Below, piece by piece: positions 1 through 64,000 of a stretch of 64,000 nt of DNA; positions within the stretch are counted from its first letter, which is position 1; each line of letters begins with the position of its first letter. The position numbers and the translations under genes are program-made. This DNA comes from Solimonas sp. K1W22B-7 (GTDB lineage: Bacteria; Pseudomonadota; Gammaproteobacteria; Nevskiales; Nevskiaceae): contig NZ_CP031704.1 in assembly GCF_003428335.1 (NCBI RefSeq), positions 4,474,071 to 4,538,070 of the forward strand, written 5' to 3'. The notes beneath the pieces are model-generated. The model was given only the letters and a program-made list of their open reading frames with translations. It was not told where the DNA came from and did not search any database.

Positions 1-25
1 GTCCACCCCGACGGCCAACGCCGCC

Positions 26-1132
26 ATGAGCGATGCGCAGAAATCCGCCCATATCCGCCAGACCGTGCTGCAGGCCGGCGTGGCCCTGCGCGAGCGCCAC
101 CCCTGGCTGCGCCACCAGGACGCCATCGGCGGCAGCGTGATGGCCCTGTCGGTGCTGGGCATGATCGCCAGTGGCGTGCTCTACGGCATTGGCCAGATAC
201 CGTGGTGGGTCTGCGTTCCGGTCAGTGCGCTGTTCGCCTCGTTCATCCACGAGCTGGAACACGACCTGATCCATACGATGTACTTCCGCCAGAGCCCGCG
301 CGCCTGGAACCTGATGATGGCGCTGTGCTGGCTGACGCGGCCGAGCACCGTGAGTCCCTGGGCACGCAAGCGCCTGCACCTGCATCATCACAAGTTCTCC
401 GGCACCGACACCGACCTGGAAGAATACGGCATCACCAACGGCGAGCCCTGGGGCCTGAAGCGCCTGCTGATGGTGGGTGACCACATGCTGGCGATCTACC
501 TGCGCCCGGTGGGCATGCACCGCGTATCGCGCAACTACATCCGCGCGCAGCAGCCCAAGAGCAAGGAGGAGTTCCGCGCCCTGGTGCGCGAGAACCTGCT
601 GAGCTACATGCCGCTGGGCCTGCTGCATTACGCGCTGTGGCACGGCTTCCTGGCGGCGAATGCGCTGCTGTTCGCCGCCTCGCTGGCCGGACACCCGCTG
701 CCGCTGGCGGCCTGGTCGCAGGCCATCGGCGTGGACCTGCCGGCGCTGCTGTCGCTGTGGACCACCACGGTGGTGGTGTGGCTGGCGCCCAACGTGCTGC
801 GCGTGTTCTGCCTGCACTTCATCAGCTCCAACATGCACTACTACGGCGACGTGGAGCCGGGCAACGTGATGCAGCAGACCCAGGTGCTGAACCCCTGGTG
901 GCTGTGGCCGATGCAGCTGTTCTGCTTCAACTTCGGCGGCACCCACGCGATCCATCATTTCGCGGTGAAGGAGCCGTTCTACGTGCGCCAGGCCACGGCG
1001 CAGACGGCTTACGGGGTGATGCGCGAGATGGGGGTGCGGTTCAATGATTTCGGGACGTTCACGCGGGCGAACCGGTGGGCGATGAAGACGGGGGCGAAGG
1101 TGGCGCCGGCGGGGGCCGTGACTACTGCCTGA
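26..1132 (+). CDS. Membrane fatty-acid desaturase family protein
   Basis: 368 aa with three His boxes (HELEHDLIH, HLHHHKF, HAIHHF) typical of membrane desaturases/hydroxylases. Hydrophobic segments. Confidence 0.8.
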   Translation: MSDAQKSAHIRQTVLQAGVALRERHPWLRHQDAIGGSVMALSVLGMIASGVLYGIGQIPWWVCVPVSALFASFIHELEHDLIHTMYFRQSPRAWNLMMALCWLTRPSTVSPWARKRLHLHHHKFSGTDTDLEEYGITNGEPWGLKRLLMVGDHMLAIYLRPVGMHRVSRNYIRAQQPKSKEEFRALVRENLLSYMPLGLLHYALWHGFLAANALLFAASLAGHPLPLAAWSQAIGVDLPALLSLWTTTVVVWLAPNVLRVFCLHFISSNMHYYGDVEPGNVMQQTQVLNPWWLWPMQLFCFNFGGTHAIHHFAVKEPFYVRQATAQTAYGVMREMGVRFNDFGTFTRANRWAMKTGAKVAPAGAVTTA

Positions 1133-1142
1133 TGCCCCCCTC

Positions 1143-1219
1143 CCGTAGGAGCGGCTGTCAGCCGCGATGGGCGGCGGCCATAGTGCCCGGCGCTCGCGGC
1201 TAACAGCCGCTCCTACGGG
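1143..1219. repeat. REPIN-like palindrome, family 1 (GTAGGAGCGGC...GCCGCTCCTAC, SMAG-like GTAG-terminated REP pair)
   Basis: Two inverted copies of GTAGGAGCGGCTGT(C/T)AGCCGCGA in an intergenic region. Same family recurs at 11693, 19541, 21566 and 47358. Confidence 0.6.
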
Positions 1220-1318
1220 GTTTCACGGATCGAGGTGTTTTACCCCTCTGGACATTTCAGTGAACATATGTAAACTGTAAATATCCAGTCAGGGCGGACT
1301 CGCCGCCGGGGGTTTCCG

Positions 1319-2593
1319 ATGACCAAGCCTTCTTCCCGCGACAGCCTCCTGTCCCAGGTCCGCGGCGCCCTGGCGCTGACCGGCGCCGGACTGGACCAGA
1401 TCACCGGCCACGTGCACGGCTTCCACCGGGCGATCTCCGACATCCCCTTCAAGGGCATGGCTCCGGTTCCCGGCGTCAACGCCGGCAGCGAACCGGTGCG
1501 CCTGATCCACGACGGCATCACCGACGGCGTCTATGGCGCGGTGCGCGGCTCGATGCGCCTGGTGTTCGGCGCCGCCGAGCAGCTGCTGCGCGAGGCCGAG
1601 AAGATCGCCCCGCCCGCCCTGGTGGCACCCAACACGCATCGCGACCTGGCGGTGAGCGCGCTGGCCGGCTTCGTCGGCGACGACATGGCGGTGAAGCGCA
1701 ACCCCTTGGCGCCGCGCATGGGCTTCTACCTGCAGGGCGAGCGCCTGGTGCTGGACCGCGTGGCGCTGAGCGCGGCCTACCCCGACGCCAAGCCGCGCAT
1801 CGTGGTCTTCATCCACGGCCTGGCCTGCAACGAATCAACCTGGGATTTCTACAGCGACCCGGAACAGCCGGAGACGCACCCCTACGGCCCGCGCCTGGAG
1901 CAGGATCTCGACTTCACGCCGGTCTACCTGCGCTACAACAGCGGCCTGCACATCTCGCGCAACGGCGCGCGCATGGCGCGACACCTGCAGCGCCTGGTGG
2001 AGCGCTGGCCGCGCGGCGTGCAGGAGATCGTGCTGGTGGGCCACAGCATGGGCGGCCTGGTGGCTCGCGCGGCGGTGGCCGCGGCGCTGCAGAACCGCAT
2101 CGCCTGGGCCGACCAGCTCAGCAATGTCATCTGTCTCGGCTCGCCGCACCTCGGCGCACCCCTGGAGCGCTGGGTGGATGCCGGCGTGCGCCTGATGCGC
2201 CGCGTGCCGCTGTCGCGTCCGCTGGCGGAGCTGCTGCATTCGCGCTCGGTGGGCGTGAAGGATCTGTTCCATGGTTATGTCGACGACGGCGACTGGCGCG
2301 GACGCGTCACGCACCACGATGGCGGCGGCGCGACGCGCATCCCCAAGGCGCCGCATGCGCGCTACCACTTCTTCGGCTGCACGCTGGGCAACGACGAGCA
2401 GGACCTGGTGGGCCGCGTGATCGGCGACGGACTGGTGCTGCTGCCCAGTTCCACCGCCGCGCACCTGGCGGACGCGGATACGGCGGTGCTGTTCCGCACC
2501 AATCACCTGCGGCTGCTGAACCACCCGGTGATCTATGGCTTGATCAGGGATGCGGTCAGCGGACGCAAGCTGCTGGAAGGCGAAGTGCTCTGA
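1319..2593 (+). CDS. Alpha/beta hydrolase, putative lipase/esterase
   Basis: 424 aa with a GHSMGG nucleophile-elbow motif; lipase-like alpha/beta fold. Confidence 0.75.
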   Translation: MTKPSSRDSLLSQVRGALALTGAGLDQITGHVHGFHRAISDIPFKGMAPVPGVNAGSEPVRLIHDGITDGVYGAVRGSMRLVFGAAEQLLREAEKIAPPALVAPNTHRDLAVSALAGFVGDDMAVKRNPLAPRMGFYLQGERLVLDRVALSAAYPDAKPRIVVFIHGLACNESTWDFYSDPEQPETHPYGPRLEQDLDFTPVYLRYNSGLHISRNGARMARHLQRLVERWPRGVQEIVLVGHSMGGLVARAAVAAALQNRIAWADQLSNVICLGSPHLGAPLERWVDAGVRLMRRVPLSRPLAELLHSRSVGVKDLFHGYVDDGDWRGRVTHHDGGGATRIPKAPHARYHFFGCTLGNDEQDLVGRVIGDGLVLLPSSTAAHLADADTAVLFRTNHLRLLNHPVIYGLIRDAVSGRKLLEGEVL

Positions 2594-2606
2594 GGGTGGC
2601 GGCCAT

Positions 2607-2684
2607 GTAGCCCGGTTTGCCGCAGGCAAGCCGGGGATCAGGCCCCACCGTCGCTCCCGGCTTCCCTGCGGGAAACCGGGCTAC
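2607..2684. repeat. REPIN, family 2 (GTAGCCCGGTTT(C/G)CCG(A/C)AGG(G/C)AAGCCGGG inverted pair)
   Basis: Two inverted REP copies between convergent genes. Same family flanks the RAYT gene at 16389-17070. Confidence 0.6.
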
Positions 2685-2715
2685 GGGAAATCAATGCGCA
2701 GGGTGTGTCAGCGCC

Positions 2716-3153
2716 TCAGGGCCCGATCAGCATGAAGCGCCAGGCGATGGAGATCAGCACGCCGGCGGTCAGCGTGGAGCGCAGGCGGAAGTAGCCGCCG
2801 ATCGTGTCCAGCACGCGCTCGCGCCAGAAGTCGGCGAGCAGCAGCAGCATGAACACCGTCGCCAGTGCCGCCAGCGCGGGAGCGAAGCTCAGGCTCACCG
2901 CTGCCCAGGCCAGCAGCACCAGGCCCGCCGACATCGCGAGGCCGATCAGGCCCTGCGGACCCTGCACCGCCGGCAGGGCGAAACCCCAGAAGGTGCCGGC
3001 CATGAAGGCCGCGATCAGGCCCGCCCAGGCGAGCCAGGCGTGGTCCAGCCACTGCGGCGCGGTTTCCGGGGAGAAGGTCCACCAGGCCGGGCCGATGAAG
3101 AAGGGGATCAGGCCGGCATAACCCAGGGCGAGGACGATCTTCGGCAGGTTCAT
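2716..3153 (-). CDS. DUF3429-like small membrane protein
   Basis: 145 aa with four hydrophobic helices; N-terminus MNLPKIVLALGYAGLIPFF. Confidence 0.65.
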   Translation of the reverse strand: MNLPKIVLALGYAGLIPFFIGPAWWTFSPETAPQWLDHAWLAWAGLIAAFMAGTFWGFALPAVQGPQGLIGLAMSAGLVLLAWAAVSLSFAPALAALATVFMLLLLADFWRERVLDTIGGYFRLRSTLTAGVLISIAWRFMLIGP

Positions 3154-3181
3154 GCGGACGCTCCCTGGATGCTGTGTGGAC

Positions 3182-3541
3182 TCACAGTAACTCTTTCACC
3201 GCCTCCGGCGGGCGGCCCAGGCGCGCCTGGGCGCCGCGCACCACGATGGGCCGCTCGATCAGCACCGGGTGGGCTGCCAGCAGGCGCAGCCATTCGGCAC
3301 GGGGCCGCGGGTCTTTCGGCGTCAGTTTCAGGGACTTGGCCTCTTCTTCCTTGAAGCGGACCAGGGCCTGCGGCTCGACGCCGAGCTTGCGGCAGAGGCC
3401 GTCCAGCGCGGCCGCATCCGGCGGGTCCTTGAGGTACTCGACGACCTGCGGCTCGACCCCGGCATCCCTGATCAATTGCAGGGTTTCGCGGCTCTTGCTG
3501 CAGCGCGGGTTGTGGTAGATCACGATCTTGGCTGTCGGCAT
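3182..3541 (-). CDS. ArsC/Spx-family (glutaredoxin-like) reductase, YffB type
   Basis: KIVIYHNPRCSKSR N-terminal CxxS motif and ArsC-family fold. ATG at 3541 chosen over the longer upstream extension in the ORF track. Confidence 0.7.
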   Translation of the reverse strand: MPTAKIVIYHNPRCSKSRETLQLIRDAGVEPQVVEYLKDPPDAAALDGLCRKLGVEPQALVRFKEEEAKSLKLTPKDPRPRAEWLRLLAAHPVLIERPIVVRGAQARLGRPPEAVKELL

Positions 3542-3642
3542 TCTCCGATTGTCGGCAACCGGGGGCGGGAGCACAATCCGGGCGCCGGCATCCCCCGCCG
3601 GCGGACCCGGGCACGAAGCGGTGCCCTGCCAAGGAGCGGCAC

Positions 3643-4611
3643 ATGAGATCACGCTGGTCGCGCGTCCTCGCCCTCGCCCTCGCCGGTCTCAGCCTGGGCC
3701 TCGCCGCCCCGGCACAGGCGACTTCCGTGGTCGCCGTGGAAAACGTGCAGGCCTTCCAGGAGACCATCAGCCACCAGAACGCCGGTCGCACGGTGCTGGT
3801 CCTGCGCCCCGCGGTGCCGGCCAGCAGCACACCGCCGCCGGTGTTCGTGCTGCTGCACTTCCTCGACGGCAGCTCCTCGGAGATGGCCAACCTGGTGGAG
3901 ATCTCCAAGCTGGTGCGCGACCGCGGCGCCTGGGTGCTGCTGCCGCAGGCGATCCAGGGCAACTGGAACCATACCCCGAACGCGGCGGACAACCTCGGCG
4001 GGCTCGGCGCCATCGACCTGCATGCCGGGCTGGTCGGCTTCAGCGCGGTGGACGATGTCGGCTTCCTGGCCAAGATGATCGACACGCTGACGGCGCGCTA
4101 CGGCCTGGACGCGCATCGCGTCTACATGGGCGGCTACTCCAACGGCGCGCTGATGACGCTGCGCTTCGCCTGCGAGCGGCCCGAGAAGATCGCCGGCGGC
4201 GCCGTGGTGGGCGCCACCATGCGCAATACGCAGCAGCCGGCCTGCCAGCCGGGCCACCCGGTATCGATGCTCTACATCAACGGCACGGCCGACCAGGTGG
4301 CGCCCTATGCCGGCGGCCCCACCAGCCTCTCGGCCGATGCCGCGCTGGCGTTCTGGGTGCAGGCCAACGGCTGCAACCCGACCCCGCAGACCACGACGCT
4401 GCCGGACACGGCACCGGACGGCACCACCACGCAACGCCGTGCCTGGCGCAGCTGCGCCGGAGGCGTCGGCGTGGACCACTACATCGTGCAGAACGGCGGC
4501 CATACCTGGCCGGGCACGATCGACTTCACACCCTCGCTGGGCAAGGCCTCGCAGGACTTCCAGGCCACCGACGCGATCTGGAACTTCTTCATGCAGTACA
4601 GCCGCCCGTGA
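3643..4611 (+). CDS. Secreted esterase, PHB-depolymerase/LpqC family
   Basis: Signal peptide (LALALAGLSLGLAAPAQA) and a GGYSNGALM serine-hydrolase motif. Confidence 0.75.
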   Translation: MRSRWSRVLALALAGLSLGLAAPAQATSVVAVENVQAFQETISHQNAGRTVLVLRPAVPASSTPPPVFVLLHFLDGSSSEMANLVEISKLVRDRGAWVLLPQAIQGNWNHTPNAADNLGGLGAIDLHAGLVGFSAVDDVGFLAKMIDTLTARYGLDAHRVYMGGYSNGALMTLRFACERPEKIAGGAVVGATMRNTQQPACQPGHPVSMLYINGTADQVAPYAGGPTSLSADAALAFWVQANGCNPTPQTTTLPDTAPDGTTTQRRAWRSCAGGVGVDHYIVQNGGHTWPGTIDFTPSLGKASQDFQATDAIWNFFMQYSRP

Positions 4612-4622
4612 GGAGAACCATC

Positions 4623-5879
4623 ATGCTCACCAGCAAGTTTTCCGGCGGCGCACTGCTGATCGCGGTCCTGGCGGCCTGCGGAGGCGGCCGCAGCGACGCC
4701 AGCGAATCCGCGCCGCAGCAGGCGCGCGCGCTGGGCAACGCCTCCCAGGTCAACCAGTACAGCGCCGGCGACCAGCAGGCGCCCGCCGCCGCGGGCGATG
4801 CCGCCGGCAACGTGGTGGTGGCCTGGGACAGTGTCGGCCAGGACGGCAGCCTCTCCGGCATCTACGCACGGCGCCTGGACAGCGCCGGCAACGCGCTGGG
4901 CAACGAGTTCCGCGTCAACACGCGCACCGACAACCGCCAGATCCTGCCGGCGGTGGCGATGAGCCCAGACGGCCGCTTCGCGGTGGCCTGGAACAGCAAT
5001 GGCGTCAACGGCGTGGGCCTGGGCATCTATGTGCAGCGCTACGCCGCCGACGGGACGCCGCAGGGAGGCGAGATCGAGGTCGCCGTCAGCGGCGAGTATT
5101 CGATCCAGCCGGGCGCCGGCGTGGCGATGGATCCGCAGGGCAACTTCATCGTCCTCTGGGCCGATCGCCGCATTCCCGGCGGCTTCTCGTCGCTGGACAC
5201 GCGCACGGTCCAGGTACAGCGCTACAGCGCCGACGGCAGCCCCAAGGGCGGGCCGGTGACGGTGGAGGCTTCGAGCTTCCCCACGGTACGCAATCCCACC
5301 GCGACGATGGACGCCGCCGGCAATTTCGTCGTGGCCTGGGTGCAGGGGCCCTCGGGCGTGTCCAAGAGCCAGGTCTTCGCGCGGCGCATCTTCGCCAGCG
5401 GCCTGCCGCGCGGCTTCGCCTTCCGCGTGTCGGAGAACAACGCGCAGGTCTCCGACGTGGACCGCGCGCGCATCGCCGGCAACGACGCCGGGGCTTTCGT
5501 GGTCGTGTGGGAACCGCTGGCGCTGGACGCGAGCAGCAGCGGCGCCTGGCTGCGCGTCTACAACGCGGCGGGCCAGGCCCTGCGCAGCGGCTTCCGCGCC
5601 GGCACCAACGGCGAGATCAGGCGCCATCCGACGGTGAGCATGAATGCCGGCGGCTTCGTGGTGGCCGGGCATGGCAATGGCGTGTGGGCACAGCGCTATG
5701 ACCTGCAGGGGAATCGCATCGGCACGGACTTCCGGCCCGACACTTCGGGCGCGCCGTATACGCAGCTATTTGGCGTGCCGGTGCTGGACAGCCACGGCGG
5801 GCTGACGCTGGTGTGGCAGGACTGGCAGCAGGACGGGGATGGTCGGGGGATCAGTTCGCGGCGGTATGCAGCGCCTTAG
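4623..5879 (+). CDS. Lipoprotein with six tandem ~65-aa repeats (beta-propeller-like)
   Basis: ATG at 4623 preceded by GAGGAG; lipobox LAACGG. Repeated units A/VW.S.G.(D/N)G...GIY.(Q/R)R(Y/L). The 783-aa ORF-track product is an artefactual upstream extension across the esterase gene. Confidence 0.6.
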   Translation: MLTSKFSGGALLIAVLAACGGGRSDASESAPQQARALGNASQVNQYSAGDQQAPAAAGDAAGNVVVAWDSVGQDGSLSGIYARRLDSAGNALGNEFRVNTRTDNRQILPAVAMSPDGRFAVAWNSNGVNGVGLGIYVQRYAADGTPQGGEIEVAVSGEYSIQPGAGVAMDPQGNFIVLWADRRIPGGFSSLDTRTVQVQRYSADGSPKGGPVTVEASSFPTVRNPTATMDAAGNFVVAWVQGPSGVSKSQVFARRIFASGLPRGFAFRVSENNAQVSDVDRARIAGNDAGAFVVVWEPLALDASSSGAWLRVYNAAGQALRSGFRAGTNGEIRRHPTVSMNAGGFVVAGHGNGVWAQRYDLQGNRIGTDFRPDTSGAPYTQLFGVPVLDSHGGLTLVWQDWQQDGDGRGISSRRYAAP

Positions 5880-5902
5880 GGTTCCTCGCAACAACACACG
5901 AA

Positions 5903-6040
5903 CCGTTCACACCGAGTCCCTCGATACGATCCGCCTTGGCGGATCACTCGGGATAGCCGGGGTTCAAGCGTATCGAGGTGCGCCACGGTGCCTCGATACG
6001 CGACGCTTCGCGGCGCTACTCGGCATGAACGGTCTGGTAT
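5903..6040. repeat. Cluster of REP-like units, family 3 (CCTCGATACG ... GCGCTACTCGG.(A/G)TGAACGG.TCT)
   Basis: Several direct and inverted partial copies in an intergenic region. A second clean inverted pair sits at 35655-35760. Confidence 0.45.
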
Positions 6041-6049
6041 AGATGCTGG

Positions 6050-7042
6050 CTACCACTTGGCGTGATGCTGCTCCACCACCCCGAACCCCTCCACCTTCTT
6101 CACCCCATCCGTCGTCTTCAGCGTTCCCGTAAACCGCCCGAACGGCTGCGTGAAGCGGCTGGCCAGCAACCCCACCGAGATGTCCTCGCGCCGCTCGCCC
6201 TCCGGCACGAACTGCACATCGAGCACGCCATCGGCGGTATGCACGCGCCAGGGCTGCAGCAGCTGCGCCGGGTCGTACTGGAACACGGCCTGCGCCAGCG
6301 GCAGCAGGCGATCGCCGAGCCACATGGCGTTCTCGTGGCCGTTCATGAAATGCGCAACCAGATTCACGCCGATGCGCTGGCCGTCTTCGGTGACGCCATC
6401 GAGGCTGGCCCAGTTCCAGTCGGTGTGGCGCGGCGGGTAGCCCAGGGTGAAATCCAGCGTGCCGGTGGCGTCTTGCTCAATGCGCTGTCCGTCGATTTCC
6501 AGCGCCAGGCGCAGCGGCAGCGCACAGAGCTTCCAGGTGTGATGGAAGGGCCGGCCGGGTGAGGAGGCGATGGCGGTCATGCCGGGGCCGGCGTCGCGGA
6601 ACTCCATCTGCAGCTTCAGGCCCGGCGCCTCGAAGCGCACGTCCCAGCCGCTGCCGGCGGGTCGTGCATGCCAGTGGCGCTTGCCGCCGCGCAGCTGCCA
6701 GTCGGCATCCGGCGAGGGAGCGAAATCGGTAGCGAAGCCGAAGGGCACGGTGGCCTTGTGCTCGGTGAGCTTCTTCGCCTGGCGGTCGTAGACGTAGACG
6801 AAGGCGGTGGCCATCAGGCCGGCGTCGGCCACGGCGTAGCCGACCATGTAGCGCGGCGTGAAGGCGCCGAAGTACATCCAGCCCTTGCGCTGCAGGCGGC
6901 GCGGCGAGAAGGCGCCGCGGCTGCCGTCCCAGGCGGCGGTGGAGAGATCGAAGACGCGGCCCTCGTAGCGGCCGTAGTCGGCGACGCGGCCGGAGCCGGC
7001 ATGCAGGGCGGGCGGCGCGGCGGGGAGTCTGGAGTCGGTCAT
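6050..7042 (-). CDS. DUF2804-like protein
   Basis: 330 aa. ATG at 7042 (MTDSRLPAAPP) avoids overlap with the Kelch gene; W/F-rich beta-type sequence. Confidence 0.6.
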   Translation of the reverse strand: MTDSRLPAAPPALHAGSGRVADYGRYEGRVFDLSTAAWDGSRGAFSPRRLQRKGWMYFGAFTPRYMVGYAVADAGLMATAFVYVYDRQAKKLTEHKATVPFGFATDFAPSPDADWQLRGGKRHWHARPAGSGWDVRFEAPGLKLQMEFRDAGPGMTAIASSPGRPFHHTWKLCALPLRLALEIDGQRIEQDATGTLDFTLGYPPRHTDWNWASLDGVTEDGQRIGVNLVAHFMNGHENAMWLGDRLLPLAQAVFQYDPAQLLQPWRVHTADGVLDVQFVPEGERREDISVGLLASRFTQPFGRFTGTLKTTDGVKKVEGFGVVEQHHAKW

Positions 7043-7055
7043 GTGCAGGGCTGCT

Positions 7056-8024
7056 TCAGGGAGTGAGGGCATCGTTGACGTCGGTGGGTCCGAGAATTTC
7101 GCGATCGGCACCGCCGGGCACGTGCAGGCGGCCCTGGTAGCCGGCCGCGCCGATGCCATGGCGCGGCAGCAGCATCGGTGCCAGCGCGCGCCAGGTGTCG
7201 GAACCGGGATCGTAGATTTCGGATTGGCCGAATACGCCGCGCGGCGAATCGTCGTTGCCTTCGCCGCCGACCATGATGATGCGTCCGTTCACCACGCCGG
7301 CCGCACCGCCGCCGCGCGGGGTCGGCAGCGCCGCGCGCGCCTGCCACTGGCGCGTGCGCGGATCGTAGGCCTCGACCTCGCCATGCAGCTCGCCGCTGCG
7401 TCCGCCGATGGCGTAGAAGCGGCCATCCACCGCGGCACCGGCGACGTGCTCGCGCGCGGTCGGCAAGTCCGGCAGCGTGGTCCACTGGTCGGCGACGGGA
7501 TCGTAGACGTCGAACTCGGTCGTGGCCTGCAGGTTGCGCTGGCCGCCGGCCAGGTAGATGCGTCCATCGATGACGCCGACCGCCGCCGCGCCGCGCTGGC
7601 GCCCTGCCGGCAGGGATGCCCGTGCGCGCCAGGTATTGGCGGCGGCATCGTATTCGTAGACGTCGCCCAGCGCGATGAAGGCCGGCGTGACGAGGTTGAA
7701 GCCGCCCAGCACGTAGAGCCGGCCGTTGGCGGCGGCGACGCCGGGGTGGTGGATCGGCTTGGGCAGCGGCGCGATCTCGCGCCAGCTGTCGCTGGCCGGG
7801 TCGTAGGCGATGGCGCTGGCCAGCGTCAGGCCCAGGCCGTCCATGCCGCCGACGACGTAGATGTCGCCGTCCAGTTCGGCCACGCCGTGCTCCTGGCGCG
7901 GCGCCGGCAGCGGCGCCCGCGTATGCCAGCCCGGCGCCTCGCCCGGCAGGCGCTGGTCGCCGCCGTCGCTGGAACCGCAGGCGCAGAGCAGCAGCGCCAG
8001 GGCCGTCGTTATCGTTCTTGTCAT
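7056..8024 (-). CDS. Kelch-repeat lipoprotein
   Basis: MTRTITTALALLLCACGSS lipobox, then six Kelch-type repeats (GG...RLYV/YAIGG). GGGGAG RBS. The 636-aa ORF-track product is a frame read-through into the next gene. Confidence 0.75.
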   Translation of the reverse strand: MTRTITTALALLLCACGSSDGGDQRLPGEAPGWHTRAPLPAPRQEHGVAELDGDIYVVGGMDGLGLTLASAIAYDPASDSWREIAPLPKPIHHPGVAAANGRLYVLGGFNLVTPAFIALGDVYEYDAAANTWRARASLPAGRQRGAAAVGVIDGRIYLAGGQRNLQATTEFDVYDPVADQWTTLPDLPTAREHVAGAAVDGRFYAIGGRSGELHGEVEAYDPRTRQWQARAALPTPRGGGAAGVVNGRIIMVGGEGNDDSPRGVFGQSEIYDPGSDTWRALAPMLLPRHGIGAAGYQGRLHVPGGADREILGPTDVNDALTP

Positions 8025-8047
8025 CGGCGCTCCCCCGAGAGAGCCGA

Positions 8048-8929
8048 TTATGCCTTGCGCTCCCACTCCGGCGGCGCCCACAGGTGCTTCATGCGCTGCG
8101 CCAGCGGGCCGGGGCGGAACACGTCGGCCCACATGTCGCGGAACTCGTGGAAGTTCAGCGTGAAGATGTTGTAGGAATTGATCTGCTTGGGAATCCCGTA
8201 CTCCACCTTCTCCACCTCGGCCTCGTAGCTGCCGAACCAGCGGTCGAAGATGCAGAGGATGCCGCCGAAGTTCTTGTCGATGTACTGCGGGTTGCGGCCG
8301 TGGTGCACGCGGTGGCTGGAGGGTGTGACGAACAGGTACTCCATCCACGGGTGCAGCTTGCCGACGCTCTCGGTATGCACGAAGTACTGGTAGGCCAGGT
8401 CCACGCCGTAGAGCAGGAACACCACCGCCGGGTGCACGCCCAGCAGCACCAGCGGCATGAAGAACAGCCACCAGCCGGTGATGGAGTACAGCAGGCTCTG
8501 ACGCATCGCCGTGGTCAGGTTCATGTGCTGGCCGCTGTGGTGCACCACGTGGGCGCTCCAGAACCAGCGTACACGGTGACTGGTGCGGTGGAACCAGTAG
8601 TAGCAGAACTCCACGCCGAACAGCATCAGCGGCAGCGTCCAGACATTGACCGGGATGGTGAAGAAGCGGTGCTCCCAGAACCACAGGGAAGCCGCGCCGG
8701 TGATCGCCAGGTGGGCGAACAGTTCGAACAGCGAGTAGCTGCCACCCAGGCCCAGGTTGGCGAGGATGTCCTTGAACTGGAACTGCTCGCGGGCACCGCG
8801 CTTGCGCATGACCTGCCACTCGATCGCGAAGGCGATCAGGAAGATCGGCGTCATCGCGCCCAGCAGCAACTGCTTCCAGTCCTGGTCGGCACCGATCACC
8901 GCCTCGATCCCCTCCATCCATTCCATCAT
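8048..8929 (-). CDS. Sterol desaturase / fatty-acid hydroxylase family protein
   Basis: HRTSHRVRWFW, HVVHHS and HRVHHG His boxes; four transmembrane segments. Confidence 0.8.
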   Translation of the reverse strand: MMEWMEGIEAVIGADQDWKQLLLGAMTPIFLIAFAIEWQVMRKRGAREQFQFKDILANLGLGGSYSLFELFAHLAITGAASLWFWEHRFFTIPVNVWTLPLMLFGVEFCYYWFHRTSHRVRWFWSAHVVHHSGQHMNLTTAMRQSLLYSITGWWLFFMPLVLLGVHPAVVFLLYGVDLAYQYFVHTESVGKLHPWMEYLFVTPSSHRVHHGRNPQYIDKNFGGILCIFDRWFGSYEAEVEKVEYGIPKQINSYNIFTLNFHEFRDMWADVFRPGPLAQRMKHLWAPPEWERKA

Positions 8930-9211
8930 GGCCCGCTCTCCTCGCCCGCTGTTTTGATGGGAGCATTGTGGCGAGGGGGCGGGAGCAGCGCTTGACCTTG
9001 GACGCCGGGGGGCGTGACAGCAGGCGCCACCCTTGTTTTTCCAGTTATATCAATGACTAACAACCCGCATCACGCCTATCAGACGGCCGGGATATCCCCT
9101 TCGAGACCCGGGAAGCACAGGCAAAGCTGACTCGGTCGGCAGCTTGTGCTTTGCCGCATGGCTGGCAGGATGCTCGCTGCAGCCCCGGAAAGAAGAGTGA
9201 AAGCAACCGAC

Positions 9212-9685
9212 ATGGAAATGCGCAGCAGCGAAACCCTGGTGATCCGCGGTAGCCGCCTGAATAGCCTGTTTGTCCTGTTTGCCTCCCTGATTTTCGTTTT
9301 CCTCGGCGTGATGTCTCTTGAGGACCACCCGATCCTGGCCTGGAGCGGCATCGGCTTCTTCGGCCTGGGCATTCCGGTCGGGCTGATCTTCCTGGTCCGT
9401 CCACCCGAACTGCGGCTGGATTCCCAGGGCTTCCAGATGGTCTCGCTGTTCAAGCCGGCGGTCTTCACTTGGGCGGAAGTGGAAGGCTTCTACATGACAG
9501 AGACTTCCGGGACGAAAATGATCGGCATCGTCTTCTCACCCGATTGCGAGAAGCTTCGGCGCAGCAGGCGCTGGACCGAGGCGTTCACCGGCGTGGCCGG
9601 CGCGGTGCCGGACATGTACACCAGGCCTGCCAGCGAAATCTGCGAGTTGCTCAATGAATGGCGGCGCCGGCACATTGGCCGCTAA
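9212..9685 (+). CDS. Hypothetical membrane protein (two N-terminal transmembrane helices, bacterial PH-like C-terminus)
   Basis: 157 aa from the ATG at 9212 (MEMRSSETL). Hydrophobic hairpin then a soluble domain. Codon usage consistent with the genome. Confidence 0.45.
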   Translation: MEMRSSETLVIRGSRLNSLFVLFASLIFVFLGVMSLEDHPILAWSGIGFFGLGIPVGLIFLVRPPELRLDSQGFQMVSLFKPAVFTWAEVEGFYMTETSGTKMIGIVFSPDCEKLRRSRRWTEAFTGVAGAVPDMYTRPASEICELLNEWRRRHIGR

Positions 9686-9721
9686 GCTGCCCCACCCGAC
9701 TCCCCTCTCCGGACTCCCCAC

Positions 9722-10186
9722 ATGAAACGGCAGCTACTCCTCCTCTCCTCGCTGGCCATGCTGTACGTGTTTCCGGCGCAGGCCGAAACCGTCGGCTGCG
9801 TCACCACGTCCTGGAAGCTGATCGGCGCCAACCACAAGGTCTGCGTGGAAGCCTTCACCGATACCAAGCTGCCGGGCGTGACCTGCCACGTCAGCCAGGC
9901 GAAGACCGGCGGCGTCGCCGGCACGTTCGGTCTGGCCCAGGACCCGGCGCAGTTCTCGCTGTCCTGCGAACAGACCGGGCCCATCGTGATCCCGGCGAAG
10001 ATGCCCGAGCAGGAAACCGTGTTCACGGAAGACACCTCGATCCTGTTCAAGGAAACGCGCGTGACGCGGATCTGGGACCCGAAGCACAACACGCTGGTGT
10101 ACCTGGCGATCAGCCGCAAGCTGATCGATGGCGCGCCGAACAACAGTGTGGCGACGGTGGCGGTGCGGCCGTGGGGTGGAAGGTAG
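9722..10186 (+). CDS. creA: CreA family periplasmic protein
   Basis: Signal peptide; conserved TRVTRIWDPKHNTLVYLAISRKLIDG segment typical of CreA. Confidence 0.75.
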   Translation: MKRQLLLLSSLAMLYVFPAQAETVGCVTTSWKLIGANHKVCVEAFTDTKLPGVTCHVSQAKTGGVAGTFGLAQDPAQFSLSCEQTGPIVIPAKMPEQETVFTEDTSILFKETRVTRIWDPKHNTLVYLAISRKLIDGAPNNSVATVAVRPWGGR

Positions 10187-10219
10187 GTGATACCCACATC
10201 TCGCAATTCTCCCAAAATT

Positions 10220-10966
10220 CTAGGGCCTTACAACAGTGAGCCTTTTCCCAAACATTGGGAATCGTTCTGCCAGGAGACTGCAAAAATCTTCTGTGACGAA
10301 GACAGAGATGACATCATCGTCTTTAAAAACATAGTTCCCAAATAGCCGCCATTCCCGTTCCATATAAACATTCTCTATTGCTTCATCTTCCACTTCCAAG
10401 GGGAAAGGCTTCACGAAGCTTAGTAGGTCTTTCTGGAAAATAGAATTTGCAGCAAAGATGGTTTCCTCCGCGTCAGGAGGATTCGACCCGACACGTCTGC
10501 TCCTCTTCTCCGTCAATCTTCGATGCTTACCATCTTCTCGGTTTAGCGCTTTTGCCACCACGGTAAGATCCTGCAGCAGAGCCCTTCCATTGGTCCCCCA
10601 ATGGTCGCCATCGAACGTGGGCACGTACAAAACTGGGCGCGCACCCTTCTCTGCTAACGATTTTTTATTGAAGGCTAACCCAAAGTACCCATACTTCTTA
10701 CAATGAACGACAGATAGTTCTTCGAATGGGATATCAGCGTAGCAAGTTACGGATGGAACAATAAAATCTTCCCTGCTAAGGCAACCGCCGCCATGAACGC
10801 TAAATTGAACGCCGCCTTGGACTCCTGCAGTTTCTCGACTGTAAGCCACCGTCCTGCTGGCAAGTATCGCGCATAGGGTTTCGAAGTTTCCCTGATGATC
10901 TAGAGGATTGCGAAATCCCACAAAGTGGCTCAGGTTCCGGGAAATGTAGCTTTGCTTTTTTTTCAT
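10220..10966 (-). CDS. AbiGi/DUF2971-like abortive-infection family protein (low-GC islet)
   Basis: Strong GC drop, AT-rich codons. N-terminal L..IL.S..V.YS motif, a VTCYADIPFEEL segment and a YGYFGLAFNKK...RPVLYV block resemble AbiGi/DUF2971 defence proteins. Start uncertain (10966, 11047 or TTG at 11095). Confidence 0.4.
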   Translation of the reverse strand: MKKKQSYISRNLSHFVGFRNPLDHQGNFETLCAILASRTVAYSRETAGVQGGVQFSVHGGGCLSREDFIVPSVTCYADIPFEELSVVHCKKYGYFGLAFNKKSLAEKGARPVLYVPTFDGDHWGTNGRALLQDLTVVAKALNREDGKHRRLTEKRSRRVGSNPPDAEETIFAANSIFQKDLLSFVKPFPLEVEDEAIENVYMEREWRLFGNYVFKDDDVISVFVTEDFCSLLAERFPMFGKRLTVVRP

Positions 10967-11081
10967 ATCATTTCGCAATACAACTACTCTGGTAGCCCAG
11001 ATTAATCGTGTAATGCAAAAGGGTACACTGCCGTGAGCAAGCTTCATGTGACCAGCATACAGGGTGGCCTGAATGCAACTA

Positions 11082-11167
11082 CGTAGGGTGGGCAAACGTC
11101 TTCATGTTTGCCCACGCGGTTGACGTTCCGACGCGTGGGCAAACGAAAAGACATTTGCCCACCCTAC
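11082..11167. repeat. Nested GTAG-terminated palindrome (four alternating TGGGCAAAC units)
   Basis: GTAGGGTGGGCAAACG...TTTGCCCACCCTAC outer inverted repeat with an inner inverted repeat. REPIN-like or bidirectional terminator bordering the low-GC gene. Confidence 0.45.
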
Positions 11168-11265
11168 GACCAGACAAGGACTAGCCGATAGCGCACCGGG
11201 CAATGGCGCCACTATCACGGTGGCAAAGTTTTGGGGCGCGACCCTGTAAGGCCGCGCCCGTCCCG

Positions 11266-11562
11266 CTAGTTGGTCTTCGGCACGTAGTACTCGTCCGGGC
11301 TCAGGACGCCATCGCCGTTATGGTCGCGCGTGGCGAAGCGCTTGTAGATCTGCGAGTCCGGCTTGACCTCGGACTTCTGCACCAGGCCGTCGCCGTTGGT
11401 GTCGGTCCACATGGCCTTGGTGGGCTCGCCCACTGCCGGTGCGCCGACCGTGGACGATCCTGGTGCGTCGAGCGAAGAGCCGGGCAAGGTGCCGACGCCG
11501 GCGAAGGGGGCGGTGGAGAAGAGGAATGCTGCCGCAGCGGTGCTGAAGGCCAACCGGTTCAT
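11266..11562 (-). CDS. Secreted EF-hand calcium-binding protein
   Basis: Signal peptide then two DxNGDGxV(S/Q) EF-hand loops. The 297-aa ORF-track product is an upstream artefact. Confidence 0.7.
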   Translation of the reverse strand: MNRLAFSTAAAAFLFSTAPFAGVGTLPGSSLDAPGSSTVGAPAVGEPTKAMWTDTNGDGLVQKSEVKPDSQIYKRFATRDHNGDGVLSPDEYYVPKTN

Positions 11563-11692
11563 GCTTGAACTCCCTGTGTGTATTGATGAAAACCGCAGGG
11601 AGACCGGAAAACGCGCGGGGAACCGGTTCCCGCGCGGCGTTGCGCACGGCACGGGGCCGCAGGGTAAAAGCAGCAGATTCCATGCCACGTAA

Positions 11693-11750
11693 CGGTAGGA
11701 GCGGCCGGTGGCCGCGACCTCGCCGGGTCGCGGCCACCGGCCGCTCCTAC
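11693..11750. repeat. REPIN, family 1
   Basis: GGTAGGAGCGGCCGGTGGCCGCGACC...GGTCGCGGCCACCGGCCGCTCCTAC. Confidence 0.55.
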
Positions 11751-11758
11751 AACAGGAC

Positions 11759-13117
11759 TTAGGCTTCCAGTTCCGCCAGCCCCTGCTCCAGGTAGTCCAG
11801 CAGGCGCTGCATGTGCGGCAGCGTGCGGCGGCAGGCGATGAGGCCGAACTCCAGCTTGTCGGCGTAGCTGTTGAGCGTGATGTTGAGCGCCTGGCCGTCG
11901 ATGACGATGGACACGGGGTACATGCCCTCCAGCTCGGCGCCGTTCCAGTAGAGCTTGTTCTTGGGGCCCGGCACGTTGGAGATGGTGACGTTGAAGGCCT
12001 GCCAGCGCGGGGCGGCGCCGGTGGCGTAGTTGAGCGAGAACGGCGCCATGGTCGCGGCCATGTAGTTGACGATCTCGGCCTGCGACATGTTCTGGAAGCG
12101 GTCCTTGGAGGTCTGCACCGAGCGCTGGATGGCGTGCAGGCGCTCCACCGGGTCTTCAATGCTGGTGTAGAGGTTGGCCAGGATCATCGCCACCTGGTTG
12201 CCGGAGTCGCTGTCGTCGCGGCGCAGGGACATGGGCACCATCGAGGTCAGCGGCTTGTCGGGCAGCTCGCCCAGTTCCTTCAGGTAGCTGCGCAGCGCCG
12301 AGCCGCACATGGCCAGCACGACGTCGTTGAGCGTGGCGTCGTGCTTGCGGCCGGCGGCGCGGATGCGCTCCAGCGACCAGGACTGCGCGGCGAAGCGGCG
12401 CGAGCCGGTGATGCGCTGGTTGAGGATGGACTTGGGCGCCTGGAACACGGAGACGTAGTCCGGGTTGCTGCGCGCGGCGCGGATCGAGCGGTACAGCTCG
12501 CGCGTGACGTTGGGCAGGGTCTTGGCCTGCTGGCCGAGCATGCCGGCGGCTTCTCCGACCACGGAGATGAAGCTGCGCGGCCGGTCTTCGCCGGGCACCA
12601 GCTCGCGCTTGCGCGGCGGCATGGCCCAGACCGGGATGTTCTGCTCTTCCGGCGTTTCGCTGGTGGCGCGCATCATCATGCGCATGGCGGCGATGCCGTC
12701 GACCAGGGCGTGGTGGATCTTGGAGTAGATGGCGATGCGGCCGTCTTCCAGACCGTCGATCAGGTAGAACTCCCACAGCGGCTTGGCGCGGTCCAGGTGC
12801 GCGCTGTGCAGCTGCGACACCAGGGCCAGCAGCTCGCGGATGCGGCCGGGCTTGGGCAGGGCCAGGTGACGGAAGTGCGACTCGATGTCGAACTCCTCGT
12901 CTTCCACCCAGAACGGTGCGCCGAGCTTGCGTTCCAGGCGCAGGTTGAACGGCGCGCAGGCCTTGGTGTGGCTGCGCATGAAGTCGGCGACCTTCTGCGT
13001 GTAGTCCGGGCCGGCGTCCTTGGGCGGGCGCGCCAGCTGCAGGCCGCCGACGTGCATCGGCTGGTTGCGCCGTTCCAGCAGCAGGAACATCTGGTCCTGC
13101 GGGCTCAGAGGCTTCAT
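11759..13117 (-). CDS. Wax ester synthase / acyl-CoA:diacylglycerol acyltransferase (WS/DGAT)
   Basis: HHALVDG active-site motif and ~450-aa WS/DGAT architecture. ATG at 13117 (MKPLSPQDQMFLL). Confidence 0.85.
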   Translation of the reverse strand: MKPLSPQDQMFLLLERRNQPMHVGGLQLARPPKDAGPDYTQKVADFMRSHTKACAPFNLRLERKLGAPFWVEDEEFDIESHFRHLALPKPGRIRELLALVSQLHSAHLDRAKPLWEFYLIDGLEDGRIAIYSKIHHALVDGIAAMRMMMRATSETPEEQNIPVWAMPPRKRELVPGEDRPRSFISVVGEAAGMLGQQAKTLPNVTRELYRSIRAARSNPDYVSVFQAPKSILNQRITGSRRFAAQSWSLERIRAAGRKHDATLNDVVLAMCGSALRSYLKELGELPDKPLTSMVPMSLRRDDSDSGNQVAMILANLYTSIEDPVERLHAIQRSVQTSKDRFQNMSQAEIVNYMAATMAPFSLNYATGAAPRWQAFNVTISNVPGPKNKLYWNGAELEGMYPVSIVIDGQALNITLNSYADKLEFGLIACRRTLPHMQRLLDYLEQGLAELEA

Positions 13118-13136
13118 CGCGCTTCTCCCTTCCTGG

Positions 13137-15248
13137 TTAGAAACTGCCGTTGCTGGTGCCGGCCGGCAGCGCCTTGGCGCGGCCATCGCTGAGCGTGATG
13201 GTGACTGGCACGTCGCTGTCGATGCTGTACTGCAGGGCCTTGCCGCGCAGGCAGCTCGCGGTGGCATCGATGCGCAGCGAGCGCACGTTGGACAGCGTGC
13301 CGCTGAGCTTGCCCTCCGCCGCCGGCATCGTGGGGTCGTCCAGGCGCGTGCGCAGCGTGGCGGCCCAGGGCACGGGATCGATGCCGGCATCCGCGCCGGT
13401 TTCGTAGCCGGGCTGGGCGAAGCCGCAGCCGAGGCTGGTGAGGTTCACCGTGCTCGGCCCTTCCGCCTCGGCGACGATCTGCGAGACCCAGTAGGCGCGG
13501 TCGTGCCTGATGCCGTACTCCGGCGAGTCGAGCTTGGCATCGGTCTTGTAGGTGACGCGCGCCGGGCTGCGCACGCGCCTCAGGCCTTCCACGTATGCCG
13601 CTTCCTTGCGCCAGTCGTTGAAGATCAGGTAGCTCAGGTGCTCGGCCACCGGGTGCAGGAAGAACTTGTACGGAATCTCTTCCTCGCCCATGCGCACGCC
13701 CATGGCCAGCGAGGACGTAACATGCACCAGTTCGTCGGCGCCGGAGTACAGGTTGGCGATGGGGATGTGCCGCAGGTTGCCGACATAGTCGATGATGTTG
13801 ACGTCGCCGCCCACCGCGCCGCCGGAGGACAGCGGCGGGATCGCAGTGCCCAGGGTCGCGGCCAGCGCGGTAACGGCCGGCGGCAGCGGGTTGCCCGGGA
13901 CCGGCAGGTTGAACAGGTCACCGGTGAAGCCCACCCAGTTGACCGCACCGGCGAACATGTCCGGATACAGCGCGGCGAAGCGCAGTGTGCCGAAGCCGCC
14001 CATGGAGTAACCGCTGACCAGCAGCTGCTCGTCGTCGATGGGATAGTTCGCGCGCACGTCGGCCAGGGTATCGAGCACGTCGCGCTCGGAAATGCCGCTA
14101 TAGAAGCCATGCGGGCCGCGGCCCAGCGGCGCGATGATGATGCGGTTGGGCTCTTCGCCGAAGCGCTGCTGGAAGTTGGCCTGGTTGACCTGGCTGCCGT
14201 GGTTGGCCTCGCAGCCGTGCATCAGCAGCTGCGCCGCGTGCGGGCCGGGCTTGGTCGGAATGTAGACACCGTAGGGCTGGTACTTGCCGAGGTAGTTGAA
14301 GCGCTGCTCGCAGGGCAGCTGGGTGGCGCCGTGCACGCCCGGCACGCCGACGATGTCGACACCCTCGCCCGGCTCCAGCGTGTACTGCGAGGTGTAGACA
14401 CGCTGGTGGAAGCCGGTCACGGCGGGCGCGGGACGGGTGACGCCGCCGCGCAGGTCGGCGACGCTGACGGTCTCGCCGAAGGCCGAGATGTCGCCGCCGG
14501 CCAGCGCCACCGACTGGCGGTCGTCCCACCAGTTGCCGCTGGCCGGCAGCACCTGGTTGGCGAGGCCGTCGGCCTTGGACTCTTCGTCCGGGCCGCGGAA
14601 GGCCAGGTTCATGACCTTGCCGTTCTTCTGCGCCACCACGGCCTGTACGCGCCAGCTGGAGCCCGCCGGCAGCGGCAGGCGGCCGATGAGGTGATTGGTG
14701 TCAGGGTTGCCGCTGTTGAACTGCCTGAGCACTTCCCAGCCGCGACTCTCGACGCCCAGGCCTTGCCACTCGCCGCCGCCGGTGGCGGGATCATTGTCGG
14801 TGTCGATGGCGAGCGCGGCGATGGCGTCGTCGGCGTGGTAGAGCGTGTTCAGCTCAAAGTCCGCCACCAGCTCGTTGCCCTCGATGGACAGCGTGAGCGC
14901 GACGAGGTCGGCGGTGTTGTCCAGGCCCGCGGGGTAGCGCACGTCACCGGCGGTGGGCGACAGCAGGCCCGGGGTGGTGGCGAAGGGGTTGCCGACCGAG
15001 CCCAGGCGGGTCAGGGCGTTGAGCACGGCGGGGCTCAGCGAGACGACGCCGGCATCGGCGCCGTAGTCGTCGTAGACGTAGTCGCGGTAGATCAGCTTGC
15101 CGCTGCACAACTCCGTGGTGCCGGCCACCCAGGAGTTGCGCTCGCACGAGCGGTTGTCCACGGGGGTGCCGCCGGTGGCGGTCACGGAATTGCTGCTGTG
15201 GCAGCCCGCCAGGGCGGCCGCCAACAGCGCGGGGGCGTATCGGCGCAT
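13137..15248 (-). CDS. Large lipoprotein with C-terminal alpha/beta-hydrolase (esterase) domain
   Basis: MRRYAPALLAAALAGC lipobox and GAGGAGAG RBS. SGYSMGGFG serine-hydrolase motif in the C-terminal half. Confidence 0.7.
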   Translation of the reverse strand: MRRYAPALLAAALAGCHSSNSVTATGGTPVDNRSCERNSWVAGTTELCSGKLIYRDYVYDDYGADAGVVSLSPAVLNALTRLGSVGNPFATTPGLLSPTAGDVRYPAGLDNTADLVALTLSIEGNELVADFELNTLYHADDAIAALAIDTDNDPATGGGEWQGLGVESRGWEVLRQFNSGNPDTNHLIGRLPLPAGSSWRVQAVVAQKNGKVMNLAFRGPDEESKADGLANQVLPASGNWWDDRQSVALAGGDISAFGETVSVADLRGGVTRPAPAVTGFHQRVYTSQYTLEPGEGVDIVGVPGVHGATQLPCEQRFNYLGKYQPYGVYIPTKPGPHAAQLLMHGCEANHGSQVNQANFQQRFGEEPNRIIIAPLGRGPHGFYSGISERDVLDTLADVRANYPIDDEQLLVSGYSMGGFGTLRFAALYPDMFAGAVNWVGFTGDLFNLPVPGNPLPPAVTALAATLGTAIPPLSSGGAVGGDVNIIDYVGNLRHIPIANLYSGADELVHVTSSLAMGVRMGEEEIPYKFFLHPVAEHLSYLIFNDWRKEAAYVEGLRRVRSPARVTYKTDAKLDSPEYGIRHDRAYWVSQIVAEAEGPSTVNLTSLGCGFAQPGYETGADAGIDPVPWAATLRTRLDDPTMPAAEGKLSGTLSNVRSLRIDATASCLRGKALQYSIDSDVPVTITLSDGRAKALPAGTSNGSF

Positions 15249-15371
15249 GCTCTCTCCTCGTCGCCGCGTGGGTCCGCGGCCTGTTGTGTATCCGGCTCGG
15301 GGCCGGTTGCCCCTAGTGTTGGGCAGAATCGCGGCAGCGGCAAGCGGCCGGGGCTCGGCTAACATGCCCCC

Positions 15372-16421
15372 ATGACCGCCAGCCACTCCACCATCGCCGT
15401 CAGCTACCTGCAGGCGCTGTTCGACCACCTGCGCCTCAAGGGCGTAACGGCGGCCGAGGTGCTGGACGGCGCGCAGATCGACCTGGCCGACCGCGACGCC
15501 CGCGTCGCCGAGGCCGTGGCGGCGGGCTGCTTCAACCGCGCGGCGGCGCGGCTCGGGGACGAATTCATCGGCATCCACGTCGGCGAGCAGATCCGCCCGG
15601 GGCATTACGGCGTGGTGGGCTATGTCGGCATGGCCTGCGCCACGCTGGGCGAGGCGATGCTGTGCCTGCAGCGCTACCAGGCGATGGTGCTGGACGTGGG
15701 CGCGCTGCCGCTGGAACTGAAGGGCACTGAGGTACGGCTGGGCTGGCGCCCGGACGACCAGAGCCATTTCTATCGCCACATGGCCGAGTTCAACCTCGCC
15801 GCGCTGGTGACCTTCATCCGCTGGATCACCGGCCAGCCGCTGGCGCCGCTGCGCATCGAGTTCCCCTATCCCGCGCCGGTGCGGCTGGAAGAGCAGCAGC
15901 GCGTATTCGGCTGCCCGCTGCGCTTCGATGCCGACTGCTATCGCCTGGTGGTGCCGCTGTCCTGGAACGAGCTGCCGCTGATCCAGCCCGACCCGGCGAT
16001 GCGCCAGCTGATGGACCGCCTGGCCGAGAAGCAGCTGCTGACGCTGCGCCGCCAGGACGACGACCTGGTGACGCAGGCGCGGCGCCTGCTGGCGCAGAAG
16101 CTGTCGGAGGGCGAAGCCAGCCTGGACCGCATCGCGGCGGCGATGAACGTGTCGTCGCGCAGCCTGCAGCGCCGCCTGCAGGACCAGGAGCTGAGCTTCA
16201 GCCAGCTACTGGACGAGGTGCGCCGCGAGCTGGCGGAACGCTATCTGGAAGATCCGGCGCTGGACCTGACCGACCTGGCCTTCTTGCTGGGGTATTCGGA
16301 GCAGAGCGCGTTCACGCGGGCGTTCAAGCGCTGGCATGGCCGGGCGCCGGCGGAAGCAAGAGCGCAGATGAGGACCGCCGCCAACACCGTAGCCCGGTTT
16401 CCCGAAGGGAAGCCGGGATAG
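15372..16421 (+). CDS. AraC-family transcriptional regulator
   Basis: C-terminal AraC HTH (DLTDLAFLLGYSEQSAFTRAFKRWHG). Divergent from the lipoprotein/WS-DGAT cluster. Confidence 0.8.
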   Translation: MTASHSTIAVSYLQALFDHLRLKGVTAAEVLDGAQIDLADRDARVAEAVAAGCFNRAAARLGDEFIGIHVGEQIRPGHYGVVGYVGMACATLGEAMLCLQRYQAMVLDVGALPLELKGTEVRLGWRPDDQSHFYRHMAEFNLAALVTFIRWITGQPLAPLRIEFPYPAPVRLEEQQRVFGCPLRFDADCYRLVVPLSWNELPLIQPDPAMRQLMDRLAEKQLLTLRRQDDDLVTQARRLLAQKLSEGEASLDRIAAAMNVSSRSLQRRLQDQELSFSQLLDEVRRELAERYLEDPALDLTDLAFLLGYSEQSAFTRAFKRWHGRAPAEARAQMRTAANTVARFPEGKPG

Positions 16422-16424
16422 CCC
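16389..16424. repeat. REP, family 2 (5' flank of RAYT)
   Basis: GTAGCCCGGTTTCCCGAAGGGAAGCCGGGATAGCCC. Confidence 0.6.
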
Positions 16425-16425
16425 T

Positions 16426-16959
16426 ATGGTCCAGTACCGGCGGGCGCGTGTAGCAGGCGCGACCTACTTCTTCACCGTTGCGCTGGAAGACCGTCGCGCC
16501 AGCCTGCTCACAGAGCATGTCGAACTTCTGCGCGCGGCTTTTCGCAGCGTTCATGCCGCGCGTCCATTCGACCTGGATGCCATTGCCGTGATGCCGGAGC
16601 ACCTGCATGCGATCTGGGTACTTCCCGAGGGCGACGCGGACTATGCGACGCGCTGGCAGCTGATCAAGACAGGTTTTACGCGAGCGCTTCGCGAAACTGG
16701 CGTACCCCTGCCCAGCCGCTCCAATGGCACGCCGGCGGTTTGGCAGCGCCGCTATTGGGAGCACCTGATCCGCGATGAGGATGACTGGCAGCGGCACCGG
16801 GATTACATCTTCTACAACCCGGTGAAGCATGGTCAGGTCAGCCGGGTAGCGGACTGGCCGCATTCCTCGTTTCACCGGATGGTGCGGCGGGGTGAACTGC
16901 CTTCGGACTGGGGTGGAGATGCGGCGGCGAGCGCTTCCGGGCATTTCGGGGAGCCCTGA
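16426..16959 (+). mobile_element. REP-associated tyrosine transposase (RAYT; IS200/IS605-like TnpA_REP)
   Basis: HUH motif (PEHLHAIW), catalytic Tyr region (YIFYNPVKHG), ~175 aa. Flanked on both sides by family-2 REP/REPIN. Confidence 0.8.
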
Positions 16960-16966
16960 GCTGCGC

Positions 16967-17070
16967 TCCCGGCTTCGCTACGCGAAACCGGGCTACATGG
17001 AATTCAGGGCCAAGTACCTGAAACCGGACCTACGCTTACCCGTAGCCTGGTTTGCCGAAGGCAAGCCGGG
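16967..17070. repeat. REPIN, family 2 (3' flank of RAYT)
   Basis: CTCCCGGCTTCGCTACGCGAAACCGGGCTAC ... GTAGCCTGGTTTGCCGAAGGCAAGCCGGG inverted pair. Confidence 0.6.
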
Positions 17071-17081
17071 AACGCCGGTCA

Positions 17082-17843
17082 CTATGCGCGCCGAACCCCG
17101 CGATGCTCCCGATATACCCCCCTCACCCACTCGAAACCCGGATGGTCGTCCCAGCGCACCGCCCGCATGCGCACGGTGCGGCGATAGGCGGGGGCGCCGA
17201 ACACCGGGTGTTCTTCCGGGCAGACCAGCGGCGACAGCAGGGCGCAGGCGGTGATGTCGGCCGCGCTAAGGCGGTCGCCGGCCAGGTAGGGGCGGCCGCC
17301 CTGGGTGCGCTCGGCGATGAAGTCCGCCGCCTCGTCGATCCTGGCCACGGCCTTGCGCATCGTGCCGGGCGACAGCTGCAGCAGGCGCGAGAAGCCGCGG
17401 CGCACCAGGGGGTAGGCCAGCGACAGGGCGCGGCGCTGCAGGGGGTTGGCGTCCTGGCTCCACAGGGCCAGCGTGGCGGCCTTGTCGCGCATGGTTTCGG
17501 CGAACAGTTGTCGGATCACGTGGACGCCGATGCGGTCGAAGCGCGCCTCCAGTTCCATCACCTCGGCGCGCAGGGCCGGGTCGGCCGGCAGCAGGGTAAA
17601 GGGGGCGTGCTGGCGTTCCAGCCATTCGAGGATGCGGGTGCTGTCCTGCACCACCTCGGCGCCCGCTTCCAGTACCGGCACCGAAGTGGCGCGCCGGGTC
17701 AGGGCCAGGATCCGGGGGATGTGGAAGAACGGCACCAGGCGCTGTTCGCGGTAGGCGATGCCGGCGTGGTCCAGGGTCCAGCGGATCTTTTCGCTGTAGT
17801 GGGAGACCGAGAAGGTATAGAGGGTCGGCGGGATGTCGTTCAT
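17082..17843 (-). CDS. Glutathione S-transferase family protein
   Basis: GST N-terminal (SHYSEKIRW, SVPVLE) and C-terminal domains. Confidence 0.8.
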   Translation of the reverse strand: MNDIPPTLYTFSVSHYSEKIRWTLDHAGIAYREQRLVPFFHIPRILALTRRATSVPVLEAGAEVVQDSTRILEWLERQHAPFTLLPADPALRAEVMELEARFDRIGVHVIRQLFAETMRDKAATLALWSQDANPLQRRALSLAYPLVRRGFSRLLQLSPGTMRKAVARIDEAADFIAERTQGGRPYLAGDRLSAADITACALLSPLVCPEEHPVFGAPAYRRTVRMRAVRWDDHPGFEWVRGVYREHRGVRRA

Positions 17844-17958
17844 CGGGCGTACTGTTGCATTCGTGCATGGTGCCCGGCCGGGCGCGCCAGCACCAGTTGG
17901 AGCCGGCCCCCTTCCTCAAGCATGCTATGCGCCTCACGGACGACGAACCCAGAACTAC

Positions 17959-19530
17959 ATGAAACGCCGCGACCTGCTCAAATCCGCCGCCGCCCTCGCC
18001 GCCTGGGGCATCCCGCCTGCGCTGCTGCTGGCGCCGGGTGCCGTCCTGGCCGACGACGCCCAGCCCTTCGACCTGGCCTGGCTCAAGGGCCGTGCCCGCG
18101 CACTGGCCGGCCAGCCCTATGTCTCGCACAAGGGCGAGGTGCCCAAGTCGCTCAAGGACCTGAACTGGGACGACTACCAGAGCATCCAGTTCAAGGCCGA
18201 CAAGTCGCTGTGGCGCAAGGAAGACCTGCCCTTCCAGGCGCGCCTGTTCCACCTGGGCCTGTTCTTCCAGACCCCGGTGCACATGTTCGAGGTGGTGGAC
18301 GGCAAGGCCCGCGAGATCAAGTACGACGGCAGCCTGTTCAAGTACACCGGCAAGCAGAAGCTCGGCCGCCTGCCGTCCGACCTGGGCTATGCCGGCTTCC
18401 GCCTGCTGTTCCACACCAACTTCGAGCTGGACATCTCGGCCTTCCTCGGCGCCAGCTACTTCCGCGCCGTGGGCGAGGAGAAGCAGTACGGCCTCTCGGC
18501 CCGCGGCCTGGCGATCGACACCGGCCTGCCGCGGCCGGAGGAATTCCCGATGTTCACGGCGTTCTGGCTGGAGCGTCCGCGCAAGGAGTCCAGCAAGGTC
18601 ACGGTCTACGCCCTGCTGGACTCGCCCAGCACCACCGGCGCCTACGTGTTCGACATCACCCCGGGCCGCAACCTGGTGATGGACGTGGACGTGGCCCTGT
18701 ACCCGCGCAAGCCGATCGAGCGCCTGGGCATCGCGCCGCTGACCAGCATGTACCAGTACGGCGAGAACGACCGCCGCATGGCCTGGGACTGGCGCCCGGA
18801 AATCCACGACACCGACGGCCTGCAGCTCTGGACCGGCTCCGGCGAGTGGATGTGGCGGCCGCTGACCAACCCCACCGGGGTCCGGGTCAATTCCTACTTC
18901 GACAACAACCCGCGCGGCTTCGGCCTGCTGCAGCGCGACCGCAGCTTCGACCACTACCAGGACGACGGCGTGTTCTACGACCGCCGCCCCAGCCTCTGGG
19001 TGGAACCCAAGAGCCAGTGGGGCAAGGGCGCCGTGCAGCTGGTGGAAATCCCCACCGTGGACGAGACCTTCGACAACATCGTGGCGTTCTGGAACCCGGA
19101 GGAGAAGGTGCAGCCGGGCAAGGAATACCTGCTGTCCTACCGCCTGCACTGGGGCGGCATCCCGCCGGCCACCCCGCCGCTGGCCACGGTGCAGGCCAGC
19201 CGCACCGGCCTGGGCGGCGTGGTCGGCCAGAAGCGCAAGTACTACTCCTGGCGCTTCGCGGTGGACTTCGCCGGGGGCTCGCTGGGCATGCTGGAGGGCA
19301 ACCCCAAGGTCGAGGCCGTGATCACCGCCTCGCGCGGCAAGGTGGAAATCACCTCGGCACGGCCGCTGGCGGCGCTCAAGGGCTACCGGGCGATGTTCGA
19401 CCTGGTGCCGGACGACAGCACCGAACCGATCAACCTGCGCATGTACCTGAAGCTGGGCAACCAGACCCTGACCGAGACCTGGATCTACCAGTACACGCCG
19501 CCGCCGGTGGCGGAGCGGAAGCTGCATTGA
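17959..19530 (+). CDS. Periplasmic glucan biosynthesis protein (OpgG/OpgD family)
   Basis: MKRRDLLKSAAALAA Tat-type signal. MdoG-family conserved blocks throughout. Confidence 0.85.
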   Translation: MKRRDLLKSAAALAAWGIPPALLLAPGAVLADDAQPFDLAWLKGRARALAGQPYVSHKGEVPKSLKDLNWDDYQSIQFKADKSLWRKEDLPFQARLFHLGLFFQTPVHMFEVVDGKAREIKYDGSLFKYTGKQKLGRLPSDLGYAGFRLLFHTNFELDISAFLGASYFRAVGEEKQYGLSARGLAIDTGLPRPEEFPMFTAFWLERPRKESSKVTVYALLDSPSTTGAYVFDITPGRNLVMDVDVALYPRKPIERLGIAPLTSMYQYGENDRRMAWDWRPEIHDTDGLQLWTGSGEWMWRPLTNPTGVRVNSYFDNNPRGFGLLQRDRSFDHYQDDGVFYDRRPSLWVEPKSQWGKGAVQLVEIPTVDETFDNIVAFWNPEEKVQPGKEYLLSYRLHWGGIPPATPPLATVQASRTGLGGVVGQKRKYYSWRFAVDFAGGSLGMLEGNPKVEAVITASRGKVEITSARPLAALKGYRAMFDLVPDDSTEPINLRMYLKLGNQTLTETWIYQYTPPPVAERKLH

Positions 19531-19540
19531 GCTTTATCCC

Positions 19541-19610
19541 TGTGGGAGCGGCCTTGGCCGCGATCTTGGGCAAAAAACCAAAAGATCGCGGCTGAAGCCG
19601 CTCCCACGGG
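19541..19610. repeat. REPIN, family 1
   Basis: TGTGGGAGCGGCCTTGGCCGCGATCTT...AAGATCGCGGCTGAAGCCGCTCCCACGGG. Confidence 0.55.
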
Positions 19611-19658
19611 CAAACTTCATGGGCGGCGGGCGGCCTGATCCACTAGAATCCGCCCCCC

Positions 19659-21560
19659 ATGCTGACCTTTGCCAACGCAACGCTGCGCCGCGGTTCGCGC
19701 ACCTTGCTCGAAAACCTCGCTTTCACGATCTATCCCGGCTATCGCGTGGGGGTGGTCGGCCGTAACGGCACCGGCAAGTCCAGCCTGTTCGCGATGCTGC
19801 TGGGCGAGCTGCAGCCGGACCTCGGCGACGTCTCGGTGCCGCGCAACCTGAGGATCGCCACCGTTGCCCAGGAAACCCCGGGGCTGTCGCAGTCGGCGCT
19901 GGATTTCGTGCTGGACGGCGACCAGGAGCTGCGCGCCACCGAGGCGGCGCTGACCAAGGCCGAGGAGGCCGAAGACCTCGACAAGCTGGCCGCGCTGCAC
20001 GACCGCATGGCGGCCATCGGCGGCTATGCCGCGCCGGCGCGCGCGGCCAAGCTGCTCGACGGCCTGGGCTTCGGCGCGGTGGAACAGGGCCAGGCGGTGG
20101 CGGACTTCTCGGGCGGCTGGCGCATGCGCCTGAACCTGGGGCGCGCGCTGATGTGCCGCTCCGACCTGCTGATGCTCGACGAGCCCACCAACCACCTCGA
20201 TCTCGACGCGGTGCTGTGGCTGCAGGACTGGCTGTCGACCTACCCCGGCACGCTGCTGGCGGTGTCGCATGACCGCGAGTTCCTCGACGCGGCCACCACC
20301 CACACCCTGCACCTGCAGGGCGGCGGCGCCACCCTGTACAGCGGCAACTACTCGCAGTTCGAGCGCATCCGCGCCGAACGCCTCGCGCAGCAGCAGAGCA
20401 CGCACGAGCAGCAGAAGCGCCAGGTGGCGCACCTGCAATCCTTCGTCGACCGCTTCAAGGCCGGCACCAAGGCGCGCCAGGCCCAGGCGCGCGTGAAGAT
20501 GATCGAGCGGATCAGCATGACGGCAGCGGTGGTGGCGGACCCGGAGTTCCAGTTCCGCTTCCCCAAGCCGGACCGCCTGCCCTCGCCGCTGATCCACTGC
20601 GACAAGGTGGCGGTGGGCTATGGCGACCGCACCGTGCTCAGCGGCGTGCGCAGCGGCCTGGAGCCGGGCGACCGCATCGGCCTGCTGGGCCCCAACGGCG
20701 CCGGCAAGTCCACCTTCGTGCGCCTGCTGGCCGGCGAACTGGACGCCCGCGCCGGCGCGCTGACGCGCTCGCCCTACCTGCGCGTGGGCTACTTCGCCCA
20801 GCACCAGGTGGAGCAGCTGGACATCAAGGCTTCGGCGATGCTGCATCTGCAGCGCCTGGCCCCGACGGCCAAGGAACAGGACCTGCGCGACTTCCTCGGC
20901 AGCTTCAATTTCCGCGGCGACCGCGCCTTCGAGGTGATCGAGCCGTTCTCGGGCGGCGAGAAGGCGCGCCTGGCCCTGGCCCTGGTGGTCTACGGCAAAC
21001 CCAACCTGCTGCTGCTCGACGAGCCCACCAACCATCTCGACCTGGACATGCGCCAGGCCCTGGAAATGGCCCTGCAGGAGTTCGCCGGCAGCGTAGTGCT
21101 GGTGTCGCATGACCGCCACCTGATCGCCGCGACCTGCGACGAGCTGTGGCGCGTGTCCGACGGCGAAGTGGCGTCCTTCGACGGCGACCTCGACGACTAC
21201 GCGCGCTGGCTGGGCCAGCGCCGCGCGGCGCAGGGCACCGGCAAGGTCGCCAAGGTGGCCAAGGCCACGGCCGAGGCCGCGATCCCGCAGGCGCCGAAGC
21301 GCCGGCCGGAAGAGCAGCGCGCGGTGGAGAAGCCCTTCCGCGAGACCATCCGCAACCTCGACGCGAAGATGGGCAAGCTGCAGCAGCGCCTCAAGGTGCT
21401 GGAGAACGAGCTGGCCGATCCGGCGATCTACGAGGCCGGGCAGCGCGGCAAGCTGCAGAAGCTGACGCAGGAACAGGCCGAGAAGCGCGCCGAGCTGGAA
21501 ACCAGCGAGGAGCAGTGGTTGGCGGCGTCGGAAGAACTCGAGAAACTACAGCAATATTGA
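19659..21560 (+). CDS. ABC-F family ATPase (YheS/Uup-like, two ABC domains)
   Basis: Two Walker A motifs (GRNGTGKS, GPNGAGKS), two LSGGE signatures, inter-domain linker and C-terminal coiled coil. Confidence 0.85.
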   Translation: MLTFANATLRRGSRTLLENLAFTIYPGYRVGVVGRNGTGKSSLFAMLLGELQPDLGDVSVPRNLRIATVAQETPGLSQSALDFVLDGDQELRATEAALTKAEEAEDLDKLAALHDRMAAIGGYAAPARAAKLLDGLGFGAVEQGQAVADFSGGWRMRLNLGRALMCRSDLLMLDEPTNHLDLDAVLWLQDWLSTYPGTLLAVSHDREFLDAATTHTLHLQGGGATLYSGNYSQFERIRAERLAQQQSTHEQQKRQVAHLQSFVDRFKAGTKARQAQARVKMIERISMTAAVVADPEFQFRFPKPDRLPSPLIHCDKVAVGYGDRTVLSGVRSGLEPGDRIGLLGPNGAGKSTFVRLLAGELDARAGALTRSPYLRVGYFAQHQVEQLDIKASAMLHLQRLAPTAKEQDLRDFLGSFNFRGDRAFEVIEPFSGGEKARLALALVVYGKPNLLLLDEPTNHLDLDMRQALEMALQEFAGSVVLVSHDRHLIAATCDELWRVSDGEVASFDGDLDDYARWLGQRRAAQGTGKVAKVAKATAEAAIPQAPKRRPEEQRAVEKPFRETIRNLDAKMGKLQQRLKVLENELADPAIYEAGQRGKLQKLTQEQAEKRAELETSEEQWLAASEELEKLQQY

Positions 21561-21565
21561 CGGAC

Positions 21566-21640
21566 TGTAGGAGCGGCCGTTGGCCGCGAAGGCCGGTCAT
21601 CATGGCAACCGGCGCTCGCGGCTAACAGCCGCTCCTACGA
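21566..21640. repeat. REPIN, family 1
   Basis: TGTAGGAGCGGCCGTTGGCCGCGAAG...GCTCGCGGCTAACAGCCGCTCCTACG. Confidence 0.55.
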
Positions 21641-21650
21641 AAAGACGACA

Positions 21651-22553
21651 CTACTCCGGCGTCTTGGCCTTCGCCCTTCTTGCCCGCACCCGCGCCACCA
21701 CCCGCTTAATCGGCTCCGCCACCCGCCGCCGCGTGCTGCGCGCGGCTGGCTTGCGCGGCTTGGCGACCGCCTTGCGGCGCGGTGCGGGCTTCTTCGTGGG
21801 CTCCCACTTGAGGATGCGGATCTCGCCCTGGAAGTCCTCGGCCAGGGCGGTGCAGCTCTCCACCCAGTCGCCGCAGTTGAAGCTGGTCACGCCGTTGCGC
21901 ACGTAGCGCACCTCGGCATGGTGGGTGTGGCCGGTGACGACGCCATTCAGGCCCTCGTTGCGGCAGCGGTGCAGCATCTTCTCGTCGACGCCGGACAGGT
22001 ATTGCGTCACCGACTTCACCTGGGTCTTCACCATGGCCGACAGCTTGGGCATGGGCTCCGCCACGCCGTTCCAGCGCTGCCAGGCGGTGTCCGCGCGCAT
22101 CAGCAGGGTGTAGGCCAGGTCGGAAGCATGGGCCAGCAGCGGCATGTTGCTGACCACTTCGTCGAAGACATCGCCGTGGATCACCAGCAGGCGGCGGCCG
22201 TCGGCGGTGGTGTGGACCGCCTCGTTGGCCAGGCGGATGCGGCCCAGGCGCAGCTGCTTGCGCACGAACTGGCGCAGGAAGTCGTCATGGTTGCCGGCGA
22301 TGTAGTGCACCTTGGTGCCCTTGCGGGCCTTGGCGATCACGGCGTGCAGCACGCGGCTGTGGTCGGGCGGCCAGTAGAACTTGGCGCGCAGTTTCCAGCC
22401 GTCGAAGATGTCGCCGACCAGGTAGAGGTTCTCGCACTCGTTCTGGCGCAGGAACTCGACCAGGGCGCGCGCCTTGCAGCCCTCCGAGCCCAGGTGCACG
22501 TCGGAAATCCATAGCGTGCGGTGACGCCGTACCGCGGGTTTTCTGCTGCTCAT
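21651..22553 (-). CDS. LpxH-family metallophosphoesterase (UDP-2,3-diacylglucosamine diphosphatase-like) with K/R-rich C-terminal tail
   Basis: WISDVHLG, VGDIFDGW and AGNHD calcineurin-like motifs. ~60-aa Lys/Arg/Ala-rich tail. Confidence 0.65.
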   Translation of the reverse strand: MSSRKPAVRRHRTLWISDVHLGSEGCKARALVEFLRQNECENLYLVGDIFDGWKLRAKFYWPPDHSRVLHAVIAKARKGTKVHYIAGNHDDFLRQFVRKQLRLGRIRLANEAVHTTADGRRLLVIHGDVFDEVVSNMPLLAHASDLAYTLLMRADTAWQRWNGVAEPMPKLSAMVKTQVKSVTQYLSGVDEKMLHRCRNEGLNGVVTGHTHHAEVRYVRNGVTSFNCGDWVESCTALAEDFQGEIRILKWEPTKKPAPRRKAVAKPRKPAARSTRRRVAEPIKRVVARVRARRAKAKTPE

Positions 22554-22640
22554 GGCCACTCCTGCTGACGGCATGGAGGCTACAGTGGCTCCATGCCAGT
22601 TCGATTACGCAAGAAGCAGACCACGCTTCGCCGGCAGGGT

Positions 22641-23291
22641 TCAGCCGGCGGCCCGATCGGAGACGTAGGGGTTGCTGTGGCGCTCGTTGCCGAATGTGGA
22701 CATGGGGCCGTGGCCCGGGACGAAGTGCGTGTCGTCACCCAAGGGGAACAGTCGTTCGCGAATCGCGCGGACCAGGTCGCCACGGTTGCCGCGAGGAAAG
22801 TCGGTGCGGCCGATGCCCCCCTGGAACAGCACGTCGCCGACGAAGGCCAGCTGCGAAGGCGCATGGTGAAACACTACGTGACCGGGCGTATGTCCCGGGC
22901 AATGCAGCACGTCCAGGCTCAGGCTGCCCAGGGTCACGGTGTCGCCCTGCTCCAGCCAGCGGTCGGGTGTGAAGACGCGCGCCGGCGGGAAGCCGTAGGT
23001 CTCGGCGTCCTGCGGCAGGCGCTGGATCCAGAAGTCGTCGTCGCGGTGCGGGCCTTCGATCGGCAGGCCCAGGCGCTCGGCCAGGTCCTGCACGGCGCTG
23101 GCATGGTCCAGGTGACCATGGGTGACCAGCAGCTTTTCCAGGGTCACGCCGTGGTGGGCCACGCGCTGCAGCAGCTGCTCGATCTCGCCGCCGGCATCCA
23201 CCAGTGCGCCTTGCAAGGTCTCGCTGTCCCAGATCAGCGAGCAGTTCTGCCGCAGCGGGGTGACCGGGATGATCTCGACGCGCAGGGCCAT
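22641..23291 (-). CDS. MBL-fold metallo-hydrolase
   Basis: LVTHGHLDHASA His motif. Start ATG overlaps the cysH stop (ATGA). Confidence 0.75.
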   Translation of the reverse strand: MALRVEIIPVTPLRQNCSLIWDSETLQGALVDAGGEIEQLLQRVAHHGVTLEKLLVTHGHLDHASAVQDLAERLGLPIEGPHRDDDFWIQRLPQDAETYGFPPARVFTPDRWLEQGDTVTLGSLSLDVLHCPGHTPGHVVFHHAPSQLAFVGDVLFQGGIGRTDFPRGNRGDLVRAIRERLFPLGDDTHFVPGHGPMSTFGNERHSNPYVSDRAAG

Positions 23292-23998
23292 CAGAGATGC
23301 AGGCCGCACTCGGTCTTGGGCTTGCCCTGCCAGCGGCCGGCGCGGCCGTCACCGGGCACCGTGCAATGCGAGCAGCCGATGGAGGAATAGCCCTTCTCCA
23401 CCAGCGGGTGCAGTTGCAGGGCGTGCTCGCGGATGTAGTCGTCGCGCTGTTCGCGGGTGACGTCGATCATCGGGTTGAACTTGACGATGCCGCGGCGCTC
23501 CTCGAACACCGGCAGCGTGGCGCGGTGATCGGTCTGCCAGCGCATCAGGCTGGACACCCAGATGTGGTACGCGGGCTTGGCCGATTCCAGCGGCTCCACC
23601 TTGTTGACCGAGCAGCAGAAGTCCGGATCGCGCGACCAGGTCTTCTCGTCGACGGTGAACTGGTGCTTCCAGTCCTCGGCCTTGAGGTCGAACACTTCCA
23701 GGCCGAACTCGGCGACCAGGAAGTCGCGGTAGGCCAGGGTCTCGGGGAAGTGGAAGCCGGTGTCGATGAAGGCCACGCGCTGGCTCGGACGGATGCGCGA
23801 GATGATGTGCAGGAAGTGCGCCGAGGTAGCGGCAAAGGACGAGGTCACCAGCACCTTGTCCTCGGGGAAATCCTTGTACAGCTCCTCTAGGCGCTGCTCG
23901 AAATCCAGCGGCGCGTACTTGGCGTTCAGGGCCTCGATACGCTCGGAGCTGAGGCCGGCGCTGTTGGCGGGGTTGGGTGCTGCTTCTGCAATCGACAC
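23291..23998 (-). CDS. cysH: Adenylyl-/phosphoadenylyl-sulfate reductase (thioredoxin-dependent, Fe-S type)
   Basis: PAPS-reductase fold, CC...CSHC cluster cysteines and C-terminal ECGLH motif. GTG start at 23998 after AAGGAAAG. Confidence 0.7.
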   Translation of the reverse strand: MSIAEAAPNPANSAGLSSERIEALNAKYAPLDFEQRLEELYKDFPEDKVLVTSSFAATSAHFLHIISRIRPSQRVAFIDTGFHFPETLAYRDFLVAEFGLEVFDLKAEDWKHQFTVDEKTWSRDPDFCCSVNKVEPLESAKPAYHIWVSSLMRWQTDHRATLPVFEERRGIVKFNPMIDVTREQRDDYIREHALQLHPLVEKGYSSIGCSHCTVPGDGRAGRWQGKPKTECGLHL

Positions 23999-24100
23999 GA
24001 AACTTTCCTTGCGACCGGCTGGGAAACCCGGAAACGGGGCGCCAATTCTAAGGCTTTTGACTATGCAGGGCCGCTTTTGGGTCAAAAAACTCTAAGGAAA

Positions 24101-24559
24101 TCAGCTTTTCCGTCCCCGCCCACCCTGCGCGGCCACCGGTTCCGGCGCGGGAAAGCTGCCGTCGAGGTAGAGCCAGCGGCCGTCGATGCGCTCGAAACGG
24201 CTCAGCTCGTGCAGGCGCTGGGCGCTGCCGCCGCCGATGCGGTAGCGGGCCACGAACTCCACCTGGGCGTGGTCGGCGTCCTGCGGCACATACCGCAACA
24301 CCTTGAGCCCCAGCCAGGTGGTGCGCGGATGCTCGCTGCCCAGGTCCAGGGACTCCGGGCAGGTGCCGGGGTGCCAGGTCGCCAGCAGGTAACCCTCGAG
24401 GCCCGAGAAATAGGCGCTGTAGCGCGAGCGCATCAGCGCCTCGGCGGTGGGCGGCAGGGCCTTGCCCAGGTGGAAAGGCTCGCAGCAGGCCACGTACGCG
24501 GCGCCGGAACCGCAGGGACAGGTCGGCCCGGCGGGCTGGTTGGAAACGGGTCGTGTCAT
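24101..24559 (-). CDS. YchJ-family protein (UPF0225, SEC-C motif)
   Basis: CPCGSGAAYVACC SEC-C metal-binding motif, repeated near the C-terminus. Confidence 0.75.
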   Translation of the reverse strand: MTRPVSNQPAGPTCPCGSGAAYVACCEPFHLGKALPPTAEALMRSRYSAYFSGLEGYLLATWHPGTCPESLDLGSEHPRTTWLGLKVLRYVPQDADHAQVEFVARYRIGGGSAQRLHELSRFERIDGRWLYLDGSFPAPEPVAAQGGRGRKS

Positions 24560-24586
24560 GTCCGGATTGTGCTGCACCGGAGGGTC

Positions 24587-25711
24587 TCAATGCGCGCCGG
24601 CCTTGGCGCCGTTGCCGGCACTGCGCGCCGCTTCGGGCTCGCCTGCGTCCAGGCGCAGCGGCCCTTCCAGCTGCAGCGACTGGCGCGGCATGCCGAAGAC
24701 GATGCGCTCGCTCTTGAGCGCCCGCATGATCGCCAGGTTCACCGCCTGCTGGATGTCCATGAACAGGTTGTAGTCCGGGTCGGTGACCCAGTAGACCGTC
24801 TCGAACACCAGCGAGTACTCGCCGAACTTCTGGAAGTGCGCCCGCTCGAAGCGCACCCTGGACTGGGCTTCGACGATCTTGCGGATCGTCGCCGGGATCT
24901 GCTCGAGCAGGTCCGGCGGGGTCTCGTAGGCCACACCGAAACTGAACAGCACGCGGCGCTCGACCATGCGCTTGTAGTTGCGCAGGCGGGTCTTGAGCAG
25001 GTCGCTGTTGGAGAACACGATCTGCTCGCCGTCGAGGCTGCGGATGCGCGTGGTCTTGAGGCCGACGTTCTCGACCGTGCCCATGTAGTTGTCGACGATG
25101 ATGAAGTCGCCGATCACGAAGGGCTTGTCCACCACGATCGACAGCGAGGCGAACAGGTCGCCGAGGATGTTCTGCACCGCCAGCGCCACGGCGACACCCC
25201 CGATGCCGAGGCCCGCCACCAGGGCGGTGATGTTGATGCCGAGGTTGTCCAGTACCAGGAGCAGGATCACGGTCCACAACACCAGCTGGGCGATGAAGCC
25301 GATGGCAGAGAGGCTGGTCGCGGCGCTGGCATTGGAAGCCATGGCCCTGGCGCGCGAACGGCCCAGCCAGAAGTTGAGCGCTGCCCCGGCCCAGAAGCCC
25401 AGCTGCAGGAAGAAGGCCACGGCCGTGGCCGCTTTCAGGAGGTCGTTGTGCCGATCGGGCAATGTCAGGTAGTGGCTGCCCAGCGACAGCGCGAAGATCG
25501 ACACCAGCCACAGGCGCGTCGCCTGCAGCGCAGCGACCATGGCGTCGTCGAGCTGGGTACGCGAACGCTGTGCCTGGGCGACAAGGCGGCGCGCCAGGAT
25601 CGGCTTGGCCAGGTACATCACCAGCGCGATCGCCACCGACAGGCCCAGCGTGATCAGCCAGTCCCGTGGAGTACCGCCGTAGACCGGGGTCTCCAGCAAT
25701 TGCAGGTTCAT
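24587..25711 (-). CDS. Mechanosensitive ion channel (MscS family)
   Basis: Transmembrane helices followed by the conserved MscS beta domain (FVIGDFIIVDNYMGTVENVGLKTTRIR). Confidence 0.85.
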   Translation of the reverse strand: MNLQLLETPVYGGTPRDWLITLGLSVAIALVMYLAKPILARRLVAQAQRSRTQLDDAMVAALQATRLWLVSIFALSLGSHYLTLPDRHNDLLKAATAVAFFLQLGFWAGAALNFWLGRSRARAMASNASAATSLSAIGFIAQLVLWTVILLLVLDNLGINITALVAGLGIGGVAVALAVQNILGDLFASLSIVVDKPFVIGDFIIVDNYMGTVENVGLKTTRIRSLDGEQIVFSNSDLLKTRLRNYKRMVERRVLFSFGVAYETPPDLLEQIPATIRKIVEAQSRVRFERAHFQKFGEYSLVFETVYWVTDPDYNLFMDIQQAVNLAIMRALKSERIVFGMPRQSLQLEGPLRLDAGEPEAARSAGNGAKAGAH

Positions 25712-25849
25712 CCCTGAACTCCTTGAAACTCGTTGAATATGGGCACCTTCCTGGCACCGTCATGGACTTGGAGTGGTTTTGCCGCCGATCCGTTCCCGGC
25801 TGGAATGATGTATATACGGACGTTATAATGTCCGACAGGAGGGTCCGCC

Positions 25850-26074
25850 ATGAAACTCAAGATCACCACCGTGGGCAATTCGGCCGGCGTCGTGCTGCCC
25901 AAGGAACTGCTGGCGCGCCTGCGCCTGGACAAGGGCGACACGCTCTATGTCACCGAGCTGCCTGATGGCGTGAAGCTGCAGGCCTACGATCCGACGTTTG
26001 CGCAGCAGATGGAGGTGGCCGAAAGCGTCATGCGCCGCCGCCGCACTTTGCTGCACAAGCTGTCCGAGAACTGA
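25850..26074 (+). CDS. Type II antitoxin, AbrB/MazE/SpoVT family (Phd-like partner of Doc)
   Basis: 74 aa, swapped-hairpin fold signature (KITTVGNSAGVVLPKELL). Directly precedes doc. TATAAT -10 box embedded in a CGGAC...GTCCG inverted repeat upstream. Confidence 0.7.
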   Translation: MKLKITTVGNSAGVVLPKELLARLRLDKGDTLYVTELPDGVKLQAYDPTFAQQMEVAESVMRRRRTLLHKLSEN

Positions 26075-26083
26075 GGACAGGCC

Positions 26084-26518
26084 ATGATCGTCTGGATTGG
26101 CCGCTCCCTGGCCCTGGCGATACACGACCGGCAATTGGCCGAGCATGGCGGCAGCAGCGGCGTGCGCGATGAGAACATGCTGGAGTCGGCGCTCGCCCGG
26201 CCTCAGCAGTTGCATCACTACGGCGACCCGCCGCCGGACCTGGCGGACCTCGCCGCCTCCCTTGCCTTCGGCCTGGCGCGAAATCATCCTTTCGTCGACG
26301 GCAACAAGCGCACGGCGGCTGTGGTCTGCGAAACCTTCATCGAGCTCAATGACGCGATGCTCGCTGCCGAGGACGTGGAACTGTTCCCCCGCTTTCTGGC
26401 GCTGGCCGAGGGCCAACTCACCGTCGAAGAGTTCGCGGCATGGCTGCGCCCGCGCATCCGCTCCTCACCGCGCGGCGATGTGCAGGAACCGCCGCCGCGC
26501 TACGAAACCGCGGGCTGA
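26084..26518 (+). CDS. doc: Doc/Fic-family death-on-curing toxin
   Basis: HPFVDGNKRTA Fic/Doc motif; 10 nt after the antitoxin stop. Confidence 0.8.
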   Translation: MIVWIGRSLALAIHDRQLAEHGGSSGVRDENMLESALARPQQLHHYGDPPPDLADLAASLAFGLARNHPFVDGNKRTAAVVCETFIELNDAMLAAEDVELFPRFLALAEGQLTVEEFAAWLRPRIRSSPRGDVQEPPPRYETAG

Positions 26519-26521
26519 CCT

Positions 26522-27034
26522 ATGCAACTGCACCAGATCAACATCCAGTACGACCCGGCCCAGGATCGCCTGCTGCTGCGCATCAGCACGCGCGACAAGC
26601 AGGAGTACCACCTGTGGCTGACGCGGCGGCTGACCGCGCTGTGGTGGCCGGCGCTGTTCCAGGTGCTGGGTCATAGCGAGCCGGTGCGCCAGCACAGCGA
26701 CCCGCAGACGCAGAAGGCGGTGCTCGAGTTCCAGCACCAGCATGCGCTGGAAGGCACCGACTTCAGGAAACAGTTCGAGCCCGGTGAACTGAGCCCTGCG
26801 ATGGCGCCGCTGCTGGTGAACAAAGTGCAGATGCGCCGCGCCGGCGAGGAACACTACCTGCTGCTGTTCTCGCCGCAGGAAGGGCCGGGCCTGGAGATCC
26901 GCCTGCCGGAAAAGACCGTGCACGCGCTGGCCAAGCTGATCGACGAGGGCGTGAAGCTGGCCGAATGGGGCCTGACGGCGCCGGACGCGGCGCAGCCCAC
27001 GCTGGCGCCGGCGGAGCGCAAGCACATCAACTGA
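26522..27034 (+). CDS. Hypothetical protein (co-oriented, 3 nt after doc)
   Basis: 170 aa with genome-typical codon usage. No recognisable motif. Confidence 0.45.
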   Translation: MQLHQINIQYDPAQDRLLLRISTRDKQEYHLWLTRRLTALWWPALFQVLGHSEPVRQHSDPQTQKAVLEFQHQHALEGTDFRKQFEPGELSPAMAPLLVNKVQMRRAGEEHYLLLFSPQEGPGLEIRLPEKTVHALAKLIDEGVKLAEWGLTAPDAAQPTLAPAERKHIN

Positions 27035-27623
27035 GTTGCCAGATACGGCAGCGATTGTTCGCCGGCATCGCGTGGTCGTCGAGCAGCTGCAGGCCGATGG
27101 CTGACGCCAGCGCGTCCACCGCCTCGGCGTCGCGGATGCCGCGGCGCGGGTCGGCGTGCTTCAGCGCGGTGTCGAAGGCGGCGTTGCTGTCGCTGGTGAA
27201 ACGGCCGCCGTAGTTGAACGGCCCGTACACCGCCAGCTTCGCGCCCGCCGCCATCACCTCCGGCAGGCGCCGGAACATTTCCCGCACGTCGTCCCAGCCC
27301 ATGATGTGCAGGGTGTTGGCGCTGAACACGGCGTCGTAGCCCGGCGCCGGCCAGTCCGCCTGGTTGACGTCGAGCACCAGCGGCGGCGGCGTGTTGGGCA
27401 GGGCCGCATCCTCCAGCCAGAGGCGGATGCCATCGAGATTTTCCTCGCGGTCGGCGCACTGCCACACCAGCTGCGGCAGCGCCGCGGCGAAATGCACCGC
27501 GTGCTGGCCGGTGCCGCTGCCGATCTCCAGCACGCGGCCCCGGTCGGCGAAATGCTGGCGCAGCACCGCGAGGATCGGCTCGCGGTTGCGCTCGCAGGAC
27601 GCGGAGTAGGGCTTGTTGCTCAC
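27027..27623 (-). CDS. DUF938-type class I SAM-dependent methyltransferase
   Basis: VLEIGSGTGQH SAM-binding motif. GTG start overlapping the MAPEG stop (GTGA). Confidence 0.6.
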   Translation of the reverse strand: MSNKPYSASCERNREPILAVLRQHFADRGRVLEIGSGTGQHAVHFAAALPQLVWQCADREENLDGIRLWLEDAALPNTPPPLVLDVNQADWPAPGYDAVFSANTLHIMGWDDVREMFRRLPEVMAAGAKLAVYGPFNYGGRFTSDSNAAFDTALKHADPRRGIRDAEAVDALASAIGLQLLDDHAMPANNRCRIWQLS

Positions 27624-28021
27624 ACCAGCAGCACGGCGATGCCGCGCCACAGGCACAGCACACCGAGCACCAGCAGCAGGATGAAGGTCAGCAGCGTTCC
27701 GTAGAAGCGGCCGAACTTCCAGCCCGGGGTGAACGACAGCGCGATACCGTGCAGCAGGCGCGCCACCAGCAGCGCGGCGCCGAGCAGGTGCAGCAGCCAG
27801 GGCGGCGTGACGCCGCCGAACTCGAGCATCGCGAGCATCAGCAGGATGAAGGGCACGTATTCGGCGAAGTTGCCGTGGCCGCGGATGCGGCGCAGCAGTT
27901 CCTGGTCGCCGCCGTCGCCCAGGCTCACGCCGTGGCCGCGCTGCTGCACCACGCGATAGCTCAGCGCCAGGTACAGGATCGCCAGTGCGCCGGCGTACAG
28001 CGGTGTGATGGTCAGCAGCAT
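27620..28021 (-). CDS. MAPEG-family membrane protein
   Basis: 133 aa with four transmembrane helices and MAPEG-like conserved R/Y positions. Confidence 0.65.
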   Translation of the reverse strand: MLLTITPLYAGALAILYLALSYRVVQQRGHGVSLGDGGDQELLRRIRGHGNFAEYVPFILLMLAMLEFGGVTPPWLLHLLGAALLVARLLHGIALSFTPGWKFGRFYGTLLTFILLLVLGVLCLWRGIAVLLV

Positions 28022-28117
28022 GACGCTCCCCCTTGATTGGATAGGCCTAGGCTAGCGGAAAGCCTGCGGGAGATTGTTATATTTTATTTATTATAAATTA
28101 ATCTTATTTATCTATAA

Positions 28118-29206
28118 TCACACGTCGCCGACATAAATGCCCACGCCCCGCGCCGTGGCGATCAACGGATCGTCAGGCTGCAGCAGGCGCGAGCCCACCG
28201 TGACCTCGGCCAGCGGCACGTCGATCACGCCGCGGTCCTGCCAGGCGACCATGCGCGAGAAACGTCGCTGCGCCACCAGCTTGACCGCGTGCACGCCGAA
28301 GGCCGAGGCCAGCAGGCGGTCGCGCGGCGACGGCGTGCCGCCGCGCTGCAGGTGACCCAGCACGGTGACGCGGGTCTCCGTCCCCAGGCGCTTGCCGATC
28401 TCGCGCTCCAGGTAGTAACCGATGCCGCCGTAGCGCAGCTGCTCGCCCGGCAGGTTTACGGAGGCATGCTGCCCCTCTTCGGTCTTGACCCCCTCGGCCA
28501 CCACCAGCAGTGCATGCGAGCGGCCCTGCGTCAGTACGCGGCGCAGGTGCGCCACCAGGCCGTCGAGCGTGTACGGGATTTCCGGCACCAGGATCACGTC
28601 GGCGCCGCCGGCAATGCCGCCGTTGAGCGCGATGTGCCCGGTGTCGCGGCCCATGGTCTCCAGGATCATCACGCGGTGATGGCTGGCGGCAGTGGGCTGC
28701 AGGCGGTCCAGCGCGTCGGTGACGACGTTGATCGCGGTGGCGAAACCCACGGCGTACTCGGTGCCGTGGACGTCGTTGTCGATGGTCTTGGGCACGCCGA
28801 CCATGCCGATGCCGGCCTGGTCGCAGAGGCGCCGCAGGATGCGCATGGAGCCGTCGCCACCGATCACGATCAGTGCGTCCAGCGCCAGCTCGCGCACGCC
28901 GGCGGCGAAGTCCCCGGAGCGGTCGCGGAAGCTGCCGTCGGGCTGCGGAAAGCGGAAGGGATCGCCCTTGTTGGTGGTGCCGAGAAAAGTGCCGCCCTCG
29001 CGCAGCAGGCCCTCGTCGAAGGACTCCGCACGCAACTCGCGGTAGCGCGGCGGCTGCTCCATCAGGCCCAGCGAGCCGTCAAGGATGCCCAGCACACGGC
29101 AGCCGCAGACCTGGGAGGCGTGATAGGTCACCGCGCGGATCACCGCGTTGAGCCCGGCGCAGTCGCCACCGCTGGTCAGCACGCCGATGGTCTTGATGTC
29201 CTTCAT
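28118..29206 (-). CDS. pfk: 6-phosphofructokinase
   Basis: GVLTSGGDCAGLNAV, GGDGS and MGR motifs. ATG at 29206 (MKDIKTIGVL). Confidence 0.85.
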   Translation of the reverse strand: MKDIKTIGVLTSGGDCAGLNAVIRAVTYHASQVCGCRVLGILDGSLGLMEQPPRYRELRAESFDEGLLREGGTFLGTTNKGDPFRFPQPDGSFRDRSGDFAAGVRELALDALIVIGGDGSMRILRRLCDQAGIGMVGVPKTIDNDVHGTEYAVGFATAINVVTDALDRLQPTAASHHRVMILETMGRDTGHIALNGGIAGGADVILVPEIPYTLDGLVAHLRRVLTQGRSHALLVVAEGVKTEEGQHASVNLPGEQLRYGGIGYYLEREIGKRLGTETRVTVLGHLQRGGTPSPRDRLLASAFGVHAVKLVAQRRFSRMVAWQDRGVIDVPLAEVTVGSRLLQPDDPLIATARGVGIYVGDV

Positions 29207-29415
29207 GCGGATCTTCTTCGGGAACAAGAGTCCTGAGAGTAGCGCAGCGGCCCGATGGTTCGACCGCCTTCGCGGACGGATTTATACTCCCCTCCGGAAT
29301 ATGAACGACCTTGCCTGACCTGCTCCGCCCTCGCGGCGGAACGTGAACTCCCGGCGCCCGGCGCGCCGGCTCCCTTGCGGCTGCCCGTGGCAGCCACGAA
29401 CAGGTCAGCTACCCC

Positions 29416-30444
29416 ATGTCATTCCATCCTTTCCCGGATGCGCTGCGGCGCATCGGTTTTCCCCTCCGCCTCGTCCCGTTTCTCTCCAGCGAAACCGGCG
29501 CCCTGCCCGCGCGCGTGATTGCGCGCCACCGCGACCGCTGCGAGCTGCATGACGGCAGCCAGGTCTTCGAGGCCCTGTTTGCTCCCGGCGAAGATCCGCT
29601 GGCCGGCGACTGGGCGCTATGGCGCGATGAAGGCGGCACGCGCCGCATCGCCGCGCTGCTGCCACGCGCCAATCTCCTGCGCCGCGGCCGCGGCGACGGC
29701 GAGGCGCAACCGCTGGTCGCCAATGTCGACACCGCCCTGCTGGTGATGGGCCTCGACGGCAACTACAAGCCCAATCGCCTGGAGCGCTTCCTGCTGCTGG
29801 CGCGTGCCTCGGAGACGGCGGCGGTGGTGGTGCTGAGCAAGGCCGATCTCTGCACGGACGCCGACGCACGCATCGCCGCCGTGCGGCGCCTTTGCGGCAG
29901 CGCCACGCAAGTGGTGCATGGCGACACACGCGACGCCACGCTGCGCGCAGCCCTGCAGCCCTGGCTGGGCGAAGGCCAGACGCTGGTGCTGCTCGGCTCT
30001 TCCGGTGTCGGCAAGTCCACGCTGTGCAACACGCTGCTCGGTGACTCGCGCCAGGCTACCGGTACCGTGAGCGCCGCCGCCGATCGCGGCCGCCACACCA
30101 CCACGGCGCGGCGACTGCTGTGCCTGCCCGACGGCGCCTGCATCATCGACACACCGGGTTTGCGCGAGTTGCGACTGTCCGGCGACGAAGCGCTGGGCAA
30201 CGGTGCCTTCGAGGACATCGCGCAGCTGGCGGAGCACTGCCGTTACGGCGATTGCCGGCACGAGGAGGAGCCCGGCTGCGCGGTGCGCGGACAAGTGGAC
30301 GAAGGGCGGCTGGCGAACTATCACAAGCTGGAACGCGAGCTTGCGCATGCACGTCAGACAAGCTTGCAGAGACAGGCAACGAAACGGGCCGACAAGGCAC
30401 TCCATCGCAGCCAGCGCCGCTTCTACCGCGACCGCGATCGATAG
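29416..30444 (+). CDS. rsgA: Ribosome small-subunit-dependent GTPase A
   Basis: GSSGVGKSTL P-loop and C-terminal zinc-finger cysteines (CRYGDCRHEEEPGC). Confidence 0.85.
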   Translation: MSFHPFPDALRRIGFPLRLVPFLSSETGALPARVIARHRDRCELHDGSQVFEALFAPGEDPLAGDWALWRDEGGTRRIAALLPRANLLRRGRGDGEAQPLVANVDTALLVMGLDGNYKPNRLERFLLLARASETAAVVVLSKADLCTDADARIAAVRRLCGSATQVVHGDTRDATLRAALQPWLGEGQTLVLLGSSGVGKSTLCNTLLGDSRQATGTVSAAADRGRHTTTARRLLCLPDGACIIDTPGLRELRLSGDEALGNGAFEDIAQLAEHCRYGDCRHEEEPGCAVRGQVDEGRLANYHKLERELAHARQTSLQRQATKRADKALHRSQRRFYRDRDR

Positions 30445-30487
30445 TGTTCGTTCATGGATAACAGGGGAAAACCTTGAAAAATATTTC

Positions 30488-30516
30488 TTGCAAGCGCTTT
30501 TGCGCAGGCGTACAGT
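30488..30516 (+). promoter_or_regulatory. Sigma70-like promoter (TTGCAA-17 bp-TACAGT) followed by CGCAAT-c-ATTGCG palindrome
   Basis: Near-consensus -35/-10 with 17-bp spacer in an AT-richer stretch. A 13-bp palindrome at 30527-30539 lies at the predicted +1 region. Confidence 0.5.
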
Positions 30517-30522
30517 CCGCGC

Positions 30523-30779
30523 GCTTCGCAATCATTGCGATGAAAAAATTTTCGGGCACACAGGCTTCCATGACCATCTTGTCCAGGACCCAGGCAACGA
30601 GCATGCAACGGCATCACAGCCGTGGCGGCGTCGCGCCTGCGCTCCGGCCTGAACGGACCTTGGGCAATACCGCCAGCCTGACGCTTATCGACTGATCCAT
30701 CCCTTGCAGGGAGATCGGTCACCCCGATCTCCCGTGGAATGCGAACCCCCGGGAGCCTTGCTACCGGGGGTTTTTCTTT
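30523..30779 (+). ncRNA. Candidate small transcript (sRNA and/or leaderless 51-aa ORF) bounded by promoter and intrinsic terminator
   Basis: Promoter at 30488-30516. Stable hairpin at 30703-30729. GC-rich stem plus U-tract at 30745-30779. Contains the ORF at 30540..30695, which has no SD. Confidence 0.35.
30745..30779 (+). terminator. Rho-independent terminator
   Basis: CCCCCGGGAGCCTTGCTACCGGGGGTTTTTCTTT. Confidence 0.7.
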
Positions 30780-30985
30780 GCGTTCGCGGTGGAGAAACAG
30801 GATTCGGCGACACAGGTCGCCAAACAGATTGGCGCCTCGGCAAGAGGCGCCAATAGGGGGCCGATGATGACGGCGCCATGCAGCGGTGCAGGCTCGCGAG
30901 TCCTGCCCGGTGCGCCCGGCTGTGCCGGTGCGTATGCCGCGTGTCGTGCGACGTCGATCCCTCACAGGAAGCTTTGATCTTCCTT

Positions 30986-31058
30986 TGGAAGCTAGCTCAT
31001 TGGATAGAGCAGGTGGTTTTCAACCATCCGGTAACGGGTTCGACTCCCGTGCTTTCGC
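30986..31058 (+). tRNA. tRNA-Glu(UUC)-like element with aberrant acceptor stem (possible pseudogene or att remnant)
   Basis: Perfect D-arm (GCTC-ATTGGATA-GAGC), anticodon arm with loop TTTTCAA (U33, anticodon UUC, A37), T-arm ACGGG-TTCGACT-CCCGT. Acceptor stem needs U1•G72 and G3•U70. No proper CCA (GCTTTCG-C-ACCA). Confidence 0.35.
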
Positions 31059-31433
31059 ACCAGGTCCGAAAGGACACACATCGGGGACGCCCCGTGTGTG
31101 ACGGCAACACCGGCAAAGGCTCGTCCGATGCCGGCCTGTCCTCACGCAGCGGCGCGATGGCCGGGGCACTGTCTTCCGACGCGAAGGCGGCGCGGCACAA
31201 GGCTCGATCGCCATCCAGCGCAGCGGATGGCTTCATGCCGGAACCGCGCCGCCCGACCCGGGGATCGCGGTGCCTCCCCTGACACGTCGTCAGGGGTGTC
31301 CCCTTCTTATTCGCCTGCGCGAGCAGGCAAGGCTGCCGCGTTGCGGGAGACCAGAGCGATCCGCGCCAGGCCGGCGAGCGCGGTGGAGCAGCGGAGCCGG
31401 CGGAAACGAGGCCAGAAAAAAGGAGTGCCTCCC

Positions 31434-32567
31434 ATGATGAGCATTTTTGGAATGAAGCGTATCGTCATCGGCGACGGCGAGCGTGGACTGCTGTACCGCA
31501 ACCGCCGCTTCGAGCGCGTGCTGTCCCCGGGCGTGACCTGGATGTGGAGCCCGTTCGTGGCCGCCGACCTGCGCGTAGCCGACATCACCCGCCCGGAATA
31601 CGAGGGCAAGGACACGGACATGCTGGTGGAGCGCCTGGGCGCGAAGCTGGAGCGCGATTTCGTGCTCGCCGACGTCGGCACCGACGAGGTCGGCCTGGTG
31701 TCGAAGAACGGCAAGCTCGAGGACGTGCTGGTCCCCGGCGCCCGCAAGCTGTACTGGAAGGGCCCGGTGTCCGTCGCCGTGCAGCGCCTGCCCTTGGGGG
31801 AGAGCCTGGAACTGGAACCGGCGGTGGCCAAGCGCCTGCGCCAGACCGGCGTGCTCGACCGCTACGCGCTGAGCACCACGGTACCGGCGGAGTCGGCGGG
31901 CCTGCTGTTCGTCGACGGCAAGCTGCAGCGCGTGCTGCAGCCGGGTGCCTACGCCTTCTGGAACTTCCAGAAGAACGTCGGCGTCGAGCTGATCGAGCTG
32001 CGCCTGCAGTCCCTGGAGGTGTCGGGCCAGGAACTGCTGACCAAGGACAAGGTCAGCCTGCGCGTGAACCTGTCGGCGACGATCCGCGTCAGCGATCCGG
32101 TGGCGGCCCGCACCAAGGTGGCGAAGTACATCGACTACCTGTACCGCGAGCTGCAGTTCGGCCTGCGCCGTTCGGTCGGCGTGAAGACGCTGGACGAACT
32201 GCTGTCGGACAAGACGGCGATGGACGGCGAGATTTTCGCCTACGTCGCCGGCCGCGTGCGCGAGCTGGGTGTCGAGCTGCTGGGCGTGGGCGTCAAGGAC
32301 CTGATCCTGCCGGGTGAGATGAAGGACATCCTCAACGGCCTGGTGCAGGCCGAGAAGGCGGCCCAGGCCAATGTCATCCGCCGCCGCGAGGAGGCCAACG
32401 CGACGCGCTCGCTGCTGAACACGGCGCGCCTGATCGAAGAGAGCCCGACGCTGCTGCGCCTGAAGGAGCTGGAGGCGCTGGAGAAGGTGACCGAGAAGAT
32501 CGACAAGCTGACGGTCTTCGGTGGACTGGACGGTGTGCTCAAGCAGCTGGTGACGCTGCGCCCGTAG
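31434..32567 (+). CDS. SPFH/Band-7 domain protein (stomatin/flotillin-like)
   Basis: ATG at 31434 after AAAGGAG. SPFH-domain blocks and a coiled-coil C-terminus. Confidence 0.8.
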   Translation: MMSIFGMKRIVIGDGERGLLYRNRRFERVLSPGVTWMWSPFVAADLRVADITRPEYEGKDTDMLVERLGAKLERDFVLADVGTDEVGLVSKNGKLEDVLVPGARKLYWKGPVSVAVQRLPLGESLELEPAVAKRLRQTGVLDRYALSTTVPAESAGLLFVDGKLQRVLQPGAYAFWNFQKNVGVELIELRLQSLEVSGQELLTKDKVSLRVNLSATIRVSDPVAARTKVAKYIDYLYRELQFGLRRSVGVKTLDELLSDKTAMDGEIFAYVAGRVRELGVELLGVGVKDLILPGEMKDILNGLVQAEKAAQANVIRRREEANATRSLLNTARLIEESPTLLRLKELEALEKVTEKIDKLTVFGGLDGVLKQLVTLRP

Positions 32568-32574
32568 TACTGTC

Positions 32575-32611
32575 GAGGGCCGCCCGCGAAGGCGGGCGGA
32601 CCCTCTTTATT
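32575..32611 (+). terminator. Rho-independent terminator of the SPFH gene
   Basis: GGGCCGCCCGCGAAGGCGGGCGGACCC then TCTTTATTT. Confidence 0.7.
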
Positions 32612-32616
32612 TGAGA

Positions 32617-32806
32617 CCGGGGCCTGTTAACGCTACCGCGGTCGCTGCGACGGAGACCGTTTTGGTGCAGGGCAATGTCCCGATACGCGCGGTGTACTAG
32701 ACGTACATAAGCGGGTCGGGACGCAGCCATGCGCCAAAACGGGCCCGCCCCTATGGGGTGCCCCGTAGGGGCATCGCGGCGATTGCGGTAGTGTTAACAG
32801 GCCCCC
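32617..32806 (+). ncRNA. Candidate structured RNA (Y-RNA-like/tRNA-repair-associated element or rtcB 5' leader)
   Basis: ~33-bp closing stem between 32617-32650 and 32773-32806 whose mismatches are all G•U on the + strand. Second long-range stem (CCGUUUUGGUGCA / UGCGCCAAAACGG, one U•G). Internal GUCCCGA...UCGGGAC and CCCC-UAU-GGGG / GCCCC-GUA-GGGGC hairpins. Confidence 0.3.
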
Positions 32807-32846
32807 TTGGAGGATGCGACGCTCTGAGTGGCGCCGCAGGAACGAT

Positions 32847-34040
32847 ATGAGCATCAAGCAGGAAATCACCACCGGCAGCGTGCCGGTGAAGATCTGGACC
32901 GACGACGTCGACGAGGCCTCGCGCAAGCAGCTGGCGAACATTGCCGGCCTGCCGTTCGTGCACCACCACGTCGCCGCGATGCCGGACGTGCATCTGGGCA
33001 TCGGCGCGACCGTGGGCTCGGTGATCGCGACGCGCCAGGCGATCGTGCCTGCTGCGGTGGGCGTGGACATCGGCTGCGGCATGGCCGCGGCGCGTACCAC
33101 GCTGACTGCCGGGGACCTGGACGAGAAGCGTCTCAACAACGTCTTCCGCCAGATCAGCCGCGACGTGCCGGTGGGCCGCGACCAGCATCGTGGCGACCGT
33201 GCGCCGACCGAGGCGGCTGCCGCCTTCGACCCGGGCCTGAACGCGATCCTGGAGAAGCACCCGAAGCTGGAGTCGCGCAAGGACCCGAACGGCTGGATCT
33301 GTCAGCTGGGCAGCCTGGGTGGCGGCAACCACTTCATCGAACTGTGCCTGGATGAGGCCGGCCGCGTGTGGGTGATGCTGCACTCGGGTAGCCGCGGTAT
33401 CGGCAACCGCATCGGCACCTACTTCATCGAGCGCGCCCGCGAGAAGGCGCTGCGCATGGACCGCCAGCTGCCGGACATCGACCTGGCCTGGCTGGACGAG
33501 GGTTCGCCGGACTTCGACGACTATGTCGAGGCGGTGGGCTGGGCGCAGGACTACGCGCGCATGAATCGCGAGGTGATGCTGGGCCTGGTGCTGGCGGCGA
33601 TGCGCCGTCACCTGCGTCCGTTCGAGACCGTGGCGGAGGCGGTGAACTGCCACCACAACTACGTCTCGCGCGAGCATCACTACGAGGCCGACGTCTGGGT
33701 GACCCGCAAGGGCGCGATCCGCGCCGGCGAGGGCCAGCTGGGCATCATCCCGGGCAGCATGGGCGCCAAGAGCTTCATCGTGCGCGGCAAGGGCAACCCG
33801 GAAAGCTTCGAGTCCTGCTCGCACGGCGCCGGCCGCCGCATGAGCCGCACGCAGGCGCAGAAGAAGTACACCGCTACCGACCTGGTGCAGCAGACCGAGG
33901 GCGTGGTCTGCCGCAAGGACGCCGGCGTGGTCGACGAGATTCCGGCGGCGTACAAGGACATCGATGAAGTGATGGCCAACCAGACGGACCTGGTGGAGGT
34001 GGTGCACACGCTGAAGCAGGTGATGTGTGTGAAGGGGTGA
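32847..34040 (+). CDS. rtcB: RNA-splicing ligase RtcB (3'-phosphate/5'-OH RNA ligase)
   Basis: HHHVAAMPDVHLGIGATVGSV, GCGMA, NHF and CHHNY motifs of RtcB; ~397 aa. Confidence 0.85.
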   Translation: MSIKQEITTGSVPVKIWTDDVDEASRKQLANIAGLPFVHHHVAAMPDVHLGIGATVGSVIATRQAIVPAAVGVDIGCGMAAARTTLTAGDLDEKRLNNVFRQISRDVPVGRDQHRGDRAPTEAAAAFDPGLNAILEKHPKLESRKDPNGWICQLGSLGGGNHFIELCLDEAGRVWVMLHSGSRGIGNRIGTYFIERAREKALRMDRQLPDIDLAWLDEGSPDFDDYVEAVGWAQDYARMNREVMLGLVLAAMRRHLRPFETVAEAVNCHHNYVSREHHYEADVWVTRKGAIRAGEGQLGIIPGSMGAKSFIVRGKGNPESFESCSHGAGRRMSRTQAQKKYTATDLVQQTEGVVCRKDAGVVDEIPAAYKDIDEVMANQTDLVEVVHTLKQVMCVKG

Positions 34041-34184
34041 ATCGCCGCGCTTATGCGATGACTAAATGTCATCGCATGCGGCGATTCACGCCCGGCCATG
34101 GATGGCCGGGCCGGGGCTAGATCAGGAAGTGAAGTCCCGCCATGGATGGCGCCCCCGCTTTAGGCACAAGACAGGAGGAAGAAA

Positions 34185-35289
34185 GTTGAGTAAGAGCAGA
34201 AAGTTAAAGCTGCGAAAGCTTCGGCAGAAGAAACTTCGACAGCAAGATCGCCGGGCCAATGCATCATCTAGGACATCGAAAGGCGCTACCACAAGCACTA
34301 AGGTGTCCGTTGATCGCTTGGGGCCCTCTGGCGTGCCCGGTGTTCTATTGATTGTTCCTGAGTTTCCAGATCGGAAAATTTCTGACCAAGAAAAATTCAA
34401 GGATAAAAGCAAGCGAATGTTCAAGTTAAAGGCGCTGCTGGGGAAGCACTCCTCAAGAGAAGGAGGTATCTCCACCATCATGACTAGTGAAGATGGGGAT
34501 TCATTTATCGTTGCAGGCTATGAAGACACTGCGGGCATGCTTCATACGTCCGTAGGGAAGATGATTCTGAGACACAACGCAAAGAAGGAGCTTGCGCTGG
34601 TAGAGTTCGATTGCAATTCAACCTCCATCCATGAAGCGAAGCACCTGTTCTTAAAGGCGCTTACTCCCTTTCTTGATCATCTGAGCTTCTTGGCAAACAT
34701 CCCGCTACACATCGTGAGAGTGGGATGCCTAGACACAGTTCATCATATTGAATCCGTGGATTACGTTGGACCTCATGCCAATGTACAACTGAATCCACAC
34801 GCCTCCTCCATGGAGGAAGAGTTGATTCCTGTGTATGCGCTATACAGGGAAGCAAAAAACAATCCAAGCTCGCTGTACAAGTTTTTGTGCTACTACAAGA
34901 TTCTTGAAGGAATCTATAAGTCTTTACGACCAGCGCTCATGTCGCGTGCAAAGGATAAGGGTATTTCTATAGCGATGCACAAAGAGGTAGTGCCGAAATT
35001 GCATGACCCGCTTCCGGACCACGCTGAACTAGAGGAAAGGCAAATTAAGGAAGTTTTTAACGGCCGATTTCGTGAAGACTTTAGAAACCAGGCGGCCCAC
35101 TTCCTACTAGGCGAAGGCCTCCCGTTGAATGTCAGCGACTCGGAGATCTATTCCAAGTTCTCTAGGGAGTTGCCATTGATTGAAGTGTGCGTACGCATAG
35201 CGATGGAGACACATCGCGAGTATTTGCAAGACTATCAAAAGAAAGTTGCCAGCTTTCACGCGCAGACGGTCTCATCGCCTTCCGCCTAG
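34185..35289 (+). CDS. Low-GC hypothetical protein with HEPN-like Rx4H motif (Abi/defence-like)
   Basis: AGGAGG + 7 nt + TTG start. GC much lower than flanks. Lys-rich N-terminus, FRNQAAHF (R-x4-H) near the C-terminus. No further recognisable motifs. Confidence 0.4.
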
Positions 35290-35326
35290 TGAAAAAGGGG
35301 CAGTGCTTGCGCACCGCCCCTTTTGT

Positions 35327-35623
35327 TTACTCCGGGCTTCGCTTGAAGTTCTTCTTCGCTGCCTGCCTTAGACCGCCGAAATCCCCGCGGATCAACGCTT
35401 CCTTCTTCAGCCGGTTCCAGCGCTTGACCTGCATCTCCGAAGCCAAGGCTTCCTCGCGGCTCGAAAACTCCTGCGAGTACACCAGCAGCAGTGGCTTTCG
35501 CGTGGCGGTATAGCCTTCGAACGTACCGGCCTCATGCTGGGCAATGCGCTGATCGAGGTTGTCCGTATGCCCGGTGTAGTAGGAGCCGTCGGCGCAGCGC
35601 AGGATGTAGAGCCAGAACGGCAT
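35327..35623 (-). CDS. GIY-YIG nuclease family protein
   Basis: WLYILRCADGSYYTGHTDNLDQRIAQHE GIY-YIG motif plus conserved Glu/Asn. ATG at 35623. Confidence 0.75.
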   Translation of the reverse strand: MPFWLYILRCADGSYYTGHTDNLDQRIAQHEAGTFEGYTATRKPLLLVYSQEFSSREEALASEMQVKRWNRLKKEALIRGDFGGLRQAAKKNFKRSPE

Positions 35624-35654
35624 GGGTGACCTTGGTGAATGTGTGAGCCCCTCG

Positions 35655-35760
35655 ATACGCTGCGCTACTCGGGGTGAACGGGTCTTTAGAATCTTCCAGC
35701 GACCAACAGACCGTTCTCCCCGAGTGCCGCGTAGCGGTGTATCGAGGGGCTCACCATACC
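35655..35760. repeat. REPIN-like inverted pair, family 3
   Basis: GTGAGCCCCTCGATACGCTGCGCTACTCGGGGTGAACGGGTCT ... inverted copy ending ...CGAGGGGCTCAC. Confidence 0.5.
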
Positions 35761-35764
35761 TCAA

Positions 35765-36190
35765 CTAAACCCCCATCCCGCCCATCGGCGTCCTCATCAC
35801 CACCAACCTCGAATCCTCCAGCGCCGCCGAGCGGTGCACCGTCTCCGCGCGGTACTCCGGGTTGGAGATCATCTGCAGGAAGGCCTGCATCGACGGATAG
35901 CGCACCAGCAGCACCTCGTCCCAGCGCTCGTCCTCGGGGCCGATGAAGCGGCCGATGCCCTCGGCCAGGAACAGCGGCTCGCCGCCGACGTCGCGCACGC
36001 GCCTTTCCGCCAGCACCGAGTAGCGCCCGTAGGCCTCGCGCCCGGTGCAGGGCGCATGGCCCGAGCCTTCCGGGTAAGCCGCCTGGCCGCGAAAGCGCAG
36101 CAGGTTGAGCATGGTCACCGGCGTGTTCATGGGAATGCCGGTGGCGATGCGCTTGATGTCGGCACCGCTGGGTTCGATCGTGCGGCTCAT
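35765..36190 (-). CDS. DUF1330 domain protein
   Basis: 141 aa; dimeric alpha+beta barrel-like DUF1330 signature region. Confidence 0.65.
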   Translation of the reverse strand: MSRTIEPSGADIKRIATGIPMNTPVTMLNLLRFRGQAAYPEGSGHAPCTGREAYGRYSVLAERRVRDVGGEPLFLAEGIGRFIGPEDERWDEVLLVRYPSMQAFLQMISNPEYRAETVHRSAALEDSRLVVMRTPMGGMGV

Positions 36191-36194
36191 TGCG

Positions 36195-38057
36195 TCAGAT
36201 TCCCTGGCGTGTGATCTGGGACGGCGACAGCAGCGGCAACTGCACCGAGCCCGCGACGTTCAGTGCCGGCACCAGCAGGTCGCGCGACCAGGTCACCGGA
36301 TACTGCGCATGGAAGCCATAGACCAGCAAGGCCAGTTCGTCGCCCTCGGCCAGGCGCTCGGCGATGCCGCTCATGTCGCCGATGTGCTCACCGAAACCGC
36401 GCACCGGGGTCAGCTGGTCGTCGACCAGATCCCAGCGCGTCTCCCCGGCCTTGCGGTGGCCGATACCCAGGAACAGGATCGGGTCGCAGGCACCGATGCC
36501 CAGGGGAATCGCGCAGCTCGCCTGCTCGGCGCCGGTGAGGCCGGCGAGATTCAGCGACATCGTGGGGATGCCCGCGACGATGGCACCGCCCGCCGGGGCG
36601 GTGTACAGCGGCTGCGTCGCCAGCAGGGCCTCGCGCGCACCGTTGCCCAGCACCGCGCCGACCACGCCCAGCACCGAGTTGAGCTGCGGCGTGGAGTCGT
36701 TGATGTCGAAGCTCTGGCCGCCCTTGGGCACCGTGCGCACGCTGATGGCATCACCCTCGGCCAGGCTCAGGCAGATGTCCTTGCCGCTGGGCAGGGCCGC
36801 GTTCACGGCACCGCCCTTGCCCTGCAGCTTCTCCTCGAACCAGGCGAACTGGACATCGTCCAGCACCAGCGACCCGCAGGCGCGTGAGCCGCCGGCGTCC
36901 TGGAAGTTGGGCAGGGTCAGGGCGGTGTAGAACGGATCGAGCGCCGTCTCCAGATTGCTGCCCGGGGGCAGCGGCACGGTGGTGAGGCTCAGCGGCAGGA
37001 TGTGGCCGGACTGGTGTGTCAGCAGGCGCACGTCGCCACCGCGCGCCTTGAGGCACTCGTAGTTGCCGACGCCGTCGTTGAAGTTGAACAGCGTGTCGCG
37101 GAAGCCCTGGGTGATCAGCGCATCGATCTTGGCGTAGGGACGCGGCGCGACCTCGCGCGGATCGGGCGTGGCCAGCAGGAAGTTCTGCTCGCCGGCCGGC
37201 AGGCCGTCGCAGAAGTAGGACACGCTGTGGTACTTGAAGAAGTTGCGGCCGGCATCGGTGAACTGGTTCTGCACCGCGGCATTGATCAGCGATTCGAAGA
37301 TCGCCGTGTCCTGGCGCGTCTGGCCGCGGGCCAGGGTGTCGAGCAGGCCGGTCAGGATCAGCGTCGGATCGCCGCCGGTCACCACGGCCAGCAGCGGCAG
37401 CTCGGCGCTCAGCGACAGCAGCAGGCCGTAGCCCGACTTCACGACGTTGCCGGAGTTGAGCGCGTACATCAGGTCGTGCGGGGTGATGTCGGGCGCAATC
37501 ACGCGCAGGCGCTGCTGGGGGTCGGCGCCGGCCAGCAGGAACTGGTACATGCCGCCGTAGGAGCCGCTGTAGCTGCCCACCACCATGCGGCCGTCGCCGT
37601 GGCGGCGCAGGCCCTCGAGGTTCTCGGCCCAGTCGAGGATGCCGATCAGGTCCTGGCCCTCGAAGTCCGGCGACATCACGCGCACCTGGCCGCTGGACTC
37701 GCCATTGCCGCGCTCGTCGATCGAGATCACGTAGTAGCCGGCGTCGCGCAGGCGCTGCTGGAAGCCGCTGGGGGTGATGTTGCGGCTGCCGCCGTAGCCG
37801 TGGCCATGCAGCACCAGGGGATAGGTCTTGCCCTTCTCCATGTGCGTCGGCTCCATCACCTGGATCACCGCCACGTCGCCGGTCTTGGCCACCGCGACCT
37901 CCTGGCGATAGACCGTGCCGTCGCGGCTCTCGGTCACCGGGTGGGTGGTACGGCCGCTGCCGCCCCCAGAACCGCTGCCGCTGACCTCGTCGCTGGAGTT
38001 GCAGGCCGACAGGCACAGGATTGCCAGCCCCAGCAGGGCGCTTCGCATCGCTTTCAT
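36195..38057 (-). CDS. CocE/NonD-family (X-Pro dipeptidyl-peptidase S15-like) hydrolase lipoprotein
   Basis: MKAMRSALLGLAILCLSAC lipobox after GAGGAGAGG. GSYSGSYGG nucleophile elbow in alpha/beta fold. Large C-terminal beta domain. Confidence 0.7.
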   Translation of the reverse strand: MKAMRSALLGLAILCLSACNSSDEVSGSGSGGGSGRTTHPVTESRDGTVYRQEVAVAKTGDVAVIQVMEPTHMEKGKTYPLVLHGHGYGGSRNITPSGFQQRLRDAGYYVISIDERGNGESSGQVRVMSPDFEGQDLIGILDWAENLEGLRRHGDGRMVVGSYSGSYGGMYQFLLAGADPQQRLRVIAPDITPHDLMYALNSGNVVKSGYGLLLSLSAELPLLAVVTGGDPTLILTGLLDTLARGQTRQDTAIFESLINAAVQNQFTDAGRNFFKYHSVSYFCDGLPAGEQNFLLATPDPREVAPRPYAKIDALITQGFRDTLFNFNDGVGNYECLKARGGDVRLLTHQSGHILPLSLTTVPLPPGSNLETALDPFYTALTLPNFQDAGGSRACGSLVLDDVQFAWFEEKLQGKGGAVNAALPSGKDICLSLAEGDAISVRTVPKGGQSFDINDSTPQLNSVLGVVGAVLGNGAREALLATQPLYTAPAGGAIVAGIPTMSLNLAGLTGAEQASCAIPLGIGACDPILFLGIGHRKAGETRWDLVDDQLTPVRGFGEHIGDMSGIAERLAEGDELALLVYGFHAQYPVTWSRDLLVPALNVAGSVQLPLLSPSQITRQGI

Positions 38058-38105
38058 GGTCCTCTCCTCAGAGGGACGGCTCTGCCCGTGGGCGGCCGTT
38101 CTGTT

Positions 38106-38125
38106 CGTGAATATCCGATGACGGG
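38106..38125 (-). promoter_or_regulatory. Conserved 20-mer TCGTGAATAT(C/T)(C/T)GATGACGG (copy 1), 5' of CocE/NonD hydrolase gene
   Basis: Same motif recurs at 40875-40894 upstream of the alpha/beta hydrolase gene. Confidence 0.35.
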
Positions 38126-38256
38126 TATACGCGTCGGAAAGGGCCTTTGTCCATGCCCAGGCAGGGGATGGGGTCCGCCGGGCGGGTATGGATTTCCCTG
38201 ACAGGGACCGGCCCTTACAGGCCATAATCCGGTCATCTTTTGGCCAAGGATGAGCC

Positions 38257-39327
38257 GTGTACAAGTCGCTCAGAGCCCAGACCCTGCATTACTTCGCCCG
38301 CCCCCACACCGGGATGCCCGACGGCCCGGTGGATTCGCCGGCGGACTGGCGCGGCGCGGCCATGCGCCAGCGCAGCGACTGGCAGTACCGCTTCAGCCCG
38401 GCCGACATCGAGGAATGCCGTGCCGCGGTGCGCCATGCCGAGGCCAGCGGCAAGACCATGGCCGGGATGACCCGGGCAGACTTCCCCTTGCCCGGCCTGG
38501 CCGCCCACATCGACATCTGGCGCCACGACATCCGCCATGGCCGCGGCTTCGTGCTGCTGCGCGGCCTGCCGGTGGAGCAGTGGACCGAGGCGCAGAGCGC
38601 GCTGTTCTACTGGGGTTTCGGCCACCATCTGGGCCTGCCCGGGGCACAGAACCCCCAGGGCGACCTGCTGGGCCACGTGCGCGACCAGCGCACCGGTGGC
38701 GACATCCGCTACTACCGCACCAACAAGGCCCTGGCGCCGCATTGCGACACTGCCGACGTGGTCGGCCTGCTGTGCCTGAAGACCGCGAAAAGCGGCGGCC
38801 TGTCGCGCATCGCCAGTTCGGTGGCGGTGTACAACGAGCTGCTGCGACGCAAGCCGCGGCTGGTGCCGCGGCTGTTCGAACCGATGTGGTTCGACACCAA
38901 GGGCGAAGGCGGCATCCCCGCCTACCCCATCGCGCCCTGCCGCCATGCCGACGGCGAGCTGCGCAGCTTCTGGCAGAGCGACTACTACCGCAGCGTCGAG
39001 CACATCCCCCACGTGCCGAAGCTGACCGCCGCCGAGCACGAACTGCTCGACGCCTACGACGCCATCGCCGGCGATCCTGAGTTCTGCCTGGACATGGACC
39101 TGCAGCCGGGCGACATCCAGCTGATCTCCAATCACACGATCCTGCACGCCCGCACCGGCTTCGAGGACTGGCCCGACCCGGACCAGCGCCGCCACCTGCT
39201 GCGCCTGTGGCTGACCCTGCCGGCAGACCTGCCGCTGCGGCTGAAGCTGCTGCGCGGCCTCAGCTGGGCGCGCGTCACCGCCACCGCGGCGCGCGAGCTG
39301 CTGCGCGCCCAGCGCAGCCCCGCCTGA
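38257..39327 (+). CDS. TauD/TfdA-family Fe(II)/2-oxoglutarate dioxygenase
   Basis: HCD metal-binding triad region (APHCDTAD), NHTILHART and C-terminal Arg. GTG start after AAGGATGAG. Confidence 0.8.
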   Translation: MYKSLRAQTLHYFARPHTGMPDGPVDSPADWRGAAMRQRSDWQYRFSPADIEECRAAVRHAEASGKTMAGMTRADFPLPGLAAHIDIWRHDIRHGRGFVLLRGLPVEQWTEAQSALFYWGFGHHLGLPGAQNPQGDLLGHVRDQRTGGDIRYYRTNKALAPHCDTADVVGLLCLKTAKSGGLSRIASSVAVYNELLRRKPRLVPRLFEPMWFDTKGEGGIPAYPIAPCRHADGELRSFWQSDYYRSVEHIPHVPKLTAAEHELLDAYDAIAGDPEFCLDMDLQPGDIQLISNHTILHARTGFEDWPDPDQRRHLLRLWLTLPADLPLRLKLLRGLSWARVTATAARELLRAQRSPA

Positions 39328-39388
39328 GGCACTGGCGCAAGACGCCCGGCTTGCCGATACTGCCGCGCCCCATCGCCCGAGCCCGCCC

Positions 39389-39871
39389 ATGCCCTCCTTC
39401 GATATCGTCTCCGAAGTCGACACGCACGAACTGACCAATGCCCTGGACCAGGCGCGGCGCGACCTGGACAACCGCTACGACCTGCGCGGCACCAATGCCC
39501 GCATCGAGCAGGAGGAATTCGTCGTCACGCTGTTCGCCGGCAACGAGTTCCAGCTCAAGCAGCTGCTGGAGATCCTGCACCGCCGCCTCGCCGCCCGGCA
39601 CATCGACCTGCGCAGCGTCGAGTCCGGCAAGATCGAGACCAACCTCGCCGAGGCGCGCCAGAAGGTCACGATCAAGCAGGGCATCGAGCAGGCCCAGGCC
39701 AAGAAGATCGTCACGAAGATCAAGGAGTCCAAGATCAAGGTGGACACCCAGATCACCGGCGACAAGCTGCGCGTGATCGGCAAGAAGCGCGACGACCTGC
39801 AGGCGGTGATCGCGATGCTGCGCGCGGCCGATACCGAGCTGCCGCTGCAGTATGAGAATTTCCGGGATTGA
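39389..39871 (+). CDS. yajQ: YajQ-family nucleotide/c-di-GMP-binding protein (UPF0234)
   Basis: MPSFDIVSEVD N-terminus and full-length YajQ similarity; 160 aa. Confidence 0.85.
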   Translation: MPSFDIVSEVDTHELTNALDQARRDLDNRYDLRGTNARIEQEEFVVTLFAGNEFQLKQLLEILHRRLAARHIDLRSVESGKIETNLAEARQKVTIKQGIEQAQAKKIVTKIKESKIKVDTQITGDKLRVIGKKRDDLQAVIAMLRAADTELPLQYENFRD

Positions 39872-39886
39872 GAAAAAGCTTGCCTA

Positions 39887-39913
39887 CGCAGGAGCGAGCA
39901 AGCTCGCTCCTGC
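39887..39913. terminator. Palindrome CGCAGGAGCGAGCAAGCTCGCTCCTGC (REP-variant / terminator after yajQ)
   Basis: Perfect 11-bp arms, no T-tract. Related to the family-1 GGAGCG core. Confidence 0.4.
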
Positions 39914-39946
39914 CCGGCCAGATTCAGCTCCGAAATCCCCTCAGGA

Positions 39947-40855
39947 CTAAGCCGCCCGCGCGGCGTTCGCGCTGATCAGTTCCGCCCAGCGCGGCATCAG
40001 CGGCAGCGCGAAGTCATGCCCCATGCCGGGGATCAGTTCCAGCTTCGCATTGCGGATCAGCCGGGCACTGCGCTGGCCGCAGGCCGGCCGCAGCAGCGGG
40101 TCGGCCAGGCCATGCACCACCTGCGTGGGCGCGGTGATCCGCGACAGCAGCGGCTCGATGCTGCCGGTGGCGACGATGGCGTGGGCCTGTCGCGCGTGGC
40201 CCACCGGGCGGAAGGCGCGGTCGTAGGCGCGGCCGACCAGGCGGGTGCGATATTCCAGCGGCGTCGGGAAGCCGGGGCTGCCGACACGGCACAGCATCGC
40301 GGTCGAACGGCGGATCACGGCCTCGCGCGTGCGCGGCTTGGGGCCGATGCCGGCCATGCGCCACAGCACGTCGAAGCGCGCCGAGGGCAGGCGCGGGTCG
40401 TTGGTGCTGGACATGATCGAGCTCAGGCTCAGCACGCGCTCCGGGTAACGGCCGGCGACGATCTGGCTGATCATGCCGCCCATGGAAACACCCACCAGGT
40501 GCGCGCGCGGGATTTTCAGCGCATCGAGCAGGCCGACGACGTCGTCGGCCATGTCGTGCAGGTCGTAGTTGGCCTCGGCCGGCAGGCCCAGGCGGCTGCG
40601 CACCCAGTCACGCGGCACGCGGATGCTGAGGCCGCGATCAGCGTCGCCGGAAAGCCCGGCGTCGCGGTTGTCGAAGCGGAGCAGGCGGAAACCGCGCTGC
40701 ACCAGGCGCTCGCAGAGATCGTCGGGCCAGTGGATGAGCTGTCCGCCCAGTCCCATGACCAGTAGCATCGGTTCGCCGTTTTGCGGTCCCGCCTGCTCCC
40801 AACTCAGTTGCAGCCCATTGACGCAGGCGCTGCCGGCGGACCAGCAAAGTTTCAT
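39947..40855 (-). CDS. Alpha/beta hydrolase
   Basis: HLVGVSMGGMIS nucleophile elbow; C-terminal GMGHDF His motif. Confidence 0.8.
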   Translation of the reverse strand: MKLCWSAGSACVNGLQLSWEQAGPQNGEPMLLVMGLGGQLIHWPDDLCERLVQRGFRLLRFDNRDAGLSGDADRGLSIRVPRDWVRSRLGLPAEANYDLHDMADDVVGLLDALKIPRAHLVGVSMGGMISQIVAGRYPERVLSLSSIMSSTNDPRLPSARFDVLWRMAGIGPKPRTREAVIRRSTAMLCRVGSPGFPTPLEYRTRLVGRAYDRAFRPVGHARQAHAIVATGSIEPLLSRITAPTQVVHGLADPLLRPACGQRSARLIRNAKLELIPGMGHDFALPLMPRWAELISANAARAA

Positions 40856-40874
40856 TACCGCTTTGTGTCCTTAT

Positions 40875-40894
40875 CGTGAATATTTGATGACGGA
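40875..40894 (-). promoter_or_regulatory. Conserved 20-mer TCGTGAATATTTGATGACGG (copy 2), in the 5' UTR of the alpha/beta hydrolase gene
   Basis: See copy 1 at 38106-38125. Embedded in a TGTGTCC...GGACACA inverted repeat. Confidence 0.35.
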
Positions 40895-40956
40895 CACAAA
40901 AATAGCAGGCTTGCGGCGATTTGTTGTTACAGCGGACCAGCGGTGCCTGCAGCACC

Positions 40957-41245
40957 GCGGACGGTGACAGGCCCTAGGGCCTGTCATCCATTCCCTGATC
41001 GCTGCGATGCCCCCGTATTTGCCGCCAGGCAAGGCGCGAGGAGGTCGCTTATCGGGAATAAGAGACTGACGAGCAACACAGCATGGCGGCAAAGACGGGG
41101 GCACCCGGAGGGCGGGGCCGCCTGGGCGCAGGGCGTCGCCCCGTGTCGCTGATGTACATTCAGTACACGGCGCGCCCCGGGGCATAGCCCTGCACCCAGG
41201 CGGCCTCCGTCGCAGCGACCAGGGAAGGGATGACAGGCCCTAGCG
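40957..41245. repeat. MITE-like element bounded by inverted GGATGACAGGCCCTAG repeats
   Basis: Perfect 22-bp palindrome TGACAGGCCCTAGGGCCTGTCA at 40962-40985. Inverted partial copy GGGATGACAGGCCCTAG at 41222-41240. ~290-bp intergenic segment between. Confidence 0.4.
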
Positions 41246-42145
41246 CAGGTTCACGACGCCGGCCGAAACATGTCCGGTGGGCCCGGCCAGCGCCGCCGAC
41301 TCGCAGTGCGTGATCTGGTCGTCGAAGAAGAAGTCGGGCCCGAACTCGCGCAGGAACGGCCCCTTGGCGAGGCCGCCGAGGAACATCGCCTCGTCGATCG
41401 CGATGCCCCAGTCCATCAGCGTGCGGATTGCACGCTCGTGCGCCGGGGCGCTGCGCGCGGTGACCAGGGCGGTACGCAGGCGGATCGGCACCGCTTCGGT
41501 AGAGGCTGCCTGCAGGCGCTGCAGGGCCACCAGCAGCGGCTTGAACGGCCCCGCCGGCAGCGGCCGCGCGGCATGCGTGCGCTCGTGGTTCTGGAAAGCG
41601 TCCAGCCCGTCGGCCTGGAACACGCGCTCGGCTTCGTCGGAGAACAGCACCGCGTCGCCGTCGAAGGCGATGCGCAGCTCTCCCGGATGACGGTCGGCCT
41701 CGACCACGGAGGTGCTGAACACCCGCGCCGCCGGGAAGCCGGCATTGAGCGCGGCGGCCACGTCCTCGTCGTGGGCCGACAGGAACAGCTGCGCGCCCAG
41801 CGGCTTGAGGTAGTGCCAGGGCGGCTGGCCGCGGGTGAAGACGCCGCGCTCCAGGCTCAGGCCGGCGGCCTTGGCGGAGCGGAACACGCGCAGGCCGGAG
41901 ACCGGGTCGTTGCGCGACAGGATCACCACTTCGACGCGGTGCTGGCCGTCGCCGTTGAAGGCCAGCAGCTTGCGCGCCAGCGGGAAGGCCACGCCGGCGC
42001 GCGCCGGCTCATCCAGGCGCTCGAGCTGCAGGCGCGTATAGGCCGCGTCGCCCTGCTCGTCGAACAGGCGGTTCTCTTCCTCGAAGTCGAACAGGGCGCG
42101 CGAGGACAGCGCCACCACCAGCTTGTTGTCGAGCGTGACGCCCAT
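41240..42145 (-). CDS. HAD-like 5'-nucleotidase family protein
   Basis: ATG at 42145 (MGVTLDNKLVVALSSRALFDFEEE). DxDx(T/V)-like N-terminus and cytosolic 5'-nucleotidase-like blocks. The upstream 160 codons of the ORF-track product are Arg/Ala/Gly-rich artefact. Confidence 0.6.
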   Translation of the reverse strand: MGVTLDNKLVVALSSRALFDFEEENRLFDEQGDAAYTRLQLERLDEPARAGVAFPLARKLLAFNGDGQHRVEVVILSRNDPVSGLRVFRSAKAAGLSLERGVFTRGQPPWHYLKPLGAQLFLSAHDEDVAAALNAGFPAARVFSTSVVEADRHPGELRIAFDGDAVLFSDEAERVFQADGLDAFQNHERTHAARPLPAGPFKPLLVALQRLQAASTEAVPIRLRTALVTARSAPAHERAIRTLMDWGIAIDEAMFLGGLAKGPFLREFGPDFFFDDQITHCESAALAGPTGHVSAGVVNLR

Positions 42146-42162
42146 GGTTGGGGAGAACCGGT

Positions 42163-43287
42163 TCAGGACATCAGGGCGGCGGCGGCCATCAGGCCGGCAC
42201 CGAGCACCACCGCGGCCAGGCGCAGGTCCTTGTCGCGCAGCAGCGCCTGCAGGGTCCCCGGTGGCGGTGGCGGCGGCCCCAGGCCGCTGCGCGCGGCAGG
42301 ATCCTGGGCAACGCAGCGGAACAGCGCAGTGACGGAATCGAACTCCGGTGCCAGCGGCCAGTAGGCCGACACGTCGGTGAGCGCGCCGGCAACGGTGGCG
42401 ACGCTTGCTGCGGCGACCGGCACGGCATCGACCAGTTGCAGCGGCTCGGAACCCCGCCGCAGCGTCGCCAGGCAGTTGCGCAGGTCCGTGGCCAGTTCGC
42501 GGGCGCTCTGGTAGCGCGCGGCGGCGGACTTGGCCAGCGCGCGGTCGACGATCTGGTCCAGCGCCTCCGGCACGTCCTGCAATACCTGGCTCAGCGAGGG
42601 GTGCGCGGCCACGGCGATGTTGCGCCACAGCTGCTTGGTGTCGGGACCGTCGAAGGCCGGGCGGCCACTGAGCATTTCGTAGATCACCGCGCCCAGCGAG
42701 AAGATGTCCGTGCGCTGGTCGGTGGGCCGGCCGAGGACCTGCTCCGGCGACATGTAGCGCGGCGTGCCGAACAGCATGCCGCGCGGCGCCTGGCCCTGCG
42801 GCTGGCGCAGGCTGGCGATGCCGAAGTCCATGATCTTGGCGTGACCGCTCCCCGACAGCATGATGTTGGCGGGCTTGATGTCGCGGTGCTCGACGCCGTG
42901 ATCGTGCGCGAAAGCCAGGCCCTCGGCGATTTCGGCGGCCAGCGTCAGCGCCTCGCGCAGCGACAGCCGCGACTGGGTCAGGCGCTGGCGCAGGTCGATT
43001 CCGGGCAGCAGTTCCATCGCCATGTAGGCGAAGTCACCCTCGCGGCCGAAGTCGAAGACCGTGACGATGGCCGGATGGCTGAGCCGCGCCGCCGCCCGTG
43101 CCTCCAGGGAGAAGCGCGCCTCGTAGCTCTCGCGCTGCGTCGCGTCCCCGGGCAGCAGGATGGTCTTGATCGCGACGGTGCGCTCCAGCAGCGGATCGCG
43201 CGCCTCGTAGACGATACCCATGGCACCGCGGCCCAGCTCGCGCTCGACCTGGTAGCGGCCCAGCTGCGTAATCGGCTGGTCGCTCAT
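42163..43287 (-). CDS. Hanks-type Ser/Thr protein kinase with C-terminal membrane anchor
   Basis: GRGAMGIVYEA, AIK, HRDIKPANI, DFG and SPE motifs. Pro-rich linker and C-terminal transmembrane helix. Confidence 0.85.
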   Translation of the reverse strand: MSDQPITQLGRYQVERELGRGAMGIVYEARDPLLERTVAIKTILLPGDATQRESYEARFSLEARAAARLSHPAIVTVFDFGREGDFAYMAMELLPGIDLRQRLTQSRLSLREALTLAAEIAEGLAFAHDHGVEHRDIKPANIMLSGSGHAKIMDFGIASLRQPQGQAPRGMLFGTPRYMSPEQVLGRPTDQRTDIFSLGAVIYEMLSGRPAFDGPDTKQLWRNIAVAAHPSLSQVLQDVPEALDQIVDRALAKSAAARYQSARELATDLRNCLATLRRGSEPLQLVDAVPVAAASVATVAGALTDVSAYWPLAPEFDSVTALFRCVAQDPAARSGLGPPPPPPGTLQALLRDKDLRLAAVVLGAGLMAAAALMS

Positions 43288-44363
43288 CGCTTGCCCTTCT
43301 TCTTGGCCTTGGGGGACGGCGGCGGTGCCGGCGGCGGCCCTTCGAAGGTGTAGCGCACCCGCAGGTGCTGGGCCGGCTTGGGCGAGATCGTCACCGACAG
43401 CGGCGGATAGGTGAGGTACTTCACCTCCAGCAGGTGATCGCCGGCAGCCAGCTGCAGCTGCTCCAGCCCGGGGATCTGCCCCTGCGAGACGCCGTCGACA
43501 AAGACCTCGCCGCCGGGCTGGATGTCGAACATCAGGACCGCCGGCGGCGCGAAGTCATGGCTGATCCGCAGCCGCTGGCCATGCTCCAGCTGCACCGTCT
43601 GCCGCAGCGGCTCCTGGTCGGCATAGCGCACCACGATGCGATGACTGCCCGGCTTGAGCTCCAGCTGCGTCAGCGGCGGCGAGGCCCCGACGCGTTCGCC
43701 GTCGATGCTGACCTGGCCGCTGGGCTTGATGTCGAATTCCAGCACCGGCGGTTTCAGGTTCAGCTGGCGCCCGGCCAGTGCCAGGGCCACCAGGCCGAGT
43801 GCACTCACGGCGGCGATCGACAGCAAACCGCGCCGGCGCTGTGCCGGCGTGCGCGGACCGGGCGTGTAGAGCTCCATCCGGCCGCTTTCCCCAGGCAGTG
43901 CCCCGGCCTTCACCAGCAGCGCGCTGCGGCTGGGAGTCCGGGCCGCCAGCGCGTCACGGAAGGCCTGGGTGATGCGCACCTCGCCCAGCGGCGAATAGGC
44001 CGCGGCCGTACCCGCGGCGATGATGCTGTCGCCGACCATCCCGACGACGGTCCCGCCCTGCGCGACCGGCAGGGTCGGGCCGTGGTCCAGGCCCAGCTGC
44101 AGCGGCAGCCCGACGGCGTTCTCCAGGCAGCGTCCGGCTGCGTCCAGTGCGCCCTCCGGATGGTCCAGCACCACCACGATCAAGCCGTCGGAAGCGTTCA
44201 GGACCAGGCGGTCCGGCAGGTTCAGCCCCTGCAGCGCCCGGCTGGCGCAGGCCACCAGCAGCGACCGCAGGCGCGCCTGTTCGGCCGCCGGCAGTGCCGC
44301 GTATTCGGCCAGACGCAAGTACAGCACGCTGGCCATCGTAGGTGACAGGCTGGAGTCGTTCAT
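43284..44363 (-). CDS. PEGA-domain membrane protein (co-operonic with STK, ATGA overlap)
   Basis: Transmembrane helix then two PEGA-like repeats (VSIDGERVGASP; VFVDGVSQGQIP). Basic C-terminal tail. Confidence 0.6.
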   Translation of the reverse strand: MNDSSLSPTMASVLYLRLAEYAALPAAEQARLRSLLVACASRALQGLNLPDRLVLNASDGLIVVVLDHPEGALDAAGRCLENAVGLPLQLGLDHGPTLPVAQGGTVVGMVGDSIIAAGTAAAYSPLGEVRITQAFRDALAARTPSRSALLVKAGALPGESGRMELYTPGPRTPAQRRRGLLSIAAVSALGLVALALAGRQLNLKPPVLEFDIKPSGQVSIDGERVGASPPLTQLELKPGSHRIVVRYADQEPLRQTVQLEHGQRLRISHDFAPPAVLMFDIQPGGEVFVDGVSQGQIPGLEQLQLAAGDHLLEVKYLTYPPLSVTISPKPAQHLRVRYTFEGPPPAPPPSPKAKKKGKR

Positions 44364-44515
44364 GGACCGCGGTGGAATCCCCTTGGGGTGATTCTAGCGG
44401 CAGTGGCGCCCGCAGGCAGCGGCAATTTGCATGACGGCCGAATCTGTCCTCAATGACGGACGCCCCTCGTCGGAAATCCCGCCGTCGCGGGCGCCGCCCC
44501 CGCTAAACTGGCCCG

Positions 44516-47500
44516 ATGCAACAACACCTCCCCCTCGTCCGCGCCGGCCTCGCCGCGCAGGGCCCGATGGCCGGCCTGTTCCATGCGGCAGTGGCGGACT
44601 GGTTCACCGAGACTTTCGGCGCGCCCACCGAGGTACAGCAGCGCGCCTGGGAAGTGACCGCGCGCCACCGCGATGCCCTGATCGCCGCCCCCACCGGCTC
44701 CGGCAAGACCCTGGCGGCCTTCCTCGCCGCGATCAACGACCTGGTGATCGAAGGCATCCAGAACGGCCTGGCCGACGAAGTGCAGGTGCTTTACATCTCG
44801 CCGCTGAAGGCCCTGTCCAACGACATCCAGAAGAACCTGCAGGCGCCGCTGGAGGGCATCCGCCAGCGTGTCCGCGCCATGGGCCTGGGCGAGCTGTCGA
44901 TCCGCGACGCGGTGCGCACCGGCGACACCCCGACCTTCGAGCGCGAGCGCCAGCGCCGCGCGCCGCCGCACATCCTGGTGACCACGCCGGAGTCGCTGTT
45001 CATCCTGCTGTCCTCCGATTCCGGCCGCGACATGCTGCGCAAGGTGCGCAGCGTGATCGTCGACGAACTGCACGCCATGGCCGGCTCCAAGCGCGGCGCT
45101 CACCTGGCGTTGTCGCTGGAACGGCTCGACGCACTCTGCGGCAAGCCGCCGGTACGCATCGGCCTGTCGGCCACGCAAAAACCGGTGGAGACCATGGCCC
45201 GGCTGCTGGTCGGTGACTCCGGCCGCGCCTGCGAGATCATCGACACTGGCCACGTGCGCAAGCGCGACCTGGCGCTGGAAGTGCCGCTGTCGCCGCTGAC
45301 TTCGGTGATGTCCAACGAAGTCTGGGGCGAAATCTACGACCGTCTCGCCGAACTGACAAAGGCACACCGCACCACGCTGATCTTCGTCAACCAGCGCCGC
45401 ATGGCCGAGCGCCTGGCGCGCCACCTGGCCGAGCGCATCGGCGAGGAGCACGTCACCGCGCATCACGGCAGCTTGGCCAAGGAGCACCGCCTCAAGGCCG
45501 AACAGCGCCTCAAGGCCGGGCAGCTCAAGGCCCTGGTCGCCACCGCCTCGCTGGAGCTGGGCATCGACATCGGCGACGTCGACCTGGTCTGCCAGATCGG
45601 TTCGCCGCGCTCGATCAACGCCTTCCTGCAGCGCGTCGGCCGTTCCGGCCACGCCGTGCGCGCCACGCCCAAGGGCCGGCTGTTCCCGGTGTCGCTGGAC
45701 GACCTCGCCGAGTCGGTCGCGCTGCTCGACAGCGTGCAGCAGGGCGAGCTGGACCGCGTCTGCGTATTCCAGCAGCCGATGGACGTGCTGGCACAGCAGA
45801 TCGTCGCCGAGGTGGCCTGTCGCGAGTGGGGCCTGGAGGAACTCCATGCGCGCTTCCGCCGCGCCCTGCCCTACTGCGCGCTGACACTGGCCGCCTTCGA
45901 GGAACTGGTGCAGATGCTGGCCGACGGCTACAGCACGCGCCGCGGCCGTCGTGGCGCGCTGCTGCACTACGACGTGGTCAACCGCATGCTGCGCGGCCGC
46001 CGCGGCGCCAAGCTCACCGCCGTGACCAATGCCGGCGTCATCCCCGACCAGTTCGACTACGAGGTGGAGCTGTCGCCCGAGGGCCTGCGCGTCGGCACGC
46101 TCAACGAGGACTTCGCCTTCGAGAGCGTGCCGGGCGACATCGTGCAGCTCGGCAACACCTCCTACCGCATCCTGAAAGTGGAGACCGGCCGCGTCATCGT
46201 CGAGGACGCGCACGGCCAGCCGCCGAGCCTGCCGTTCTGGCTCGGCGAGGGCCTGGGCCGCAGCGAGGAGCTGTCGCTGGCGGTGTCGCGACTGCGGGCG
46301 CGGGCCGATCAGCTGCTTGGCGAGCACAGCGTCGAGGCCTGCCGCGACTGGCTGGTGCGCGACTACGGCCTCAGCGCCGCCGCGGCGCTGCAGCTGGCCA
46401 ACTACTATGCCGCCGCGCGCATCGCCCTGGGCCTGCTGCCGACACGCGATCGCATCGTCTTCGAGCGCTTCTTCGACGAGGTCGGCGACACTCACCTGGT
46501 GATCCACGCACCGCTGGGTTCACGGATCATGCGCGCCTGGGGCCTGGCGCTGCGCAAGAGCTTCTGCCGCCAGTTCAACTTCGAGCTGCAGGCGGCGGCG
46601 CTGGACGATTCGCTGGTGCTGTCGCTGGGGCCCACGCACAGCTTCCCGCTGGAAGACGTGAAGGGCTTCCTGCACGCCAACACCGCGGAGGAGAAACTGG
46701 TGCAGGCGGTGCTGCAGGCACCGATGTTCGGCACGCGCTGGCGCTGGGCCGCCAGCACCGCGCTGGCGGTGGCGCGCAACCGCAATGGCAAGCGCGTGCC
46801 GCCGCAGTTCCAGCGCAGCGATGCCGAGGACCTGCTGACCCACGCCTTCCCCGACGCCGTCGCCTGCCAGGACAACCTGCCGGGCGACCGCGAGATGCCG
46901 GATCACCCGCTGGTGCAGCAGGCCATGCACGACTGCCTGCATGAGGTCATGGACGTGGACGGCATGGTGGCGCTGCTGCGGCGCATCGAGACCGGCACGG
47001 TGGAGGTGGTCTGCCGCGACCTCACCGCACCCTCGCCGCTATCCGAGTCGATCATCAACGCCAAGCCCTACGCCTTCCTTGACGACGGCGCCGCCGAGGA
47101 ACGGCGCACGCTGGCGGTGAAGACCCGCGGCGTCTACGAACCCGAGACCGCCGCCGACCTCGGCCGCCTCGATCCTGCGGCGATCGAGCAGGTGCGCGGC
47201 GAAATGCGTCCCTCGGCGATCAATGCCGACGAACTGCATGACGCGCTGCTGGTGCATGGTTTCCTGACCGATGCCGAGGCGAGCGACATGGGCGCCGCCG
47301 GCTGGCTGGATGAATTGATGAGCCAGCGGCGCGTGGCGAAGCTGAGACTGGATTCCCGCGGGAGCGGCTTCAGCCGCGATGCGGAGTCCATCGCGGCTGA
47401 AGCCGCTCCCACAAAAGAACAGCTTCTCTGGGCCTGCGCCGAGCGCCTGCCCGAGCTGCGCGCCGTATTGCCGCAGGCCCGCGTCGAAGGCGACGCTCCG

Positions 47501-48901
47501 GCACTATCCGCACCACCCGACGCCGACCAGGCCCTGCGCGAACTCACCCGCAGCCGCCTGGAAGCCGTCGGCCCCGTCACCGCCGCCGAACTCGGCGCAC
47601 CGCTGGGCCTCTCCGCCGGCGGCATGGCGATCCCGCTGGCGGCGCTGGAGGCCGAGGGCTACGTCATGCGCGGCGACTTCACCGGCGCCGGAGAAGTGGA
47701 ATGGTGCGAACGCCGCCGCCTGGCGCGCATCCATCGCCACACCCGCGACAAGCGCCGCGCCGAAATCCAGCCGGTGTCGCCGGCGGCCTTCATGCGCTTC
47801 CTGTTCGACTGGCAGGGCCTGGCCGGCGGCGAACCGCGCGAAGGCGCGCCGGCACTGGGCCTGGTGCTGAACCAGCTCGAGGGTTTTCCGGTCGCCGCGA
47901 GCGCCTGGGAATCGGAGATCCTGCCGTCGCGCCTGCGCCACTACGAGGCCGGCTGGCTCGACCAGCTCTGCGCCACCGGCCGCAGCATCTGGCAGCGCCT
48001 GCCCAGCGGCGAAGGCGGCCGCAAGGCGGCGCCGGTGCGCGCCACGCCGATCGTGCTGCTGCCGCGCGAGCAGGCGGCCCACTGGCAGGCCGCGGCCGAT
48101 GACGATCCCGACCTCTCCGGCGCCGCCTTCGCGGTGCTGGAGACGCTGCGCGCTCACGGCGCGTCCTTCTTCGTCGAACTGGTCGCCGACTCCGGCCAGT
48201 TGCGCAGCCAGGTGGAGCAGGCCTTGGGCGAGCTGGTCAGCCATGGCCTGGTCACCTCGGACGGCTTCGCCGGCCTGCGCGCACTGATTGCGCCGGCCGA
48301 GATGAAGGCACGGCGCCTGCGCCGCGGCGGCTTGCAGGCCGCCTGCGCCAACCTCGAAGGCGCCGGCCGCTGGTCGCTGGTGCGCCCGCGCCGTGCGGCG
48401 GAGACACCGGAGCCCGCCGCGCGCACCGAGCACATCGCACGCGTGCTGCTGCGCCGCTACGGCGTGGTGTTCCGCAAGCTGCTGGAGCGCGAGCCCGCGC
48501 TGCCGCCCTGGCGCGAGATCTTCTACGTGCTGCGCCGCCTGGAAGCGCGCGGCGAGGTGCGCGGCGGCCGTTTCGTCAGCGGTTTCTCCGGCGAGCAGTT
48601 CGCGCTGCCCGAGGCCGCCGGCAGCCTGCGCCGTCACCGCGAGGACGCCGACGCCGCACTGGTCGCCGTCTCCGGCTGCGATCCGCTGAACCTCACCGGC
48701 ATCATCGTGCCGGGCGAGCGCGTGCCGGCCACGCCAGGCAACCGCGTGCTGTTCCGCGGCGGCGTGCCGGTGGCCTGCCGCATCGGCGGCGAGACACGCT
48801 ACCTGGTGCAGGGCGACATCGCGGTGCAAGGCGAGTGGAAACATCGCCTGGTGCGCCGCGCCAGCCGTGGCGGCGACGCGCCTATGGCTGCGGGGCAGTG
48901 A
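44516..48901 (+). CDS. lhr: Lhr-family large ATP-dependent helicase
   Basis: DEAD/DEAH core (APTGSGKTLAAFL, DELH, SAT, QRVGRSGH) plus the long Lhr C-terminal extension; 1461 aa. Confidence 0.85.
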   Translation: MQQHLPLVRAGLAAQGPMAGLFHAAVADWFTETFGAPTEVQQRAWEVTARHRDALIAAPTGSGKTLAAFLAAINDLVIEGIQNGLADEVQVLYISPLKALSNDIQKNLQAPLEGIRQRVRAMGLGELSIRDAVRTGDTPTFERERQRRAPPHILVTTPESLFILLSSDSGRDMLRKVRSVIVDELHAMAGSKRGAHLALSLERLDALCGKPPVRIGLSATQKPVETMARLLVGDSGRACEIIDTGHVRKRDLALEVPLSPLTSVMSNEVWGEIYDRLAELTKAHRTTLIFVNQRRMAERLARHLAERIGEEHVTAHHGSLAKEHRLKAEQRLKAGQLKALVATASLELGIDIGDVDLVCQIGSPRSINAFLQRVGRSGHAVRATPKGRLFPVSLDDLAESVALLDSVQQGELDRVCVFQQPMDVLAQQIVAEVACREWGLEELHARFRRALPYCALTLAAFEELVQMLADGYSTRRGRRGALLHYDVVNRMLRGRRGAKLTAVTNAGVIPDQFDYEVELSPEGLRVGTLNEDFAFESVPGDIVQLGNTSYRILKVETGRVIVEDAHGQPPSLPFWLGEGLGRSEELSLAVSRLRARADQLLGEHSVEACRDWLVRDYGLSAAAALQLANYYAAARIALGLLPTRDRIVFERFFDEVGDTHLVIHAPLGSRIMRAWGLALRKSFCRQFNFELQAAALDDSLVLSLGPTHSFPLEDVKGFLHANTAEEKLVQAVLQAPMFGTRWRWAASTALAVARNRNGKRVPPQFQRSDAEDLLTHAFPDAVACQDNLPGDREMPDHPLVQQAMHDCLHEVMDVDGMVALLRRIETGTVEVVCRDLTAPSPLSESIINAKPYAFLDDGAAEERRTLAVKTRGVYEPETAADLGRLDPAAIEQVRGEMRPSAINADELHDALLVHGFLTDAEASDMGAAGWLDELMSQRRVAKLRLDSRGSGFSRDAESIAAEAAPTKEQLLWACAERLPELRAVLPQARVEGDAPALSAPPDADQALRELTRSRLEAVGPVTAAELGAPLGLSAGGMAIPLAALEAEGYVMRGDFTGAGEVEWCERRRLARIHRHTRDKRRAEIQPVSPAAFMRFLFDWQGLAGGEPREGAPALGLVLNQLEGFPVAASAWESEILPSRLRHYEAGWLDQLCATGRSIWQRLPSGEGGRKAAPVRATPIVLLPREQAAHWQAAADDDPDLSGAAFAVLETLRAHGASFFVELVADSGQLRSQVEQALGELVSHGLVTSDGFAGLRALIAPAEMKARRLRRGGLQAACANLEGAGRWSLVRPRRAAETPEPAARTEHIARVLLRRYGVVFRKLLEREPALPPWREIFYVLRRLEARGEVRGGRFVSGFSGEQFALPEAAGSLRRHREDADAALVAVSGCDPLNLTGIIVPGERVPATPGNRVLFRGGVPVACRIGGETRYLVQGDIAVQGEWKHRLVRRASRGGDAPMAAGQ
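47358..47410. repeat. Family-1 REPIN palindrome embedded in-frame inside the lhr CDS
   Basis: CGGGAGCGGCTTCAGCCGCGATgcggagtccATCGCGGCTGAAGCCGCTCCCAC translated as ...SRGSGFSRDAESIAAEAAPT... within the Lhr ORF. Confidence 0.55.
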
Positions 48902-50177
48902 CGAAGCTGAAGCTGTAGGGGCGCGCCAGCGCAATCCCGCGGTAGTCCTTCGCCTTGGTCGTCACCACCGCGGTATAGCGCTCGCCCGGGCGCAGCGGTT
49001 CCTGCAGGCGCAGCCTGACCGCGTTGGCATAGTCGCGCTGCCAGCTGCCCGGCTCCACCACACCCCTGACGCGCTGCCCGCGCTCGTCGAACAGGCAGAC
49101 CGTGCCCGGCAGTTCCAGGCTCGCGGCATCCATGTTGCTGCTGAAGAAGACGTGCAGCCAGCGGTGCTGGGTCCAGGATTCGCGCGCCGGCTCCAGCACC
49201 ACGTCGAGCGCGCCGTGGCCGGGGTAGCTGCCGATCACCGCCGGCGGCAGCGGCTTCGCGGGATCGCCGGTCAGCAGGTCCCAGAGCTGGCGGTACATGC
49301 CGGCCACGGCGTAGCCGCTCTGCACCACGCCGCCCGGCGCGGTGTAGTAGTTGGCCGATGCCCAGGGCATCTGCAGGCGCATGCGCGTCACCTCCAGCGG
49401 TGCCGCGAGGCTTTCCGCCTGCACCGCCGCGCGCGCAAAGGCGTTGCCGCGCTCGATCATCACGGCCGTCACGCCCTGCTCCGGGCGGTTGCGCCGGTAG
49501 ACCTCCACCAGGTCCGCCGTGGGCGGGAACACCAGCGTCGGCGCGTTCAGCACCAGGCGGCGCTCGGCGATGTTGACCATGTCCATCGCGTACTCGATGG
49601 CGTTGAGCGGCGTGGCGCCGTAGAGCTGCTTCAGCGGATCGAGGATCGCCGCCGGCAGCTGCGGCAGGAGCTGGCCGATCCACTCCGGCGTGTTCGGCGT
49701 CTCGCCGCGGTTGCGCACCTCGGGCTCGAACTGCGCGTCCCAGGTCTGGTCGGTGAGGCTGTGGGCGGCATCGCCGAAGGCAAAGGCGATCAGGTGGCCG
49801 CAGCGGTCGGTCAGCAGGTTCAGGTCGATCGTGCCCAGCGGCGGGCGCCGCAGGATCGCGGTGCGCACTTCGCCGCTGCAGCCAGTCTCGCGCAGGTACT
49901 GCAGGAACTGGATGACGAAATCGCCCCAGTGCGCGCGCTCGGCCATGTCGCGGTCGGCCGGGAAGACATTGCCCGAGCCGTAGCCGCCGTCGGGGTAGAT
50001 CGCGCCGGCGATCAGCGCCGGGCGGTGCGCGGTCAGGATGGCCTTGAGCGGGCCGTCCTCCAGCGCGTCACGGCCGAAGTCGGCCATCGCGGCATGGGTG
50101 GCCATGCCCGCAGCCTGGGCGGCGCCGGCGCAGAGGGTCAGCAGCAGGGTAGCAAGCAGGCGCATCGGCTTCTTCAT
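48882..50177 (-). CDS. Secreted zinc-dependent phospholipase C-like protein with C-terminal Ig-like domain
   Basis: Signal peptide. H/D-rich PLC-like N-terminal domain (AGAIYPDGGYGSG, HW..F). Beta-rich C-terminus. Converges with and overlaps the lhr 3' end by 20 nt. Confidence 0.55.
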   Translation of the reverse strand: MKKPMRLLATLLLTLCAGAAQAAGMATHAAMADFGRDALEDGPLKAILTAHRPALIAGAIYPDGGYGSGNVFPADRDMAERAHWGDFVIQFLQYLRETGCSGEVRTAILRRPPLGTIDLNLLTDRCGHLIAFAFGDAAHSLTDQTWDAQFEPEVRNRGETPNTPEWIGQLLPQLPAAILDPLKQLYGATPLNAIEYAMDMVNIAERRLVLNAPTLVFPPTADLVEVYRRNRPEQGVTAVMIERGNAFARAAVQAESLAAPLEVTRMRLQMPWASANYYTAPGGVVQSGYAVAGMYRQLWDLLTGDPAKPLPPAVIGSYPGHGALDVVLEPARESWTQHRWLHVFFSSNMDAASLELPGTVCLFDERGQRVRGVVEPGSWQRDYANAVRLRLQEPLRPGERYTAVVTTKAKDYRGIALARPYSFSFVTAPQP

Positions 50178-50335
50178 TCGGTGGACTTGCAGCAGCCGTC
50201 CTCAAGCTGCCGGACCCGCTCCAGCTCGGCCCGGGCCTCGGCATCGCCGCCGGAGGCAGAGGACTGCGGAGCGTCGGAGGAATGGCAGGCGGCCAGCACG
50301 GCCACCGCCAGGAGCAGGGCGGCAAGACGGATCAT
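50174..50335 (-). CDS. Small lipoprotein (53 aa)
   Basis: MIRLAALLLAVAVLAACHSS lipobox. Stop overlaps the PLC-like start (ATGA). Short, hence low confidence. Confidence 0.4.
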   Translation of the reverse strand: MIRLAALLLAVAVLAACHSSDAPQSSASGGDAEARAELERVRQLEDGCCKSTE

Positions 50336-50531
50336 CGGCACAGTCTGGGTTTTGCGGGTGTCGCGAGGATGACGCCCTGGGACACTGTCCACCAAGGGGA
50401 AAGATTGCTCCACTCCCCGGCCCGCCGATGCCTGTCGTCGCTCGCCTGCGACCTTCCGTCCGCCGCAGGGAATCCTTGTCCACAGGCTAAATGTAGTATT
50501 TGTCCTACAATATTAATAAGGAAAGGCTTAC

Positions 50532-51512
50532 ATGACCGTCCAGGCCGGCAGGGCCCGCAGGATCAGCTGCATCGGCTTCGACTGGCGCGCCGAGGTCTCC
50601 CTGAAGGAGACGCTGGCGCTGCTGCGCGGCAAGACCCGCGAAGCCTGGCAGTACTCGGACGAGTTGACGGCGGAGGTGGTGGTGTACGAAACCCACAACG
50701 CCCTGGCCCAGGCCATGGTCCGGCGCTGCCAGGCCGAAGGCTCCGGCGGCCGCGTGTTCTTTCCCTCCAGCAGCGAAGACGACAGCGTGCTGACGCTGCG
50801 CTACCCCTTCGGCGCCAGCCGCCTGGTCGCCTGCCTGGACAGCGCCTCGCTGCAGTTGCAGGGCACTGCCGCCAACCAGGAGCGCAGCGACGAAGCCAGC
50901 CTGTGCCAGCGCATCGACGATGCCCTGCGCACGCCCGGCAGCCTGGCGGTGGCGATCCGCGCCGGCAGCCAGCAGGGCTGGCTCAAGCTGCCGGAGCGGC
51001 AGCTGTTCTGGTCGCAACCGCTGGGGATCGAGGAGATCGCACAGCTGCTGTCCGGCGACGTCGAGGTACAGGCGCTGGGCCCGGTGGACGCCGCCAGCCT
51101 GCGGCGCCTCGAAGCCGGCGCACGTCACCCGGCGCAGGCCGAACCGCTGCTCTGGGCAATCGGCATCGCGCGCTCCAAGGGCTCGCTGCTGCACCGTCTC
51201 GACATCGCCAGTCCCTGCCGCCTGCGCCGCTGGCCGGACTTCGGTGCGATCGGCCGCCGCAACCTGGATATCCGCTGCGCCTCGCTGCTGACGCAGCGCG
51301 AACTGGCGCCCACGCACCTGGCGATGATGGCGGGCATTCCGCTCGGCGCGATCGGCAACTTCCTCAACGCCTGTGCCCTGATCGACGTGCTCGAGGCCGG
51401 CAAGGCGACGGCCCTGCCGCAGGCCGCGCCGCGCGTGGCAGCCCTGCCTTCGGAATCCGGATTCGGCAGCATGCTGCGCCGCATCCGCATGGCCCTGACG
51501 ATCGCCGAATAA
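50532..51512 (+). CDS. Uncharacterised protein, first gene of conservon-like module (paralog of 58162..59088)
   Basis: 326 aa. About 35% identity to the second copy over the full length (shared G.DWRAE.SLK.TLALL.G.TRE.W ... RRPDFG..G....D.RC..LL.......LA..AGIP.....NFLNA.AL). Stop overlaps the GTPase start (TAATG). Confidence 0.6.
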   Translation: MTVQAGRARRISCIGFDWRAEVSLKETLALLRGKTREAWQYSDELTAEVVVYETHNALAQAMVRRCQAEGSGGRVFFPSSSEDDSVLTLRYPFGASRLVACLDSASLQLQGTAANQERSDEASLCQRIDDALRTPGSLAVAIRAGSQQGWLKLPERQLFWSQPLGIEEIAQLLSGDVEVQALGPVDAASLRRLEAGARHPAQAEPLLWAIGIARSKGSLLHRLDIASPCRLRRWPDFGAIGRRNLDIRCASLLTQRELAPTHLAMMAGIPLGAIGNFLNACALIDVLEAGKATALPQAAPRVAALPSESGFGSMLRRIRMALTIAE

Positions 51513-52066
51513 TGCCGCGGGAATACAAACTCCTGTTCGCCGGAGCGATGGGGGCCGGCAAGACCACCGCGATCGCCGCCATCAGCGACCACGCGCCGGT
51601 GCGCACCGAGGCGCTCAACAGCGATCGCAGCCAGCACGGCAAGGCGCTGACCACGGTGGGCTTCGACTACGGCGAGATCGCGCTCGACGGCGGCGACCGC
51701 CTGCGGCTCTACGGCATGCCGGGCCAGGACCGTTTCAGCTTCATGTGGAAGGTCGCCAGCGAAGGCGCCCTCGGCGTGGTGGTGCTGGCCGACAACAGCC
51801 GCCCCGATCCGCTGGCCGACCTGTCGCTCTACGTCGAGTCCTTTCGCGCGCTGGCGGATTGCGGCGCCATGGTGATCGGCATCGGCCGCCTCGGCGAAGG
51901 CAGCACCAGCGTCGAAACCTACGCCGCCTGGCTCGCCAGCCAGGGCCTGTCGCTGCCCGTGTTCACCATCGACGTACGCCGCCGCGACGATGTACTGCTG
52001 CTGCTCGACGCCCTGCTCTACCAGATCGAGGCCCACAAGATGCTTGCGAACGCCGGACATGCCTGA
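51512..52066 (+). CDS. CvnD/MglA-like Ras-superfamily small GTPase (conservon-type ATP/GTP-binding protein)
   Basis: GAMGAGKTT P-loop, TTVGFDYG switch I, LYGMPGQDRF switch II. Closely matches the actinobacterial CvnD pattern (GGFGVGKTT...LFGTPGQDRF). Confidence 0.75.
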   Translation: MPREYKLLFAGAMGAGKTTAIAAISDHAPVRTEALNSDRSQHGKALTTVGFDYGEIALDGGDRLRLYGMPGQDRFSFMWKVASEGALGVVVLADNSRPDPLADLSLYVESFRALADCGAMVIGIGRLGEGSTSVETYAAWLASQGLSLPVFTIDVRRRDDVLLLLDALLYQIEAHKMLANAGHA

Positions 52067-52472
52067 CGAATTCCCGATGGACCCCGCCACCGGCGGAAAC
52101 ACCGTGCCGGCGCACTACGCCACAGCGCTCGATGCCCTGCTCGCCACCGTGCCCGCGCTGACCGGCGCCGTGCTGTCGCGCAGCGACGGCTTCGAGGTGC
52201 TCGGCCGCACCCGCGCCGATGTCCCCGTATCGCGCCTGTCGGCGCTGTCCAGCTCGATGATGGCCCTGAGCCAGGCGGCGCTGCGCGAAGTCGGCATGCA
52301 CGGCGGCGGCGGCAGCGTCCTGGTGGAAGGCCAGGACGGAAAGCTGCTGCTGCTGGAAGTGCCGCTGCGCGGGCAGCCGATGGTGCTCGCCGCCATCGGC
52401 GGTGCCGACGTCGTCACCGGAACACTGCTGTGGGCCGCGCGCGATTGCGTGCGGCAACTGATCAATCCCTAG
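52059..52472 (+). CDS. Roadblock/LC7 domain protein (CvnB/MglB-like) 1
   Basis: ~137 aa. GAVLSRSDGFEV...LLLLEV pattern of the Roadblock fold. Overlaps the GTPase stop by 8 nt. Confidence 0.7.
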   Translation: MPDEFPMDPATGGNTVPAHYATALDALLATVPALTGAVLSRSDGFEVLGRTRADVPVSRLSALSSSMMALSQAALREVGMHGGGGSVLVEGQDGKLLLLEVPLRGQPMVLAAIGGADVVTGTLLWAARDCVRQLINP

Positions 52473-52494
52473 AACACAAACGGAGTACAACAAG

Positions 52495-52854
52495 ATGAGC
52501 AACGTTCAAGCGTCCCTCGAGAGCTTCCTGTCCCTGGACGGCGGCATGTGCAGCGCCCTGGTCGATGCCAACAGCGGCATGATGCTGGGCCAGGCCGGCA
52601 CCGGCGTGGACCTGGAACTGGCCGCCGCCGGCAACACCGAAGTGGTCCGCGCCAAGCTCAAGACCATGAACACCCTCAAGCTCAACGACAAGATCGAGGA
52701 CATCCTGATCACGCTGGGCAAGCAGTACCACATCATCCGCCCGATCGCGTCCAAGCCCGGCCTGTTCTTCTATGGCGTGCTCGACAAGACCAAGGGCAAC
52801 CTGGCGATGGCACGCCGCAAGGTGCAGGACATCGAAAGCGGCCTGGCGATGTAA
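52495..52854 (+). CDS. Roadblock/LC7 domain protein (CvnB/MglB-like) 2
   Basis: 119 aa. GMCSALVDANSGMMLG...HIIRP Roadblock pattern. ACGGAG RBS. Confidence 0.7.
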   Translation: MSNVQASLESFLSLDGGMCSALVDANSGMMLGQAGTGVDLELAAAGNTEVVRAKLKTMNTLKLNDKIEDILITLGKQYHIIRPIASKPGLFFYGVLDKTKGNLAMARRKVQDIESGLAM

Positions 52855-52865
52855 GCAGCCGCGCA

Positions 52866-52900
52866 AACAAGAAGGGGCCGCGATATGCGGCCCCTTTTTT
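52866..52900. terminator. Bidirectional rho-independent terminator
   Basis: AAGGGGCCGCGATATGCGGCCCCTTTTTTG between convergent operons. Confidence 0.7.
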
Positions 52901-52932
52901 GTATTCGCTCCTACACCCGAAGGGCATGGCTC

Positions 52933-56132
<3,200 letters not shown>

Positions 56133-56179
56133 TCAAGCCGCGTCGCTAGCCTGCTGCATTTTTCTTGCCGGAAACCGCA

Positions 56180-57103
56180 ATGTCTTCAATCTCCCTGCGC
56201 ACTGGTGTCGTCCTGCTGGCCCTGTCGCTGCTCGCTGCCTGCTCGGACAGCAGTAGTACCCAGGGCTCCGCTGAAGCGGGCGTCACTGAATTCCAGGTCG
56301 ATGCCGCCGAGCTGACCGAATCCTCCGGGCTGGCCCGCTCGCAGCGCCAGGACGATCTCTACTGGAGCCACAACGACAGCGGCGGGCCGACCACGGCCTA
56401 TGCCTTCGACGGCCTCGGCCGCCTGCGCGGCAGCCTGACGCTGTCGGGCGCGATCAACCTCGACTGGGAAGACATGGCGTCCTTCCGCGAAGACGGGCAG
56501 CCGCGGCTGCTGCTCGCCGACATCGGCGACAACGGCGCGATACGCCCGCTGCTGACGCTGTACATCGCCGCGGAGCCCGAGTTGCCCGCCCCGACGGCGG
56601 AAGCGCCCTCGGAACTGCGCGCGGCACCGCTGCGCAGCCTGCGGATCGCCTACCCCGACGGCCCGCGCGACTGCGAAAGCGTCGCCGTCGACGAGCGCGA
56701 AGGCGCGATCTACCTGCTGAGCAAGCGCGATCCTGTGCCGCGCCTGTACCGCCTGCCGCTGCGGCCGGCGCTGCCGCTGGCCATTGCCACCGCGCTCGGC
56801 GAGATCGCCATCCCGCGCGCGCCCGAGGGAGCCGCGGAACCGGAGCGCATCAACTGGGTCACCGGCATGGACTTCGACGCGGCCGGCGAGCGGCTGGCCG
56901 CGGTGTCGCTGACGCAGCTGCACGTCTGGCGCCGCAATGCCGGCGAAACCTGGGAGGCGGCATTGCAGCGCCTGCCGCGGACGCAGGACCTGCCGGACTA
57001 TTCGCAGATCGAGGCCGTCACTTGGACCGCCGACGGCAGCGCCGTGCTGATCAGCTCCGAGGGCAATCCCACGCCGGTGGCACGCATCCCGATCCCGGAT
57101 TGA
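56180..57103 (+). CDS. Hypothetical lipoprotein
   Basis: MSSISLRTGVVLLALSLLAACSDSS lipobox; ~307 aa. WSHNDSGG/DCESVAV motifs suggest a beta-propeller-like fold. Confidence 0.55.
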   Translation: MSSISLRTGVVLLALSLLAACSDSSSTQGSAEAGVTEFQVDAAELTESSGLARSQRQDDLYWSHNDSGGPTTAYAFDGLGRLRGSLTLSGAINLDWEDMASFREDGQPRLLLADIGDNGAIRPLLTLYIAAEPELPAPTAEAPSELRAAPLRSLRIAYPDGPRDCESVAVDEREGAIYLLSKRDPVPRLYRLPLRPALPLAIATALGEIAIPRAPEGAAEPERINWVTGMDFDAAGERLAAVSLTQLHVWRRNAGETWEAALQRLPRTQDLPDYSQIEAVTWTADGSAVLISSEGNPTPVARIPIPD

Positions 57104-57200
57104 ACCGGGTTGCCGTCGGCAGCTCCCGGGCTTGGGCCGGATTTATGCTCGCCCCGGGCTGCGCCATGCGGCAGCATGCGCATCAAACCAGGAGAACGAC

Positions 57201-58091
57201 TTGACCGCCGACCCGATCACCACGATGTTCTTGCCGATAGCGCTGGGCATCATCATGTTCGGCCTGGGCCTGTCGCTGCGCGTGGACGATTTCACCCGCG
57301 TGCTGAGGTACCCCAGGGCGGTCCTGGTAGCCCTGGCCTGCCAGATGCTGATCCTGCCGGCCGCCGGTGTCGGCATCGCCCACCTCTTCGGACTGCCGCC
57401 GGTGCTGGCGGTGGGCCTGATGCTGCTGGCGGCCTCGCCCGGCGGCACCTCCGCCAACCTGTACAGCCACCTTTCCCACGGCGATGTCGCGCTCAACATC
57501 ACGCTCACCGCGGTCAACTCGGTGTTGGCCATGATCACCATCCCGATCATCGTCAACCTGTCGATGCTGCACTTCATGGAGCAGGGCCAGTCGCTGCCGC
57601 TGCAGTACCAGAAGGTCATTGAGCTGTTCATGATCGTGCTCGGGCCGGTGCTGCTGGGCATGCTGCTCAATGCCTGGCGGCCGAAGTTCGCGGCCGTGAT
57701 GAGCAAGCCGGTCAAGCTGCTCTCCGTGGTGGTGCTGCTGGCCGTGATCGGCGTGGCCCTGTTCAAGGGGCGCGGCGCCATCGGCAGCTACTTCGCCGTC
57801 CTGGCACCGGCCTGCCTGGCCTTCAACCTGCTCAGCCTGGCGGTGGGCTACGGCGTGCCGCGGCTGCTGAAGCTGAACGAGCGCCAGTCCATCGCCATCG
57901 GCATGGAGATCGGCATCCACAACGGCACCCTGGCCATCGCCATCGCGCTGTCGCCGCTGATGCTGAACAACTCGGACATGGCGATGCCCGCGGTGGTCTA
58001 TAGCGGGTTCATGTTCTTCACGGCCGCGGCCTTTGGATTCTGGGTTAACCGCAAAGGCCGCGTGGGCTCGGCGATTGTGTCAAATAGTTAA
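57201..58091 (+). CDS. Bile acid:sodium symporter (BASS) family transporter
   Basis: Eight or more transmembrane segments with BASS signature regions (GLMLLAASPGGTSANLYS). TTG start after AGGAGA; ATG at 57225 is an alternative. Confidence 0.8.
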   Translation: MTADPITTMFLPIALGIIMFGLGLSLRVDDFTRVLRYPRAVLVALACQMLILPAAGVGIAHLFGLPPVLAVGLMLLAASPGGTSANLYSHLSHGDVALNITLTAVNSVLAMITIPIIVNLSMLHFMEQGQSLPLQYQKVIELFMIVLGPVLLGMLLNAWRPKFAAVMSKPVKLLSVVVLLAVIGVALFKGRGAIGSYFAVLAPACLAFNLLSLAVGYGVPRLLKLNERQSIAIGMEIGIHNGTLAIAIALSPLMLNNSDMAMPAVVYSGFMFFTAAAFGFWVNRKGRVGSAIVSNS

Positions 58092-58161
58092 ACAAAGACT
58101 TTTTATTAAATAGAAAGAAGGCGGCGCTCTCGGCGCCGCCAAACCCCACGTCGTTGGTTCC

Positions 58162-59088
58162 TCAGAACAGCTCGCCGGACCGCACACCGCTCTCCCTCGC
58201 CGCCAGTTCTGCCGGCACGCCATCGAGCAGTTCGCACAGCGCCGCGGCATTGAGGAAGTTGTTCGCCACCGCCGGCGGAATGCCGGCGGTGCTGGCCAGT
58301 TGCCCCGGGGTCATCGGCGCCTGCAGCAGCAGCGCACTGCAGCGCAGGTCCGACTTGCGCCCACCCACGGTGCCGAAATCCGGCCGCCGCCGCAGGCCAT
58401 AGGCCCGCGCCTCGCTGAGCCGGCGCAGCAGTCTCCCGCCCGAGGTGGCGACGCCGATGGTCCACAGCGGCGCCTCCCAGGCATGTTGCTGCGGCGTGAT
58501 CGCCTGCAGCTTGCGCAGCGCCGCATAGTCATCGGCGCGCAGCAGCTGGATCTCCACGCCCGGCGCCAGCAGCCGCGCGATCTCGTCGCCATCCAGCGGC
58601 AGCGGCCAGCGCAGCGCGGCCTCCGCCGGCAGCAGCAGGCCGCGGCGCTCGCCGGTCAGCAAGGCAACCCCACGCACGCCGGGGCTGTGCAGCGCCTCGT
58701 CGATGCGCTGGCAGAGGCTGTCGCCCACCGGCTCGCGGCGCGGCGCGGGCAGGACCTCGGAGGCATGGTCCAGGCAGCGGATCAGGCGACTGGCACCGAA
58801 GGGATGGCGCAACCGCCGCTGCGCGTCGGCGGTCTCGCCGTCGCAGGGCACGAACAGCTGCCGCGGCGACGACGGCGACTCGCGCCGCTGCAGCGCCTGC
58901 GCCAGCGGATTGCCCGGCTCGTAGATCACCACGTCCGCCGCCAAGCCTTCGCCGAAGGCCCAGGGCTCGCGGGTCCTGCCGTCGAGCAGGGCCAGGGTCG
59001 CTTTCAGCGAGCGCTCGGCACGCCAGTCGACCCCCAGGCAGGCGAGGCGGCGGGGCTGGACCGTGTTCTTGGGGCTCAGGACGGGCAT
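58162..59088 (-). CDS. Uncharacterised protein, paralog of 50532..51512 (orphan copy)
   Basis: 308 aa, collinear similarity to the first conservon-module gene. No GTPase or Roadblock partners adjacent. Confidence 0.6.
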   Translation of the reverse strand: MPVLSPKNTVQPRRLACLGVDWRAERSLKATLALLDGRTREPWAFGEGLAADVVIYEPGNPLAQALQRRESPSSPRQLFVPCDGETADAQRRLRHPFGASRLIRCLDHASEVLPAPRREPVGDSLCQRIDEALHSPGVRGVALLTGERRGLLLPAEAALRWPLPLDGDEIARLLAPGVEIQLLRADDYAALRKLQAITPQQHAWEAPLWTIGVATSGGRLLRRLSEARAYGLRRRPDFGTVGGRKSDLRCSALLLQAPMTPGQLASTAGIPPAVANNFLNAAALCELLDGVPAELAARESGVRSGELF

Positions 59089-59204
59089 ATGTAAGCCTTT
59101 TGCCTATTTGATAGTAGGTAAAAGATGACATACGACTGTGGATAAATCGCCCGCCGGAGGGACCGGCGGTACAGGAAGCGGCGATGGCCGGTCGGCTGCC
59201 GCGG

Positions 59205-59615
59205 CTACTGCCAGCCCACCACCTCGTAGCCCTTGTCGCCCAGGCAGCGGTTCACCCAGGCCATGTAGACCGGGCTGGGCTGGTTGCTGCGGAACAGGCC
59301 GCGCACCAGGCCGGTGGCCGCGCCCGCTGCGGCACCCGCTCCGGCGCCCCGGCCGACATTGCCGTAGACCGCCCCCGCTGCCGCACCGCCAACCCCGCCG
59401 ATCACCGCGCCGCCGGCGGTGGAGCGCGCCACCTGGTCGCCGCCACGGCTGAGATCGGCCGATTCCGCCTGCTGGATGCAGGCCTGCACCGCCGCGTCCT
59501 GCGCGGCCTTGCCGGCGAGCTGCGAGGTGGCGTTGGGATAGATCACCGGCCGCGCGGTGGCGCAGCCGGCGAGCAGGAGGGTCAGAAACAGCGGCAGCAA
59601 GGCATGGCGTGGCAT
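59205..59615 (-). CDS. Glycine-zipper (Gly/Ala-rich) lipoprotein
   Basis: MPRHALLPLFLTLLLAGC lipobox; GGAVIGGVGGAAAGAVYG glycine-zipper segment. Confidence 0.6.
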   Translation of the reverse strand: MPRHALLPLFLTLLLAGCATARPVIYPNATSQLAGKAAQDAAVQACIQQAESADLSRGGDQVARSTAGGAVIGGVGGAAAGAVYGNVGRGAGAGAAAGAATGLVRGLFRSNQPSPVYMAWVNRCLGDKGYEVVGWQ

Positions 59616-59689
59616 CGGAGGACTCCGCGCGGACGACCAGCCGATGCTAGCAGCCAACCGGCATCCAGTCCCCCTGGCAAAGATTTTCG

Positions 59690-59770
59690 GTCCGCAAATG
59701 GACGCAAATAAACGCGAATGGAAGCGTGCGGATTTGCGTTTATTTGCGTTTATTTGCGGACTGAAGTTTT
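59690..59770. promoter_or_regulatory. AT-rich composite palindrome with tandem GCGTTTATTTGC units
   Basis: GTCCGCAAATGGACGCAAATAAACGC...TGCGTTTATTTGCGTTTATTTGCGGAC. Lies downstream of the diiron-oxygenase operon and upstream of the lipoprotein gene. Confidence 0.35.
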
Positions 59771-59832
59771 GGCCGGTTTCGGCCCGACGGGGCTCCGGCT
59801 TTCGCCGGAGCGACAGGTTCTGTCCGCAGCTT

Positions 59833-61038
59833 TCAGTGTCCGACTGGCGCTTTATACGCCGAGATATCGCGAATCAGGTCCTCGCCGGTCAGCTGCGTCG
59901 CGTTCTTGCCGCCGAGGAAGCTGGTCAGCCCGGACCTGTCGTAGTGCGCCTTGATGCGGTCGCTCATCAGGCCGATGTATTCCAGGTTGGGGATCAGCCT
60001 CAGGAACATCAGGTGACGGAAGGCCGACATCGACGGCGCGTTCATCACCACCTCGTCCCAGTCCTTCAGCGACAGCTTGTGCTCGAACCATTCGTAGTAC
60101 AGCTCATGCGACAGGAAGCGGTTGCGCATCAGCAGCGCCACTTCATAGGCCCAGTCCTCGCGTTCGCGGCGCTCGGCCTCGGACAGTTCCGTCGAGATGT
60201 GCGCCTTCAGCGCCAGCACGCCATAGTGCACGTGGCGCGCCTCGTCCTGGATCACGTATCGGAGCAATTGCTTCAGCAGCGGCTCGCGGGTGAAGTTGTA
60301 CATGGTGCCGAAGGCGCCCAGCGCCAGGCCCTCCACCATGATCTGCATGCCGAGGAACTTCACGTCCCAGCGCGAATCGGTGAGCAGGTCGTCGAGGATC
60401 ACGAACAGGTTGTCGTTGACCGCATAGACCTTCTGCATCTTGGTGTCGAGGTAGCGCAGGAACACTTCCAGATGGCGGCCCTCGTCCATCACCTGCGTGG
60501 CACCGTAGAGCTTGCCGTCGAGCCATTGCACCGACTCGGTGACCTGCGCCGCGGCGTACAGCGCGCCCTGCTCGCCGTGCATGAACTGCGACAGCGTCCA
60601 TGAGGCCATGTCGGCGGCGAAGCGCAGCTTCTCCTTCTGGTTGAGGCGGATGCCCTTGGCCGCCAGGCCCTCGAAGGGCGGGTAGTCCAGCGGCATCACC
60701 GGCTTGTCCGGGTCTTCCGGATCGACGCTGGTGCTCCAGTCGAGGTCGCGGTCGCCATTCCACTGGTTGGCCACCGCGCGCCGGTACAGCTCGTACATCT
60801 CGGGGAAGTCGCCCTTGTAGGTCAGGTCGAAATGCGCGGCATGGCCGGACACCATCGGCACCGCATCGCCGCTGCGCGCCCGGCCCAGCACCAGGCCGCG
60901 CACCGCCGAGGGCGCCATCGACGCGGCGACCTTGACGTTGCCGACCGAGGCCAGCACGCCGAGATTGTCGAAGGTGCTGTAGATCTGGTTCTGCGCCTTC
61001 AGCGGCAGTCCATTGAGCATGCGATCAAGCATCATCAT
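59833..61038 (-). CDS. Ferritin-like diiron oxygenase (AurF/CmlI-like family)
   Basis: Two ExxH motifs (DEGRH, DEARH) plus additional carboxylates (HGEQ, VEGL) in a ~400-aa helical protein. Immediately downstream of a reductase. Confidence 0.55.
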   Translation of the reverse strand: MMMLDRMLNGLPLKAQNQIYSTFDNLGVLASVGNVKVAASMAPSAVRGLVLGRARSGDAVPMVSGHAAHFDLTYKGDFPEMYELYRRAVANQWNGDRDLDWSTSVDPEDPDKPVMPLDYPPFEGLAAKGIRLNQKEKLRFAADMASWTLSQFMHGEQGALYAAAQVTESVQWLDGKLYGATQVMDEGRHLEVFLRYLDTKMQKVYAVNDNLFVILDDLLTDSRWDVKFLGMQIMVEGLALGAFGTMYNFTREPLLKQLLRYVIQDEARHVHYGVLALKAHISTELSEAERREREDWAYEVALLMRNRFLSHELYYEWFEHKLSLKDWDEVVMNAPSMSAFRHLMFLRLIPNLEYIGLMSDRIKAHYDRSGLTSFLGGKNATQLTGEDLIRDISAYKAPVGH

Positions 61039-61056
61039 GACGTCGACTCCTTGCGA

Positions 61057-62133
61057 TTACGCTGCAACCGATAAAGGGCCCGTGGCGCAGGCCGAGCAGG
61101 CCAGCGTGTAACCCGCCGCCCGTTCCTCGGGCGACAGGCAGTTGGGTTCGTTGAGGGCCACTTCGCCCTCCAGCACCTGGATCTTGCAATGCGCACAGCC
61201 GCCCACCATGCAGCTGAACTGCAGCGGCAGGCCCTCGCGCAGCCCTGCTTCCAGGATGCTCTCGCCGGGCCGCTGCGTGACCACGCGGCCGGATTGCTTG
61301 AACAGGATTTCCTGCGGCAGCGTCGGCCGCGACTGCGTTTTCGGCGCCGCCAGGAAACGCTCGTGGCGGATGCACGCTGCCGGCACGCCGGCTTCGCGCA
61401 GCGCCGTCTCGGCTGTCTCCATCAGGCCGCCGGGTCCGCAGAGGTAGTAGTCCGCATCGGCCTGCACGCCAAGCAGCGCGACGATGCGCGCGGCGTCGAG
61501 GCGGCCGCGCTCGCCGTTCCAGCCAGCCTGCGGCTGCGACAGCACCTGCACCAGTTCCAGCGAGGGATGGTGCCGCGCCAGTTCGCGCAGGCGTTCGCCG
61601 AAGATGACCTGGTCCTGGCTGCGGCTGGCGTAGACCAGGCGGATTGCGCGGCGCGGATTTTTCGCCAGCGCGGTCTCCACCAGGCTGATCACCGGCGTGA
61701 TGCCGCTGCCGCCGGCGAGGAAACGCAGCGGGCCGTCACCCTCCTCCAGCAGGAAATCACCGGTGGGCCCAAGCAGGCGGTAGCGGCTGCCGACCTGCAG
61801 GGCGTCCTGGATATGCGAGGACACCCAGCCGCCGGGGATCAGCTTGATGGTGCAGGCCAGGCCGCCGCCCTCGGGCGCGCTCAGCGAGTAGGCGCGGCGC
61901 ACGGTCTGGCCGTCGATCTCGAAGCAGTGGGTGAAGTACTGGCCGGCGCGGAAGGCGGGCATCACGCCGTCCTCGGGTTCCAGCACCAGGGTCAGGGTCT
62001 CGGCGGTTTCGCGCCGCAGCTCGGCCACGCGCACCGGGCGCGGCGCATGTCCCGGCTGGGGCGTGCCCCAGCGCTTGGAAGGTCCCGCGCCGCGTGGGAT
62101 CAGGATCCGCCGCGGTCTGCCGAGTGCGAACAT
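61057..62133 (-). CDS. Ferredoxin-NAD(P)H reductase with C-terminal [2Fe-2S] ferredoxin domain (PaaE/oxygenase-reductase type)
   Basis: RRAYSL flavin-binding motif, GGSGITP NAD motif, C-terminal CMVGGCAHC...C plant-type ferredoxin cysteines. Confidence 0.8.
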   Translation of the reverse strand: MFALGRPRRILIPRGAGPSKRWGTPQPGHAPRPVRVAELRRETAETLTLVLEPEDGVMPAFRAGQYFTHCFEIDGQTVRRAYSLSAPEGGGLACTIKLIPGGWVSSHIQDALQVGSRYRLLGPTGDFLLEEGDGPLRFLAGGSGITPVISLVETALAKNPRRAIRLVYASRSQDQVIFGERLRELARHHPSLELVQVLSQPQAGWNGERGRLDAARIVALLGVQADADYYLCGPGGLMETAETALREAGVPAACIRHERFLAAPKTQSRPTLPQEILFKQSGRVVTQRPGESILEAGLREGLPLQFSCMVGGCAHCKIQVLEGEVALNEPNCLSPEERAAGYTLACSACATGPLSVAA

Positions 62134-62314
62134 CGTTCACCCCGAGTCTGTAGTTACTCCTCGAGGGCCAGCTTGCGAGCGATGCTGCGGATTGTCAAAC
62201 GATTGGTTAATTACACCAGAAATCCCGGCCCGGTCATTGCTGTAAGCAATATAGATTGCAATCACTCTCTATCTTTGTGTAAGGTGGGCGCATCAACCTG
62301 CCCCGGGACTCGCC

Positions 62315-64000
62315 ATGGCTTCCTTCGATGTAGTGATCCAGAACGGCCTCTGGTTCGACGGCACCGGCGCCGCGCCGGCACCGCGCCACCTCGGGATCCG
62401 CGAGGGCCGCGTCGCCGCGGTTTCCGGGGAGCCGCTGCCCACGTCCGGCGCCGAGGTCATCGACGCCCGCGGCCAGTGGGTGTTGCCCGGCTTCGTCGAC
62501 ATCCACACCCACTACGACGCCGAGATCCTGGTCTCGCCGGGCCTGCAGGAATCGGTGCGCCACGGCGTGACCAGCATCTTCCTCGGCAGCTGCTCGCTGT
62601 CGACCGTGCACGCCGACGCGCTGGACTGCGCCGATCTCTTCAGCCGCGTCGAGGCGATCCCGCGCGAGCACATGCTGGCCGCGGTGGGCGGGGTCAAGAC
62701 CTGGGACACGGCGGCCGGCTACGTGCGCCACCTGGAGTCGCTGCCGCTGGGCCCCAACGTCGCCGCCTTCCTCGGCCACTCCGACCTGCGCACGCACGTC
62801 ATGGGCCTGGGCCGCGCGGTGGACGATCGCGTGCGCCCCGACGAGGCCGAGCTGCAGCAGATGTCGAAGCTGCTGGAAGACGCGCTGGCCGCCGGCTTCC
62901 TCGGCCTGTCCTCCATGACCACGCCCTGGGACAAGCTCGACGGCGAGCGCTACCGCTCCCGGTCGCTACCGTCCACCTACGCCCGCTGGAAGGAGCACCG
63001 CCGCCTCAACCGTGTGCTGCGCCGCCAGGGCCGCGTGCTGCAGAGCGCGCCCAACACCACCAACCCGCTCAACTTCTTCCTGTTCCTGCTGGAGAGCTGC
63101 GGCTTTTTCATCCGCAAGGCGCTGCGCACTTCGCTGCTGGTGGCGGCCGACAGCAAGGCGGTGCCCTCCGGTACGGTGTTCGCGCTGCTCGGCGGTGTCG
63201 GCTTCGCCAATCGCGTGCTGCGGTCGAACCTGGTCTGGCAGCACCTGCCGGTGCCCTTTCAGGTCTACGCCGACGGCATCGACTTCGTGATCTTCGAGGA
63301 GTTCGGCGCCGGCCAGGCCGCGCTGCACCTGAAGGACGAGGTGCAGCGCAACAAGCTGCTGCAGAACGAGGCCTACCGCCGCCAGTTCCGCCGCCAGCTC
63401 GACGGCAGCTTCGACCTGCGCCTGTGGACGCGCGACCTGCATGACACCGAGATCGTCGCCTGCCCGGATGCCTCGGTGGTCGGCAAATCCTTCGGCCAGG
63501 TCGCTGACGAGCGCAGCATCCATCCGGGCGATGCCTTCCTCGACCTGGTCGTGGCGCATGGCCAGCAGGTCCGCTGGCGCATGACCATCGCCAATCACCG
63601 CCCGCAGGTGCTGGACCGCATCGCCAGCCACCCGGCGCTGCAGCTGGGCTTCGCCGACTCCGGCGCGCACCTGCGCAACATGGCCTTCTACAACGCCCCG
63701 GTGCGCTTCCTGCGGCGCGTGCAGGAAGCGCAGCGCGCCGGCCGGCCCTTCATGTCGCTGGAGCAGGCCGTGCACCGTCTCACCGGCGAGCTCGGCGCCT
63801 TCTACGGCGTGGACGCCGGCACGCTGCGCCTGGGCGACCGCGCCGACGTGGCGATCATCGACCCGGCGCAGCTCGACACCGGCGTCGATGCCCACCACGA
63901 GGCCGAGATGCCCGAGTTCGGCGGCATGCGCCGCCTGGTCAACCGCAGCGGCGCGGCGGTGTCCGCCACCCTGGTCGGCGGCCAGCTGGTCTACCGCGAC
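62315..64000 (+). CDS. N-acyl-D-amino-acid deacylase (D-aminoacylase) family amidohydrolase, 3'-truncated by window end
   Basis: DVVIQNGLWFDGTG...VLPGFVDIHTHYD metal-binding motif of amidohydrolase-3/D-aminoacylase. Continuous ORF to the window edge. Confidence 0.75.
   Translation, partial: MASFDVVIQNGLWFDGTGAAPAPRHLGIREGRVAAVSGEPLPTSGAEVIDARGQWVLPGFVDIHTHYDAEILVSPGLQESVRHGVTSIFLGSCSLSTVHADALDCADLFSRVEAIPREHMLAAVGGVKTWDTAAGYVRHLESLPLGPNVAAFLGHSDLRTHVMGLGRAVDDRVRPDEAELQQMSKLLEDALAAGFLGLSSMTTPWDKLDGERYRSRSLPSTYARWKEHRRLNRVLRRQGRVLQSAPNTTNPLNFFLFLLESCGFFIRKALRTSLLVAADSKAVPSGTVFALLGGVGFANRVLRSNLVWQHLPVPFQVYADGIDFVIFEEFGAGQAALHLKDEVQRNKLLQNEAYRRQFRRQLDGSFDLRLWTRDLHDTEIVACPDASVVGKSFGQVADERSIHPGDAFLDLVVAHGQQVRWRMTIANHRPQVLDRIASHPALQLGFADSGAHLRNMAFYNAPVRFLRRVQEAQRAGRPFMSLEQAVHRLTGELGAFYGVDAGTLRLGDRADVAIIDPAQLDTGVDAHHEAEMPEFGGMRRLVNRSGAAVSATLVGGQLVYRD

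What the first reader, a model, noticed from the sequence alone, without database searches (positions are those of the whole stretch)
10220..11167. Single-gene low-GC defence islet: AbiGi/DUF2971-like protein bordered by a nested GTAG palindrome
About 0.9 kb with sharply lower GC and AT-rich codon usage, inserted between creA and an EF-hand protein gene. It encodes a ~250-aa protein with the N-terminal L..IL.S..V.YS helix, a hydrophobic VTCYADIPFEEL segment and a YGYFGLAFNKK...RPVLYV block. These are characteristic of AbiGi/DUF2971 abortive-infection proteins.

One border is an 86-bp structure containing four alternating copies of TGGGCAAAC with GTAG...CTAC termini. It could be a REPIN that mediated or marks the insertion, or a strong bidirectional terminator.
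Basis: partly seen in the sequence, partly recalled or inferred. Interest (0 to 1): 0.58.

Follow-up and report, generated by a model that had tools for sequence, protein, structure and literature searches.

The report
Acquired stand-alone AbiGi-family (DarT-like) gene
A 0.9-kb piece of foreign, low-GC DNA in a Solimonas chromosome carries one intact gene of the AbiGi family, whose predicted fold is that of DNA-modifying ADP-ribosyltransferase toxins (DarT). It is a plausible but untested single-gene anti-phage candidate, the family is already known, and the gene is already annotated.

Summary
Window 10187-11082 has GC 0.47 against about 0.68 for the flanks. It holds one minus-strand ORF (10220-10966, 248 aa, GC3 0.49 versus 0.89-0.94 in neighbours) between creA and a small EF-hand gene. 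An 85-bp nested GTAG...CTAC palindrome (11083-11167) sits at the compositional border.

- **Family:** the protein passes Pfam AbiGi (43 bits, cut-off 22.4). It is 100% identical to a Solimonas sp. K1W22B-7 protein already named "AbiGi family".
- **Acquisition:** five syntenic Solimonas relatives lack the gene, and two have only about 20 bp between creA and the EF-hand gene.
- **Partner:** across 65 non-redundant homologue lineages no neighbouring gene recurs. I saw no AbiGii and no macrodomain antitoxin.

I read it as a horizontally acquired, stand-alone ART-fold effector, probably anti-phage. It is not an "antitoxin" and not a canonical AbiG system. The palindrome looks like a REP doublet (REPIN-like), specific to this locus, and lacks a terminator T-run. 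DUF2971 similarity was not detected. Verdict: new member of a known kind, of modest interest.

The parts
9722..10186 (+). creA, the conserved left flank. Homology with relatives ends at its stop codon.
   Evidence: PF05981 E=7.8e-49. It is 82-88% identical in five Solimonas relatives.
10187..10219 (.). 33-bp low-GC spacer between the convergent stop codons of creA and the AbiGi-family gene. This is the left edge of the strain-specific DNA.
   Evidence: GC 0.424. No counterpart in relatives.
10220..10966 (-). AbiGi-family (PF10899) gene, 248 aa, with a predicted ADP-ribosyltransferase fold closest to DarT. Stand-alone, with no partner gene.
   Evidence: Family and identity:
- Pfam 43.1 bits against GA 22.4.
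- 100% identical to the NCBI 'AbiGi family protein' of Solimonas sp. K1W22B-7.

Structure:
- AF2 pLDDT 91.5.
- All residues that are at least 95% conserved across 171 family members are retained.

Composition: GC3 0.486.
10967..11082 (-). 116-bp low-GC upstream region of the gene, the presumed promoter and 5' UTR. No consensus promoter was found.
   Evidence: GC 0.466. The sigma-70 scan found nothing on the minus strand here. Sequence read.
11083..11167 (.). 85-bp nested palindrome made of two inverted REP-like units. Each unit is a GTAG head plus a GTGGGCAAAC/GTTTGCCCAC hairpin (11088-11115 and 11135-11162). It is REPIN-like and sits at the low-GC/host-GC boundary.
   Evidence: - 37-nt arms, 89% complementary.
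- RNA fold -68.3 kcal/mol, z -9.9.
- No Rfam family.
- It is the only copy of this sequence in the window.
- Four other GTAG...CTAC palindromes of different sequence occur in the window.
- The hairpin is stronger than the upstream region of any of 56 homologue loci.
11168..11265 (.). 98-bp segment of host-like GC, also absent from relatives with empty sites. It contains a GC-rich hairpin at 11234-11259, just 3' of the EF-hand gene.
   Evidence: GC 0.653. Inverted repeat I11 at 11234-11243/11250-11259. Right-boundary alignment.
11266..11562 (-). Small secreted EF-hand-like protein gene, the conserved right flank.
   Evidence: EF-hand_5 scores 24.9 bits, just below the 25.9 cut-off. It is 76-84% identical and syntenic in five relatives.

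Best explanation
**What it is.** Positions 10187-11082 are a horizontally acquired, single-gene insertion in the creA/EF-hand intergenic slot of Solimonas sp. K1W22B-7. The gene encodes an intact member of the AbiGi family (PF10899).

**Predicted enzyme.** The protein is predicted to adopt an ADP-ribosyltransferase fold, most like the DNA-ADP-ribosylating toxin DarT. The candidate catalytic residues are H14 (strand 1), C75/Y92, and E203-R-E205 at the start of the motif-III strand.

**Proposed mechanism.** The most likely mechanism is a stand-alone, normally quiescent NAD+-dependent ADP-ribosylating effector. On phage infection it would modify a nucleic acid or protein and so block phage replication or host growth, in the manner of abortive infection. 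It would do this without the AbiGii partner of the lactococcal system and without a DarG-type hydrolase antitoxin.

**The palindrome.** The adjacent 85-bp palindrome is a host-type REP doublet (REPIN-like) that marks the border of the insertion. It may insulate the gene from read-through from the EF-hand gene. It is not part of the protein's function.

**Shown versus inferred.**
- Shown: foreign composition, absence from relatives, family membership, ART fold, conservation of motif residues, and absence of any conserved partner.
- Inferred: catalytic activity, the target, the phage trigger, and the defence role.
For: **Acquisition.**
- GC3 is 0.486, against 0.89-0.94 in neighbours.
- Five relatives (L012, L013, L014, L016, L018) keep the order desaturase-creA-EF-hand-WS/DGAT but lack the gene.
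- L014 and L018 have only about 20 bp in this slot.
- Homology breaks exactly at the two stop codons.
- The nearest homologue anywhere is only 46% identical.

**Family.** Pfam AbiGi scores 43.1 bits against a cut-off of 22.4, and PADLOC AbiGi gives 1.4e-8.

**Fold.**
- The AF2 model has pLDDT 91.5 and pTM 0.87.

**Literature.** AbiGi has been grouped with DUF4433, which to my knowledge is the Pfam family now named DarT, as an ART-fold family (PMC6192313). It is also listed among known ART families (10.1101/2024.07.30.605764).

**Intactness.** H14, C75, D78, H88, Y92, Y114, E203, E205, W206 and R207 are conserved in at least 97% of 171 family members, and all are present here.

**Stand-alone status.**
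- Among 93 loci in 65 lineages at 80% identity, no neighbouring family recurs across lineages.
- The family is large, with 530 clusters at 50% identity at E<=1e-30, and is almost always a single domain of 230-290 aa.

**Defence flavour.**
- Homologues lie next to MmeI, AbiV, AbiU, TIR, SIR2, type I R-M and HicAB genes in several loci.
- In relative L016 the slot on the other side of creA holds a TIR protein.
Against: - **No experiment exists for this subfamily.** The only experimental data on AbiGi come from a distant homologue that works with AbiGii.
- **Lactococcal AbiGi alone was not toxic in E. coli** (PMC3985639).
- **Catalytic residues are not mapped.** They were assigned from conservation and secondary-structure order, not from a superposition.
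- **No expression signals were found.** No promoter or Shine-Dalgarno consensus lies upstream.
- **Many neighbours are housekeeping genes.** Examples are PEPCK, SbcB and CinA, and defence enrichment was not tested against a background.
- **The control of a stand-alone toxin-like enzyme is unexplained.**
Confidence: 0.5

Rival explanations
1. It is what the database name says: an orphan 'antitoxin' left over from a two-gene AbiGi/AbiGii toxin-antitoxin or abortive-infection pair. It would be without activity of its own, or would act only to neutralise a toxin encoded elsewhere.
For: - The Pfam and NCBI names call the family 'antitoxin'.
- Canonical AbiG is bicistronic, abiGi-abiGii (PMC3985639; PMC13064643).
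- AbiGi alone was not toxic in E. coli.
Against: - No AbiGii or any recurrent partner was found next to homologues in 65 lineages, so solitude is the norm for this subfamily rather than a loss.
- The fold is that of an enzyme (ART, DarT-like), with near-invariant H...Y...ExE-type residues under conservation.
- Neither AbiG protein has been shown to be a toxin or an antitoxin.
- The truncated PADLOC and Pfam summaries could hide a single weak AbiGii hit, but not a recurrent one.
Confidence: 0.1
2. It is an active ART-fold enzyme, or an NADase, whose role is not phage defence. Possible roles are an addiction or selfish module, an inter-bacterial toxin, or a regulator that ADP-ribosylates a host target.
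For: - Many homologue neighbourhoods are housekeeping.
- The family is nearly absent from sequenced phages and plasmids.
Against: - My reading of the 248-aa sequence shows no signal peptide, secretion domain or adjacent immunity gene.
- The patchy, horizontally mobile, single-gene distribution and the R-M, Abi, TIR and SIR2 neighbours in several loci fit defence better.
- The only characterised relative is anti-phage.
Confidence: 0.22
3. The gene is inert cargo: a recently acquired, unexpressed or decaying gene with no current function in Solimonas.
For: - No consensus promoter or ribosome-binding site lies upstream.
- The codon usage is far from the host's (GC3 0.49 versus 0.9).
- A very strong hairpin sits between it and the upstream gene.
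Against: - The ORF is full length, with no frameshift or premature stop.
- It keeps every family-invariant residue.
- It differs from the family consensus at only 4 positions that are at least 70% conserved.
Confidence: 0.1
4. The 85-bp palindrome is not a REP doublet. It would instead be a functional partner of the gene, either a bidirectional intrinsic terminator or a type-III-like RNA antitoxin or regulator transcribed upstream of the gene.
For: - It lies directly between the 3' end of the EF-hand gene and the 5' end of the AbiGi-family gene on the same strand.
- It folds very stably (-68 kcal/mol).
- It contains two 28-nt direct copies that are 75% identical.
- Several lactococcal Abi systems pair a protein with an RNA.
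Against: - No T-run or terminator match was found.
- There is no tandem array and no Rfam family.
- None of 56 homologue loci has an upstream hairpin as strong (best -53.5, median -34 kcal/mol per 100 nt, against -66.7 here), so it is not a family feature.
- GTAG-headed palindromes of the same architecture occur at four other intergenic sites in the window, and in the same slot of relative L016.
Confidence: 0.12

Closest known systems
Lactococcal AbiG (AbiGi + AbiGii) abortive-infection system, plasmid pCI750
   Same: The protein falls in the same Pfam family as AbiGi (PF10899, above the gathering threshold), and the PADLOC AbiGi model also hits. [quoted passage not shown]
   Different: - The relationship is only distant: the NCBIfam AbiGI equivalog scores 14 bits against a cut-off of 300, and the PADLOC hit covers residues 71-115 only.
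- There is no AbiGii partner here or in homologue loci.
- The host is Gram-negative and the gene is chromosomal rather than on a lactococcal plasmid.
DarT of the DarTG toxin-antitoxin/defence system (ssDNA thymidine/guanosine ADP-ribosyltransferase)
   Different: - Sequence identity is 7-18%, and there is no sequence-level hit to any PDB chain.
- There is no adjacent macrodomain (DarG) or other ADP-ribosyl hydrolase, here or in 65 lineages.
- The protein has a long helical insert (residues about 127-184).
- Activity and substrate are unknown.
DUF2971 (PF11185) ART-like family
   Same: The literature reports remote similarity between DUF2971, AbiGi and DarT. A DUF2971 gene lies two genes upstream of one homologue, in L010.
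   Different: There is no Pfam DUF2971 hit at E<=1. hhalign of the family profile against a DUF2971 protein gives probability 0.2.
REP / REPIN elements (GTAG-headed repetitive extragenic palindromes mobilised by RAYT transposases; e.g. Stenotrophomonas SMAG repeats). This comparison is from my own knowledge.
   Same: Each unit has a GTAG head followed by a hairpin, and two units sit in inverted orientation to form one long hairpin. The element is intergenic, near the ends of convergent or co-directional genes. Other GTAG palindromes occur in the window and in relatives.
   Different: Only one copy of this particular sequence occurs in 64 kb, and none in the relatives' loci. No RAYT gene was examined, and its GC (0.565) is lower than that of the other, GC-rich REPs of this genome.

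Membership tests
Pfam AbiGi (PF10899) | Whole-protein score above the curated gathering threshold | tested here: met
   43.1 bits against 22.4, E=6.2e-11, residues 73-223 on profile positions 30-148 of 185. All 31 database homologues also carry PF10899.
Lactococcal AbiG two-gene system | AbiGi orthologue (NCBIfam equivalog NF042957) | tested here: not met
   14 bits against a cut-off of 300.
Lactococcal AbiG two-gene system | Adjacent, co-transcribed AbiGii partner gene | tested here: not met
   The neighbours are creA and an EF-hand gene, and no other credible ORF lies in 10187-11265. No recurrent neighbour was found in 65 homologue lineages.
Lactococcal AbiG two-gene system | [quoted passage not shown] | not testable with these tools
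   This needs phage challenge. It is known only for the lactococcal system.
ADP-ribosyltransferase (ART) superfamily, DarT-like | ART core fold | tested here: met
ADP-ribosyltransferase (ART) superfamily, DarT-like | Catalytic triad-type motifs (H or R on strand 1; Y or S-x-S on strand 2/3; E or ExE on strand 5) | tested here: inconclusive
   H14 (98%), C75 (99%), Y92 (99%) and E203/E205 (99%) are conserved, lie on or next to predicted strands in the expected order, and are present in the query. No residue-level superposition on a DarT-NAD+ complex was possible.
ADP-ribosyltransferase (ART) superfamily, DarT-like | NAD+-dependent ADP-ribosyl transfer | not testable with these tools
   A biochemical assay is required.
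DarTG toxin-antitoxin system | Adjacent macrodomain (DarG) antitoxin | tested here: not met
   No such gene lies in the islet. No macro, ARH or NADAR family appears among the families listed for 52 adjacent neighbours (25 of 34 matching families shown), nor among the PADLOC families listed for 150 neighbours within three genes (25 of 94 shown).
DUF2971 (PF11185) | Profile match | tested here: not met
   No hit at E<=1. hhalign probability is 0.2 against a bona fide DUF2971 protein.
REP / REPIN | GTAG head plus hairpin unit, with two units in inverted orientation | tested here: met
   Arms 11082-11118 and 11132-11168 are 89% complementary. The inner hairpins are at 11088-11115 and 11135-11162, and the termini are GTAG and CTAC.
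REP / REPIN | Many dispersed copies of the same sequence in the genome | tested here: inconclusive
   This is the only copy of the sequence in the 64-kb window. Four other GTAG palindromes of different sequence are present. The rest of the 5.37-Mb genome was not available.
REP / REPIN | Cognate RAYT (Y1 transposase) in the genome | not tested
Intrinsic (rho-independent) terminator | GC-rich stem-loop followed by a T-run | tested here: not met
   The terminator scan finds nothing at 11083-11167 on either strand. The flanking bases are not T-rich.
Genomic islet acquired by horizontal transfer | Deviant composition and presence/absence polymorphism at a conserved locus | tested here: met
   GC3 is 0.486 against about 0.9. 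The gene is absent from five syntenic relatives, two of which have empty sites.
Genomic islet acquired by horizontal transfer | Mobility signatures (integrase or transposase, tRNA target, direct repeats) | tested here: not met
   There is no tRNA nearby, no flanking direct repeats, and no mobility gene in the 1.08-kb insert.

The most novel reading that the evidence does not exclude
This gene represents a large, uncharacterised clade of AbiGi-family proteins. The clade has at least 530 clusters at 50% identity, nearly all single-domain. Its members would act as self-contained, single-protein anti-phage ADP-ribosyltransferases related to DarT. They would need neither an AbiGii partner nor a DarG-type hydrolase antitoxin. 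The roughly 60-residue helical insert would serve as a built-in sensor or auto-inhibitor released by a phage protein. If so, the 'antitoxin' label carried by thousands of database entries would be wrong.
Probability: 0.35. Interest if true: 0.55.

Novelty: new member of a known kind. Interest (0 to 1): 0.3.

Why it matters
In itself this is a small, already annotated accessory gene. Three points give it modest value.

1. **A clean example of single-gene acquisition.** The gene entered a conserved intergenic slot with no mobility genes. Empty sites in sister species define the boundaries to the base.

2. **A misleading family name.**
   - The family name says "antitoxin", but the structure prediction and conserved residues point to a DarT-like ADP-ribosyltransferase.
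   - This subfamily is consistently solitary.
   - That makes the gene a concrete, easily cloned candidate (747 bp) for testing whether AbiGi-family proteins are the enzymatic effector of AbiG-type defence.
   - It would also test whether an ART toxin can be kept in check without a hydrolase antitoxin.

3. **A variable hotspot.** Both sides of creA appear to be variable slots in Solimonas. One relative carries a TIR protein there, which may help locate further accessory or defence genes in this little-studied genus.

Tried and rejected
- **Exact-protein lookup.** Looking up the exact window protein in the contig index found nothing, although P0001 is 100% identical.
- **Sequence search of the PDB.** A search with the family profile gave only chance hits at E of about 1.
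- **Foldseek.** Foldseek against the PDB had no hit at E<=0.001, only weak KptA/Tpt1 rows. Foldseek against viral structures gave nothing significant. AFDB50 was unavailable.
- **Rfam.** The only hit was a sub-threshold miRNA-like match on a different palindrome, at 11694-11751.
- **Conserved partner gene.**
  - I first suspected the 184-212-aa upstream ORFs in L003-L008, but they are unrelated to each other and have no Pfam family.
  - A systematic neighbour clustering over 93 loci found only clusters of near-identical loci.
  - No Pfam or PADLOC family recurs, except mad2 in 2 of 150 proteins.
- **Type-III-like RNA antitoxin or conserved upstream structure.** Rejected, because homologue loci lack comparable hairpins and there is no tandem array.
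- **Intrinsic terminator.** Rejected.
- **DUF2971 relation.** Not detected.
- **REP copies elsewhere.** The single GGGTGGGCAAA hit in the fetched loci (L035) lies in what reads as ordinary non-palindromic sequence downstream of an ATG, and looks like a chance match.
- **Phage and plasmid carriage.** There was no phage hit and one weak plasmid hit. IMG/VR gave eight loci, only two of them full length.
- **Early AbiG papers.** The O'Connor 1996 and 1999 papers are not held, so I could not check whether abiGi alone gives any resistance.
Full report
**1. What is in the sequence**

The window has a mean GC of 0.678. Between about 10200 and 11100, GC drops to 0.45-0.51.

The only credible ORF in this stretch is on the minus strand, at 10220-10966 (ATG start, 248 aa). 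The mechanical ORF runs on to a TTG at 11095. Homologues and the identical NCBI protein begin at the ATG.

Its GC3 is 0.486. The genes around it that relatives share (desaturase, creA, EF-hand, WS/DGAT and a large hydrolase-like gene) have GC3 of 0.89-0.94.

- The left neighbour is creA (9722-10186 +; PF05981, E=7.8e-49).
- The right neighbour (11266-11562 -) is a small secreted protein with two DxNGDG loops. It scores just under the Pfam EF-hand thresholds.

The palindrome lies at 11083-11167, 85 bp long:
- Its arms are 37 nt and 89% complementary.
- Each arm is itself a hairpin, GTGGGCAAAC-loop-GTTTGCCCAC.
- As RNA it folds at -68.3 kcal/mol with z = -9.9.

**2. The islet is acquired DNA**

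The protein is 100% identical to a protein of Solimonas sp. K1W22B-7 (Nevskiales). NCBI already names it "abortive infection system antitoxin AbiGi family protein". The next-best match in 5.8 billion proteins is only 46% identical.

A scan of species-representative genomes with CreA returned five Solimonas-group relatives: L012, L013, L014, L016 and L018.
- All five keep the order desaturase-creA-EF-hand-WS/DGAT-hydrolase at 76-90% protein identity.
- None has the AbiGi-family gene.

The creA/EF-hand spacer varies between them:
- In L014 and L018 it is about 20 bp.
- In L012 and L013 it is about 270 bp.
- In L016 it is about 930 bp and holds a TonB_C protein plus a different GTAG palindrome.

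Alignments show that homology to the window stops at the creA stop codon (10186) and resumes at the EF-hand stop codon (about 11266). The whole 1,079-bp interval is therefore strain-specific.

Within that interval:
- 10187-11082 has GC 0.473.
- The palindrome has GC 0.565.
- 11168-11265 has GC 0.653, which is host-like.

The palindrome thus sits exactly on the compositional border. No tRNA, integrase, transposase or flanking direct repeats are present. The route of insertion is unknown.

**3. What the protein is**

*Family membership*
- Pfam AbiGi (PF10899) is passed: 43.1 bits against a cut-off of 22.4.
- PADLOC's AbiGi model hits residues 71-115 at 1.4e-8.
- The NCBIfam equivalog for lactococcal AbiGI is far from met, at 14 bits against 300.
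- DUF2971 is not hit at all, and hhalign against a genuine DUF2971 protein gives probability 0.2.

*Predicted structure*
- An AlphaFold2 model built on 29 homologues is confident (pLDDT 91.5, pTM 0.87).
- Foldseek was not sensitive enough, giving only weak KptA rows.

*Agreement with the literature*
- PMC6192313 groups AbiGi with DUF4433, which to my knowledge is the Pfam family now named DarT, as one ART-fold family.
- A Legionella ART survey lists AbiGi among known ART families.
- A 2026 review of lactococcal Abi systems still reports no structural similarity for AbiGi and AbiGii.

*Family size and conservation*
- A profile search of 1.84 billion representative proteins finds 3,770 relatives at E<=1e-3 and 530 at E<=1e-30.
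- Almost all of the 150 best matches listed are 230-290 aa and single-domain.
- In a 171-sequence alignment, H14, C75, D78, H88, Y92, Y114, E203, R204, E205, W206 and R207 are 97-100% conserved. The window protein keeps every one of them.
- In the model, H14 lies on the first strand, C75 on the strand before a helix, and E203-R-E205 at the start of a late strand. This is the order expected for ART motifs I, II and III.
- I could not make a residue-level superposition, so the motif assignment remains an inference.

**4. It is a stand-alone gene**

Canonical AbiG is a two-gene system, abiGi-abiGii. Here there is no second gene.

To see whether that is a loss or the rule, I collected 93 loci encoding homologues. 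I then called ORFs, reduced the loci to 65 lineages at 80% identity, and clustered the neighbours.
- The only neighbour clusters are near-identical copies of the same locus from different samples.
- Among 52 adjacent co-directional neighbours, no Pfam family occurs twice.
- Among 150 neighbours within three genes, no PADLOC family occurs in more than two.
- No macrodomain or other ADP-ribosyl hydrolase appears among the families those two summaries list. Each summary shows only the first 25 families.

Some neighbours are defence or mobile genes: HicAB, type I and IIG R-M, MmeI, AbiV, AbiU, TIR, SIR2, integrase and DUF2971. Others are plain housekeeping genes such as PEPCK, SbcB and CinA. I did not test enrichment against a background.

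The family is essentially absent from sequenced phages and plasmids. It is rare in IMG/VR, with eight loci of which two are full length.

**5. The palindrome**

Each half is a GTAG head followed by a hairpin. The two halves are inverted, with the GTAG heads outward. From my own knowledge, this is the architecture of REP doublets (REPINs) recognised by RAYT transposases, as in the GTAG-headed SMAG repeats of Stenotrophomonas.

Evidence on its nature:
- Four other GTAG...CTAC palindromes of different sequence occur in the window.
- One occupies the same slot in relative L016.
- This particular sequence occurs only once in 64 kb and not at all in the relatives' loci.
- There is no T-run or terminator match, no Rfam family and no tandem array.
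- Its stability (-66.7 kcal/mol per 100 nt) exceeds that of the upstream region of every one of 56 homologue loci, where the best is -53.5 and the median -34.

It is therefore a property of this locus and not of the gene family. That argues against an RNA-partner role.

Whether it arrived with the gene, preceded it, or targeted the insertion cannot be decided without the whole genome.

**6. Mechanism and rivals**

*Best reading (confidence about 0.5).* This is an acquired, self-contained ART-fold effector that acts in phage defence by NAD+-dependent ADP-ribosylation. Its target and trigger are unknown.

- Shown: acquisition, family membership, fold, conserved motif residues, and solitude.
- Inferred: catalysis, the defence role, and regulation.

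*Evidence against.*
- No experiment exists on this clade.
- Lactococcal AbiGi alone was not toxic in E. coli.
- There are no recognisable expression signals.

*Rivals.*
- An orphan "antitoxin" remnant (0.10).
- An ART or NADase with a non-defence role (0.22).
- Inert cargo (0.10).
- For the palindrome, a terminator or RNA partner rather than a REP doublet (0.12).

**7. Novelty and verdict**

The gene is already annotated, and the family's ART affinity is already published. This is a new member of a known kind.

What is modestly useful:
- a base-precise demonstration of the insertion;
- independent structural support for a DarT-like fold;
- evidence that this large clade is consistently solitary, which makes the "antitoxin" name doubtful and gives a simple testable candidate.

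Interest is 0.3.

The most novel reading that the evidence does not exclude is a widespread single-protein DarT-like defence lacking any antitoxin. I give it a probability of about 0.35 and an interest of 0.55 if true.

Noticed in passing
window 33900-35300 (ORF 34066-35289 +): A second low-GC islet, with GC 0.46-0.50 and the lowest 750-bp GC value in the window. It encodes a protein with a C-terminal MauJ domain (PF17419, E=5.5e-19). It sits between an RtcB-like gene (32814-34040 +, identified from my reading of the translation) and a GIY-YIG nuclease gene (35327-35764 -; PF01541, 1.2e-17). It may be another acquired accessory or defence-type gene.
   Followed up: partly
window 9146-9685 (+): A 179-aa ORF between the desaturase gene and creA. 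It has no Pfam family and a somewhat lower GC3 (0.78 versus about 0.9). It has no tblastn match in the five syntenic Solimonas relatives, so the slot on the other side of creA is also variable.
   Followed up: partly
L016 1883-3888 and 4397-5320: In the relative MAG Solimonas SMAG_U15734, the desaturase-creA gap carries a 223-aa ORF that looks membrane-like from its translation and a 352-aa TIR_2-domain protein (PF13676, 2e-23). The creA/EF-hand gap carries a TonB_C protein plus a GTAGCCCGG...CCGGGCTAC palindrome. Both sides of creA behave as insertion hotspots in the genus.
   Followed up: partly
window 1145-1216, 2607-2684, 11695-11750, 21567-21638: Four further GTAG...CTAC palindromes. Three are of the GTAGGAGCGGC...GCCGCTCCTAC type and one is of the GTAGCCCGG type. 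This indicates that REP-like element families populate this genome. The one at 11695-11750 is a perfect 25-bp-arm hairpin between the EF-hand gene and the WS/DGAT gene.
   Followed up: partly
L012 and L013, about 6440-6660: In two relatives the creA/EF-hand spacer holds an ORF of roughly 70 codons (...VVFIGAFCALAVVWQFLSGHIVLGLQG...LLLAEAAALIWLFIG) that looks like a small membrane protein. It is a third kind of occupant of the same slot. It was not analysed further.
   Followed up: no
L124, L130, L133, L138, L158, L177 (e.g. L133 5758-6402): In one lineage of homologues, a 214-aa ORF with no Pfam family follows the AbiGi-family gene on the same strand. The gap is 22 bp in the five loci where both genes are whole, and the two ORFs overlap slightly in L177. 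The ORFs are 84-100% identical among these loci. This is the only tight downstream pairing seen, and it could be a lineage-specific partner.
   Followed up: partly
window 10220-10966 versus the contig index: The exact-sequence lookup reported no gene with this product on record. Yet the homology search returned a 248-aa NCBI protein at 100% identity and 100% coverage. The genome of origin also did not appear among the CreA hits in the species-representative genome set, where the best hit was 88% identical.
   Followed up: no

Follow-up and report, generated by a model that had tools for sequence, protein, structure and literature searches.

RtcB is, to our knowledge, an RNA ligase of universal occurrence. 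What its bacterial substrates are and how it is regulated is known for a few enterobacteria only, in which RtcR senses tRNA fragments, and we know of no regulator described for the arrangement in which RtcB is accompanied by a predicted tRNA mimic and a protein of the Band-7 type. RtcR is a sigma-54 activator with a CARF domain that controls rsr-yrlBA-rtcBA or rtcBA (PMC7790460). A Band-7-RtcB system was presented by Burroughs and Aravind (2016) with a tRNA-like "b7a-tRNA" that is predicted and, in the quoted text, 'not validated experimentally'; the quoted description deals with a tRNA-like RNA only and mentions neither a leader with an upstream open reading frame (uORF) and terminator nor a structured RNA of 200-350 nt. 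In the uORF attenuators of amino-acid operons (trpL, hisL, pheL and ilvBNC) the regulated genes are preceded by a promoter-proximal short ORF with an unconstrained product, by hairpins that overlap one another and by an intrinsic terminator; the stop codon is sited such that the terminating ribosome picks the hairpin. According to PMC12121999 the E. coli leader toiL (topAI-yjhQ) senses ribosome-targeting antibiotics for a toxin-antitoxin transcript; in toiL, as in antibiotic-responsive resistance leaders, a uORF reports general stalling and turns on coping genes.

The stretch of DNA analyzed here, referred to in what follows as the window, comprises 64,000 nt of the Solimonas sp. K1W22B-7 genome and carries the Band-7-RtcB gene set of Burroughs and Aravind (2016), as far as the quoted description of that system extends, with an additional element forming its 5' end. 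We propose, with a probability of roughly 0.6, that this element, positions 30488-30787, acts in cis as the 5' leader of a conserved RNA-repair operon, most likely a ribosome-dependent transcription attenuator with five segments. The attributes of the amino-acid attenuators listed above recur in it, and its stop codon is placed where a terminating ribosome could pick the hairpin. It differs from them in that its ORF is long (33-50 codons) and has no regulatory codon run or conserved codon content, so that it cannot report one amino acid; in having five segments rather than four, no strong Shine-Dalgarno (SD) sequence and an extra helix across the U-tract; in its target, an RNA-repair/ncRNA operon; and in that 'no ribosome' is predicted to result in read-through rather than super-attenuation. 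What we propose resembles toiL and the resistance leaders in that a uORF would report general stalling, and departs from toiL in its output, a predicted choice between intrinsic terminator and antiterminator before Band-7/RtcB. Shared with the RtcR system are the regulation of RtcB RNA repair and the kind of signal proposed, damage to the translation apparatus, but RtcR is a protein activator binding tRNA fragments whereas the leader is a cis-acting RNA (PMC7790460).

Results

Proposed Leader and Operon

An earlier note had interpreted 30488-30779 as a stand-alone transcription unit downstream of rsgA, producing an sRNA or a leaderless micro-protein. This promoter-to-terminator unit exists as a genomic feature, and every sequence element described for it is present: promoter, ORF, AT-richer patch (GC 0.45-0.55 at 30450-30600, vs ∼0.70 in the flanks), palindrome CGCAAT-c-ATTGCG (30527-39), stable hairpin GGGAGATCGG-TCACC-CCGATCTCCC (30709-33) and intrinsic terminator GAACCCCCGG...CCGGGGGTTTTTCTTT (30743-79), the last two being conserved and the terminator stem partly flagged by a terminator scan. 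The leader and the operon behind it contain the following features:

30488-30516, + strand: sigma-70-type promoter; -35 TTGCAA (30488-93), 17-nt spacer, -10 TACAGT (30511-16)
30526-30540, + strand: P0, 5'-terminal hairpin (U)CGCAAU-C-AUUGCG(A)
30570-30695, + strand: uORF1, 41 codons + UGA; MTILSRTQATSMQRHHSRGGVAPALRPERTLGNTASLTLID
30608-30623, + strand: P2, hairpin inside uORF1, ACGGC-AUCACA-GCCGU
30690-30697, + strand: segment A, GACUGAUC; holds the uORF1 stop UGA (30693-95)
30709-30733, + strand: P1 (B:C), GGGAGAUCGG-UCACC-CCGAUCUCCC; ΔG -19.4
30729-30755, + strand: antiterminator AT (C:E), CUCCCG-U-GG (30729-37) with CC-CGGGAG (30748-55)
30743-30779, + strand: intrinsic terminator T (E:F), GAACCCCCGG ... 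CCGGGGGUUU, then U-tract UUUUUCUUU; ΔG -19.3
30780-30787, + strand: 3' arm of long-range helix LR, GCGUUCGC, pairing with GCGAAC (30741-46), U-tract looped out
30788-30985, + strand: structured ncRNA, aligned in 41 relatives, many pairs with 3-6 pair types; no Rfam match
30986-31058, + strand: tRNA mimic (predicted "b7a-tRNA"); Rfam tRNA 50 bits, ARAGORN Glu-UUC
31434-32567, + strand: Band-7/SPFH gene; Pfam Band_7 E = 1.6e-31; product 100% identical to 'slipin family protein [Solimonas sp. K1W22B-7]'
32847-34040, + strand: RtcB RNA ligase gene; Pfam RtcB E = 1.4e-129
34041-34088: strong hairpin behind rtcB

The promoter had been called near-consensus, a description that is too generous: it agrees with the consensus at 8/12 positions (4/6 in each hexamer) and is absent from the list of a promoter scan with a cut-off of 9/12. 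It is credible because of its conservation, as TTGC-N2-N17-TAnnGT or TAnnCT with the exact 17-nt spacer and a GC-rich discriminator recurs in ∼45 of 46 non-redundant relatives. In the window an A/T-rich stretch precedes it, the GC-rich discriminator CCGCGCG follows, and the predicted +1 lies at about 30522-30524. A hairpin at the position of P0 is found in ∼37/46 relatives with different stems (UCGCC/GGCGA, CGCAUC/GAUGCG, CGGCC/GGCCG, GCCCG/CGGGC) and a mean ΔG of -7.1, vs -4.2 for shuffles; the 257-nt unit as a whole also folds better than its shuffles (z = -2.9).

The recurrence of the unit greatly exceeds chance. In order to collect relatives a 21-nt core of P1, present as a single copy in the 64-kb window (0 expected), was used in a metagenome scan that returned at least 80 loci, with 77 of the 80 among the matches listed carrying the same whole module. 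The features described here are kept in 82 related loci among the matches listed, comprising Solimonas, Panacagrimonas and Lysobacter genomes along with ∼75 metagenome contigs. Most relatives were thus retrieved through P1, whose invariance among them is partly ascertainment bias; P1 is also identical in Solimonas genomes retrieved via RsgA instead, and in Lysobacter terrae. A mobile or phage origin was rejected, the P1 core having no match in viral contigs and one copy only in the window. An Rfam scan had been suggested in the earlier note, and with Rfam 15 (gathering threshold and E ≤ 10; window and 18 related loci) tRNA is the sole family that passes. For the leader there is no family at the gathering threshold and matches are at chance level only (score/gathering: His_leader 21.8/49, NsiR1 23.1/39, anti-hemB 18.6/49.5, sX8 15.9/50); we attribute these to its terminator-plus-hairpin shape and reject membership. 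A literature search covering rtcB leaders, attenuators or uORFs and Band-7/RtcB RNA elements found nothing relevant.

The description 'stand-alone' does not survive comparison with the relatives. The ncRNA and the tRNA mimic(s), followed by the Band-7/SPFH gene, lie 3' of the unit on the same strand in 49/50 loci with at least 1.3 kb of downstream sequence, and RtcB comes next in 40/43 loci with at least 2.7 kb; moreover, the LR helix crosses the U-tract. The order leader, structured ncRNA, tRNA mimic, Band-7/SPFH, RtcB places the Band-7 gene, the RtcB gene and the tRNA-like RNA side by side in the window, and the same order is found in relatives. One or two tRNA mimics occur per locus; close relatives show a different anticodon loop or one of 6 nt, ARAGORN returns 'tRNA-???' for them, and the acceptor stem covaries. 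The YrlA Y RNA (RF02553) resembles these mimics, and not the leader, in being a tRNA-mimicking RNA encoded beside RtcB, but membership of the mimics in that family was rejected, with relatives scoring 24-32 bits vs a gathering threshold of 69 and the window giving no match. No TROVE/Rsr (Ro60) protein was found among the scanned neighbor genes, nor was an RtcR or RtcA gene seen beside the loci examined for it (the window, L030/L070 and L089-L094).

The placement 'downstream of rsgA' applies to some Solimonas genomes only. Upstream of the unit lies rsgA in the window, but a Solimonas MAG (L094) has PFK there, many contigs have a LuxR-type regulator and further loci have yet other genes; in S. 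fluminis rsgA adjoins rtcB without leader, ncRNA or SPFH. Conservation is thus not confined to the rsgA 3' UTR, and an rsgA 3' UTR element was rejected given the varied upstream genes, the PFK neighbor in L094 and the S. fluminis rsgA that lacks the element. In two loci, L040 and L077, the leader is retained immediately 5' of rtcB and the other parts are lost. We saw no conserved promoter-like motif between terminator and ncRNA, either in the promoter scan or in the alignment of relatives. A second hairpin with a U-rich tail is located at 31285-31310, ∼130 nt 5' of SPFH, and a separate SPFH-RtcB promoter is possible. Directly after LR, at least 20/46 relatives have another small ORF, this one preceded by a strong SD. 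Contig L032 (3,337 nt, Solimonas clade) begins ∼13 nt after the predicted start site and ends 7 nt past the rtcB hairpin, possibly reflecting a full-length leader-to-rtcB transcript; as a general rule the reading of contig ends as transcript ends was rejected, since L032 alone fits and other short contigs end at unrelated places.

The Upstream Open Reading Frame

The 51-codon ORF noted earlier, from ATG 30540, is present and in frame with uORF1, but Solimonas relatives do not retain this start. The one that is conserved, ATG 30570, gives 41 codons. An ATG ORF of 33-50 codons with its stop 10-21 nt 5' of P1 is found in 76/76 loci listed and 6/6 further genomes, extending over 16 clades, vs a chance expectation of 0.24 per sequence from dinucleotide shuffles. 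Where the frame misses the UGA in segment A (14/46), a UAA or UAG precedes it by a few nt. Both starts indeed lack a strong SD, with anti-SD duplexes of -3.4 and +1.9 kcal/mol vs -8.2 for the SPFH gene; among relatives the SD is weak or absent (mean -2.0 vs -1.3 kcal/mol in control windows, ≤-4 in only 8/46), and the stretch upstream of uORF1 is A-rich and G-poor.

The earlier note had suggested comparing the conservation of ORF and structure: helices covary across relatives, and the ORF is kept with neutral codon substitutions. In 20 independent pairs these are spread as 87/84/87 over the codon positions, with a synonymous fraction of 46/189 = 0.243 vs 0.243 for random change, and four sequences of the Solimonas clade show 1 synonymous vs 22-23 non-synonymous codon differences. 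Judged by its codons, uORF1 is kept for being an ORF and not for its peptide sequence, and a micro-protein gene was rejected on this substitution pattern. No codon run for one amino acid is conserved, and the peptides differ freely between clades. In the homologous place to P2, relatives have hairpins with other stems (CAUCGC/GCGAUG, GUCGCGC/GCGCGAC, GCAGC/GCUGC, CACGC/GCGUG).

Alternative Helices

Five segments can form the mutually exclusive helices A:B, B:C (= P1), C:E (the antiterminator) and E:F (the terminator), and in the relatives P1, T, A:B, AT and LR are 94-100% paired. Segment A, with the uORF1 stop, can pair with GAUCGGUC (30713-20), that is, with the P1 5' arm and the first two loop bases; in the window the A:B helix is lengthened by UCCCU (30700-04) with AGGGA (30708-12) and forms part of the minimum free energy (MFE) structure of the naked nascent RNA. 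For A:B 97% of cells are paired in 35 sequences, with compensation in Panacagrimonas L090 (ACUGACC with GGUCGGU) and in L091/L093 (GGCUGAAC/GGUCGGAC with GAUCGGCC), where a U->C change in the P1 loop is matched by A->G in A. P1 likewise covaries, reading GGAAGGUCGG-UACU-CCGACCUUCC in Panacagrimonas and GGAAGGGCC-GGUCGA-GGCCCUUCC in MAG L092. Its three 3' loop bases, ACC, are constant and lie outside of the pairing scheme, so that a bound factor is possible. A likeness between the P1 loop and the 3' end of 16S rRNA (7/11 by eye) was unconvincing and was dropped.

The antiterminator of the window, predicted in the nascent RNA (-11.8 kcal/mol alone), shares 5 nt with the P1 3' arm and another 5 nt with the 5' arm of the terminator. 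Column-wise counting had made it appear degenerate, a view rejected on folding, which yields an AT of 8 bp in a shifted register, built with the 3' arm of P1. In the main family AT reads CCCGAGG:CCUCGGG (94% paired) and overlaps P1 by only 2 nt, P1 stripping two closing C-G pairs off AT (-11.5 to -5.7 kcal/mol). Variants are matched on both arms, UCCGAGG:CCUCGGA in L009/L067 and CCUUCCG:CGGAAGG in L090/L092, from which it follows that E tracks C in four lineages, namely the main family, L009/L067, Solimonas and L090/L092. The chain is most readily followed in L090, where a change in B (GAUC->GGUC) is accompanied by changes in A (ACUGAUC->ACUGACC) and C (CCGAUC->CCGACC), and where E carries GGAAGG matching CCUUCC of C; L092 has the same C:E matching with F equal to C.

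The family terminator helix has 13 bp, is 96% paired and contains 5 pairs changed on both sides; every relative keeps a GC-rich stem of 10-14 bp with 5-9 U immediately behind it. LR (GCGAAC:GUUCGC) is 96% paired with 2 pairs changed on both sides, is varied as GCGAAAGC/GCUUUCGC in L067 and GCAAAC/GUUUGC in L029, and is in the MFE structure of read-through RNA in the window and in L090-L093. Because this covarying helix joins leader sequence to sequence beyond the U-tract, read-through RNA is under selection and hence functional.

Calculated energies place the naked nascent RNA of the window in the A:B+AT fold (-29.2 to -30.2), as also for L092, and the complete RNA in P1+T/LR, P1+T and P1+LR being nearly isoenergetic (-39.7 vs -38.5). 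In the equilibrium model the naked nascent RNA adopts A:B+AT in 14/46 relatives, the window included, and P1 in the other 32/46, for which a switch would therefore have to be kinetic. Masking of the stop region leads to P1 in 44/46 relatives in the same model; in the window with this region masked a partial AT is still in the MFE structure.

Discussion

Proposed Mechanism

From features that were computed directly, namely the conservation of the leader, its linkage to the operon, an ORF that is kept but neutral, and alternative helices together with their covariation, we infer that uORF1 is translated, that the position of the ribosome decides the fold, that stalling corresponds to ON and that the leader promoter also drives SPFH-RtcB. 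Transcription would start at ∼30523, followed by translation of uORF1 (30570-30695), whose stop codon is inside A; A:B would then compete with P1, P1 with AT, and AT with T. A ribosome close behind the polymerase would reach the stop and cover A, allowing P1 to form, locking C and leaving T free to form, with termination at ∼30775-30779 and a leader RNA of ∼255 nt as the OFF product. Were ribosomes lagging, stalled or missing, A:B would form first, C would be available to E and T would come too late, so that the polymerase would go on to transcribe the ncRNA, the tRNA mimic and SPFH-RtcB. With no constraint on the peptide sequence, what is sensed would be translation capacity in general, as affected by ribotoxins, antibiotics or damage to tRNA or rRNA, and not a single amino acid. 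The leader is most likely a conserved on/off element in which a short decoy ORF governs transcription into the operon, rather than a free-standing sRNA or micro-protein gene; the ∼260-nt sRNA of the earlier note may arise only as a by-product, the terminated leader. Like rnTrpL, an attenuator-derived sRNA that acts in trans (PMC7968998), the terminated leader could go on to work as an sRNA, any trans target here being hypothetical.

Alternative Explanations

Factor-dependent antitermination, riboswitch-like or RAT-like, would leave the choice between AT and T to a protein such as SPFH or RtcB, or to an RNA (a damaged tRNA fragment, the ncRNA or the tRNA mimic), acting on P1 and AT, with the uORF secondary or untranslated. 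The invariance of P1, including most of its loop, across lineages with proteins only 60-75% identical speaks for it, but 2/5 of the loop bases are accounted for by A:B, the loop U->C change is matched by A->G, and L090 and L092 do have a different P1 with compensating changes. Also in its favor, AT of the main family is weak alone (-5.7 to -11.5 vs -23.9 for T), as in protein-stabilized antiterminators, uORF1 lacks a strong SD, and in other bacteria rtcBA is under RtcR, which responds to damaged tRNAs (PMC7790460). Left unexplained are the ATG ORF with its stop 10-21 nt before P1 in 82/82 loci and the covariation of the stop-bearing segment A with B, and we regard this explanation as unlikely. 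Still less do we favor an independent trans-acting sRNA gene, in which the ∼255-nt RNA would be the product, the ncRNA, tRNA mimic and SPFH-RtcB would have their own promoter, and the neighborhood would reflect shared function only. The conserved promoter of the unit, its 5' hairpin, its strong terminator after a stable hairpin and its better-than-shuffled folding all suit such a gene, and terminated attenuator RNAs are able to work in trans, an example being rnTrpL of Sinorhizobium (PMC7968998). Against this, the covarying LR needs sequence past the U-tract, a constitutive terminator would have no use for an AT upheld by covariation in four lineages, we saw no conserved promoter-like motif in the stretch from terminator to ncRNA, L040 and L077 keep the leader directly 5' of rtcB despite the loss of other parts, and L032 spans the leader to the end of rtcB.

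It is improbable that the region is a processing or stability element, with the 'terminator' mainly as the top of a long hairpin closed by LR, whose cleavage (by RNase III or RNase E, for example) would free or protect the ncRNA and tRNA mimics, transcription reading through constitutively. The near-equal energies of P1+LR and P1+T would fit, as would the downstream tRNA mimics, which imply RNase P/Z-type processing of a long precursor, and the second small ORF with its strong SD right after LR (at least 20/46 relatives); yet a GC-rich 10-14 bp stem with a run of 5-9 U is conserved everywhere, and neither the A:B/P1/AT chain nor the uORF is given a role. Finally, a gene for a functional, leaderless-like micro-protein of 41-51 aa would account for an ORF that is always present, with GC1/2/3 of 0.64/0.51/0.75 (GC3 > GC1 > GC2), and that gene callers annotate as a 40-42 aa gene in some assemblies (L091, L093, L094). 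We consider it highly improbable given the even spread of substitutions over codon positions, the synonymous fraction equal to random, the Solimonas codon differences, the freedom of length and sequence to differ between clades, the lack of a Pfam match for the uORF1 product and the covarying RNA hairpins borne by the ORF.

Concluding Remarks

Extending the attenuator reading to the operon as a whole, we put forward, tentatively and with more doubt than confidence, that the ∼1.3-kb non-coding array before Band-7/RtcB might be a self-contained RNA-damage surveillance device in bacteria without RtcR, in which the five-segment uORF attenuator reads translation health and switches on transcription of the structured RNA and the tRNA mimics, with the repair proteins coming after. 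The structured RNA and the tRNA mimics, with their free-running anticodon loops, could in that case be a bait, a cofactor or a decoy for either ribotoxins or RtcB, and the invariant P1 could also dock damaged RNA or an operon product, making a two-input switch.

Many proteobacteria from soil and water have the arrangement of RtcB, Band-7 and tRNA mimic, among them Solimonas, Panacagrimonas and Lysobacter as well as many lineages that are uncultured. The 'b7a-tRNA' makes up just one part of a conserved non-coding array that is much larger. Even should the ribosome model fail, what is left is a regulatory RNA that is widespread, strongly structured, unannotated and without an Rfam family. For comparative work the leader also provides an attenuator whose pairing segments are odd in number, in which absence of translation would mean ON. 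If the model is true, the leader would be a control mechanism that ties the expression of RNA repair directly to ribosome performance.

Organization and distribution of the module

In the window rsgA ends at 30444. The next protein gene, from 31434, codes for a Band-7/SPFH protein that shares 100% identity with 'slipin family protein [Solimonas sp. K1W22B-7]', and after it comes the RtcB gene from 32847. The 990 nt between rsgA and the Band-7/SPFH gene hold the leader along with further elements. The sequence elements of the earlier note are present in the leader, as listed below, and the 257-nt unit folds better than its shuffles (z = -2.9).

Leader features (window coordinates)
30488-30516, plus strand, sigma70-like promoter TTGCAA-17-TACAGT, in an AT-richer patch where GC falls to 0.45-0.55
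30527-39, plus strand, palindrome CGCAAT-c-ATTGCG
30570-30695, plus strand, short leader ORF (uORF1)
30709-33, plus strand, stable 10-bp hairpin (P1) ahead of the terminator
30743-79, plus strand, terminator (T), GC-rich hairpin and U-tract

The promoter had been called near-consensus, which overstates the match, as it agrees at only 8 of 12 consensus positions and is absent from the promoter scan list. Relatives conserve it as TTGC-N2-N17-TAnnGT/TAnnCT with a spacer of exactly 17 nt and, as in the window (30466-30523), their -35 element follows A/T-rich sequence and their discriminator is rich in GC (GTnCGCGC), features in which the promoter resembles stable-RNA promoters responding to growth rate and ppGpp.

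Three Solimonas-clade loci, found via RsgA (relatives of the window protein with 76-79% identity are encoded in Solimonas genomes and MAGs), have the whole intergenic region in common at ∼75% identity. An exact search of metagenomes with the 21-nt hairpin core gave at least 80 loci, with the same ordered module in 77 of the 80 matches listed, and the module is also found in 6/6 further genomes reached via the Band-7 protein (Lysobacter terrae, a Panacagrimonas MAG, a Solimonas MAG and three other assemblies). Upstream neighbors differ by locus (rsgA, PFK, a DesK/LuxR two-component pair, a methyltransferase, an AMP-binding enzyme) and the downstream order is constant: leader, structured ncRNA, one or two tRNA mimics, Band-7/SPFH (49 of the 50 loci with enough sequence) and RtcB (40/43). 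The leader module is widespread and not tied to rsgA; the unit had been described as stand-alone and downstream of rsgA, but the first description fails and the second applies only to some Solimonas genomes, nor is conservation limited to the rsgA 3' UTR.

Gain and loss of the module occur in blocks. S. fluminis (L007 7020-7130) has rtcB directly after rsgA and lacks the leader, the ncRNA, the tRNA mimic and the SPFH gene; L068 runs from the leader through SPFH and on to queA, with no rtcB; and in L040/L077, which lack SPFH, the leader and a shortened ncRNA immediately precede rtcB. Loci with the DesK/LuxR pair upstream (L030 5994-8981, L070 8425-9687, L068) carry the queuosine tRNA modification genes queA and tgt after the operon, an adjacency that may be coincidence.

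An ORF maintained without its peptide

An ATG-initiated ORF of 33-50 codons, ending 10-21 nt ahead of the P1 hairpin, is present in all 76 loci with enough upstream sequence and again in 6/6 further genomes. The earlier note had placed a 51-codon ORF at ATG 30540; that frame exists, but this ATG is not kept among Solimonas relatives, and the conserved start in these and the window is ATG 30570 (41 codons). Such an ORF arises in 24% of dinucleotide shuffles of the interior. Retention by chance is nonetheless very unlikely, because the 46 non-redundant sequences form 16 clades that keep it at different lengths. In 14/46 sequences the frame misses the UGA within the conserved GACUGAUC motif, and UAA or UAG is found a few bases upstream instead. 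Taken together, the comparisons provide evidence for selection of the ORF as an ORF.

It had been proposed that the unit encodes a micro-protein. The ORF does show a weak coding-like signal (GC3 > GC1 > GC2, 0.75/0.64/0.51). Substitutions are, however, spread evenly over codon positions (87/84/87 in 20 independent pairs) and, of the 189 codons that differ, 46 do so synonymously, a fraction of 0.243 that equals the random single-base expectation (0.243). This neutral pattern indicates that the peptide is not under selection, and the proposal of a micro-protein fails. As had been noted, no strong Shine-Dalgarno precedes the ORF, although the 25 nt upstream are rich in A and poor in G.

Competing helices in the 3' half

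The stems of the 5'-terminal hairpin P0 and of P2, inside the ORF, vary in sequence among relatives. The 3' half of the leader contains five pairing segments (A, B, C, E and F) that can form four helices, together with a long-range helix, LR, that spans the U-tract.

Helices of the leader (window coordinates, plus strand)
A:B, 30690-97 with 30713-20, GACUGAUC (contains the stop codon) with GAUCGGUC
P1 (B:C), 30709-33, GGGAGAUCGG-UCACC-CCGAUCUCCC
Antiterminator AT (C:E), 30729-37 with 30748-55, CUCCCG-U-GG with CC-CGGGAG
T (E:F), 30743-79, GAACCCCCGG ... CCGGGGGUUU and U-tract
LR, 30741-46 with 30782-87, GCGAAC(GCC) before the terminator stem with (GGC)GUUCGC after the U-tract

In 35 sequences 94-100% of cells are paired for every helix, and compensated pairs are found in T, AT and LR. 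Decisive evidence comes from lineages whose selection did not depend on P1. In Panacagrimonas L090, P1 reads GGAAGGUCGG-UACU-CCGACCUUCC and A reads ACUGACC, with U->C matching A->G in B, while E has CGGAAGG, matching CCUUCCG in C. In the MAG L092, P1 is GGAAGGGCC-GGUCGA-GGCCCUUCC and E reads CGGAAGG and F reads CCUUCCG, which leaves C and F in competition for E. The first P1 loop base in L091/L093 is C rather than U, with G rather than A at the partner position in A, and a one-base shift in C in L009/L067 is matched in both E and F. Because of these matching changes all four competing helices are supported by covariation. The A:B pairing explains two of the five 'invariant' P1 loop bases; the remaining ones are not accounted for by the pairing scheme.

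When it extends as far as the terminator loop, the naked nascent RNA of the window adopts A:B+AT (-29 to -30 kcal/mol). The naked nascent RNA of L092 does the same, and the complete window RNA folds as P1 and terminator. In an equilibrium model A:B+AT forms in the naked RNA of 14/46 relatives, and blocking 25 nt around the stop codon, as a stand-in for a terminating ribosome, gives P1 in 44/46. In the main family P1 and AT share just 2 nt, and P1 deprives AT of its two closing C-G pairs, lowering the stability of AT from -11.5 to -5.7 kcal/mol, with T at -23.9 kcal/mol; here the switch would be kinetic.

The alternative of a ∼260-nt sRNA survives only in that termination would leave a leader RNA of about this length as a possible by-product, but the covarying LR helix needs sequence past the U-tract. 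LR changes to GCGAAAGC/GCUUUCGC in L067 and to GCAAAC/GUUUGC in L029, belongs to the MFE structure of the read-through RNA and is isoenergetic with the plain terminator. It argues for a functional read-through RNA, because LR could not come under selection if every transcript stopped at the U-tract. A Solimonas-clade contig of 3,337 nt (L032, Ga0255243_1004961) starts ∼13 nt after the predicted TSS and ends 7 nt past a strong, perfect hairpin that immediately follows the stop codon of rtcB. Provided that the sample is a metatranscriptome, the contig looks like a full-length leader-to-rtcB transcript.

Elements beyond the leader

Between leader and tRNA mimic lies a conserved, strongly structured ncRNA (30788-30985) with a hairpin, AUUGGCGCC...GGCGCCAAU, a three-way junction with CCGGUGCGCCCGGC..UGCCGG..GCGUAUGCCG, 3-6 pair types at many pairs in 41 relatives and no Rfam match. 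Main-family members have an extra 5' domain (GAAGCAUCCGG / GGAUGCUUCGG) that is missing in Solimonas. In at least 20/46 relatives (for example L030 3428-3472), though not in the window, a strong Shine-Dalgarno precedes a second small ORF, which is 12-23 codons long and begins 5-12 nt past the LR arm, and in nearly all carriers its stop is the UGA of CC(C/U)-UGA-(A/G)GCAUCCGG, the first helix of the downstream RNA.

The tRNA mimic at 30986-31058, with covarying cloverleaf and acceptor stem and a 3' end of ...CACCA, is probably the predicted b7a-tRNA. Judged from its anticodon loop it cannot be a decoding tRNA, since even close relatives have different loops (the window UUUUCAA, L032 UCGUGAA, L003/L001 the 6-nt UUCCAA/UCCCAA). 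Most main-family loci have a tandem pair (L016 9557-9700, L030 3729-3870), the first with a GNRA or UUCG tetraloop in place of the anticodon loop and a CCA end, the second with an acceptor stem of only 4 bp and an anticodon that varies in near-identical relatives (UGG, GUU, CAU, UGU, others). Assignment of the pair to Rfam YrlA was rejected (24-32 bits across the pair, threshold 69).

Some 130 nt ahead of the SPFH start, a hairpin GGGG-UGU-CCCC followed by U-rich UUCUUAUU (31285-31310) could be a second conditional terminator; distant relatives have the motif GUCAGGGGyGUyUCCmCUU at the same place. Directly after the rtcB stop is a long, strong hairpin (34041-34088, AUCGCCGC..AUGCGAUGAC-UAAA-UGUCAUCGCAU..GCGGCGAU), and ATG 34066 is a doubtful start for the MauJ-like ORF (34066-35289) because it lies inside this hairpin.

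Proposed mechanism

The leader is most likely a ribosome-dependent five-segment attenuator. A ribosome keeping pace with the polymerase would reach the stop codon and mask A, allowing P1 and E:F to form, with termination leaving a ∼255-nt leader RNA. Were the ribosome lagging, stalled or missing, A would be free to capture B, C would pair with E, and the delayed terminator would let the polymerase enter the ncRNA, tRNA mimic and Band-7/RtcB genes. As no codons are conserved in uORF1, the leader would sense general translation capacity. The leader is akin by mechanism to leader-peptide attenuators and to general stress-sensing uORFs such as toiL (PMC12121999), but differs from these types in its number of segments, and hence its logic, in having no regulatory codons, in the extra LR helix and in the genes controlled.

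In gene content the locus matches the Band-7/RtcB system of Burroughs and Aravind 2016, for which a 'band 7-associated tRNA' was predicted, an RNA never validated according to the quotation in bioRxiv 10.1101/312249. The leader, its uORF and the structured RNA behind it are absent from that quotation, from the literature searched and from Rfam 15, where a scan gave no family describing any of them. RtcB of enterobacteria is induced via RtcR by damaged tRNAs (PMC7790460). No RtcR or RtcA genes were seen among the annotated loci. Agents impairing translation likewise induce rtcBA in E. coli. RtcB reseals broken tRNA and rRNA, and an attenuator sensing translation would suit its operon.

Follow-up and report, generated by a model that had tools for sequence, protein, structure and literature searches.

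The 64-kb stretch of Solimonas DNA analysed here (the window; ~69% G+C, from a gammaproteobacterium of the order Nevskiales) contains a single tRNA according to ARAGORN, a tRNA-Glu(ttc) at positions 30986-31058 on the plus strand. The first-pass annotation had described this gene as a tRNA-Glu(UUC)-like element with a crippled acceptor stem, had read it either as the duplicated 3' part of a tRNA left by site-specific integration or as a tRNA mimic, and had named a tRNA caller as a check, which the ARAGORN run supplies. Which of these the element is, or whether it is a working tRNA, is the question raised by the locus.

The sequence of the element reads TGGAAGC-TA-GCTC-ATTGGATA-GAGC-A-GGTGG-TTTTCAA-CCATC-CGGTA-ACGGG-TTCGACT-CCCGT-GCTTTCG-C and is followed by ACCA. 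The Rfam model RF00005 matches 30986-31058 over its full length with 50.1 bits (gathering score 29, E = 9e-8) and in the acceptor register that had been given earlier, and a covariance model of the element family (R2, see below) scores it with 70.8 bits. U8, a D arm GCUC/GAGC with GG in the D loop, a 7-nt anticodon loop UUUUCAA with U33, the UUC triplet and A37, a variable loop of 5 nt (CGGUA) and a T arm ACGGG-UUCGACU-CCCGU are all present, each where the first-pass annotation had placed it. The acceptor stem consists of the pairs U1•G72, G2-C71, G3•U70, A4-U69, A5-U68, G6-C67 and C7-G66. The reported U1•G72 and G3•U70 pairs and the lack of an in-register CCA hold, as C73 is followed by ACCA and the CCA is one base out of register, but all seven pairs form, and "crippled" overstates the condition of the window copy. 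Weak acceptor ends are a trait of the family of slipin-linked elements. In the minimum-energy fold the anticodon loop is closed to a UUC triloop on a 7-bp stem.

The genes of the window were chosen by their third-codon-position GC content and named with Pfam (Table 1). On the same strand as the element, with a start 376 nt 3' of it, lies a gene for a slipin, an SPFH (Band-7) protein, and after this a gene for an RtcB RNA ligase. The slipin is 100% identical to that of Solimonas sp. K1W22B-7, and no membrane segment is apparent in it. Stomatin, HflK/C and QmcA, to which its C-terminal half is similar, assemble into large rings in their solved structures, and by analogy the slipin could act as a scaffold; the AlphaFold model, calculated from a 15-sequence alignment, is poor (mean pLDDT 51). 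Relatives of the slipin were not found in viral contigs, the tRNA region gave no match to phage records, and PADLOC gave no matches for the slipin, RtcB or the MauJ-domain protein encoded next to them.

An accessory-gene tract had been proposed downstream of the element. Its two nearest genes, slipin and RtcB, are conserved partners of the element, while the low-GC gene behind them is indeed a strain-specific insertion. This gene, earlier called HEPN-like, encodes a MauJ domain with an Rx4H motif and was inserted after RtcB; it has 49% GC, begins 26 nt past the RtcB stop and has no counterpart in two sister Solimonas genomes (loci L001 and L002). The MauJ domain is located at the C-terminus, where the Rx4H motif reads RNQAAH and is similar to those of HEPN RNases, and the N-terminus is rich in lysine and arginine; no NCBIfam or PHROG match to the protein was obtained. 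A hairpin of ~190-200 nt in the slipin-RtcB spacer was considered as a Y-RNA-type partner and ruled out, being a palindromic insertion that is absent from L001 and L002. This near-perfect palindrome (32609-32808, fold z = -14.2) has a diverged, 76% identical copy 8 kb off on the minus strand (41110-41240) and looks like a small mobile or REP-type repeat that lies outside the RNA-repair module. Elsewhere in the window, REP-like palindromic repeats (GTAGGAGCGGC...GCCGCTCCTAC) are found in intergenic positions at 1145-1217, 11692-11717 and 21567-21639, a further low-GC patch extends over 10001-11000 (50% versus ~69% for the window), and a MazE-type antitoxin gene followed by a Fic/Doc toxin gene is encoded ~4.5 kb upstream of the element (25850-26518, plus strand).

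Table 1. Features of the window around the tRNA-like element
Feature	Coordinates	Strand	Evidence or conservation
Phosphofructokinase (PFK)	28118-29227	-	Pfam
RsgA	29416-30444	+	Pfam
Non-coding, ~540 nt	30445-30985
Hairpin U1, GCAGG / 9-nt loop / CCTGC	30888-30906	+	30 loci: 98.7% of cells paired, 4/5 pairs compensatory
Near-invariant 30-nt motif GGTGCGCCCGGC-TGT-GCCGGTGCGTATGCC, contains hairpin U2	30909-30938	+	73/81 sources
Leader hairpin GGAAG-CTTTGAT-CTTCC	30967-30983	+	Conserved in L001 and L002
tRNA-like element (very probably b7a-type)	30986-31062	+	Cloverleaf 30986-31058 and ACCA 31059-31062; ARAGORN, Rfam, model R2, covariation
Non-coding, ~375 nt, element to slipin	31059-31433
GNRA-capped hairpin GUCC-GAAA-GGAC directly 3' of the element	31064-31075	+	Present in L001 and L002
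Conserved leader with blocks ACGCCCCGTG (31087-31096) and CGCAGCGGCGCGATGGCCGGGG (31145-31166)	31076-31170	+	Covariation in other loci
Terminator-/attenuator-like hairpin CCCCTGAC-ACGTC-GTCAGGGG, then T-rich TGTCCCCTTCTTATTCG	31276-31313	+	Terminator scan; conserved in L001 and L002
Slipin / SPFH (Band-7) protein, 377 aa	31434-32567	+	Pfam Band_7; start by codon-position GC
Non-coding, ~280 nt, slipin to RtcB	32568-32846
RtcB RNA ligase, 397 aa	32847-34040	+	Pfam RtcB, E = 1.6e-129
Low-GC gene, MauJ domain	34066-35289	+	Pfam
DUF1330	35765-36190	-	Pfam
S15 peptidase	36195-38264	-	Pfam

A slipin protein alignment search yielded 80 loci in reference genomes of Nevskiales and Xanthomonadales, which together with the window make up 81 sources; the genera sampled include Solimonas, Panacagrimonas, Lysobacter, Luteimonas, Pseudoxanthomonas, Xanthomonas, Stenotrophomonas, Dyella and Rhodanobacter. 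With a covariance model of the tRNA-like elements, built from 30 locus sequences, at least one such element was found within 1 kb upstream of slipin and on the same strand in 78 of the 81 sources. Among the three exceptions, the sequence ends upstream in L014 and L064, and L058 keeps a fragment of the element only. In this last locus (Arenimonas composti, 3617-4001) the 30-nt motif and the leader are kept and the element is reduced to the T arm and the 3' acceptor strand, a natural partial deletion of the tRNA-like element.

ARAGORN likewise places one or two abutting tRNA-like genes about 350-550 nt before slipin, on the same strand, in most loci. The labels that it assigns at the equivalent position of different genomes range over Glu, Thr, Gln, Lys, Pro, Ile and even SeC, and many calls are "???" because the loop does not have 7 nt. 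Counted by the T-loop signature, a tandem pair of exactly two elements is the norm (70/81 sources). The three Solimonas genomes and Panacagrimonas carry a single element, and a short hairpin takes the place that the first of two would occupy; the window hairpin at 30967-30983 has a comparable short hairpin as its counterpart in L004, from the same order, and most other loci have the first, type A, element there instead.

An RtcB gene follows slipin in 67 of the 81 sources, at a median distance of 106 nt, divergent copies having been confirmed with Pfam. It is missing in 9-11 loci that have enough downstream sequence, and the link to the ligase is therefore not obligatory. The flanking genes vary between genera, the PFK/RsgA and DUF1330/S15 flanks being found in Solimonas genomes only, from which we conclude that the module is self-contained and that the conserved unit comprises the tRNA-like element or elements, the leader, slipin and usually RtcB. 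A tRNA-shaped RNA gene thus forms a fixed unit with the gene for a soluble slipin/SPFH protein and, usually, an RtcB gene. In two loci, ordinary-looking tRNA arrays adjoin slipin, with 14 tRNAs in L003 (33-2046), where RtcB also follows slipin beside the array, and with 8 + 2 tRNAs in L079 (32-971 and 2707-2864); these arrays link the slipin module to tRNA arrays.

The cloverleaf itself is under clear structural constraint. In the alignment of 30 sequences, 94.4% of the cells are paired, compared with 30-43% when the pairing is slid by 1-3 columns, compensatory changes occur at 14 of 21 pairs, and none of 500 shuffles reached the observed paired percentage or covariation score. For all 124 model matches, 95.5% of the cells are paired and 19 of 20 pairs show compensatory changes, in an alignment that was fitted to the model and hence favours the structure. 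The acceptor stem TGGAAGC/GCTTTCG of the window reads TTGAAGT/ACTTCGA, a change with compensation, in L001 and L002. The D arm and T arm, which form the tRNA "elbow", are nearly invariant across the family.

The features required of a decoder behave differently, as seen from a comparison of 105 slipin-linked elements with 19 ordinary tRNAs of the same loci. A 7-nt anticodon loop is present in 60/105 slipin-linked elements, with 29 different anticodons, and in 17/19 ordinary tRNAs; the loops of the other 45 slipin-linked elements (43%) differ from 7 nt. All seven acceptor pairs are formed in 13/105 versus 16/19, the pair 1:72 in 47/105 versus 17/19, and CCA is encoded in register in 13/105 versus 13/19. 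In L001 and L002, the slipins of which are 90% identical to that of the window, a CCUA or CCCA tetraloop on a 6-bp stem is found where the window has UUC. Strains of Stenotrophomonas maltophilia differ mainly at the "anticodon" (CGT, CTG or CTT), and the type A element of a pair often has a GNRA tetraloop in place of the anticodon loop. G3•U70 is limited to 2 of 30 family members (the window and L059A) and to 4 of 122 in the larger set. Given the tetraloops of the sister genomes, the 29 anticodons of the family and the rarity of G3•U70, the label "Glu" is accidental. What the family conserves is the L-shape; the parts on which the identity of a tRNA depends, namely anticodon loop, first acceptor pair and 3' end, vary freely. 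Such variability of the loop is equally compatible with neutral drift and with a nuclease arms race.

The element sits within ~0.55 kb of conserved and covarying non-coding sequence (30888-31433). Hairpin U2, within the 30-nt motif, is 90% paired, and 3 of its 6 pairs show compensatory changes. Across loci the motif takes the form GGTGCGC..GGC-NNN-GCCG..GCGTATGCC. It lies 25-45 nt before the first tRNA-like element and, in the 73 sources that have it, always upstream of slipin on the same strand; in 755 kb, both strands considered, it occurs nowhere else. The motif would work either as RNA or as a protein-binding DNA site. The hairpin directly 3' of the element is homologous to a covarying hairpin found elsewhere as GGGAC-GCAA-GUCCC or GGAAC-GAAA-GUUCC, and the ACGCCCCGTG and CGCAGCGGCGCGATGGCCGGGG blocks form a long-range helix with compensatory changes in 20 other loci. 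An equivalent of the terminator-like hairpin, a AGGGGCGTTTCCACCTTnTT block, is present in most loci, as is a covarying stem just before the ribosome-binding site, which is less clear in the window. Folded as a single sequence, the whole leader of the window has only a slight advantage over shuffles (z = -2.0); the evidence for structure in the leader is covariation and not folding energy.

Neither a sigma-54 nor a clear sigma-70 promoter was seen by eye upstream, and a promoter scan of 30000-32000 gave none. Between a terminator downstream of rsgA and hairpin U1, two hairpins are located at 30812-30855 (plus strand), one of them the palindrome ATTGGCGCC..GGCGCCAAT and the other GGCGAC-ACAG-GTCGCC, which shows compensatory changes in L001; this is a possible candidate for the operator/promoter region of the module. 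Just past rsgA, a 41-codon reading frame is followed by hairpins and the strong intrinsic terminator (30570-30695 and 30744-30779, plus strand). Its frame, its stop and an RH.SRGGVAPA core are shared with L001 and L002, and this region could encode a small protein, a leader peptide or a small RNA.

A class with the same features has already been described computationally. According to Wang et al. (bioRxiv 10.1101/312249, citing Burroughs & Aravind 2016), the b7a-tRNA, or band-7-associated tRNA-like RNA, is a predicted RNA that strongly resembles a real tRNA, is encoded beside a Band-7 protein and RtcB and is seemingly interchangeable with the tRNA-like Y RNA YrlA; its existence is given there as without experimental validation as of 2018. 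At the present locus the resemblance to tRNA is borne out by ARAGORN, the Rfam score of 50.1 bits and the family covariation, a Band-7/SPFH gene is adjacent (slipin, 376 nt downstream; 78/81 sources), and RtcB is encoded in the neighbourhood (32847-34040; 67/81 sources). With all three parts present and their linkage conserved, we file the element as a b7a-tRNA, a class that we take from this secondary description and to which the element very probably belongs. The proposal of a tRNA mimic is thereby supported and made specific, the element being one of a family of tRNA-like genes that are linked with slipin/Band-7 and RtcB. Here the tRNA-like RNA, the Band-7 protein and RtcB are encoded in that order on one strand and recur in ~80 genomes, and nothing seen here contradicts that secondary description. 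Features that go beyond the secondary description are the usual tandem pair of two sequence types, the anticodon arms that end in a tetraloop, the occurrence of a single copy in Nevskiales and the conserved, structured flanks in which the 30-nt motif lies; of these, the tandem arrangement, the loops that are no anticodon loops and the flanking RNA are possibly new.

Regarding its role, the element is probably transcribed together with the conserved leader and would then probably be cut out of the transcript by the tRNA-processing enzymes RNase P and RNase Z. In an RNA-damage response, the released RNA would most likely serve as a cofactor or a decoy that has the shape of a tRNA. We propose this cofactor or decoy mechanism tentatively and give it somewhat less than an even chance; the explanation as a whole, with the b7a-tRNA identity and the mechanism weighed jointly, we consider likely. 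Unlike most of the family, the window copy has a regular 7-nt loop, U33, A37 and seven formal acceptor pairs, so that tRNA-like charging would be possible on structure alone.

Three other readings take the element for a remnant or for a tRNA that accepts an amino acid. The proposed scar of site-specific integration, in which the element would be a tRNA end duplicated as in an attL/attR pair and would mark the border of a genomic island, drew on a 7-nt direct repeat 13 nt upstream of the element and on the low-GC gene 3 kb downstream. Both copies of the repeat, GGAAGCT, are where they had been reported (30967-30973 and 30987-30993). GGAAGCT is a common word in the window, with 10 occurrences versus 7.3 expected; this pair is nevertheless no accident, as both copies read GAAGTT in L001 and in L002. 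The repeated segment, however, corresponds to tRNA positions 2-8, which are the 5' acceptor strand and U8 and no 3' part, and its upstream copy is the 5' arm of the conserved hairpin GGAAG-N7-CTTCC (30967-30983). A second copy of the tRNA 3' half, sought as the other member of an att pair within the 64-kb window, was not found even with 3 mismatches allowed, and no integrase is among the neighbouring genes named with Pfam. PFK-RsgA and DUF1330-S15 peptidase flank the module in L001 and L002 too, and with the same genes on both sides in two other Solimonas genomes there is no island boundary at the tRNA. The low-GC gene was inserted after RtcB and does not adjoin the tRNA, and the arrangement is shared by 78 of 81 loci, which come from many genera. 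The integration scar is contradicted by these observations and rejected, with practically no probability left to it. A working, if unusual, tRNA-Glu(UUC) for the codons GAA/GAG, which might be a spare used under stress in the manner of the long cyanobacterial tRNA arrays, would agree with the complete cloverleaf, including U8, G18-G19, the T-loop and the seven formal acceptor pairs, with the UUC in a 7-nt loop between U33 and A37 as in a canonical tRNA-Glu(UUC), with the ordinary-looking arrays beside slipin in L003 and L079, and with the induction of array tRNAs along with rtcB in Anabaena (PMC8421152). Against it, the orthologues in the two closest genomes have a 6-nt loop (a tetraloop on a 6-bp stem) and other acceptor bases, the anticodon is not conserved in them and changes from locus to locus (29 triplets in the family), and the CCA is out of register, which in the ordinary tRNAs of related loci is usually in register (13/19). 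The D arm of the window element is of the generic GCUCA..GG..AGAGC type. Glutamyl-tRNA synthetase (GluRS) of E. coli recognizes U34, U35, C36 and A37, G1-C72, U2-A71, U11-A24, the U13-G22..A46 triple and the absence of base 47. Only the anticodon-loop elements U34 U35 C36 A37 are present in the window; with U1•G72, G2-C71, C11-G24, C13-G22 and a 5-nt variable loop, those of the acceptor stem, the D arm and the variable region are missing. A decoding tRNA-Glu(UUC), failing on the conservation of loop and anticodon, on the GluRS elements outside the loop and on an in-register CCA, was rejected as the identity of the element and is very improbable. The G3•U70 pair is the main identity element of alanyl-tRNA synthetase (AlaRS) and works even in minihelices. 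Its presence next to G2-C71 would suit an alanine acceptor with a Glu anticodon, used for deliberate mistranslation of GAA as alanine. Present in only 2/30 or 4/122 members, G3•U70 is no selected feature; the discriminator is C73 and not A73, the CCA is out of register, and the anticodon loop is unconserved in the nearest relatives, which leaves this reading extremely improbable.

The main rival is a cis-acting one, which is compatible with the cofactor or decoy reading and does not exclude it. The locus would mainly be a processing or regulatory module that sets the level of the slipin-rtcB mRNA, through excision of the tRNA shape by RNase P or RNase Z in concert with the terminator-like hairpin and the stem before the ribosome-binding site, while the RNA set free would itself be without function. 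The conserved distance of about 350-500 nt between element and slipin, the position inside a conserved leader with covarying hairpins, and the terminator-like hairpin with its T-rich tract, which lies between the two in the window as it does in most loci, point in this direction. Bacterial operons in which tRNA genes precede a protein gene in one transcript are known, such as the four tRNA genes before tufB in E. coli, and provide a precedent. A processing signal, however, would need no near-invariant elbow of D-loop and T-loop and no full anticodon arm in two tandem copies, and as the sole function we regard the cis module as clearly unlikely. It is also conceivable, if rather unlikely, that the ~0.55 kb from 30888 to 31433 form one structured RNA in which the tRNA-like modules are domains and no free-standing genes. 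Its parts would be U1, the 30-nt motif with U2, one or two tRNA-shaped domains, three covarying hairpins, the terminator-like element and, in most loci, the stem before the ribosome-binding site. If this is true, the RNA could be a cis-acting sensor that couples tRNA damage or processing to slipin-rtcB expression, or the RNA component of a particle built on a ring of the soluble slipin.

The b7a-tRNA reading was also compared with two known systems. YrlA, encoded in rsr-yrlBA-rtcBA operons, is likewise a tRNA-shaped RNA encoded beside RtcB; it has been proposed to serve as a cofactor or to inhibit anticodon nucleases competitively (PMC7790460). The Solimonas element differs in that no Ro60/Rsr (TROVE) gene is among its neighbours and its protein partner is an SPFH protein. 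In YrlA a Ro-binding stem is formed from the two ends of the RNA; the Solimonas element keeps a full anticodon arm. An Rfam search of the region including its flanks, with E up to 10, gave no Y RNA match, and the conserved flanks matched no family. YrlA, or a bacterial Y RNA in general, was rejected as the identity of the element, for want of a Ro60 gene, a Ro-binding stem and an Rfam Y RNA match.

In Anabaena, a tRNA array (the trn operon), rtcB, a slipin gene and a copy of rsgA belong to one translational-stress (TrcR) regulon (PMC10272220, PMC8421152), and the extra tRNAs, some of them atypical, have been proposed as a sponge for toxin RNases (PMC8421152, PMC10272220). The arrays of L003 (14 tRNAs) and L079 (8) beside the same slipin as in the module resemble this arrangement. 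The parts in Anabaena are scattered and joined by a shared repressor, whereas here one or two elements are fused to the slipin-rtcB unit, and the module elements are mostly unable to decode. RsgA was considered as a part of the module, as an echo of the Anabaena regulon, and dropped; it adjoins the element in the three Solimonas genomes only and reflects local synteny.

Apart from tmRNA and Y RNA, few tRNA mimics have been predicted in bacteria, and the b7a-tRNA is among them. Gene finders label such elements as tRNAs of almost any amino acid, and elements mislabelled in this way inflate or distort tRNA counts and can suggest false integration sites. The survey provides a concrete set of ~80 loci, including those of culturable Stenotrophomonas, Xanthomonas, Lysobacter and Dyella, together with a covariance model, the usual tandem architecture and the conserved structure of the flanking RNA, and with these the role of a tRNA-shaped RNA beside RtcB becomes directly testable.
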